A stretch of DNA of 32,000 bases. It comes from Pyrodictium abyssi (GTDB lineage: Archaea > Thermoproteota > Thermoprotei_A > Sulfolobales > Pyrodictiaceae). The notes below the pieces were generated by a model. That model did no database searches, was not told the DNA's origin, and saw only the letters and a program-made list of their open reading frames with translations. Within the stretch, counting starts at the first letter, position 1. Each line of letters opens with the position of its first letter. Positions 1 through 32,000 of the stretch are shown one piece after another. The position numbers and the translations under genes were made by a program. The DNA lies in the NCBI RefSeq assembly GCF_036323395.1, contig NZ_AP028907.1:556218-588217 (forward strand), read 5' to 3'.

Positions 1-519
1 TATGCCCCGGGTGAAGTACTCGACGTAGACGCTGTCGAGGCTGCTGGTGAAGTATGCGGGGTCGCACTCGTCCAGGAAGACGCCGTCAACCACCCCCACG
101 TAGCGGTCCACGAGGCCCTCGATGTAGGAGAGCCAGTAGAGGTAGCGCTCCTCCAGCGTCCCGGTAGTGTTCTCCGCCACCATCTCGCGGAAGCTAGAGC
201 CGAGCCCCACCGGCCGGTCGCCGGGCATGTGGAGGTACGCGTAGACCTCGACGCCCCTGCTGCGCAGCAGCTGCACGACATCGTAGTCGCCGCCGCCCGG
301 CAGTATCCGGGAGGTCCCAGCCACCACCAGCACGTCCACGTCTATGTCCGGCAGGTTGCTGGTACTCAGCCACCCATAGTATATCACCAGCCGCTTAAAC
401 CCGGAGGACCCTGGCGAGTAGACACCCATGTAGGCGCCCGCAGCCGGCGCCCACGCCAGCGCCAGCAGCAGAGCCGCGCAAGCCAGAACCAGGACCATAC
501 GCTTACAGCAGAACACCAT
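1..519 (-). CDS. Secreted or membrane-anchored TIM-barrel glycoside-hydrolase-like protein (GH114/TM1410-like); N-terminal part only, gene runs off the window
   Basis: Absent from the ORF track because it has no stop in the window. Hand translation of the minus strand from ATG 519 (or ATG 498) gives MVFCCKRMVLVLACAALLLALAWAPAAGAYMGVYSPGSSGFKRLVIYYGWLS...VDGVFLDECDPAYFTSS, open to position 1. An in-frame TAG lies directly upstream of ATG 519. The hydrophobic N-terminus looks like a signal peptide. The family call is a weak motif impression (YYGW, DGVFLDE). Confidence 0.6.
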   Translation of the reverse strand, partial: MVFCCKRMVLVLACAALLLALAWAPAAGAYMGVYSPGSSGFKRLVIYYGWLSTSNLPDIDVDVLVVAGTSRILPGGGDYDVVQLLRSRGVEVYAYLHMPGDRPVGLGSSFREMVAENTTGTLEERYLYWLSYIEGLVDRYVGVVDGVFLDECDPAYFTSSLDSVYVEYFTRGI

Positions 520-728
520 CTATCACCCAGAAGTGTAGGCACCCAGCCCAGCCCACAATAAACCCTACTAAATACGAAATACGAAGAACTAGACAAAACA
601 AACAAAGAGGCTACACAACATCCACATGCTCTTTCGTACATCGGTGCATGGAGCTAAAGGGCCACAGCAAGACGGCCCAAGCTCCCTACACCAACTCTGC
701 TCATTCCCGGGCCTCCTATTCATTATTC

Positions 729-1214
729 TCAGCGGCTGGCTAGGTACTTCTCCCGCATAAGCCTCTGGGCAGACCTAGTGCCCCTCGTCACCAGCTCTAC
801 GAGCTCCTCAGTATCCACTGCAAGGTAGTGGCCACTCTCCAGCCTATTCACGATAAGCGCTTTATCATTAGTCCATATCACGGCTCCGGGCTCTATAGCT
901 AGGGCTATGAACGGCCAATCATCCGGGTCAAACCTCGAAGCAACAAACCTGGCCTTCTCGATACATACAGCGCATCCTATTCTGTGAAGCTTCACTCGGG
1001 CTGCGAGCACCTCCTCCACTATTGCGAGGAACTGCATGGAATCAATCCCAGCCCTAGAGGCCAGCTCCCTGGCATGCTCCCTTACCTCGTCAAGAAGGTA
1101 CTCTGACGCATAGAACTCAACACCCTCCAATAGGTAGAGGAGCCTACGTACACGCCCCGGGCGTAACGCAGCAGCAAACACCTTGTTCGCGTCAATTACC
1201 ACGGCTAAGCTCAC
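729..1214 (-). CDS. PIN-domain toxin (PIN_3/TIGR00305-like)
   Basis: 161 aa with a GTG start. N-terminal AVVIDANKVFAAAL and C-terminal DPDDWPFIALAI...IWTNDKAL match the acidic PIN_3 motifs. Paralogous to 2146..2685. Overlaps the upstream small antitoxin ORF. Confidence 0.75.
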   Translation of the reverse strand: MSLAVVIDANKVFAAALRPGRVRRLLYLLEGVEFYASEYLLDEVREHARELASRAGIDSMQFLAIVEEVLAARVKLHRIGCAVCIEKARFVASRFDPDDWPFIALAIEPGAVIWTNDKALIVNRLESGHYLAVDTEELVELVTRGTRSAQRLMREKYLASR

Positions 1215-1489
1215 GATCCAGTCTCCTCGCGAGAGCCCTCTTCACAACCCTATCCATCTCCATAATCGTATCCTCGTCAACCATAACGCCCTCGGAGATG
1301 ATGTCAAGAACCGCTAGCCTCTCCAGCCTCTCCCGTAGCAGCTCTGCAACAGCTCTCTCAAAGCTTAGCCCGCACAGCCGGATCATACTCTAAGAGGAGC
1401 CTGATATGCCTCGGGACCCGGATAGTAACCTCCTCACTAGCCTCCAGCAGCACCACCCCGCTAACATACCCTAGGGCAAGCTGCAGCAT
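1192..1489 (-). pseudogene. Cognate antitoxin of the first PIN_3 toxin, split by one frameshift (1358..1489 plus 1192..1386)
   Basis: An unlisted 43-aa ORF (ATG 1489, TGA 1358) reads MLQLALGYVSGVVLLEASEEVTIRVPRHIRLLLEYDPAVRAKL. Its VTIRVPRHIRLLLE aligns with VTVSVPLPRSVVEI of the intact paralogue at 2655..2888. The listed 64-aa ORF 1192..1386 aligns with the C-terminal half of that paralogue (LAVLDIISEGVMVDEDTIMEM versus LLLLEIIAMESKLSMEEAIEL). The two halves are in different frames and overlap at 1358-1386. Confidence 0.6.
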
Positions 1490-1588
1490 AAAGTCATTCT
1501 ATACGCAGAGATGCGGATAGCCTAGGTATTATCGGAGTGTGCGAGACGCTAAATATAGCGGGGATGCCTCGAATAGGTTTACTCGGAG

Positions 1589-1990
1589 TTGTTCATGCCA
1601 CGTAGCCTAAGCCTCGCTGCGGCTGTAGCATTGAGTGTAAAACGCTTCATGATCCGGCTAGCGCTCGTGCTAAGCATAGCGGGGGTCACGGCCTGGGGCT
1701 CTATCGCTGATGCATGGTGGGAGATAACGCGCTCGATAGGGCTCATAGCACTCATATCAGTGTGGGCGGATCTCTTCATCCGGGTTCGCCCTTGGGACCA
1801 TGAGCGTTACATGGACCCCGAGGACTACGGGTTCACACTCATACTATCCCTACTAGGGCTAGCAGCCTATCTAGAAGCCAGTCCAGATGCATACAACACT
1901 ATGGAAGTACTTAGAACGTTCACCTTCGTATCCCTCGTAAACCTAGGAATTATAGCCCTAACAGAGAGGCAGTCATCGGACCACCAGTAG
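1589..1990 (+). CDS. Hypothetical integral membrane protein
   Basis: 133 aa with about 4 hydrophobic segments. Start is TTG 1589 or ATG 1595. No recognisable family. Confidence 0.5.
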   Translation: MFMPRSLSLAAAVALSVKRFMIRLALVLSIAGVTAWGSIADAWWEITRSIGLIALISVWADLFIRVRPWDHERYMDPEDYGFTLILSLLGLAAYLEASPDAYNTMEVLRTFTFVSLVNLGIIALTERQSSDHQ

Positions 1991-2145
1991 TATCTTACCA
2001 GTTCCCTCAGCTCCTGCTACCTACACTCGCTATGAGGCGCACCACTACACCGTGAATTCCGGCTCTATATAGCTTTATGATTGGTTTACATGTGCCAGGG
2101 AGCAGAGCTAGAAATGGTAGAGGCGGTGTACCTGGTCCTTCTCGG

Positions 2146-2685
2146 CTATATGGCCGTTATTGTCCTAGCGTCTATAAATGTATGCTGGTGGCAGGCAGTA
2201 TGTGGGCTTAGGTTTTTTAGGTACTTGTGGCAGAACTCGGGAGGAGTCAGCACCGTGATGCCGTGTACTGCTAGGCGGTTGGCATTGTAGTCTCTCTTGT
2301 TCCATGTCACTATGACTACCTCTCGGTAGCCGAGCCGCCGTCTAAGGTGTAGAGCCAGGGCCACGTAGATGGCGTCGCCTGGGTTCTGTACAAGTTCTTC
2401 GGCGTCGCTACTGTGTACGGCTAGGTCGTGTGCGTCAACCTCGCGTAACGGGCTTAGAACCTCCTCAAGTGCAGCAGTTACGTCCTCTACTGGTAGGCTG
2501 GCTCTCTGCGCTATGACGCTGACATAGCGGAGTACCTCATCCCGGAGGACGCTAGGGTAGTAAGACGGGTAGAGGCTAGGCGTGACCGTTAATACGAGGC
2601 GGTTGAAGCCTGCAGGCCTCACTAGGGCAGCGAACACGACATTGGCGTCAAAGACTACTGCTGTGTCTCTTTTATCCTTTCCCAA
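2146..2685 (-). CDS. PIN-domain toxin (PIN_3-like), paralogue of 729..1214
   Basis: 179 aa with a TTG start. Contains AVVFDANVVFAALV, DAIYVALAL and VIVTWNKRDY motifs. Overlaps the upstream antitoxin by 31 nt. Confidence 0.75.
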   Translation of the reverse strand: MGKDKRDTAVVFDANVVFAALVRPAGFNRLVLTVTPSLYPSYYPSVLRDEVLRYVSVIAQRASLPVEDVTAALEEVLSPLREVDAHDLAVHSSDAEELVQNPGDAIYVALALHLRRRLGYREVVIVTWNKRDYNANRLAVHGITVLTPPEFCHKYLKNLSPHTACHQHTFIDARTITAI

Positions 2686-2888
2686 GCCCTTCTGGACACC
2701 TCTTCTGCTAGCTCGATGGCTTCCTCCATGGACAGCTTTGACTCCATTGCTATTATCTCTAGGAGGAGGAGCCGCCTGGCGGCCTCGGCGAGCTTCTCTG
2801 GCTCTACGCCTCGGCGCCTAGCGATCTCGACGACACTACGGGGCAGCGGCACGCTAACGGTTACAACGTGTTGTCCTCTTCTAGTCAA
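2655..2888 (-). CDS. Antitoxin partner of the PIN_3 toxin (intact copy)
   Basis: 77 aa, directly upstream of and overlapping the PIN gene. An N-terminal beta-strand-like VTVSVPLPRSVVEIARRRG is followed by helices. Confidence 0.6.
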   Translation of the reverse strand: MTRRGQHVVTVSVPLPRSVVEIARRRGVEPEKLAEAARRLLLLEIIAMESKLSMEEAIELAEEVSRRAWERIKETQQ

Positions 2889-3026
2889 AGTGAGCCACCC
2901 CTATACGGGCTAGAGGACGGCTCCCTAAATTAGCGTGGGCCTCTGGCTTATACCGGGCTTCTCGGGAGGGCTTGAGGTTATTCAGAGGCCCTTCGGCTTC
3001 CCCTGTGGCGGGGGCTGTCCCGGGCC

Positions 3027-4028
3027 TTGGCTGGTGGTAGGCTGTGTATCGAAGAGAGCCTTGTCACGCTGCTTCAGCCGATCTACCCCCGGCATACTAA
3101 CCGGTATGGTACGCTGCATGGTGGGTGGCTTGCTGGCTGGATGCTTGAGGCCGGCGGCATGGCGTCTATGAGGGCTTCGCGGGGCTACACGGTGCTCGGG
3201 GCTATGGACTACCTGTTCATCCTTAGCCCGGGCAGGGTGGGCGAGAACCTCCACGTCTACGCCTGGGTCGTGGGCTCTACCCGGCGTACACTGGATGTGC
3301 TCGTCTACGCGGAGGCGCGGCCCCTGGGCGGGGGCGAGGCGCGGCCGGTGAGCGTGAGCCTCCAGACCTACGTCGCTGTAGACGAGGGCGTGAGGCCGCG
3401 CGAGCACGGGGTGGAGGTCCAGCCGTGTAGCCTCGAGTCGGAGCCGCTAGTGGAGGTCCACCGGTACTGGCTCGAGGCGCGGAGGCCGCTGCTGGAGCAG
3501 AGGAGGCGGATAGCCGGGTCCACGGCGCCGCTCGACGCCGTGTACCGGAGGACTAGCTACTTCTTCGTCTCGCCGGAGGACACTTTCACGATACCCACGG
3601 TGATGGATGCCTCCCGGCTCTTCTACCAGATAGACCAGATGGCGGCTGTCCCGGCCATAGAGTTTACGGGCGCGGCTATGGTGACGGCTGGCTTCGACGC
3701 GGTGGTGTTCGCCTCGCCGGCCAGGGTCGGGGACCTGGTGAAGCTCGAGGCGGGGATAACCGGGGCGGGGAGGAGCAGCGTAGAGGTAGCGGTCCGTGTG
3801 GCTGCGCGCAACCCCCAGGCCGAGGACGTGGAGCGCACCGTGGCGCTGCTCTACGCGACAATGGTCGCGGTCGACGAGGAGGGCAGGCCCCGGCCGCTCC
3901 CACGCCGCCCGGTGCTCAGCGAGGAGAGGCTACGCGGGTACCTGGAGAGGCGCCGGCTCCGCGATGAGAGGCGCCGCGTAGCCCAGAGGATAGTGGAGCA
4001 CGCTAGGCTGCTCGCCAGCGGGCGCTGA
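3027..4028 (+). CDS. Acyl-CoA thioesterase/hydrolase, double hot-dog fold
   Basis: 333 aa. PRHTNRYGTLHGGWLAGWMLEAGGMA is the classic 4HBT/Acot motif, and a second hot-dog repeat covers about aa 190-290. The TTG start is uncertain. The stop lies 3 nt before the panE ATG. Confidence 0.8.
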   Translation: MAGGRLCIEESLVTLLQPIYPRHTNRYGTLHGGWLAGWMLEAGGMASMRASRGYTVLGAMDYLFILSPGRVGENLHVYAWVVGSTRRTLDVLVYAEARPLGGGEARPVSVSLQTYVAVDEGVRPREHGVEVQPCSLESEPLVEVHRYWLEARRPLLEQRRRIAGSTAPLDAVYRRTSYFFVSPEDTFTIPTVMDASRLFYQIDQMAAVPAIEFTGAAMVTAGFDAVVFASPARVGDLVKLEAGITGAGRSSVEVAVRVAARNPQAEDVERTVALLYATMVAVDEEGRPRPLPRRPVLSEERLRGYLERRRLRDERRRVAQRIVEHARLLASGR

Positions 4029-4031
4029 GCC

Positions 4032-4979
4032 ATGGCGCTCCAGGCGGTTGTTGTCGGGGGCTGTGGCGCGGTCGGCAGCGTCGCGGCGGCCGCGCTAGCG
4101 CTGGCCGGCGCAGACGCGGCTGTCGTGTCGAGGCGAGCCCGGGGCTGCCGCGCCGAGAGACTCGTAGCCGAGGGCCTGGGCGAGGCTGTTGTCCGGCTCT
4201 GCGGCTGGGACGCGGCACCAGCACTGAAGCCCGACGTGGTGGTCTACGCGACCAAGGCCTACGACCTAGAGGCCGCGGTACAGGCCTCGCTCGACGCCGG
4301 CTGGAGCCCCTCGCTGGCCGTCTCCATGCAGAACGGGCTGGGGAGCCTCGAGCTCCTAGAACAGGCCTACGGCCCGTCGAGGGCCGCGGCGGCGCTCGCG
4401 TTCTACGGGGCCCACAAGCTCCCCGGGGGCTGCGGGAGCCGCCTCGCCGGCCGGAGCCGCCGCGTGGTGGTCGGCTGCCGCCGGGCCCAGGGCGGGTGCA
4501 GTGCCCGGGCGCGGCTGCTGGCCGAGCTGCTCGCTGCTGGGGGCCTCGACGCCGAGCACGTGGCGGACGTGGAGCCGTACCGCTGGGCTAAGCTCGCGGT
4601 CAACGCGGCGGTCAACCCGGTGACGGTGCTCGCCTGGAGCCGGAACCGGGTGGTCGTGGAGAACCCGTGGGCCCGGGAGCTTGCCTCCATGCTCGCGGCC
4701 GAGGTGGGCCGGGTAGCCGGGACCGCGGGGGTGGAGCTGCCGGGTGACCCCGTCGAGGAGGCTCTCCGGGTGGCGGAGGCTACGGGGGACAACTGCTCCT
4801 CCATGCTCCAGGACCTGGCCGCGGGGAGGCGGACCGAGATAGACTATATCAACGGCGCTGTCTGGAGAACCGGCGAGAGGCACGGGGCTCCGGCCCCCGT
4901 GAACAGAGCCGTGTACAATGCCGTGAGGCTGCTAGAGCCATGGCTGGCCGGGAGAAGGTCACCGTGCGGCACGTACTGA
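4032..4979 (+). CDS. panE: 2-dehydropantoate 2-reductase (ketopantoate reductase)
   Basis: 315 aa. Has an N-terminal GxGxxG (VVGGCGAVGS) plus QNGLGS, RWAKLAVNAAVNPVT and SSMLQDLAAGRRTEIDYINGAV motifs typical of ApbA/PanE. Confidence 0.85.
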   Translation: MALQAVVVGGCGAVGSVAAAALALAGADAAVVSRRARGCRAERLVAEGLGEAVVRLCGWDAAPALKPDVVVYATKAYDLEAAVQASLDAGWSPSLAVSMQNGLGSLELLEQAYGPSRAAAALAFYGAHKLPGGCGSRLAGRSRRVVVGCRRAQGGCSARARLLAELLAAGGLDAEHVADVEPYRWAKLAVNAAVNPVTVLAWSRNRVVVENPWARELASMLAAEVGRVAGTAGVELPGDPVEEALRVAEATGDNCSSMLQDLAAGRRTEIDYINGAVWRTGERHGAPAPVNRAVYNAVRLLEPWLAGRRSPCGTY

Positions 4980-5818
4980 AGGCCAAGAAGCGCGGCGAGA
5001 AGCTCGTAATGGTGACGGCCTACGACACGCCAACCGCCCGGCTCGCCGACGAGGCCGGCGTCGACATGATCCTCGTCGGCGACTCGCTGGGCATGGTGGT
5101 GCTCGGGCTCCCCTCCACCCTCCAGGTCACCATGGAGGACATGGTCCGCCACACGGCCGCGGTGGCCCGGGCCCAGCCCCGAGCAATGATAGTCGGCGAC
5201 ATGCCGTTCATGAGCTACGAGGCCTCGGTCTCCGAGGCCGTGAGGAACGCCGGAAAGCTACTCGCAGCGGGCGCAGACGCGGTGAAGATAGAGGGCGGCA
5301 GCCTCTACACCGACGTGATAAAGGCGATGCGCCGCGCCGGGATCCCCGTGATGGCACACGTCGGCCTCACGCCGCAGAAGCACAAGCTCCTCGGAGGCTA
5401 CCGCCTAGTAGGCAAGACCGCGGAGGAGGCTCTAGAGGTCATACGCGACGCCGAGGAGGCAGCCGAGGCAGGCGCCTTCGCGGTGGTAGTCGAGTTCACA
5501 GCCTGGGAGGTGGCCAGGGAGATAACCCGGAGAATACCAGTACCCACCATCTGTATCGGCAGCGGCCCCTACTGCGACGGCCAGGTACTCGTCATCCACG
5601 ACCTCCTAGGCCTAACCCCCAGCCCACCGCCCTTCGCCAAGCGCTACGCCGACCTAGCATCAATCATCCGCAGCGCAGTCGAGGCCTACGCACGCGAGGT
5701 ACGGAGCGGCCAGTTCCCCTCCAGCGAGATGTACTGGGGCATGAAGAGCGGCGAGTACCAGCGCCTCCAGAAGCTACTAGGAAGCAGCGAGGACACCAAG
5801 GAGAGCCAGGACGGGTAA
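4940..5818 (+). CDS. panB: 3-methyl-2-oxobutanoate hydroxymethyltransferase
   Basis: 292 aa. LVMVTAYDTPTARLADEAGVDMILVGDSLGMVVLG and DAVKIEGG are PanB hallmarks. Overlaps the panE tail by 40 nt. Confidence 0.9.
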   Translation: MAGREKVTVRHVLKAKKRGEKLVMVTAYDTPTARLADEAGVDMILVGDSLGMVVLGLPSTLQVTMEDMVRHTAAVARAQPRAMIVGDMPFMSYEASVSEAVRNAGKLLAAGADAVKIEGGSLYTDVIKAMRRAGIPVMAHVGLTPQKHKLLGGYRLVGKTAEEALEVIRDAEEAAEAGAFAVVVEFTAWEVAREITRRIPVPTICIGSGPYCDGQVLVIHDLLGLTPSPPPFAKRYADLASIIRSAVEAYAREVRSGQFPSSEMYWGMKSGEYQRLQKLLGSSEDTKESQDG

Positions 5819-5931
5819 GCATAGGCCCCCGGGGTCGGCTTCGCTCCCCCTCCACACGGCCCGGGGGCTCGGCGAAGCCAAGCACAATCCTCATCCCCCA
5901 GGGGCCCTGAGCAGCACCCTGTCAAGCCCAC

Positions 5932-6495
5932 GTGCCGGTCCACACCACCGCCGCCCGGCTGCACTATCAGCATGCTTTCTGCGCGCTCCGAGACGCCACG
6001 TGCTGCCCAGAGCCCCCGGAGGTGGTCCAGGCCATCAGCGACCTAGCCATGGCTATAGACGTTAGCGTGGGCAGCGCCAGGGCTATAGCCGTGGTCGCAG
6101 CCCGCGAGCACATCCTGAAGTCCAGGAGCTTCCAGAGAGCAACCACATGGGTTAAGCACTTCCGCGAACTAGGCTCAGACCGGAAGAGGACATACCTCGC
6201 AGCATTCCCCCGGAGATTCGAGAAAACCAAGACGCTCCTAGAACTCGCAAGAGTCTGCCTCAGCACGCGCTGCGCCCAAGACCTCGTAGACCGCTACAAC
6301 CCGGTAGTAGTACTGGTAGACGACAAGCTCTACAACGCCATCAGCCACAGGAGGAAGATCGCCGAGAGCAGGGTAAGAGAGGCACACCGGAGAATACTCA
6401 TAGGCCTAGCTGACAGCCTAGCAAACTACGCCAGGGTGCTCCTAGAGAAGCAGCCGAGAAGGCTCAGAGGAGAGCTGCTGAGACTCGAGAAGTAG
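5932..6495 (+). CDS. Hypothetical protein
   Basis: 187-aa ORF with genome-typical codon usage. Possible internal start at MAIDVS. Acidic positions (AIDVS, VLVDDK, GLADSLANYAR) are noted but no family was recognised. Confidence 0.45.
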   Translation: MPVHTTAARLHYQHAFCALRDATCCPEPPEVVQAISDLAMAIDVSVGSARAIAVVAAREHILKSRSFQRATTWVKHFRELGSDRKRTYLAAFPRRFEKTKTLLELARVCLSTRCAQDLVDRYNPVVVLVDDKLYNAISHRRKIAESRVREAHRRILIGLADSLANYARVLLEKQPRRLRGELLRLEK

Positions 6496-6649
6496 GAAAG
6501 CAGGGACGCGCCGCCGCGTCACGGCAAAGCCCCGGGGTCATCCCCCAGCCGGTATCCCGGGGGGCCACTCCGCGGCGGACCCCGGCCCCGATAAGTGGGG
6601 AACGCTATGGCTCTAATTAAGCCTCACCCGCCAAGCCGAGAAGCAGTGA

Positions 6650-6919
6650 TTGAAGGAGGCGGTTCACGACAATCCCCCCGGGGCCCCTTCACCCCAGGGC
6701 TCTACATCCCCATGGAGTCCGGGGCTCGTGCTGGTGGCCGCGTCTGTCCTCGCGCTGTTCCTGGCTGCGGTACCGCTCGCCGCCTATGCGCAGGCTGCCC
6801 GGCTACTCGGGCTACTCGAGCAGCTGCGCCGCGGCCTAGAGGACGGCTCCATACGCCTGGAGGAGGTCTGCGGCCGCCCTCTACCAGGCCTCGGTGGCCC
6901 AGGGGACGGGTATCTGTAG
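6650..6919 (+). CDS. Hypothetical small protein with one TM or signal segment
   Basis: 89 aa with a hydrophobic stretch GLVLVAASVLALFLAAVPLAAYA. Start uncertain. Confidence 0.3.
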   Translation: MKEAVHDNPPGAPSPQGSTSPWSPGLVLVAASVLALFLAAVPLAAYAQAARLLGLLEQLRRGLEDGSIRLEEVCGRPLPGLGGPGDGYL

Positions 6920-7066
6920 GCTCTTGGCGCCTCTGACTGTACATGGTCTAGGCTATGGTGCTCCGGTGTTCTTCTGCCTCTCCGCCGTGCGGTCTGTGCG
7001 TAGCCGCTTGAAGCCCAGCCCTACCTCGACGCGTGCATAGTAAATAACGAGGAGTACCCAGTCCGC

Positions 7067-7354
7067 GTGCACGTTGAGGATGCTAGAATCCTGCGTGGCT
7101 CGGATCTGGTAGCCGCGACGGGGATGGGCACCTCGTCCATAACCTTCAACATGCCGGCGAGGGTCCTCCAGCCCGGCGAGAAGCTATGCGGAGTGATAGC
7201 CTTCGGGCTCTGGGATAGCGGCTACATAGAAGGGACGAGTATCAAGCCAGGCACGTACACTGTCGAGGCCGATATACTGGTCGAGGTGATTGCAGAGGAC
7301 GGCTACAAGGCGTCCTTCCAGGGGACGGTTAGGGCGAGGTACACTAAAAGATAG
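7067..7354 (+). CDS. Hypothetical beta-rich protein
   Basis: 95 aa with a GTG start. Same reading frame as 6650..6919. Coding-like sequence extends upstream to 7004 without an earlier canonical start. Confidence 0.35.
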   Translation: MHVEDARILRGSDLVAATGMGTSSITFNMPARVLQPGEKLCGVIAFGLWDSGYIEGTSIKPGTYTVEADILVEVIAEDGYKASFQGTVRARYTKR

Positions 7355-7378
7355 AGGCGCCCTGGGGTACGCACCCCT

Positions 7379-8125
7379 TCAGCCCATTCGCTGCATGTAC
7401 CGTATCCCGTGCGGGTCGTGCTCCTCTATGACCATCTTCTCCTCGGGTGTCAGCGGCTCCATCTCCTCTACGCTGCGGGGGACTCGTATCTCCATCGCGG
7501 CGTTCTCTAGGACCTCCTCCACGGTGACGCCTGGGAGCAGCATCCGGAGCACTGGGCCGTCGCGGGTGTACTCTATGAGCGCCTTGTTCGTGCATAGTAG
7601 GTGCCGGTAGCCCTTCTCTACCCTAGGCCTGCCGGGCCCGGTTACGAAGTCGACGCGCTTAACGAGGACCCGTGGCTCGTGGCGTGCCCAGACTATTATC
7701 TTAGGTACCAAGGGGAACAGGTATGCGGTAGCCGCGCCGCCGGGGAGCTTGACCCGTGGCCGATCGTAGCCTCCTATGGCTGTTAGGTTTGTGTTGCCCT
7801 CCTCGTCCACCTGGGCTGCGCCGAAGAACATGGTTGTGAGCTTGCCCTTGGCTGCTAGGTCGAAGGCGTCTATGGTGGTTAGTATCCCGACCGGGTCTGG
7901 CTCCGTGTAGGGGTCGCCGGTGCTGGGCGCTAGCCGGACCCTCTCGACCCGGGGCTCTAGGTGCTCGATGACGCTTGTCCAGGTGAAGTCTACCCCGTAC
8001 ACGCGGCGCGCGAGCACCATGGCTAGCACGGGTAGCGGGCTGGTGAGCCCGTGGTAGACCACGTCTCCCTGCTCTATGAGCCTGGCCATACACTTTATCA
8101 TGTGGTCTGTGGGCCTCCCTGTCAC
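7379..8125 (-). CDS. CoA-transferase family I, subunit B (glutaconate/3-oxoacid CoA-transferase beta-like)
   Basis: 248 aa with typical beta-subunit layout (IKCMARLIEQGDVVYHGL..., FFGAAQVDEEGNTNL). Shares a 4-nt overlap with subunit A. Confidence 0.8.
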   Translation of the reverse strand: MTGRPTDHMIKCMARLIEQGDVVYHGLTSPLPVLAMVLARRVYGVDFTWTSVIEHLEPRVERVRLAPSTGDPYTEPDPVGILTTIDAFDLAAKGKLTTMFFGAAQVDEEGNTNLTAIGGYDRPRVKLPGGAATAYLFPLVPKIIVWARHEPRVLVKRVDFVTGPGRPRVEKGYRHLLCTNKALIEYTRDGPVLRMLLPGVTVEEVLENAAMEIRVPRSVEEMEPLTPEEKMVIEEHDPHGIRYMQRMG

Positions 8126-8967
8126 CCCGAGCCACCCATGAGGCGCTTTAGGTTGGTCTTAACCCACTCCACGGCACGGCCGCTGCGGGCAGCCTCGACG
8201 TAGCCCCGGATGGCGTCGTAGTCTGCCTGGTAGAGGCCCGGCATAGCCGTGGGCCATGCGCCCCGGGGCGCGTGGACCACAGCCTCTACGTGGATGCTCG
8301 TGGCTGAGAGCTGGTGCATGAAGCCCCGTAGCTCCTCCGTGTCCACTATCCTCTCCGCCGATATTATGACGCGGCGCGCAGCGCGTATCTTCAGCTCGTC
8401 CTCAAACCGGGGGCCCTCTATCACGGCGTTGCCGTAAGGGTCGCTAGCGTGCACGTGTATGAGCGCGTAGTCGGGCTCTATAGCCCGGACTGCTACCAGC
8501 TCCTCGCCGGTCCAGGGGTCCCTTATCCGCCTCCATGTGCCCCAGCGCTCCTCGTGGAGCCTCAGGAGGTCGCTGCCGAGCAGCCCGCGGGCAGGCATGA
8601 ACGGGACCCCCTGGGCCCCGGCGCGTAGACCAGCTATGACCGCGCCGCAGACGTCCTCGATGTACTCTATCTCCCCGCTCTCGGCTAGCCGGCGCACCGT
8701 AGGCGCGAGCCCGTAGAGCTCAAAGCTAGCCATAGCGGCTCTTACGCAGCGCAGGAGACCAGCCGCGGCCATCACGTCCAGCGCGAAGCCGGGCTCGCGG
8801 TCTACGACGCATAGGTCCCGGACGCCGCGCCTAACGAGCCCCGCTACGAGCGCCACCGGGTTACGGATGAAGGTCATCCCGCTGATCGTCACAGTGGAGC
8901 CGGGCTCTACGAGCTCAGCGGCGTAGTCGAGGTCCACCAGCCTGGGGCTGGGCACCCGCCGTGTCAC
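8122..8967 (-). CDS. CoA-transferase family I, subunit A
   Basis: 281 aa. EPGSTVTISGMTFIRNPVALVAGLVRRGVRDLCVV is typical of the alpha subunit. Shares a 4-nt overlap with acs upstream. Confidence 0.8.
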   Translation of the reverse strand: MTRRVPSPRLVDLDYAAELVEPGSTVTISGMTFIRNPVALVAGLVRRGVRDLCVVDREPGFALDVMAAAGLLRCVRAAMASFELYGLAPTVRRLAESGEIEYIEDVCGAVIAGLRAGAQGVPFMPARGLLGSDLLRLHEERWGTWRRIRDPWTGEELVAVRAIEPDYALIHVHASDPYGNAVIEGPRFEDELKIRAARRVIISAERIVDTEELRGFMHQLSATSIHVEAVVHAPRGAWPTAMPGLYQADYDAIRGYVEAARSGRAVEWVKTNLKRLMGGSG

Positions 8968-10922
8968 CCCGCTACAGCCCGGTCCATTGCGGCGCGGAAC
9001 TCCTCGACAGCACGGCGCACCTCCTCGACGCCTGCCTCGTCCTCGAGGGTGCTGAGGTCGCCGAGCGGCGCCCCGGTGAGCACAGCGCGGAGTACACGGC
9101 GCAGTATCTTCCCAGTCCGGGTCTTCGGCAGCTTGTCCACCACGTAGACCCCCTTCAGCACCGCTATGGGGCCGTACTTCTTCCTCACCAGTCCTCTGAC
9201 CTCCTCTGCTAGACGGGCCCGGTCCACCTGGACGTCCATCCTCGGCACCACGAAGACGGCGAGCACTGTCCCCCGGAGCTCGTCGGGCACACCAACCACG
9301 GCCGCCTCTGCTACGCTGGGGTGCTCTAGCACCGTGTTCTCTATCTCCGCTGGGCCGAGGCGGTGGCCAGCAACCTTCACCACGTCGTCGGCCCTGCCGA
9401 GTATGTAGACGTAGCCGTCCTCGTCAACGTAGCCGTAGTCGCCGGTGTAGTAGTAGCCGGGGAACAGGCTCCAGTACGTCTTGATGTACCGCTCCCGGTC
9501 GCCCCACACGCCGTAGGCGAAGGCGGGCGGCACCGGGGCCTTCACGACTATGTGCCCCTTCTCGCCCGGCGCGGCCTCGGAGCCGTCGTCGCGGAGCACG
9601 CGGAGGTCTATGCCCGGGTAGGGGAGCCCTACGCTCCCCCGCCGGTAGGCTATGCCGCCGACTAGGCCGTAGCCCCCGGGCGCGGTGATGAAGCCGCTGT
9701 TCTCGGTCTGGCCCCACGTCTCGACGACGTGGCAGCCTGGCCGGCGGCGGCAGACGTTCTCCACCAGCCAGCGCCACGGCTCCAGCCCTAGTATCTCCCC
9801 GGCGCTCACGATGAGCCTGAGGGTCTCCAGGCTGTAGCGGCGGGGCACCTCGTCGCCGTAGCGTATTAGCAGCCTTACGGCTGTCGGCGCGACCCACATC
9901 ATGTCCACGCTGTAGGAGTCGACTATGTCCCACCAAACCCAGGGGCCCGGGTAGTCGGGCGCATCGCTGTACCAGACCACCGTGGAGCCGTTGAGCAGCG
10001 GCCCGTACGTGGCATAGGTGTGGCCGTTAATCCACCCTATGTCGACGGGTACGAAGAACACGTCGTTGTCCAGGAAGCCGAAGAGCCACCGGGTGTGCGC
10101 ATACGCCCAGACCATGTACTGGCCGTGCAGGTGCACCATGCCCTTGGGCTTGCCTGTGGTGCCGCTCGTGTAGAGTATGAAGAGGGGCTCCTCAGACCGG
10201 ACCATAACATGGTCAAGCCTTACGCGGCGCGGCAGCTTCTCGAGCTCCTCGTGGGCCCAGACGTCACGGCCAGGCTTCATCTCCACCTCGTTGCCCGCCA
10301 CCCGGTGCACGACCACCTTCTCGACCCCACCGGCCTCCGCGGCAGCCTCGTCGACCACGGGCTTCAGTGGTATGACCTTGCCGCGCCTCGTCATGCCGTC
10401 CGCCGTCACCACTACCCTGGCCCCGGAGTCGCGGATCCTCTGGGCGAGCGCCGCGCTCCCAAACCCGCTGAACACGACCACGTGCACGGCTCCGAGCCTG
10501 GCTACAGCCAGCATAGTGTACATGGCCTCGGGGACAATAGGCATGTAGACTACTACCCTGTCGCCGCGCTTCACGCCGAGGCTCCGGAGCATCGCGGCGT
10601 AGCGGTTGACCTCGCGGAGGAGGTCACTGTAGCGGATTACGCGCTCTTCGCCCTCGCCTCCCCTCCACACGAGGGCGGCCTTGTTGCCGAGGCCCCTCTC
10701 GATGTTCCTCTCCAGTATGTTGTAGGTTATGTTGGTGACGCCGCCTACGAACCAGCGGTAGAACGGCGGGTCCGAGTCGTCTAGGGTAGTGTCCCAGCGC
10801 CGAGCCCAGTAGAGCTCGCGGGCTACTTTCTCCCAGAAGCCCTGGGGGTCGCGGAGGCTTTCCTCGACTATCCTCTTCTGCTGCTCTATGAGCTCTGCCT
10901 CGGGGAGGGCTACGGCCTCCAC
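8964..10922 (-). CDS. acs: Acetyl-CoA synthetase (AMP-forming acetate--CoA ligase)
   Basis: 652 aa. Has the YTSGTTGKPKG AMP-binding motif, YYYTGDYGYVDEDGYVYILGRADDV, and C-terminal LPKTRTGKILRR. Confidence 0.9.
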   Translation of the reverse strand: MEAVALPEAELIEQQKRIVEESLRDPQGFWEKVARELYWARRWDTTLDDSDPPFYRWFVGGVTNITYNILERNIERGLGNKAALVWRGGEGEERVIRYSDLLREVNRYAAMLRSLGVKRGDRVVVYMPIVPEAMYTMLAVARLGAVHVVVFSGFGSAALAQRIRDSGARVVVTADGMTRRGKVIPLKPVVDEAAAEAGGVEKVVVHRVAGNEVEMKPGRDVWAHEELEKLPRRVRLDHVMVRSEEPLFILYTSGTTGKPKGMVHLHGQYMVWAYAHTRWLFGFLDNDVFFVPVDIGWINGHTYATYGPLLNGSTVVWYSDAPDYPGPWVWWDIVDSYSVDMMWVAPTAVRLLIRYGDEVPRRYSLETLRLIVSAGEILGLEPWRWLVENVCRRRPGCHVVETWGQTENSGFITAPGGYGLVGGIAYRRGSVGLPYPGIDLRVLRDDGSEAAPGEKGHIVVKAPVPPAFAYGVWGDRERYIKTYWSLFPGYYYTGDYGYVDEDGYVYILGRADDVVKVAGHRLGPAEIENTVLEHPSVAEAAVVGVPDELRGTVLAVFVVPRMDVQVDRARLAEEVRGLVRKKYGPIAVLKGVYVVDKLPKTRTGKILRRVLRAVLTGAPLGDLSTLEDEAGVEEVRRAVEEFRAAMDRAVAG

Positions 10923-10984
10923 AGCATCTCACCATAGGGGCGTAGCCCCAGGGGTGGATAGTCCCCGGGGCTGCGCGGATACCG

Positions 10985-11100
10985 GGGTATGTAATTCCAC
11001 GGCATTATACATAAAAAGACTATTGTACCTTATCTATCATAAACTAGTGTTAGGTAGTGTAAGACTGTGGACTACCTATGGGAGCACTGGCTCGGGCTAT
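10985..11100. promoter_or_regulatory. AT-rich divergent promoter region between acs and the ABC transporter
   Basis: ttatacataaaaagactattgtaccttatctatcataaactag is a locally AT-rich stretch with TATA-like elements, lying between two divergently oriented start codons (10922 and 11157). Confidence 0.5.
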
Positions 11101-11156
11101 ATGGAAAGGCGTTTTACCCGGCATGCAGCATCTCTTAGCACCGGTCTAGTGCCGCC

Positions 11157-11915
11157 TTGCCGCTGCTCGTGGTGGACGGGCTAGTCAAGGTCTATCCTGG
11201 GGGCGTCAAGGCTCTCCGGGGGATAAGCTTCAGCGTCGAGGAGGGCGAGGTCTTCGGCCTGGTCGGGCCGAACGGGGCCGGCAAGACAACCACCTTCCGG
11301 ATAATCGCTACTCTGCTTAAGCCGACAAGCGGCCGCGTCACCGTGGACGGTGTTGACGTGGCACAGGAGCCCTACGAGGCCCGGAAGAAGCTGGTCTACG
11401 TGCCGGAGGATGTGGGCGGCTACCGGCGGCTCACCGGGCTCGAGTACCTCTCCTTCGTCATAGAGGTCTTCATGTCGGCGCGCGGCGCAACGCGGAGCGA
11501 GGTCCGCGAGGCGCTAGAGGAGGCTGTGAGGCTCACCGGGCTCAGCGAGGAGAAGCTCCGGAGGACAAGGATGCAGGACTACAGTAAGGGCATGAAGCGC
11601 CGCGTCCAGGTCGCATGGGCGCTTGCCGTGAAGCCGCGGCTCGCAATCCTCGACGAGCCCACGTCGGGCCTCGACGTGGAGGCTAGCTATGAGCTACGGC
11701 GCGTCATAGCCGAGTACGCCCGGAGGCATCGGGTGACGGTGGTACTCAGTAGCCACAACATGCTGGAGGTGGAGTACCTCTGCGACCGTGTAGCCCTCAT
11801 GAAGGACGGCAGGATAATAGACATAGGGTTCCCCGGGGAGCTCGTCGAGAAGTACAACGCCCGCAACCTCGAGGAGGCCTATATGAGGGCTGTAGCGGGG
11901 GCTGGTAGCAGGTGA
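11157..11915 (+). CDS. ABC transporter ATP-binding protein
   Basis: 252 aa. Walker A GPNGAGKTT, signature YSKGMKRR, Walker B LAILDEPTSGLD. Confidence 0.9.
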   Translation: MPLLVVDGLVKVYPGGVKALRGISFSVEEGEVFGLVGPNGAGKTTTFRIIATLLKPTSGRVTVDGVDVAQEPYEARKKLVYVPEDVGGYRRLTGLEYLSFVIEVFMSARGATRSEVREALEEAVRLTGLSEEKLRRTRMQDYSKGMKRRVQVAWALAVKPRLAILDEPTSGLDVEASYELRRVIAEYARRHRVTVVLSSHNMLEVEYLCDRVALMKDGRIIDIGFPGELVEKYNARNLEEAYMRAVAGAGSR

Positions 11916-13099
11916 GGAGGCTTCTCGCGAAGGAGCTTAAGACGCTGCTCCGCGAGCCCATGGTAGTAGTAATGATAGTCATGCCGTTCATAATCTACTC
12001 GTTCATGGCTCCGTTCTACAGCGCTGCTACCGAGCAGGCCGAGGAGGCCGCCAAGCTACGGGGCGTAAGGATAGCCCTCGCCAGCTGCCAGGAGACCGGC
12101 CCCGGACCGGTGCTAGGAGTACTGGCAGCCTCGCTCCGGGCGGCCAACGTGACGGTGAACGTGCTGGAGACGTGTAAGCCCGTGGAGGCCCTGAAGACGG
12201 GTGGCTACGACGCCGTGATAGTGGTAAACTCTACCGGTGGCCGGTTCTCCTTTGAAGTCTACGTCCGAGGCGACCCTACGCGCCTAACCCGCACACTAGC
12301 ACTGCCGGGCTCGCTGGGCGCCCAGCTAGGCCGCGCTCTATCCCCTGGCGCTGGGAACGTGACTAGCCGGGCCTACGTGCTGCTAGGCGACCGGCTCTGG
12401 AGCTTCGAGGAGCTTAGCAGCGTCTACGGCGTGGGCGTTGCGCTGGGCTATGCTACGTTCTTCATACTGTTCCCGGCCGCCTCGCTGGGCGCCGCCCTGA
12501 TGGGCGCGGAGAGGGAGGAGCACATGCTCGACGTGCTCTTCTCGCTACCGGTCCGGAGGCGGAGCATAGCCCTATCCAAGGCCGCCGCGGCGCTGGTGGC
12601 ATCGCTGCTCACGGCTGCCTCTGCGCTCGCCGGGCTCTACCGGCTCTTCGGCTCAATCGGCGTAGATATGGGGATATCCAGGTACTACTCGCCAGCGGAT
12701 CTCACGGTCTACGTGGCGGCCCTTGCCTCTGAGGCACTGTTCGCCGTCATACTGGCCATGCTGGTCGGCTTATTCGCCTCAACGATGAGGGGAGCGCAGT
12801 CTGCCGCGACGATAGTAGTGCTCCCCGCGATAATACCGCCCATGATGACGATGACCGGCATCCCAGTCTCCAGGCTCTTCACCCTCGTGCCCTACACGGC
12901 CGCGCTGTACGCCGGCCTAGCACCCCTAGCAGGCCTAGAGCGCGCAGCCATGGCCACCGTGGCGCAGCTAGCCGAGACAGCGCTAGCGCTACTACTGCTT
13001 GTCAAGCTGCTAGAGTCCGAGGCAGCCGTAACAGGGCCCGAGACACTCCGGAGGCTCCGCACAAGCCTAGCACACAAGCTACGGGGCAGACGCCGCTAG
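11912..13099 (+). CDS. ABC-2 type transporter permease
   Basis: 395 aa. GTGA overlap with the ATPase gene. TM1 is followed by a large extracytoplasmic loop and about 5 C-terminal TM helices. Confidence 0.75.
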   Translation: MRRLLAKELKTLLREPMVVVMIVMPFIIYSFMAPFYSAATEQAEEAAKLRGVRIALASCQETGPGPVLGVLAASLRAANVTVNVLETCKPVEALKTGGYDAVIVVNSTGGRFSFEVYVRGDPTRLTRTLALPGSLGAQLGRALSPGAGNVTSRAYVLLGDRLWSFEELSSVYGVGVALGYATFFILFPAASLGAALMGAEREEHMLDVLFSLPVRRRSIALSKAAAALVASLLTAASALAGLYRLFGSIGVDMGISRYYSPADLTVYVAALASEALFAVILAMLVGLFASTMRGAQSAATIVVLPAIIPPMMTMTGIPVSRLFTLVPYTAALYAGLAPLAGLERAAMATVAQLAETALALLLLVKLLESEAAVTGPETLRRLRTSLAHKLRGRRR

Positions 13100-13195
13100 T
13101 GACTGCGTGGCGTCTGGGCGCCCGCGGGCCTGGCAAAGCACATCTAGCAGCACTCAAGGCCCCCTTTTACCACATACTAGGGTGCTGCTGCAGCT

Positions 13196-13786
13196 TTGAG
13201 CGCAGCTAAGGCGTTGGAAAAACCGCTACCCCGGCCCCGGCGGGGCCTGGTGGGCTATGCCGCTGCTCGTGCTCTGGAGGCTCTGCTTGAGGCTTTGCTG
13301 GCGCTGAGGTTCCTCGGGGAGGGCTTTACGAGGAGTGCTGCGGGTAAGGCGCTCCAGGCGTGGCGGGCGCTAACCGGGGCGCTGCCGGCCCTCGAGCGGG
13401 ACAGGGTAGCCGAGAAACTGGAGAACGAGGAGCAGAGGAGATGGCTACTGGAGAAGGCGATACCCCGGGCCCCGACTGGTAGGCTCAAAGCGCTTAGCCA
13501 GCTGCTAGATGAGGTAGGGTACCGGGACTACACACACTATACCAGCACGGCGCTAAGCCTCCACGACTACCAGCTCCACGGCCCGGACCCCTCCGGGGAG
13601 CTGAGCAAGTACCCCGGCGAGGAGGAGGCTAGAAAGGACATAGTGTACCTCGTGCAGACTGTAGCCAGGGTAATAGGGTCTAAGGCCAGGCAGAGCCTAA
13701 CAGAGAAGGGGGCCTGGGCGCCAGAGCACGAGGAGGCTCTACAACGGCTAGCCAGGGAGATAGAGAGCCTCGGCGACGGAGCATAA
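13196..13786 (+). CDS. PaREP1-family (HEPN-like helical) protein
   Basis: 196 aa with a TTG start. ARALEALLEALLALRFLGEGFTRSAAGKALQAWRAL resembles the PaREP1 N-terminal signature (GL.RNAAGKAFQAWKA), recalled from memory. Confidence 0.5.
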   Translation: MSAAKALEKPLPRPRRGLVGYAAARALEALLEALLALRFLGEGFTRSAAGKALQAWRALTGALPALERDRVAEKLENEEQRRWLLEKAIPRAPTGRLKALSQLLDEVGYRDYTHYTSTALSLHDYQLHGPDPSGELSKYPGEEEARKDIVYLVQTVARVIGSKARQSLTEKGAWAPEHEEALQRLAREIESLGDGA

Positions 13787-13859
13787 GGCGGATAGGCGTG
13801 GGCTACAAGGGCGCCCAGGGGAGTCCATAGCAAGGAGCCGATCGGAGGCGTCTCCCCCC

Positions 13860-14660
13860 TTGGCGCGTATCGAGCGCGTAGCCTCAGTCACCGTAGCAGT
13901 GGTGCAGCACGGCCCGGTACCGCTCTCCACGCTGCCCATGCTCCTCGGCAAGCTAGAGGAGGTCTACACCCGCGCCAGGGAGGAAGAGCGGCCCGACTAC
14001 GTGGAGCTCCACCTCTACCAGAGCCCCCTCCAGCTCGCCGAGGCGCTGGAGGGCGAGGCGCTGCGGGTCGGCGCGGGGGTGTCTGCGCTCTATCCTACCG
14101 CCTACGAGGCGTGGACGGGTATACCCAGGATACACGTGGTGCCGGGCGAGCTAGCCGGGCTCGAGTACGGGGCCGCGCTCCTAGCCCACGAGGCTGTGCA
14201 TAGCGTGCTCCACCCCGGGCCCGGCTACTACGTGGTGGCTTTGCCCCGCCGCCTACCCGCGGCCCAGGGCCTCCTCGTAGCCCACGTCGCCGCGACTGTG
14301 GTGAAGGACCTGGAGGTACACCTCTGGATGGCCGAGCGGCGGCTAGACGAGGACCTGGAGGCCATCCGGCACTACTGGCTCTACAGCCAGCTCGTGGAGC
14401 CCCGCTGCGCCCTCCTCCAGGAGGCCGGGGACACGCTACGCGCAGCGACGGCCTGGATAGCGGCTGGCGCTGAGCCCCCGCTGAGCGGGGAGTGCCGCGA
14501 GGCCCTAGCCGAGCCCCTGGAGCTGCTACGCGGGCTGGCAGAAGGGTGGCGCGCCAGGGCCCGGCCATGGAGCCGGGTAGGCGAGGTAGTGGAATCCCTA
14601 GCGAGGCTCGTGGAGAGCGGCATCGTCCATACGCCGCAGGACTACACCGGGGAGGCCTGA
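13860..14660 (+). CDS. Hypothetical protein with an HExxH motif (putative zincin-like metalloprotease)
   Basis: 266 aa with a TTG start. LLAHEAVHSVLHPGPGYY carries HEAVH. The rest is helical and unassigned. Confidence 0.45.
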   Translation: MARIERVASVTVAVVQHGPVPLSTLPMLLGKLEEVYTRAREEERPDYVELHLYQSPLQLAEALEGEALRVGAGVSALYPTAYEAWTGIPRIHVVPGELAGLEYGAALLAHEAVHSVLHPGPGYYVVALPRRLPAAQGLLVAHVAATVVKDLEVHLWMAERRLDEDLEAIRHYWLYSQLVEPRCALLQEAGDTLRAATAWIAAGAEPPLSGECREALAEPLELLRGLAEGWRARARPWSRVGEVVESLARLVESGIVHTPQDYTGEA

Positions 14661-14803
14661 AGGCAGCCACAGCGCCCTTGGCTCCCCCTTATAAGCCTTG
14701 CTCACATGCTGTGTACTCTCCCAGTGAGCTAGGGGTATACCCTCCACACGCACTAGAAGAGAAACACGAAACAGCACAGAGAGAAGGAGAGGTGAGACAA
14801 GAC

Positions 14804-15415
14804 ATGACCAAGCCCGGTCTAGCCCTACTAGGCGTAGCCCTCGCAGCCCTCACGGGCGCAGCCATAGCGGGCGCATGGGCCCCATGGTGGATAAGCCAGG
14901 CAAACGCCACGCCAGTAGCAGCGCCGTTCGAGCCAATGGCGGGAGCAGGATGCCCTGCCTGCCCGATGGCTGCCGGCCAGCAGTCGATGGCGGCCCCTGC
15001 AGCAGGTATGCCAGTAGCCGGCAAGCCCGGGGCAGTAGGCCCAGCAGCTGGCTGGCACGGCCACCACGGCGCAGCCAGGGGCGCCTGGGCCACAGCAACA
15101 GCGACCACAGTGACGGGCACAGTAACCAAGGTCTACCAGCCCCGTATGCTAGTGGTAGACACTGGTAGCGGCACAGCCATGGTAGTGCTGCCGTGCATGA
15201 TGATAAGCCCCAGCGGCGGCCTAGTGACCGCCGACACGCTGCTAGCCAAGATACAGCCGGGCACAACCGTGACCATAGAGGGCTACGCCAAGGTGCAGCC
15301 ACTCACCGGCTACACGATAGTCCACGCGACAGCGATAACGGTGGACGGCGAGACCTACACCTGGGCCAGCGGCTACATGGCCCAGCAGATAGCGGCCACA
15401 GCAGCTAGCAGCTAA
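14804..15415 (+). CDS. Secreted or anchored Met/His-rich protein with a C-terminal OB-fold-like (BOF/CusF-like) domain
   Basis: Taken from ATG 14804, preceded by GGAGAGGTGA, rather than the track start 14492. N-terminal signal or anchor is MTKPGLALLGVALAALTGAAIAGAWA. Followed by CPACPMAAGQQSMAAPAAGMPVAG...WHGHHG, then a beta-rich TVTGTVTKVYQPRMLVVDTGSG...TVTIEGYAKV...AITVDGETYTW. Confidence 0.6.
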   Translation: MTKPGLALLGVALAALTGAAIAGAWAPWWISQANATPVAAPFEPMAGAGCPACPMAAGQQSMAAPAAGMPVAGKPGAVGPAAGWHGHHGAARGAWATATATTVTGTVTKVYQPRMLVVDTGSGTAMVVLPCMMISPSGGLVTADTLLAKIQPGTTVTIEGYAKVQPLTGYTIVHATAITVDGETYTWASGYMAQQIAATAASS

Positions 15416-15466
15416 CCCGAGGATAGGGGGACCAGGGGAAACACTCTACGCCTATGCCTTTTTGCG

Positions 15467-15478
15467 TCCATGGAGTCT
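15467..15478. repeat. Copy 1 of the 12-bp element tccatggagtct (palindromic core TCCATGGA)
   Basis: Exact 12-mer, repeated at 15799..15810. A degenerate copy ctatggagttct lies at about 15613-15624. Confidence 0.7.
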
Positions 15479-15659
15479 GTCTGCGTACCCTCTCCTAGCT
15501 CGGCCGGGGCTTGTCTCCTTAGAGGCCCTCTCGGAGAAAATCCTTGCCCAGGGCTTCTAGCCGTCTAGCCGGCTCAACCTCAACGGGGCTTACGCTGATT
15601 CACCGTAATGGCGCTATGGAGTTCTATCCAGGTTCTAGCCCATCCCTAACGCAACAGCA

Positions 15660-15830
15660 TCTCTTGTTGAAAGATTTTCTTATCTATTATATTGTGTCCT
15701 TATAAAATGTTATATTACTCTGTAATTCAGTTATTCTGAGATTTTCTTTCAATTAAAGTGCTAGATATAAATAGACTATTGTTGGTCAGTAATTAATATC
15801 CATGGAGTCTAGTGCGTGGAAATGGCGACG
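15660..15830. promoter_or_regulatory. About 170-bp AT-rich island and promoter upstream of the Mo-oxidoreductase operon
   Basis: Sharp drop in GC. TATA-like tataaaa (15701-15707) and atataaata (15765-15773). Direct 10-mer agattttctt at 15672-15681 and 15739-15748. SD-like aggaggtg at 15831-15838, before GTG 15847. Confidence 0.6.
15799..15810. repeat. Copy 2 of tccatggagtct, between the TATA-like box and the SD of the operon
   Basis: Exact match to 15467..15478. Its position downstream of the TATA candidate suits an operator. Confidence 0.7.
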
Positions 15831-15846
15831 AGGAGGTGCTTGATAC

Positions 15847-16995
15847 GTGAACATCAAACTAAACCTAGTGGTAGCCATAGCCATGATTGTGGTTGGCGCT
15901 ATTCTGCTCATACCTGCCCTGGACCGCTACTGCCCTAGCTGCGTCGCCGAGCGCAGCATATACCCGTTCACAGCTATGATGACCGCCTACATCACCTACG
16001 CGGGATTCGCTGCAGGTCTCGTGCTAGTCGCCTCGCTCTGCAAGCTCATGGGCTGGCTCGACGACAAGTGGGCGAGCCACACACTCTGGGCAGCGCTCGG
16101 CCTACTAGTAGCAGCGTGGATAACAGTGCTCCTCGACCTCGGCCGCCCCGACCACGCAGTCTGGCTTCTGCTAAACTGGCAGCCCGGCAGCAGAGTGGCA
16201 TGGATGCCAGTCTTCTACACCGTGCTAACATTGCTACTGCTAGTACTCCTCCTCGGCCACATAAGAGGAGGCAACACCCGCTCTAACATGGTGCTACTAG
16301 CCGCTGCTGTCGTCGCTGCTGCGCTGCTAGAGCTTAACCTGGGCAGTGTCTTCGGCTTCGCTGTAGGCGTCCCAGCCTGGCATGGGCTTTATCCTGCATT
16401 CTCGTTCCTTGTAGCCGGTGTTGCTGGTGGTGCAGCGGCTGCAGCCCTCCTAGCTCCTCTGGGTGCAAGGCTCCACGGTTCTGGCGGTACACCGCCGGTA
16501 CGCCCTCTTGCCGGCCTAGCTGTTGGCGCCGCGCTGCTCTACCTGGTGATGGAGTACTGGAGGCTACTACAGGCCGGCTATGACCCGGGTCTACGCGCCT
16601 TCTTCAAGGCTGCTGGCACGAGCCTCTGGCTGGAGCTAGGCCTCGTAGCGGCTGCGGTTGCCCTACTGTCGTTCGCCTATGTAAAGCGGAGCTATCATGG
16701 TCTAGCCGTAGCCTCTGTGATCCTCCTGGCCGGCCTAGTGGCCGCAAAGCATAGCTTCATTATACACGGCCAGGAGGCTAGGCTAGAGCCCTCACTGGTA
16801 GCCCCCGTGAACCCGTACGAGGCCCTCTACGGGGATACAGCATACCACGTATCTGGCACCGATGCAGCCGCTATCGCCGCGGCTATTCTCCTAGGGCTAG
16901 GCGTCTTCGCCCTAGGCGAGCTCCTCCTAGCGCTCGAGCCGGGCGAGAAGCCCGCAAGGCTACTCCTCTTCCGCAGCATCAGTGGTAAAAGCTAG
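15847..16995 (+). CDS. NrfD/PsrC-like polytopic membrane anchor subunit of the molybdopterin oxidoreductase
   Basis: 382 aa with about 9-10 TM helices and a GTG start 9 nt after aggaggtg. Lies immediately upstream of the catalytic subunit. Confidence 0.7.
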   Translation: MNIKLNLVVAIAMIVVGAILLIPALDRYCPSCVAERSIYPFTAMMTAYITYAGFAAGLVLVASLCKLMGWLDDKWASHTLWAALGLLVAAWITVLLDLGRPDHAVWLLLNWQPGSRVAWMPVFYTVLTLLLLVLLLGHIRGGNTRSNMVLLAAAVVAAALLELNLGSVFGFAVGVPAWHGLYPAFSFLVAGVAGGAAAAALLAPLGARLHGSGGTPPVRPLAGLAVGAALLYLVMEYWRLLQAGYDPGLRAFFKAAGTSLWLELGLVAAAVALLSFAYVKRSYHGLAVASVILLAGLVAAKHSFIIHGQEARLEPSLVAPVNPYEALYGDTAYHVSGTDAAAIAAAILLGLGVFALGELLLALEPGEKPARLLLFRSISGKS

Positions 16996-17013
16996 GCATA
17001 GGAGGTGGTACAC

Positions 17014-19635
17014 ATGGTCGATGTATCTAGGCGTGAATTCCTCAAGGCAGTAGGCGCTGCGGGCGTAGCCGCAGCCATAGGCAGCTCCGCTGGGCTGAGC
17101 GTGGACAGGAGCAGGGCTGGGAGCCTCCAGCTAGCAGCTGAGCCCGTAGACGGGGAGCTAGTCCCCAACGTCTGCAGGATGTGTACAGCTGGCTGCAGTA
17201 TACTGGTGCGCGTGAGAGACGGGAAGCCCGAGAGGATAATGGGCAACCCGCGCGCCGAGATACTCAACGCTTCTGCTGTCTGCGCCCGCGGGAACATGGG
17301 TATAATGCGTGTGCTTAACCCGGATCGGCCGCGGAAGCCGCTGGTCAGGACGAGCGGCACCCGGGGCTCCTGGGGCTTCCAGGAAGCCGGCTGGGGCGAG
17401 GCAATAGCTAGGGCTGCTGAGGCGCTGAGGAGGATACGCGAGGAGGGCAGGCCCGACAAGCTCATAATAATCCTGGGCGAGGTCGGCTGCGCCACCTACC
17501 ACCCGCACGCGGTAGCATTTGCTAAGACGTTTAAGACCCCGAACGTGATCAGCATACCGCTATCGACGTGTATAATGCCCAAAGGGGTAGCGTGGGGCGT
17601 CACAGGCCTGGCTGGCAAGCATACCGAGGTGGTGCCGGACTACGCTAGGACCAGGTACTTTCTATCATTCGGCCGCAACCTAGGCGGAGCCGTAGCCGTG
17701 GGGCAGACGAGGAAGGCTGGCCGCAGCGTTAGGCGCTACAAGCTGGTGGTCCTCGACCCGAGGCTCAGCGAGTGGGCGGCGAAGGCCGATGAGTGGATCC
17801 AGATAAGGCCCGGCACGGATCTCGCGTTCCTCCTAGCTATGATAAACGTGGTGATAGAGGAGCGGCTCTACGACGGGGACTACCTGGCCCGCTACACCAA
17901 CGCACCCATGGTGATAAGCGGCGACGGCTACGCGCCCGCGAAGACAAGGAAGATAAAGAAGAGCATCGCCGGCAAGGAGGTCGAGCTCGTAGACTTCCTG
18001 GTCTACGACATGGCTTCGAAGAGCTTCCGCTGGGCGAGCGAGGCCAAGGCCCCGGCCCTAGAGCTGCCCGAGGAGGCCAGGGAGCTAGAGGGCAGGAAGG
18101 TACGCACAGTGTTCGAGGCGCTGGCGGAGCACGTGAAGGAGTACACACCGGAGTGGGCTGCGGAGATAACCGGGGTCCCGGCGGAGACCATCCGGAGGAT
18201 AGCCAGAGAGTTCGCGGCCACCAAGCCGGCCGCGGTCGAGACCGGGTGGAATACCAACAAGTACTGGAACGGGTTCCAGCTCTACCGCGCTGCTGCCGTG
18301 CTCGCAGCGCTAACCGGGAACCTGCTCGTACCCGGCGGCGTGGTGCTCTCAACGGCCGGTATAAAGAGCGTGCTGGGCAGAGCCAAGCCGCCGATAGCGC
18401 CGGACGTCTCCATCGTGAAGAAGGCCGAGGTCTCTACGGAGATAGTGCTGAGCGATGGGACCCGGGTGAAGGGCCCGCTACTGCCGCTCGGCCACGGCTA
18501 CCTGGGCCTAGCAGAGGCGCTGAAGAAGGAGAAGGGCTGGGTGATACTGGTAGTCGGCGCGAACCCGGCGAAGACGTTCATGGGAGGCGTGTTCAAGGAG
18601 ATAGCCAGGCTGCCCACGGTAGAGGCTGTCATAGACATAGGCTACAGCGTGGACGATACGGTGCTCTACAGCGACGTGTTCATACCCGAGTGCGCCTACA
18701 CCGAGAGGAGCTACAATATACACGGCTTCCCGTTCACCACGGCTAAGGCGCTCCGCGCCGCGTTCAAGGCGCACGACCCGCCGCCAGGCGTAGAGTGCAA
18801 GGGCATGCTCGAGATACTCCTCGACCTCCTAGCCGCTGTCGACGAGAAGCTAGTGGAGAAGTACGCCGAGGTGCTCGCGGAGGAGCTAGGAGTGCCCAAG
18901 TGCGCCGGCGCGTTCGCCGAGGCCGCCCGCCGCTACCTGGCGAGCCGTAGGCACGACTCCTTCACGGCAGCGGTGCTGGAGGCCCAGGCCCGGTGCATGG
19001 GCGTAGACCTGGAGAAGCTGAAGAGAGAAGGAGTGATACTGATTAAGCCGGAGGAGTGGGGCCTCGAGATGAACCGCAGGATACTCGAGAACGGGTGGCT
19101 CAACACCCCCACCGGCAAGGTAGAGATACTGCCGCTCAAGATACTGGGCCTCATGAAGAAGCGCAAGTTCCCCCTGAAGCCCGAATGGCACCCACTACCC
19201 ACATGGGTGCCGCCACGCTGGCTCAGCAAGCAGCTCGCCGACGACGAGTTCACAGTGGTGACGGGCAAGGTGCCGACGATGAGCTACACCTCTACCTACA
19301 ACAACCCGCTGCTAGCAACTAAGCTGACGCCGCCGGAGCACAAGAGGATATGGATACACCCGTCCAGGGCCGCGGGGCTCGGTATACGCGACGGCGACAT
19401 CGTTGAGGTCTGCGGCGAAAGCGGCAAGTGCTTCAAAGCCAGGGTATGGGTCACAGAGGCTGTCCACCCGGACGCCGTCTACATCCCGCCGCACTATGGG
19501 CCAGAGCCGGGCCTAGAGCCGAGGTTCTACGAGGCCGAGGTGCCGCCACTCGCGGAGCTGACCAGGGACATAGTAGAGCCCGTCACCGGCGCCCACCTCA
19601 TGTCCGATTTCCGCGTAAAGATTAGGAAGGCGTAA
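17014..19635 (+). CDS. Molybdopterin (bis-MGD) oxidoreductase catalytic subunit, Psr/Phs/Sre/Arr-like, Tat-exported
   Basis: The track ORF starts at GTG 17005, but ATG 17014 sits 6 nt after ggaggtg. Twin-arginine signal SRREFLKAVGAAGVAAAIG. 4Fe-4S motif CRMCTAGC...CARG (C-x2-C-x3-C-xn-C). Candidate Mo-ligand Cys in PLSTCIMPKG. 870-876 aa. Confidence 0.85.
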   Translation: MVDVSRREFLKAVGAAGVAAAIGSSAGLSVDRSRAGSLQLAAEPVDGELVPNVCRMCTAGCSILVRVRDGKPERIMGNPRAEILNASAVCARGNMGIMRVLNPDRPRKPLVRTSGTRGSWGFQEAGWGEAIARAAEALRRIREEGRPDKLIIILGEVGCATYHPHAVAFAKTFKTPNVISIPLSTCIMPKGVAWGVTGLAGKHTEVVPDYARTRYFLSFGRNLGGAVAVGQTRKAGRSVRRYKLVVLDPRLSEWAAKADEWIQIRPGTDLAFLLAMINVVIEERLYDGDYLARYTNAPMVISGDGYAPAKTRKIKKSIAGKEVELVDFLVYDMASKSFRWASEAKAPALELPEEARELEGRKVRTVFEALAEHVKEYTPEWAAEITGVPAETIRRIAREFAATKPAAVETGWNTNKYWNGFQLYRAAAVLAALTGNLLVPGGVVLSTAGIKSVLGRAKPPIAPDVSIVKKAEVSTEIVLSDGTRVKGPLLPLGHGYLGLAEALKKEKGWVILVVGANPAKTFMGGVFKEIARLPTVEAVIDIGYSVDDTVLYSDVFIPECAYTERSYNIHGFPFTTAKALRAAFKAHDPPPGVECKGMLEILLDLLAAVDEKLVEKYAEVLAEELGVPKCAGAFAEAARRYLASRRHDSFTAAVLEAQARCMGVDLEKLKREGVILIKPEEWGLEMNRRILENGWLNTPTGKVEILPLKILGLMKKRKFPLKPEWHPLPTWVPPRWLSKQLADDEFTVVTGKVPTMSYTSTYNNPLLATKLTPPEHKRIWIHPSRAAGLGIRDGDIVEVCGESGKCFKARVWVTEAVHPDAVYIPPHYGPEPGLEPRFYEAEVPPLAELTRDIVEPVTGAHLMSDFRVKIRKA

Positions 19636-19659
19636 CACGCTATGCGGGGTGGCTAGCCT

Positions 19660-20301
19660 ATGACCCGGTACGCGATGGTAATAGACCTGGGGAAGTGCGT
19701 CGGCTGCTCAGCATGCGTGGCTGCATGCATAGCTGAGAACCTCAACAGCCCCACGTACTACCAGCCGCCGCCGCTGGCGAAGCTGCTAGGCCTGGTGGAG
19801 GAGGCCCGGCGGGAGGAGGCTAGGACGCTGATACACGAGCTGCTCTGGACGCGCACAAGCGTGCACCGCGTCTACGGCGGCGGCAGCATGACGGTGTACC
19901 ACCTCATCTGCCAGCACTGCGACAACGCGCCATGCGTCACAGTATGCCCCACGGGGGCCAGCTTCCAGCGCCGCGACGGGATAGTGCTGGTGAACCCCGG
20001 CAAGTGCATACTCTGCGGCTACTGTATAGCAGCCTGCCCCTACGGCGCGCGCCACGTGAACCCCTTCACCCGGACCGTCGACAAGTGTACGTTCTGCGTA
20101 CACAGGCTAGAGCAGGGCAAACAGCCGGCATGCGTAGAGACCTGCCCTACCGGGGCCAGGATACTAGGCGACCTAGAGGACCCCCGAGACCCCGTAGCGA
20201 GGCTCGTAGCGAGCGGCCAAGCCCGGCCAGGCTCCCCTGGAGCAGTCCTAGGCCCCACAGTGCCCCGGGTCTACACCGTGCCGCCCCAGAAGAAGAGCTA
20301 G
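19660..20301 (+). CDS. 4Fe-4S ferredoxin-type electron-transfer subunit (PsrB/DmsB-like)
   Basis: 213 aa with four cluster motifs: CVGCSACVAAC, CQHCDNAPCVTVCP, CILCGYCIAACP and CTFC...CVETCP. Confidence 0.9.
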   Translation: MTRYAMVIDLGKCVGCSACVAACIAENLNSPTYYQPPPLAKLLGLVEEARREEARTLIHELLWTRTSVHRVYGGGSMTVYHLICQHCDNAPCVTVCPTGASFQRRDGIVLVNPGKCILCGYCIAACPYGARHVNPFTRTVDKCTFCVHRLEQGKQPACVETCPTGARILGDLEDPRDPVARLVASGQARPGSPGAVLGPTVPRVYTVPPQKKS

Positions 20302-20399
20302 AGGCCACGCTAGATACGCCCTGGGCCAGCGGTACACGGTTTTTATACTACAAGCCACGGCTCTCCTTATAGATCCTGGTATTCCGCGCCCCGAGCCCT

Positions 20400-21433
20400 A
20401 TGTGCAGTGTCTCTGTCTCACCGGCTTCCTGTATACCGGAGAGTGTCCACGTCATGGGCGGCGTGGGCGAGACGTTGGAGAGGTTCTACAGCAGATGGGG
20501 CTGGCCAGAGAACCCCTCTGGCAGTGAGGCCTGCGAGCGCTTCAACGCGCTGCTAGACTACGCCCAGGCCCATGGCGTCTGTGAGGCTAGCAGGCCTCGT
20601 GGAGCGGGGCAGCGTAGCTGTGCTCGACGTCACTGCTGGCAGCGGTATCGCGGGCGCAGCCTTCGCAGCCGCCCTAGCGCGGCTAGGCGCCAGGGTGAGG
20701 CTCACAGCCACGGACCTGCGCAGAGACGTGCTCGAGAAGGTTCATGGGTGGCTACGTCTAGCGGGCGTAGAGGACCGCGTCGAAGCCGAGACGGTGGTAG
20801 CTGATGCTGCCCGGCTCCCCGAGAAGCTGGGCTGCTGCTTCGACCTGGCAGTCATCTGGGGGAGCTCGCTCCCGCACTTCTCGCCCTGGCGGCTCCTGCT
20901 AGCACTGGCGAGCCTGAGGGAGCTACAGCCGCGCCACGGCGTGCTGCTTGTCGAACAGCGCGACCTCCTGCCAAGGCTGCTCTTCAACAACCTCTACGCG
21001 AGGATCAATGTCGAGTATGCAAAGGAGGACGGCCGTGGTGTAGTGGGAGTGCACGCAGGGTATGATCCAGCTTAGGGGTGTTGTCAGGAGTGTCTTCTAC
21101 GAGCTGCCCGGCTACAGGTACTTCGCAACAATGCCTATGAGGGTCTGGGACCTGGCGTCGGTGGCTGCTATGCTTTGGGTCTTCTACCGCCGCGTCGAGC
21201 TAGTGGAGCCGAGCCGGGACCCCCTGGGGGCGGAGGTGCTCGTAGCCAGTGAGCCCCGCGGGGACGCGCCGAGCAGCAGGGAGCTCTGGGAGACACTGCC
21301 AGAACAGCTCCAGGGGGCCATAGGCAACAGTGGCTCCGAGAAGAGGGGTCTAGTCTACCTGCTCGCCCCGTATCTCTACGCCGAGCTGCTCGGCCAGCTC
21401 CCGGGCCCGTCTACGGTAGCCGGGAGCGACTAG
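20400..21433 (+). pseudogene. Class I SAM-dependent methyltransferase broken into three frames by two +1 shifts
   Basis: Frame 0 (ATG 20400 or 20454) reads MGGVGETLERFYSRWGWPENPSGSEACERFNALLDYAQAHGV. Frame +1 (20572..21075) reads RLAGLVERGSVAVLDVTAGSGIAG (SAM motif I)...GVLLVEQRD. Frame +2 (21062..21433) reads LRGVVRSVFYELPGYRYFATMPMRVWDL...VELVEP. The joints lie at about 20556-20585 and about 21062-21075. Confidence 0.6.
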
Positions 21434-22249
21434 GAGTAGCCTCGGCCTGACCCCGGTCTCCTTCTCGTAGAGCCTGCCTATCCTGTAGAGCTCCGCCACG
21501 TCGGCGCGGTCTGCTAGGGACTTGTACTCGACCAGGACGTGCACGTCGTCCTTCACCAGCACGTCTACCTCTACCACCGAGGGGTGGCCGAACACTAGGC
21601 CCTCCCGGTCATAGGCGGTCCAGCGCACTGCCCGGTACCCCCGGAGCAGGTCCTCTACGAGGTACTTCACGGCCCCGCGGAAGGCCTCCTCCGTCGCCGC
21701 GCCGTAGCGGTGGCCTAGAGCCATTATCTTCGCCGTGAGCTCCTGTACCGCGCGGGACAGCTGCTCGAGACGCTCCTCGACACGGAGCACCCTCTCCTCG
21801 AGCCTTTGCTGCCTCTCCTCCAGCCGCTGCTGTGCCTTCCGTAGCTCCAGGAACTCCTCCTCTAGCCTTGCGAACCGCTCCTCCAGTCTCGCAAAGCGCT
21901 CCTCCAGCTCCGCGAACCTCTCCTCTAGCTTGACGAACCTCTCTTCTAGCAGCTGCTGGCGCTCCTCTAGCTTCGCTATGCGCTCTTCTAGCCTAAGCAT
22001 CCTCTCCTCTAGCTCTGCGAACCTTTCCTCGAGGCGGGCGAAGCGCTCCTCAAGCCTGGCAAACCGTTCCTCTAGCCTCTGCTGTCTCTCCTCCAGCACT
22101 TGTTGCCGCTCTTCTAGCCTTGCGAACCGCTCTAGCAGCTCCCGGTAACCCAGCAGCCCCATCACAGCGTGGCGGAACTCCCGGTCCTCCTCGAGGAGGT
22201 CTAGCAGCGCCTCCTTGAGAGCCCTCCGGTCCCCCGCTACACCCGCCAC
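21350..22249 (-). CDS. Coiled-coil (18 x LEERFAR heptad) protein with a C-terminal PD-(D/E)XK nuclease-like domain (DUF3782-like architecture)
   Basis: 299 aa with a GTG start. N-terminal ALKEALLDLLEEDREFRHAVMGLLG, then 18 heptads. The C-terminal domain has TEEAFR ... VVEVDVLV ... VLVEYKS, an E/D/ExK arrangement. Confidence 0.75.
   Translation of the reverse strand: MAGVAGDRRALKEALLDLLEEDREFRHAVMGLLGYRELLERFARLEERQQVLEERQQRLEERFARLEERFARLEERFAELEERMLRLEERIAKLEERQQLLEERFVKLEERFAELEERFARLEERFARLEEEFLELRKAQQRLEERQQRLEERVLRVEERLEQLSRAVQELTAKIMALGHRYGAATEEAFRGAVKYLVEDLLRGYRAVRWTAYDREGLVFGHPSVVEVDVLVKDDVHVLVEYKSLADRADVAELYRIGRLYEKETGVRPRLLLVAPGYRRRARELAEQLGVEIRGEQVD
21761..22138 (-). repeat. 18 tandem imperfect 21-bp units, in frame, encoding the LEER(F/Q)(A/Q)(R/K/E) heptads
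   Basis: On the plus strand the unit reads ctcctc tag cnt gcgaaccg.... The periodicity is visible by eye across 378 nt, and units differ mostly at synonymous or conservative positions. Confidence 0.85.
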
Positions 22250-22854
22250 GCCGCAGCACCCCGCAGCACTGGCGCCCTGCTCCCGCAGGCCCCGTGCCTA
22301 CCCGGGCTGTGGCTCGGGCCCGGCACTACTAGATGGCCCTGGGTGTGCTTATGCTGGTTTCCCCCAGGGGCTTCCCGGCCTCCCTGGCTAGGCTCTCTAT
22401 GAGCTGTACTACCCTGCTCCGCCGCGTTGGTCGCTGGGCACGCGTTGACGCAGGCGCGGCGCCCCGTGCACTTCTCGGGGTCAGTGACGGCTGGGCCCTG
22501 GACAGCGTCCTCAGGGCAGCTGCTGGCGCAGAGCATGCACTGCTCCCCGGCGCAGGCCGAGGCCATGAGGAGTATTGATGCCGCGAGCCTGGCGAGCCGC
22601 CGCCTAGGCCTGAGCGGCACCCCGGCTGGTGCCCCTACGCGGCCGCTGCGGGTGACCCGGGCCCAGGCCCCGCCGTCCCGGAGCGTCGCGGCCTCCTCGT
22701 CGACGCTGTGGGCTAGGCCGGCGGCCTTGGCTAGGCCCGGTATCCTGTCCCAGTCCGGGCTGCCGGGGAGGCCTGGGGAGGCGACTAGCAGCTCCCCCTC
22801 GCGGCTGTACTCCCGCGCGGCAGCGGCGCCCCATGTGTTGAGCCTCTCCAGCAC
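22237..22854 (-). CDS. Cys-rich ferredoxin-like (4Fe-4S-type motifs) hypothetical protein; C-terminus possibly frameshifted
   Basis: GTG start. Contains CAGEQCMLCASSCP (C-x4-C-x2-C-x3-CP) and CTGRRACVNACP (C-x5-C-x3-CP). After about aa 145 the listed frame becomes low-complexity, whereas the +1 frame reads RVVQLIESLAREAGKPLGETSISTPRAI and stops at 22329. Confidence 0.5.
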   Translation of the reverse strand: MLERLNTWGAAAAREYSREGELLVASPGLPGSPDWDRIPGLAKAAGLAHSVDEEAATLRDGGAWARVTRSGRVGAPAGVPLRPRRRLARLAASILLMASACAGEQCMLCASSCPEDAVQGPAVTDPEKCTGRRACVNACPATNAAEQGSTAHREPSQGGREAPGGNQHKHTQGHLVVPGPSHSPGRHGACGSRAPVLRGAAAWRV

Positions 22855-22951
22855 CCCGTCCGGGTCTAGGCCAGCCTGGCTGGCTAGCCCCAGCGCATGG
22901 ATAAGGCTGCCAGTATGGCCCCCGGCTCCTCTAAAGCCCGGAGGCCGCTAC

Positions 22952-23653
22952 ATGGCCGCCCCCGGGGCCTCCGCTGTTATGCTGCCCGTAGCCGCTGTAG
23001 CGGCCGCGCTCCTCGAGGCCAGCGAGGGCTGCGTCAACGCCGAGGAGCTGGCTGGGAGGCTGTTCCTCCGCCCAGGGCTGGTACGGGCCGCGCTCGAGAG
23101 GCTCGCCGAGGCTGGGGGCCTAGAGCTCAGCGGCGACAGAGCGTGCATAGCCGACCGCGTGGAGCTCGCCCTCGCGGCTGTACGGCTCGGGGTCCCGGAG
23201 ACAGCTGTGGCCCGGGGCCTCGACTGGAGGATGTTCGAGGAGTACGCGGCCCGGGCCCTCCGGGAGGCGGGGTTCGAGGCCCGCCGGGGGCTCCGGCTCC
23301 ACGGCCGCGGCGGCCTAGAGCTAGACGTGCTGGGGCTCGACCCCGCCGGGGGCCTCGCGGTGGCCATCGACTGTAAGCACTGGAGTCCCAGGGTCTCTAC
23401 GCCCTCCCGGCTTCGCGCAGCCGCGGCCCGGCACCGGGCCAGGGTGGAGAGGCTCGCAGCCAGCTGGCGGCGGCTAGGCCTCCCCCAGGGCAGGTGGAGG
23501 ATAGTGCCTGCGCTCCTCGTGCTAAGGGAGAGCGTCCCCAGGCTAGCCGAGGGCGTAGCAGTGGTGCCCGCTTCGCGGCTCCGCGGCTTCATAGAGGAGC
23601 TGCCCGTGCTAGCCGAGGAGCCCGCCATACACGTAGTGAGGCTCGAAGCGTGA
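22952..23653 (+). CDS. wHTH plus PD-(D/E)XK (Mrr/restriction-endonuclease-like) domain protein
   Basis: Taken from ATG 22952, residue 176 of track ORF 22427..23653; the upstream part is antisense to the Fe-S gene. The N-terminal LEASEGCVNAEELAGRLFLRPGLVRAALERLAEAGGLE is wHTH-like. The nuclease core is FEEYAARALREAGF ... LELDVLGL ... AVAIDCKHW. Confidence 0.65.
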   Translation: MAAPGASAVMLPVAAVAAALLEASEGCVNAEELAGRLFLRPGLVRAALERLAEAGGLELSGDRACIADRVELALAAVRLGVPETAVARGLDWRMFEEYAARALREAGFEARRGLRLHGRGGLELDVLGLDPAGGLAVAIDCKHWSPRVSTPSRLRAAAARHRARVERLAASWRRLGLPQGRWRIVPALLVLRESVPRLAEGVAVVPASRLRGFIEELPVLAEEPAIHVVRLEA

Positions 23654-23669
23654 GGCTCACTGGGGGCGG

Positions 23670-24116
23670 TCACGGCACTGTCTCGACTCCTAGCCTTCTC
23701 GCGAGCTTTCCCAGCTTCTCGTCGAATGTGGCGAGCACCGCGTCGTGGTACATCGCTGTGGAGAGTACTATGTAGTCGTTGACCTCGCGCGGGCTTGCAC
23801 TGTGCTCCTCTAGCAGTCTTAGAGCCTGGTATAGCACGGTAGGGGGCTCTGCCGGGTACCTGGCCCGGGGGTCTCCGAGGTACTCCTGGAGCTTCTGTGC
23901 CACGAAGCCCGGCGGTACTCCGAGCTTCCTCACCATGACCCAGATATACTCGTGGAGCACTATAGACGGGAGTATAATCTCGCCAGCGGAGTCTATTATG
24001 TCCACAGCTTCTCCGTGGTGAGGGCTATCCTCGACTGTCTCGTAGACAAGTACGTTCGTGTCAGGGAGAAGTGGCTTCGTCGAGGAGCTCCTCGATGGCC
24101 TCCTCGATCTCCTCAA
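23670..24116 (-). CDS. vapC: PIN-domain ribonuclease toxin VapC
   Basis: 148 aa. Contains LLPDTNVLVYETV, LHEYIW, NDYIVLSTA and LATFDEKL acidic motifs. The only in-frame start is TTG 24116, overlapping the vapB end, so the true start is uncertain. Confidence 0.8.
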   Translation of the reverse strand: MRRSRRPSRSSSTKPLLPDTNVLVYETVEDSPHHGEAVDIIDSAGEIILPSIVLHEYIWVMVRKLGVPPGFVAQKLQEYLGDPRARYPAEPPTVLYQALRLLEEHSASPREVNDYIVLSTAMYHDAVLATFDEKLGKLARRLGVETVP

Positions 24117-24321
24117 CTGTTATCCTCCTCCCGAGCCTTATCGTGAGCCTCTTACGCCTTATCGGGATGATCTTGATCACACCCTCATCTTCGTCGTAGA
24201 GCACCTCAACTAGGTCACCCTCCCTTATATTGGCCTTAGCCCTTACGGCAGCTGGTATGGTCACCTGGTAGTTCCGTGTAACCTTAACCACTTCACCCAA
24301 GCTATCCCTAGTAGTGGTCAT
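24061..24321 (-). CDS. vapB: AbrB/SpoVT-type antitoxin VapB
   Basis: 86 aa. VVKVTRNYQVTIPAAVRAKANIREGDLVEVLYDEDEGVIKIIP is a swapped-hairpin AbrB motif. Lies directly upstream of vapC. Confidence 0.8.
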   Translation of the reverse strand: MTTTRDSLGEVVKVTRNYQVTIPAAVRAKANIREGDLVEVLYDEDEGVIKIIPIRRKRLTIRLGRRITVEEIEEAIEELLDEATSP

Positions 24322-24352
24322 AACTCTACTAGTAGATAAGAGTTTCTACTAG
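24308..24352. promoter_or_regulatory. Putative VapB operator: repeated TCTACTAG half-sites
   Basis: A perfect 12-bp palindrome tctactagtaga lies at 24325-24336. A second tctactag is at 24345-24352, spaced 20 bp, and an inverted ctagtag at 24308-14. All abut the vapB ATG (24321). Confidence 0.5.
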
Positions 24353-24401
24353 GAGCCAAGGCGTGCACTAGGCTGTAACAAGCTTTGAACACCTAACACT
24401 T

Positions 24402-25460
24402 ATGGCGCCCATTCAAGGGGTCCTAGGAGGGGATCCGGGTCTGCCGGCTGAGGTTCTCGGGTGTAGGGTCTACCTGAACCGGCTAGCCGGGCCGGAGCCC
24501 CTGCTGGTTGCAGACTGCACTGTGGCCGGCACGGTGGCCTCTAGGGACGAGGCCCGTGCTGGGCTAGAGAGCCTCCTCCGGCTCCTAGGCGAGGTGCTCG
24601 GCCCGGGCGGGCTCGAGCCCGTGGACTATGGCGTGGAGCCGCTCGCGCGCCGGAGGTTCACTGTGCATAGTAGCCGGCTGCGGGGCGGCGGCGAGGCCCG
24701 GCTCGTGGAGGCCCGGGGCACAGCGCTAGCGGCCGCAGCAGTGCTCCCCGCGGGCACGGTGGCCCGGGTGGACCCCGGCGCCAGGGAGAGGCTCGAGAGG
24801 GGCGAGGCCATTAGGCTGGGCGAGGCCCTAGAGCCGCCCGTCTACCTCCCCGGGCCCGTGCTCGAGCCCGGCGACGGCAGGCCGGCCGGCCAGAAGGCTA
24901 TACCGCGCTTCGTCACCTACGCCGCCGAGGGGCTCCCCGGGGCCACGCCCAGCACCCCGGCTATACGGGTCTACACGCCCCAGGGCACGTACGTCGTGGA
25001 CCAGGAGGCCCTCCTGGAGGCGGCTGGGTGGCTTGTGCTAGACATGCACTGCGTCACGGGCTGGAGCGTCGAGGGGAAGCGCTGGCTCGCTGCCCCGCTA
25101 CGCGAGGTCCTCCGCCGCGCTGGCGCCCCGGTGCCCAGCGGGGGCTGGCTGCTGGCCCGCAGCGCCGGGGGCTACTCCTCCGTCGCTCCGCTCGGGGAGG
25201 CCCTCGAGCACGGCTACATAGCCGTGGGCCTGGAGGGCGGGCCGCTCAGCCAGGACCGCGGCGCGCCGGCGAGGCTGCTGCTCCCCAGGCTCTATGGCTG
25301 GAAGCACGCCAAGTGGCTCGCCGAGATACACATCCTCACAGGCTACGTCGACGGCTACTGGGAGGCAAGGGGCTACCACGAGCGCGGCCTCGTAGCCCTA
25401 GAGGAGCGGTTCAAGATCCGCAACCCAGAGCTCCTGGAGGCGGCCGCGCGGCAGGCGTGA
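24402..25460 (+). CDS. Sulfite-oxidase-family molybdopterin-binding oxidoreductase domain protein with an unassigned N-terminal domain
   Basis: 352 aa. The C-terminal roughly 160 aa carry LDMHCVTGWSVEGKRWLAAPLREVL, GGPLSQDRGAPARLLLPRLYGWKHAKWLAEI and YWEARGYH (Oxidored_molyb hallmarks). The N-terminal roughly 190 aa has no recognisable family, signal peptide or TM segment. Confidence 0.75.
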   Translation: MAPIQGVLGGDPGLPAEVLGCRVYLNRLAGPEPLLVADCTVAGTVASRDEARAGLESLLRLLGEVLGPGGLEPVDYGVEPLARRRFTVHSSRLRGGGEARLVEARGTALAAAAVLPAGTVARVDPGARERLERGEAIRLGEALEPPVYLPGPVLEPGDGRPAGQKAIPRFVTYAAEGLPGATPSTPAIRVYTPQGTYVVDQEALLEAAGWLVLDMHCVTGWSVEGKRWLAAPLREVLRRAGAPVPSGGWLLARSAGGYSSVAPLGEALEHGYIAVGLEGGPLSQDRGAPARLLLPRLYGWKHAKWLAEIHILTGYVDGYWEARGYHERGLVALEERFKIRNPELLEAAARQA

Positions 25461-25563
25461 GAGGGCCCCGGAGGGTAGATAGGAGGGCACGCGTAGCCAC
25501 GCTCCTAGTCCGGATAGAGGGGGCGCAGCAGAGGCTCAGCCGAGCAGGGGGTGCCGGCAGACA

Positions 25564-26001
25564 TTGGCGCGCGTGAGGGTTGAGGCGGAGGCGCGGCCCA
25601 CCGAGGACGTGGAGAAGGTCAAGCGCGCTATACTCAATGTGTTTGCGCCGGACCGGCTCTGGGTCGAGGACCTGGGCCGCGGCTACCGGCTCGTGGTAGC
25701 CGAGTCGTATAGCCTGCGGGGGCTGCTGCGGCTCCACGAGAGGCTGCGCCGCGAGCGGATACTCGACGCTGCGCGGGGCTACATGCTCCGCGGGATAGAC
25801 CGGGGCGTCCTGGTGTTCCGGCTGAACAAGCAGGCCGCCTACGTTGGCCGCGTAAGCCTCGTGGACATGGACGCTGAGGCGGCCCTGGGCCCGATAACCT
25901 TCATCGTGGAGCACCGGGACCCGAGGGCGGTCGTAGACTGGCTAGCGCCCCCGACCCGTATGGGCCGGCCGCTTTACGAGAACCCCATGCCCGAGGACTA
26001 G
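25564..26001 (+). CDS. UPF0201 family archaeal protein (COG1931-like, putative RNA-binding)
   Basis: RVEAEARPTEDVEKVKRAILNVF matches the conserved UPF0201 N-terminus. The likely true start is GTG 25573. Confidence 0.7.
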   Translation: MARVRVEAEARPTEDVEKVKRAILNVFAPDRLWVEDLGRGYRLVVAESYSLRGLLRLHERLRRERILDAARGYMLRGIDRGVLVFRLNKQAAYVGRVSLVDMDAEAALGPITFIVEHRDPRAVVDWLAPPTRMGRPLYENPMPED

Positions 26002-26090
26002 GGCTGGGCAAGCCCCCAGGCTGCAGCCCGGCTGCTTCTACGCCCCAGCGGCCCCGGCGGGGCTGGAAGCCTATTTACATGTTGTAGAAA

Positions 26091-26312
26091 GTGGATGCCG
26101 TCGGGGAGACCGTGTCTAGGGTTATACGTGCCCGCTACGAGAAGGGCGTGCTGAAGCCCCTAGAAGAGCTGGGGCTCGAGGAAGGCGAGGAGGTTGAGAT
26201 CGTTATAAGGAGGAGAGCCTACGCTAAGAAGCTCCTAGGCAAGTACAGGGTTGAGGGGCTCCCTTCGGACAAGCATCTACTGCTAGACGAGGTCTACGGC
26301 GGTGAAGCCTAG
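26091..26312 (+). CDS. DUF104/AF2212-like antitoxin
   Basis: IRARYEKGVLKPLEELGLEEGEEVEIVIRR is the DUF104 signature. Possible start at GTG 26112. Overlaps the downstream PIN start by 11 nt. Confidence 0.75.
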   Translation: MDAVGETVSRVIRARYEKGVLKPLEELGLEEGEEVEIVIRRRAYAKKLLGKYRVEGLPSDKHLLLDEVYGGEA

Positions 26313-26758
26313 AGCGTGCCTCGATACAACTATTCTCGTGGACTACCTCGTTAACGGTGTTGACAACATATCAAGGTACGCTACCGTGTATAGGCTCGTG
26401 GTCCCCTCGTCCGTGCTATGGGAGACCACCTATATCCTCCTCAAGGCCAAGGCTATGCGGGACACGGGGATCCGTAGACACCTTCGAGGTCATCAGGTAC
26501 CTACGGGGAAACCCCGGCTTACGTGAAGAACGCTACTAGGGAGATACACGGAGATATCCACGCCCTCCTCGGGTCCTACGGTGTCCGCGTCCTGGGAGTC
26601 CCGCGTTACGGGGAGATGGTGGAGGAGATGGAGAGGTACGGGCTACTGCCCAGCGATGCTCTCGTCGTGCTACCTGTAGGAGGCACGGCGTAAATATACT
26701 CATAACCAGGGATGAGGACTTCAAGAGGGTGGATTTCCTCCGCGTGATTATACCCTAG
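26302..26758 (+). pseudogene. PIN-domain toxin (VapC-like) disrupted by three frameshifts
   Basis: Four pieces in different frames. (1) MKPRACLDTTILVDYL...SVLWETTYILLKAKAMRDTG. (2) SVDTFEVIRYLRGNPGL. (3) VKNATREIHGDIHALLGSYGVRVLGVPRYGEMVEEMERYGLLPSDALVV. (4) ATCRRHGVNILITRDEDFKRVDFLRVIIP, stop at 26756-26758. Together they give all four PIN acidic positions (D, E, D, D). Confidence 0.75.
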
Positions 26759-26888
26759 CTCTACGCCAGTAGCCACGGCTGTACCGCGTCTCCGGTGCTG
26801 CCGCCCTGTAGCTGCTGTGCGTATGTACTTCCCACGTCCATTCGGAGACCCGGGGCTGGCTAGGAGGGTGTGCGGGGAAAGAGCCCTG

Positions 26889-27635
26889 CTAGAGGCCTAG
26901 CTGCTCTAGGAGCTTCCTGGCTATCTGCTCTGTGTCCCTGGCCATCTCGGTGGCTAGGAGCTTCTCGGGGCTGCCTAGGGCGTCTTCTACGCCTGGGTCG
27001 TAGCGTATGCGGCCTAGGTAGCGGGCCTTGTACCGCTCGGCGAGCTCCTCGAGGCTGCCTGGGCCTGTGGCCATGTTCTCTACGAGGTAGCGGTCTACGC
27101 CCTGCTCTTCTAGGATGGCTAGTAGCCGTTCAACGCCTACGCGGGCTAGCCGGGAGGGGGTGGCGACGGCTAGGACTCTGGGCCCGGGGAGGTACTCGAG
27201 TGTGTCGAGGGCCTCGTCGCGGAGCCCCGGCGGGGTGTCCACGACGAGGAGGTCTAGCTCGCCCCAGTTGGTGACCGCTAGCACCTCCCGGATCGCGTCG
27301 TCTACGGCGTGGCCGCGGAGCGGGGTCGGCTTATCCCAGGTGTAGAACGCTACGGTCATGAACCTGACGCCCGCCACCTCTGGGGGTACTACGCCGTCCC
27401 TCTCCTCGGGCTGGAGCCTCCTCGGGTCGACGCCGAGGGCTATGTGGGCGGAGGGGCTGGTGACGTCGAGGTCTAGGAGGCCTACCCGGCGGCCCATCCG
27501 GGCCGCGTGGAGCGCGGTCAGCACCGCTACCAGGGTCTTGCCGACGCCGCCCTTAGCGCTCATAACCGGGACTACCGCCTTCACCCTGGAGAGCATCAGC
27601 CTGGCCCCGGCCAGCCGGGGGTCGATGGAGCCCAT
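26889..27635 (-). CDS. Mrp/MinD/ParA-family P-loop ATPase, probably the ATPase-type HypB partner of HypA
   Basis: Taken from ATG 27635. An alternative GTG 27656 forms a GTGA overlap with the hypA stop. Deviant Walker A SAKGGVGKT and DLLVVDTPPG. The track's 394-aa version is an out-of-frame extension over hypA. Confidence 0.75.
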   Translation of the reverse strand: MGSIDPRLAGARLMLSRVKAVVPVMSAKGGVGKTLVAVLTALHAARMGRRVGLLDLDVTSPSAHIALGVDPRRLQPEERDGVVPPEVAGVRFMTVAFYTWDKPTPLRGHAVDDAIREVLAVTNWGELDLLVVDTPPGLRDEALDTLEYLPGPRVLAVATPSRLARVGVERLLAILEEQGVDRYLVENMATGPGSLEELAERYKARYLGRIRYDPGVEDALGSPEKLLATEMARDTEQIARKLLEQLGL

Positions 27636-27652
27636 ACGCTCCACGCCCGGCG

Positions 27653-28060
27653 TCACCCCGCGGTCTCCTCCGAGCGCTTGACGGCTAGGGCTAGGCGGAC
27701 GCCGCGGCCACTGGTTATCTCGTAGTCGCGGCTCCCGCAGAACGGGCAGCGGACGAAGCTGTAGACCGCCTCGGGGACGAAGTGTATGGCCTCGCGCGTG
27801 GCCTCGTCGAGCTCCACGGCGTCTAGGCCCCACTCGCGGCCGCAGACGCGGCAGCGGAACCGGGCGGGCTCTGTCTCGTAGCGCACCCGGGCCCCGGGCG
27901 CGATCTGGGGCAGAGCCTCGCCCAGGTAGGTCTCGACAACCCCCCGGTCGACGTTCTGGAGCTCGCCGAGGTAGACGACTATCTCCTCCAGCTCGTAGCC
28001 CCTCTTGACGGCCTCCTCGACCTCGGCTATAATGGCGCGTATGAGGGCCCACTCGTGCAA
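27653..28060 (-). CDS. hypA: Hydrogenase/Ni-enzyme maturation nickel metallochaperone HypA
   Basis: 135 aa. Has the N-terminal MHEW nickel-site motif and a CRVCG...CPFCG zinc-site pair with an insertion between them, as in archaeal HypA. Confidence 0.85.
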   Translation of the reverse strand: MHEWALIRAIIAEVEEAVKRGYELEEIVVYLGELQNVDRGVVETYLGEALPQIAPGARVRYETEPARFRCRVCGREWGLDAVELDEATREAIHFVPEAVYSFVRCPFCGSRDYEITSGRGVRLALAVKRSEETAG

Positions 28061-28113
28061 GAACCCGGCACACCCAGGGAGGACGGGAGGTGCACCAAGA
28101 GGGGTTGAAGAGC

Positions 28114-28548
28114 CTAGCCCCCGTCGCTACACCTGCTAGCTACGCGCAGGATGCGGAGCGCCAGCAGCGCCGCGTTCTCCGCCGCGCCTATACCCACCCC
28201 GGCCACCGGCACGCCGCGCGGCATCTGGACTATCGAGAGCAGCGCGTCCACGCCCCGCAGCGGCCCTGCCGGCACCGGCACGCCTATGACCGGCTTAGCG
28301 GTCCGGGACGCTATGTAGCCGGGCAGCGCCGCCGAGAGCCCCGCCATGGCTATGTACACGTCTATCCCCTCGTCGTTCTCCCTAATGTAGCGGTCCAGCG
28401 CCTCCGGGTCCCGGTGCGCGCTAAGCACCCGCACCTCCGTCTCCACCCCAGCCTCCCTGAGCACCCTCTCCGCCCGCTCAGCATACTCCATGTCGCTCCG
28501 GCTCCCGATGATGATGGCCACCCGGCCACGGCACGCAGAGCCGGACAC
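28114..28548 (-). CDS. purE: 5-(carboxyamino)imidazole ribonucleotide mutase / AIR carboxylase catalytic subunit
   Basis: 144 aa. Contains [42 protein letters not shown] and PVIGVPV motifs. Confidence 0.9.
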
Positions 28549-28774
28549 AGCCCGTCTACACCCCCACGTACACGCCTCCCCTGGGGCCCACTTGGGGCGG
28601 GCCCAGGGCCTCTACGCGGCCAAGTGCCAAGCCAGAGGGCTATAAAAGGCCTGGGGACAGCCCGGGGTGCACGGCTACGCGGGGATAGCTCTGCGAGGCG
28701 CCCGGGACCCCGGAGCTAAACGTTATCCCCGGGCTCAGCGAGACAGCCTTGCATGGTTCGTATGGGCGGTAGCT

Positions 28775-29055
28775 GTGGCAAAGAAGCGAGGCGCTCTAGC
28801 CATAGTTATCCCGGAGGACATTGTGGCTGCTGCAAAGGCCCCCGGGCAGGAGTTCGAGCGCGTAGCCAGGATAGAGCTTGCAGTGGCGCTGTACGCTCAC
28901 GGGATACCCGGCCTCGGCCAGGCTCGGAGGCTCGCAGGACTGTCGAAGCGGGCTTCCTCGAGGAGCTAGCCCGGAGAGGCATAGAGAGGCACTATACCGA
29001 GGAGGAGCTAGAGGATGACCTCCAGTTCGCCGAGGCGCAGGCTAGTAGTGTCTAA
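28775..29055 (+). pseudogene. UPF0175-family antitoxin-like protein with one frameshift; no adjacent toxin
   Basis: From GTG 28775 the sequence reads MAKKRGALAIVIPEDIV...ARIELAVALYAHGIPGLGQARRLAGLSKR. It then continues in the -1 frame as FLEELARRGIERHYTEEELEDDLQFAEAQASSV, with the joint in cgggcttcc at about 28945-28955. Together these match the UPF0175 pattern. Confidence 0.6.
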
Positions 29056-29093
29056 CAGTAGTCCTCTCATCCGCTTAGTCTCATTCACTAGGC

Positions 29094-29669
29094 CTAGCTG
29101 GCTCTGCCGCGCTGTACGCGGCCGCGGATTCTCCTAGCCCCGAGCACGGCGAGCACAGTGCCTACGAGCCACACTGCTTCGCCCGGCAGTCCGCCCCACG
29201 GGAGGAACCCGAGCGGTAGCCCAGCGAGCTGGAGAGCTACACCAGCCCGGACCATGCGGCCGCAGGGCTCGCTTCCCAGCCTCCAGAGACCCACAGCTAC
29301 TAGCATCGTGCCCACAAACCCTGCCACAATGCCGGCAAAGGCTAGCGCCATAGCCGCGAACACGAGCATGCTGGCGTAGCCGCCGAGGGACGACGCGCAG
29401 CCAGCAGAGGCTGCACGGCCAGCAGCCAAGGCGAGCCCCGCAATAGCTAGCGCCATCAGGGCTAGGCTAGCAGCTTCGAGCCTGGCGCCGGTCAGGCCTA
29501 CGCCGTAGCCCGGCCGGTAGAGCCTCAGCAAGCCAAACCCCTTCCAGAGAAGGTAGACCGGCAGGGAGTAGACCGCGAGATGCGCGAAGACCGCGATAAA
29601 GACCCCCACAGGCGGCGGGCCCTCAGCAGCCCGGGGAGCCCTATCCAGCACCGCTACAGGATAGTCCAC
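29094..29669 (-). CDS. Hypothetical polytopic membrane protein
   Basis: 191 aa with a GTG start and 5-6 hydrophobic helices. Ala/Gly/Leu richness makes a GC-driven artefact possible. Confidence 0.45.
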   Translation of the reverse strand: MDYPVAVLDRAPRAAEGPPPVGVFIAVFAHLAVYSLPVYLLWKGFGLLRLYRPGYGVGLTGARLEAASLALMALAIAGLALAAGRAASAGCASSLGGYASMLVFAAMALAFAGIVAGFVGTMLVAVGLWRLGSEPCGRMVRAGVALQLAGLPLGFLPWGGLPGEAVWLVGTVLAVLGARRIRGRVQRGRAS

Positions 29670-29755
29670 GAAGACAATAGCTCTATTACGAACATCTTGT
29701 AGAACGCCCTGTCATCCTCGCCCGGCACGACTATAAGAACGCGCTTCACCGTCAT
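29654..29755 (-). pseudogene. 33-aa remnant resembling the N-terminus of a Toprim/DUF4276/DUF3226-type partner protein
   Basis: Unlisted ORF with ATG 29755, preceded by GGGAGGAA 8 nt upstream and 20 nt after the ATPase stop. Reads MTVKRVLIVVPGEDDRAFYKMFVIELLSSWTIL; the hhhhh-(E/P)G-E/D-D-xxF pattern resembles Toprim motif 1. It then terminates. Confidence 0.35.
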
Positions 29756-29775
29756 TGCGGGCGTTCCTCCCGCCC

Positions 29776-31148
29776 CTAGGCTCTGCGGAGGTCTAGGGCC
29801 GGCTCTTCCACCATGCCTAGCGCGTCCTCGCCCTCCCAGGAGCCCTTCACCGTGACCCTGCCGCGTACGAGCTGGAGGTGCTTGACCACAGTTCCCCCAG
29901 TACCCCGGCCTCCCTTGCCGCGTGGAGGAGGGCCTTCAGCATCTCTATGCTCTGCGTTGCTACGAGCACCTGGTTCCCCCTCAGCCACTATGCTGGCTAC
30001 GAGCCCCGCAACAGCCTCGAGGCCGTCAGGGTGCACAAAGGCCTCCGGAGTATCCACCAGGGCCAGGGAGCCACGCGGCGAAGCAGCATAGAGGAGTCCC
30101 AGGAGCACAGCAGCACGCTGCCCATCACTCAGCCGGTAGACGCTTATCCTCCTGCCACAGGTGCTCCTCGCGTGCAGCTCGCGGCCAATTAGCTCAAAGC
30201 CACTAAACCGGGGTATGAAGGCCCGCAGGAGCCGCACTGCGTCCCGCTCCCTGGGCAGCCCGCGCTGCTTGACACTGTCGTAGTAGAGGGACTCGAACAT
30301 GAACGGGCGATACGCGAAACCCGGGTGAAACACAAGGATACTCTTCCTTGTATCTAATGGTGTACTCCTCTCGAAGCGACGGCTTGCCGCCATAGAGTGT
30401 ATAAGCCAAGTACAGATTGCCCTTATAGAGTCGAATGTATGAGGGAAGTGCCCCTCTAGCACCAAAACGGGGAGACGTTGAAAGCTCGTATTCCTCTCCT
30501 AGCACGTCATGTAGCATATGCAGCAGGTCGCTCAACCTGATCCTTATACTCAGAGAACCATATGGAAACTCATTCATTATTTCTTCTATGCCTTGATAGA
30601 ATGACTCAATCACACGAAGCGTATCCTTCAATGTTAAGCTATAGGCTTCCGAATCGACTATTCTTCCAACAATATGGGGTCTTATACGCGTAAACATATG
30701 ATCCAGCGACAGAGGGTCGGCAGCCTTAACCAGTATCGCTTACACGTTCTATGCCATAATCTTCGCCATTCCCGCTCTCTTCTGATTCTCTAACGAGACC
30801 GGCTAAGAACGATGGAATCGCAGTCTGTTGCCTCATAGTCCTTATCATTGCAAGCGCCGGTGCTATGCTCTCCCCATGCCCTGTCAGTGCAACGGTATAG
30901 CCTAGAGCCTCTAGAAGCGACGTCTTACCAGACGCATTGCGGCCCACTATGATGGTGAAGCGCTGGAGACCGTTGACATCTACCTCTAGGCCCTCCAGCT
31001 CGCCTTCGCTAATGTACGGTAGATATGCCTTAACCTCTTCTATATGTGTCACAGCCACCTCTACCCCAAAGACACGACTATACCGAGAAGCACAATAAAT
31101 GGTCCTATGCCGAGAAAAGCCGGTACCTCGGTTAGGCTCTATCCGCAT
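29776..31148 (-). pseudogene. ABC-type / AAA_21-like ATPase (abortive-infection or OLD/PARIS AriA-like class) with at least 4 frameshifts
   Basis: Five pieces. (1) VTHIEEVKAYLPYISEGELEGLEVDVNGLQRFTIIVGRNASGKTSLLEAL, carrying Walker A; the likely real start is GTG about 31052-31058. (2) Frame 2, AILVKAADPLSLDHMFTRIRP...REEYTIRYKEE. (3) Frame 3, ILVFHPGF...YRLSDGQRAAVLLGLL (signature-like) ...SLALVDTPEAFVHP (Walker B). (4) Out of frame, NQVLVATQSIEMLKALLHAAREAGVLGE (H-loop region). (5) Back in frame, TVVKHLQLVRGRVTVKGSWEGEDAL. The last two shifts sit in C5 runs at 29976-29980 and 29894-29898. Confidence 0.7.
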
Positions 31149-31361
31149 TAGGTTGTATATAGCGAGAATCCCAGTATCTCAGCAAAGACTAGACTACATC
31201 CTACTTCAACGCTGAGAAGACCGGGCTACAGAGCCACCAGCTACAACAGAATACAGCAAGCACACTATAATGCCACATAGCAACGATAGCAAATTAATAG
31301 CAAATTACTATGTTTATCCTAGTGCCCCTTCTGCCGGGTAGTCCCGATTCTTGCCTATGCT

Positions 31362-32000
31362 CTAGGCTTGGCGGGCTATAATGCTTCTTATGAGCTGCTG
31401 GTAGCGTCTCGCGGCAGGTGTGTCGGCTAGGTCGAGCTTGTCTAGCGCCGCTCTAACGTCTATGCCGCAGTGGCGTTCTGCCGGGACGAGTACTGGTGTC
31501 CCGCCTCCCCCGGCGCAGGCTGCTAGGAAGAGGACTGGCTCGTACTTGGCGTAGTCGCGGGAGCAGCGGCTGCTGGGGCAGCGGCTGCATGCCTGCGGCG
31601 CCTCTGCCGGCTCGTAGCTGTACTTCTCCTCGAGCATCTCCCCTAGCACGTCCTCTACTGTGCCGCGGCAGGGGCTGCCGCTGCACCAGAACGATATGTA
31701 GCTGGTCCTCCGCGCCCCCTGGCTCACAACCGTTACCTCGAGGAGCGGGGGCGGCTGCGGGCCGCGCTTCAGCCTGGTCTCGACGGCTAGTCCTCGCCTC
31801 TTCGCGTGCCTCTCCAGCACCCTGATGACCTCTTGCACCCGCTTGTCGACGCCTGCGTCGGCGTCGATAATGCCTAGTATCGTTGCCCGGGAAGCAGCTA
31901 GCCCCACCGTCTGCCTCACCACGCCCGTCCATCCCCCGGCTAGCTCGGCCTCGGCGTCTACGCCAGCCTTGCCCGCGAGCCACTCGGCTAGAGCAGCGTC
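31362..32000 (-). CDS. Hypothetical Cys-rich protein, C-terminal part (gene open to the window edge)
   Basis: The reading frame is open upstream of the listed GTG 31922 to position 32000 (DAALAEWLAGKAGVDAEAELAGGWTG...). Contains ILGIIDADAG (a beta-strand plus DxD) and cysteine clusters FWCSGSPC and CSRCPSSRC. Confidence 0.5.
   Translation of the reverse strand, partial: DAALAEWLAGKAGVDAEAELAGGWTGVVRQTVGLAASRATILGIIDADAGVDKRVQEVIRVLERHAKRRGLAVETRLKRGPQPPPLLEVTVVSQGARRTSYISFWCSGSPCRGTVEDVLGEMLEEKYSYEPAEAPQACSRCPSSRCSRDYAKYEPVLFLAACAGGGGTPVLVPAERHCGIDVRAALDKLDLADTPAARRYQQLIRSIIARQA

Follow-up and report, generated by a model that had tools for sequence, protein, structure and literature searches.

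The PARIS system pairs an ABC ATPase, AriA, with a DUF4435 Toprim nuclease, AriB (PMC11464382, PMC9122126). The reference residues of AriB are E26, D30, D88, E90 and E122; E26 is essential for defence, and the E26A variant is dead (PMC11464382). One lactococcal AriB has been tied to the protein PH0156 by profile search (PMC11381338). OLD proteins of classes 1–3 are single polypeptides (PMC10568477).

We analyzed a window of 32,000 nucleotides from the genome of Pyrodictium abyssi (contig NZ_AP028907.1, positions 556,218 to 588,217), to which all coordinates refer. The region from 29654 to 31361 very probably holds what is left of a two-gene module that no longer functions, composed of a ~430-aa AAA_21-type ABC ATPase and, at ~20 nt spacing, a ~270-aa PH0156/OLD-type Toprim-fold partner. 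The module resembles PARIS in that the genes are separate and adjacent, the ATPase comes first, and the sizes are similar (~430 + ~270 aa versus ~55 + ~35 kDa). Intact relatives of the ATPase score above the Pfam AAA_21 (PF13304) cut-off of 27 bits (52.9 for P0002, 72.5 for L010), and among PADLOC models AriA fits them best (E 6e-15 to 1.5e-24). The structural model of the partner aligns to AriB (8v46_D, Z 5.9), and the partner spaces its GxxD and DxE motifs as AriB does at D30 and D88/E90. However, it carries an invariant proline where AriB has the essential Glu26, as judged by motif spacing, and does not match DUF4435 (PF14491) at E ≤ 1. Moreover, Walker B of this ATPase family reads DTPE rather than DE, its H-loop carries a Q, its hosts are hyperthermophilic archaea, and it was not found on viral contigs.

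The closest structural relative is a different one. PH0156 of Pyrococcus horikoshii (PDB 2P62), which we take to be a member of Pfam DUF3226, is the best structural match both of the ~270-aa partner (Z 18.2) and of a second Toprim-fold protein of 224 aa encoded just upstream (Z 10.3). At the sequence level, however, profiles of both partners found nothing in PDB searches, PH0156 included, and the match identifies a fold but no mechanism. With the OLD group (P2 Old, TsOLD 6P74, BpOLD 6NK8, Gabija GajA) the locus shares the combination of an ABC ATPase with Toprim, and the fold matches of the partner fall on the Toprim and C-terminal helical regions of OLD. It differs from OLD classes 1–3 in that the two parts are separate genes instead of one polypeptide, it has no helicase or retron partner, and its first Toprim motif departs from the canonical form in the family of the decayed cassette, but not in the 224-aa protein. 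Finally, the AbiLi, mad3 and PDC-M38A models in PADLOC score on piece A of the remnant and on ATPase1, the intact ATPase next to it, and the 224-aa protein faintly matches PDC-M38B (E 0.077). The resemblance to AbiL, MADS MAD3-MAD4 and PDC-M38 stops there: most of the scoring falls on the P-loop and on the signature/Walker B region, and the partner models of these systems gave no meaningful match.

A broken ATPase gene and a truncated partner

Six-frame reading of the minus strand from 31058 to 29776 resolved a broken ABC ATPase gene into five pieces, A to E, with four frame changes. Frameshift-aware alignment to an intact relative and tblastn to relatives of 430–434 aa place the pieces colinearly along a 430-aa protein. 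This confirms the original prediction, made from the letters alone, that at least four frame changes are needed to reconstruct the gene.

Piece A (31058 to ~30740, frame 1) is the N-terminus with Walker A, GRNASGKTS. It begins with GTG at 31058 or 31052, loses its frame within 30735–30790, and is 58–60% identical to P0001, P0002, P0003 and L050; its P-loop yields Pfam matches to AAA_23, AAA_21 and AAA_15. Piece B (30739–30341, frame 2) is a variable insert that separates Walker A from the signature motif. Its identity to the relatives is 22–28%, which is the level found among the relatives themselves in that region, and the LYLAY motif is aligned. About 14 codons are gone at its 3′ end, ahead of the junction with piece C. 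The latter (~30351/30333 to 29989, frame 0) contains VFHPGF, the signature LSDGQR (within LSDGQRAAV) and Walker B, LALVDTPE; it is 81% identical to P0002, finds 27 family representatives, and is ~95% identical at the DNA level to vent-metagenome contigs. Piece D (29987–29892, frame 1) carries NQVLVATQS at the H-loop position, and piece E (29891–29779, stop codon at 29776–29778, frame 0) is the C-terminus, which ends in DLRRA and is 75–84% identical to P0001, P0002 and L050. The four motifs initially assigned to the ATPase (GRNASGKTS, LSDGQRAAV, LALVDTPE, VLVATQS) are accordingly retained in pieces A, C, C and D. Taken alone, pieces A (25.7 bits) and C (17 bits) remain below the AAA_21 cut-off, as expected for fragments. 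A tandem duplication at the A-to-B break, suggested by IERVSD followed by ILVKAAD in the next frame, was considered and dropped, since the two stretches are unlike at the DNA level by eye.

Piece D is flanked by a compensating +1/−1 pair: an extra base at 29976 and a base missing at 29891/29892. The frameshift-aware alignment puts the +1 shift near 29976 and the −1 shift near 29890. Metagenome relatives have one base fewer at 29976 (three runs) and one more at 29891/2 (four runs); in four metagenome runs, relatives show neither indel. The basis for these single-base indels is the assembly together with the comparison with relatives.

Twenty nucleotides past the ATPase stop codon begins an ORF of 33 codons (29755–29654, minus strand), for which a Toprim-like start had been proposed. 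Its first 23 codons (29755–29687) are the start of a conserved ~270-aa Toprim-fold partner gene: 22 of the 23 residues are identical to the N-terminus of P0033, which is the partner in the nearest intact relative. The homology stops at 29686/29685 and the last 10 codons are unrelated, whereas in contigs from three studies an intact partner reading frame continues beyond 29686. Hence, the Toprim-like start was recognized correctly, but the protein it belongs to is not small. With four frame changes in the ATPase and a partner cut to 23 codons, the cassette is inactivated, as had been thought, and the wreck is that of an accessory gene which decayed in an ordinary way.

Intact relatives and the neighboring cassette

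Intact relatives of the ATPase are rare, with 27 representatives among 1.84 billion proteins. Ten full-length-type matches were found in 351 genomes of the same class (~3%), spread over seven taxonomic families. The search for intact cassettes in related genomes recovered 11 distinct loci with downstream sequence, and in all 11 the partner lies directly downstream of the ATPase. The two ORFs are 4–25 nt apart or overlap by 4 nt, and P0001 reads through into the partner start; no fused ATPase-Toprim form was found in a search of longer proteins with piece B as the only query. Invariant across the family are DTPE in Walker B, ATQS (with the H-loop Q), and VPGxxD in the partner, which replace the canonical catalytic Glu, His and Glu. 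A housekeeping identity finds no support: matches to RecF, RecN and SMC are local to the P-loop (SMC_N 21–26 bits versus a cut-off of 40, recF 25–30 versus 172), and the ATPases, at 53–73 bits for AAA_21, form a small family of their own. We did not find this family in viral contigs. Decay recurs in three of about eleven genomes (G000, G228, G138).

The partner was modeled with a pLDDT of 92. PH0156 superimposes on it with an rmsd of 2.8 Å over 226 of 241 residues (Foldseek E 4.5e-7), followed by BpOLD (6nk8_B, Z 9.1, 176 aa aligned), TsOLD (6p74_A, Z 8.0, 135 aa) and GajA (Z 6.7); no meaningful match was found in BFVD. Three partners searched against Pfam gave no match at E ≤ 1, DUF4276, DUF4435 and DUF3226 included, and neither PADLOC (with AriB) nor PHROG returned a match. 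The proline of the VPGxxD motif is invariant in 16 of 16 partners; from the spacing of the E/P-G-x-x-D motif, Pro12 would occupy the position of AriB Glu26.

The original prediction also noted a Cys-rich protein with an ILGIIDADAG stretch that runs off the window, and counted it as part of the same cassette. Extension past 32000 recovered the full gene, completed by 36 bases: it encodes 224 aa (31362–32036, minus strand, start at 32036), the last 212 codons lying in the window (31362–32000). In this protein the ILVEGxxD and IIDADAG motifs are canonical, and a Cys-rich insert is present. Its match to DUF3226 (PF11536; E 1e-3, 19.4 bits) is below the cut-off of 27, and its homologue P0041 carries a precomputed PF11536 match. 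The model (pLDDT 81) matches TsOLD (Z 7.7) and BpOLD (Z 7.5) after PH0156. Directly upstream of the relatives of this protein lies a ~375-aa ATPase in seven of eight loci, and in P. abyssi the intact ATPase1 (~33186–32059, minus strand, beyond the window; AAA_21 60 bits, AAA_15 44 bits) takes this place. The 224-aa protein is thus the partner of ATPase1 and does not belong functionally with the decayed ATPase. The locus consists of two cassettes in tandem, of which one is alive and the other dead. The intact module has the same architecture as the remnant, with only distantly related sequence. When profiles of the ~270-aa partner family were compared with the 224-aa protein or with its relatives, nothing significant emerged; what relates the two partners is the fold alone. 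Both proteins flanking the broken ATPase are therefore Toprim-like at the fold level, and for both the proposed DUF4276 and DUF4435 are unmatched at E ≤ 1; the tie is to PH0156/DUF3226 and the OLD Toprim regions, by fold.

A mosaic junction within the pseudogene

The original prediction took an AT-rich patch at 30.3–31.4 kb for acquired DNA. We found lower GC at 30334–31361, comprising a leader (31059–31361) and the 5′ two-thirds of the pseudogene, but the patch marks a junction inside a gene and not a wholly acquired cassette. GC is 0.46–0.52 and GC3 0.42–0.49 for the leader and pieces A and B, versus 0.63–0.69 and 0.72–0.87 for pieces C–E; the GC of the genome is 0.59. Vent-metagenome contigs are ~95% identical over 29686–30333 and diverge at both ends; at 30333 the matching contigs stop or continue with unlike, GC-rich sequence. 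Because of the GC3 step and the ~95% DNA identity that ends at 30333, we regard the pseudogene as a mosaic of a low-GC 5′ segment and a host-like 3′ segment, joined at 30333/30334. The basis is composition and a DNA-level breakpoint, not phylogeny: the 5′ and 3′ protein parts are about equally distant from P0001–P0003.

Two other explanations of the damaged gene can be weighed against these data. The gene might be intact in the organism, with the frame changes being assembly or sequencing errors. In fact, one indel lies inside a C5 run (29976–29980) and the other beside TT and C5 runs, and no sequencing run contained more than 9% of the genome's sampled words; no matching RNA run was found. 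Error of this kind would not account for the structural lesions, namely an out-of-frame junction at the GC3 step, where ~14 codons are gone, and the loss of ~250 partner codons; the neighboring genes are open, and the genome is 99.98% complete. We consider it highly improbable. Alternatively, the low GC of the 5′ part could reflect heterogeneity of the native sequence, or the relaxed drift of a gene already dead, with 30333 being a mere internal deletion. The nearest relative does not change from region to region in protein identities to P0001–P0003, and no donor lineage of the low-GC part was found with piece B among 30 relatives, the 351 genomes of the class or by word-index search, nor did the low-GC DNA match plasmids or phages. 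Against drift, GC3 falls from 0.72–0.87 to 0.42–0.49 within ~50 nt and stays low through the leader as far as the stop of the gene upstream; relatives with ~95% identity as far as 30333 run on GC-rich and unlike; and the intact L050 gene is even in composition (GC 0.55–0.58). This makes drift or heterogeneity unlikely, if less so than assembly error.

In all, the remnant carries four lesions. A single frame loss hit the 5′ part of the ATPase gene; the out-of-frame junction at 30333/30334, with its ~14 missing codons, joins a low-GC 5′ segment, on the mosaic reading that of a different family member, to the host-like 3′ segment; the compensating +1/−1 pair lies at 29976 and 29892; and a deletion took the partner gene past codon 23, probably with the start of the next gene. 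Around the patch, a repeat search found only short, chance-level pairs and no flanking direct repeats or terminal inverted repeats. There was no Rfam match in 29000–32000 and no tRNA in the window or the next 15 kb.

Possible function of the intact pairs and the surrounding island

That an ATPase with a Toprim partner is the architecture of anti-phage systems had been part of the original prediction. The conserved pair and the Toprim fold bear out the architecture; an anti-virus role, for its part, is suggested by analogy, from this architecture and the neighborhood. By analogy with PARIS AriA/AriB and the OLD nucleases, an ATPase oligomer would hold and control the Toprim-fold partner, a virus-derived signal would alter the ATPase state, and the released partner would act on nucleic acid. 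In PARIS, protection against viruses is set off by an anti-restriction protein. Since the invariant DTPE, ATQS and VPGxxD are without the usual catalytic Glu, His and Glu, the chemistry may differ: ATP might be bound but not rapidly hydrolyzed, and the partner might use a different acidic cluster (D16, D37/D39, D121/E123, E192/D193). With the catalytic residues replaced family-wide, a PARIS-like nuclease mechanism is therefore uncertain. We tentatively suggest that the intact relatives might be a distinct archaeal two-gene immune module, built like PARIS but with both canonical catalytic glutamates replaced. Such a module would work either through a switch operated by ATP binding together with a re-wired metal site, or through a non-nucleolytic effector. 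Jointly with this possibility, and equally tentatively, the mosaic pseudogene would be a trace of alleles exchanged among divergent module copies in hyperthermophiles.

The same pair could instead be a housekeeping or DNA-repair ATPase-nuclease, or a selfish, toxin-antitoxin-like addiction module. The partner has no match in the defence library, the catalytic residues are non-canonical, the island around the locus is rich in TA genes, and some OLD-type proteins have no proven role in defence (PMC10568477). However, the sparse and patchy spread (~3% of class genomes, in seven families) speaks against housekeeping, and the repeated decay in G000, G228 and G138, the variable island with a McrBC-like pair alongside, and the different ATPase + small-protein pair that adjoins in L010 likewise point away from a non-defence role, which we hold to be quite unlikely.

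Overall, the decayed module points to a rare, uncharacterized archaeal gene pair, and the value of the relic is as a pointer to two rare ATPase + PH0156-fold pairs in hyperthermophilic Thermoproteota. These provide PH0156, a structural-genomics protein with no assigned function, with a genomic context: a split OLD/PARIS-like module in an island of conflict genes that varies between genomes. Among archaeal defence systems few have been tested, and a PARIS-like pair that is heat-stable and altered in its catalytic residues would be a tractable case for learning which features ATPase-Toprim immunity requires. The recurrent decay and the mosaic junction illustrate rapid turnover of such modules.

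Both cassettes lie in a variable island with a McrBC-like pair, PIN toxins and a Panacea pair (matches to AAA_5, PIN and SocA/Panacea). In another genome of the genus, G002, PIN genes are at the locus in place of the cassettes. A gene for a DUF973-like membrane protein (29094–29669, minus strand; Pfam DUF973 E 7.8e-5, below cut-off) adjoins the deletion. Its product has 191 aa versus 240 aa in G002 and the DNA match to G002 ends at 29619; the gene has probably lost its own 5′ end.

The broken ATPase gene and its family

The genome of G000 is a single contig of 2.22 Mb with a GC content of 0.59, and the window lies at C1:556218–588217. On its minus strand we found an ABC-type ATPase gene in five pieces in changing frames, which together carry the Walker A, signature-like, Walker B and H-loop motifs named in the original prediction. 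Piece A (31058 to ~30740, frame 1) holds Walker A GRNASGKTS and is followed by piece B (30739–30341, frame 2). Piece C (~30351–29989, frame 0) contains LSDGQRAAV and LALVDTPE, piece D (29987–29892, frame 1) contains NQVLVATQS, and piece E (29889–29779, frame 0) ends at a stop codon at 29776–29778. The best relatives, P0002 (430 aa) and P0003 (434 aa), are colinear with pieces A to E (tblastn; frameshift-aware alignment). The frame changes at 30333/30334, where about 14 codons common to all relatives are absent. Relative to the window, the metagenome contigs that match 29686–30333 (see below) have one base fewer at 29976 and one more at 29891/2. Piece D owes its altered frame to exactly this pair of shifts, and both are therefore specific to G000. 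The window gene is dead.

A search of 1.84 billion representative proteins with piece C returned 31 proteins at E ≤ 1e–3 and 27 at E ≤ 1e–10, mostly 410–470 aa long and 41–81% identical. Intact members exceed the Pfam AAA_21 cut-off, which bears out the predicted AAA_21 kind, and their top PADLOC model is AriA. RecF, SMC or Rad50 identity was rejected: these matches cover the P-loop only and fall far below cut-offs. Among 351 genomes of the same class, full-length-type matches were found in ten besides G000, spread over seven taxonomic families; the gene is thus rare and patchy. Genomes with related family genes are MAGs labelled Desulfurococcales or Thermoproteales. Whereas ABC ATPases have DE in Walker B, the motif here is hhhhDTPE (21/23 members), and the H-loop position reads ATQS.

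The lost Toprim-fold partner

The predicted short ORF is present 20 nt past the ATPase stop (33 aa, 29755–29654, minus strand) and extends across the GTG codon (29669) at which the gene of a DUF973-like membrane protein (29094–29669, minus strand) starts. In 11 of 11 distinct loci with downstream sequence, the next gene 3' of the family ATPase encodes a ~270-aa protein, at a spacing of 4–25 nt or with a 4-nt overlap. A hydrophobic strand and VPGxxDRAFYK stand at the N-terminus of this partner, and the gene call of P0001, an ATPase relative running off its contig end, translates straight into the partner start. The 33-aa ORF shares 22 of its 23 N-terminal residues with P0033, a related protein whose contig equals that of P0002 in size, and diverges thereafter. 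In three studies, contigs of vent metagenomes agree with the window as far as 29686 and then continue with the next intact-partner residues, KSIAAVYGLN. Together, these data indicate that the partner gene was cut after codon 23. The DUF973-like gene has probably lost its 5' end in the same deletion, since its product has 191 aa here versus 240 aa in the same-genus genome G002 and DNA similarity to G002 stops at 29619. The annotated GTG may be a makeshift start made by that deletion.

The partner had no match in Pfam, PADLOC or, by sequence search, the PDB. Its AlphaFold model, built with 16 sequences, is confident (pLDDT 92, pTM 0.91), and in Foldseek only PH0156 of Pyrococcus horikoshii stood out as a clear match (2P62, E 4.5e–7). 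An exhaustive structural search gave PH0156 (Z 18.2, rmsd 2.8 Å, 226 residues), the Burkholderia OLD C-terminal region (Z 9.1), Thermus OLD (Z 8.0), GajA (Z 6.7), AriB of the AriA-AriB complex (Z 5.9) and Retron Eco2 (Z 5.0); matches under about Z 8 are individually weak, yet all are one kind of protein. The proposed Toprim-likeness thus holds at the level of fold, through PH0156, OLD, GajA and AriB. A lactococcal AriB has been connected to PH0156 (PMC11381338).

Invariant partner residues are V11, P12, G13, D16, R17, F19, Y20, D37, D39, D121, E123 and Q174. In AriB the metal-site acids are E26, D30, D88, E90 and E122; defence is lost in the E26A mutant (PMC11464382). Judged by motif spacing, P12-G-x-x-D16 would correspond to E26...D30 and D121-x-E123 to D88-x-E90. 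The partner family would then have Pro in place of the essential Glu26, whereas the later acids are kept.

The gene pair, its decay in the window and the folds are established, and the predicted decayed cassette of ATPase and Toprim-like gene was essentially right, with all four sequence points present. We suggest that intact pairs are split OLD/PARIS-like modules, in which the Toprim-fold protein would be the effector and the ATPase its holder and the sensor. Given family-wide DTPE, ATQS and VPG, the ATPase lacks the canonical Glu and His for hydrolysis, and the partner lacks the canonical Glu of Toprim; their role may pass to other residues, or the module might signal by binding and not by catalysis. 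We hold a virus-defence role of the intact pairs to be somewhat the better bet, and cleavage of tRNA or DNA specifically to be less probable than that. What makes the locus of interest is not the dead gene but its rare intact relatives and the link to PH0156.

Composition and a possible mosaic junction

GC falls to 0.37–0.53 between about 30300 and 31350, in agreement with the AT-richer stretch noticed at 30.3–31.4 kb. GC3 is 0.42–0.49 in the leader (31059–31361) and pieces A and B, versus 0.72–0.87 in pieces C, D and E, similar to flanking host genes; an intact gene from the same taxonomic family (L050) is even in composition. The stretch 29686–30333 is matched, with about 4–5% differences, by contigs of four metagenome studies of vents or the subsurface. 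At 30333 two of the four contig sets continue into unlike GC-rich sequence and the other two end; the low-GC portion is matched solely over the Walker A stretch (30898–31025), at 86–92%. We read 30333/30334 as a junction of two diverged gene copies, the 5' part and leader coming from a lower-GC source, with the caveat that in per-region protein identities the nearest relative is unchanged across pieces. A donor was not found among relatives, class genomes, plasmids or phages. At 31286–31307 the leader also contains the 11-mer ATAGCAAATTA twice in perfect tandem.

A second cassette and its surroundings

The upstream protein, once the window is extended, is a complete 224-aa ORF (31362–32036) with canonical ILVEGxxD and IIDADAG. 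Its predicted DxD motif and Toprim-like character stand; its assignment to the dead ATPase does not, as it belongs to a second, intact pair. ATPase1 (ORF 32059–33441, true length likely about 375 aa) lies 22 nt upstream and scores 60 bits with AAA_21 and 44 bits with AAA_15, above cut-off in both. Its similarity to the dead ATPase is no more than remote (tblastn E 0.66 and 8.2). The 224-aa protein matches DUF3226 below threshold and has five homologues besides itself, one with PF11536. Its model (pLDDT 81, lowest confidence around 178–189) matches PH0156 (Z 10.3), TsOLD (7.7) and BpOLD (7.5). Members of its family are present in 13 of the 351 class genomes, and in 7 of the 8 loci inspected a ~375-aa ATPase lies immediately upstream. 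Pairing and folds thus define two tandem cassettes of ATPase and Toprim-fold protein, which belong to different families; the first is intact and the second dead. In the six-sequence alignment A3 of the 224-aa family, C11, C118, C123, C150, C153, C158, C174 and the pair H189-C190 are invariant, a pattern that suggests an insertion of one or two metal-binding clusters into this Toprim-fold protein.

Past ATPase1 the gene order is a DNA methyltransferase remnant, a McrBC-like pair (an AAA_5 ATPase and its 456-aa partner), a PIN protein and a Panacea-domain pair. This locus is a variable island made up of conflict genes. The remnant, a 110-aa ORF adjoining the McrBC-like pair (L009:2155–2487, minus strand; about window 33937–34269), comprises the last ~90 codons; it is similar to no more than the C-terminal part of a methyltransferase-like G002 gene of 374 aa (SPPF motif; L074 5822–6946). 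From DUF973 homologue to methyltransferase, G002 has about 3.9 kb with PIN genes and a membrane protein in place of the cassettes. The PIN-domain protein (L009:8403–8861, plus strand) lies near the Panacea-domain pair (L009:9358–11007, plus strand), which consists of a SocA/Panacea-domain protein and, after it, an unassigned 296-aa protein.

Two other loci are independent damaged copies of the two-gene family. In L052 (G228:C94) the ATPase is interrupted by an in-frame TGA, while the partner diverges after ~38 aa and ends at 93 aa; in L053 (G138:C66) a TAA splits the ATPase into 118 and 326 aa, and the 219-aa partner is without its last helices. The partner at L045 is also short (196 aa). In a Desulfurococcales MAG (L010:3403–4887, plus strand), the family pair is directly preceded by a different ATPase (334 aa, AAA_15/AAA_21) together with a 158-aa protein, which had no match in Pfam or PADLOC. 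The 158-aa protein starts MILVECKPDE and contains GLVDHDPG; tandem cassettes of ATPase and small protein thus recur.
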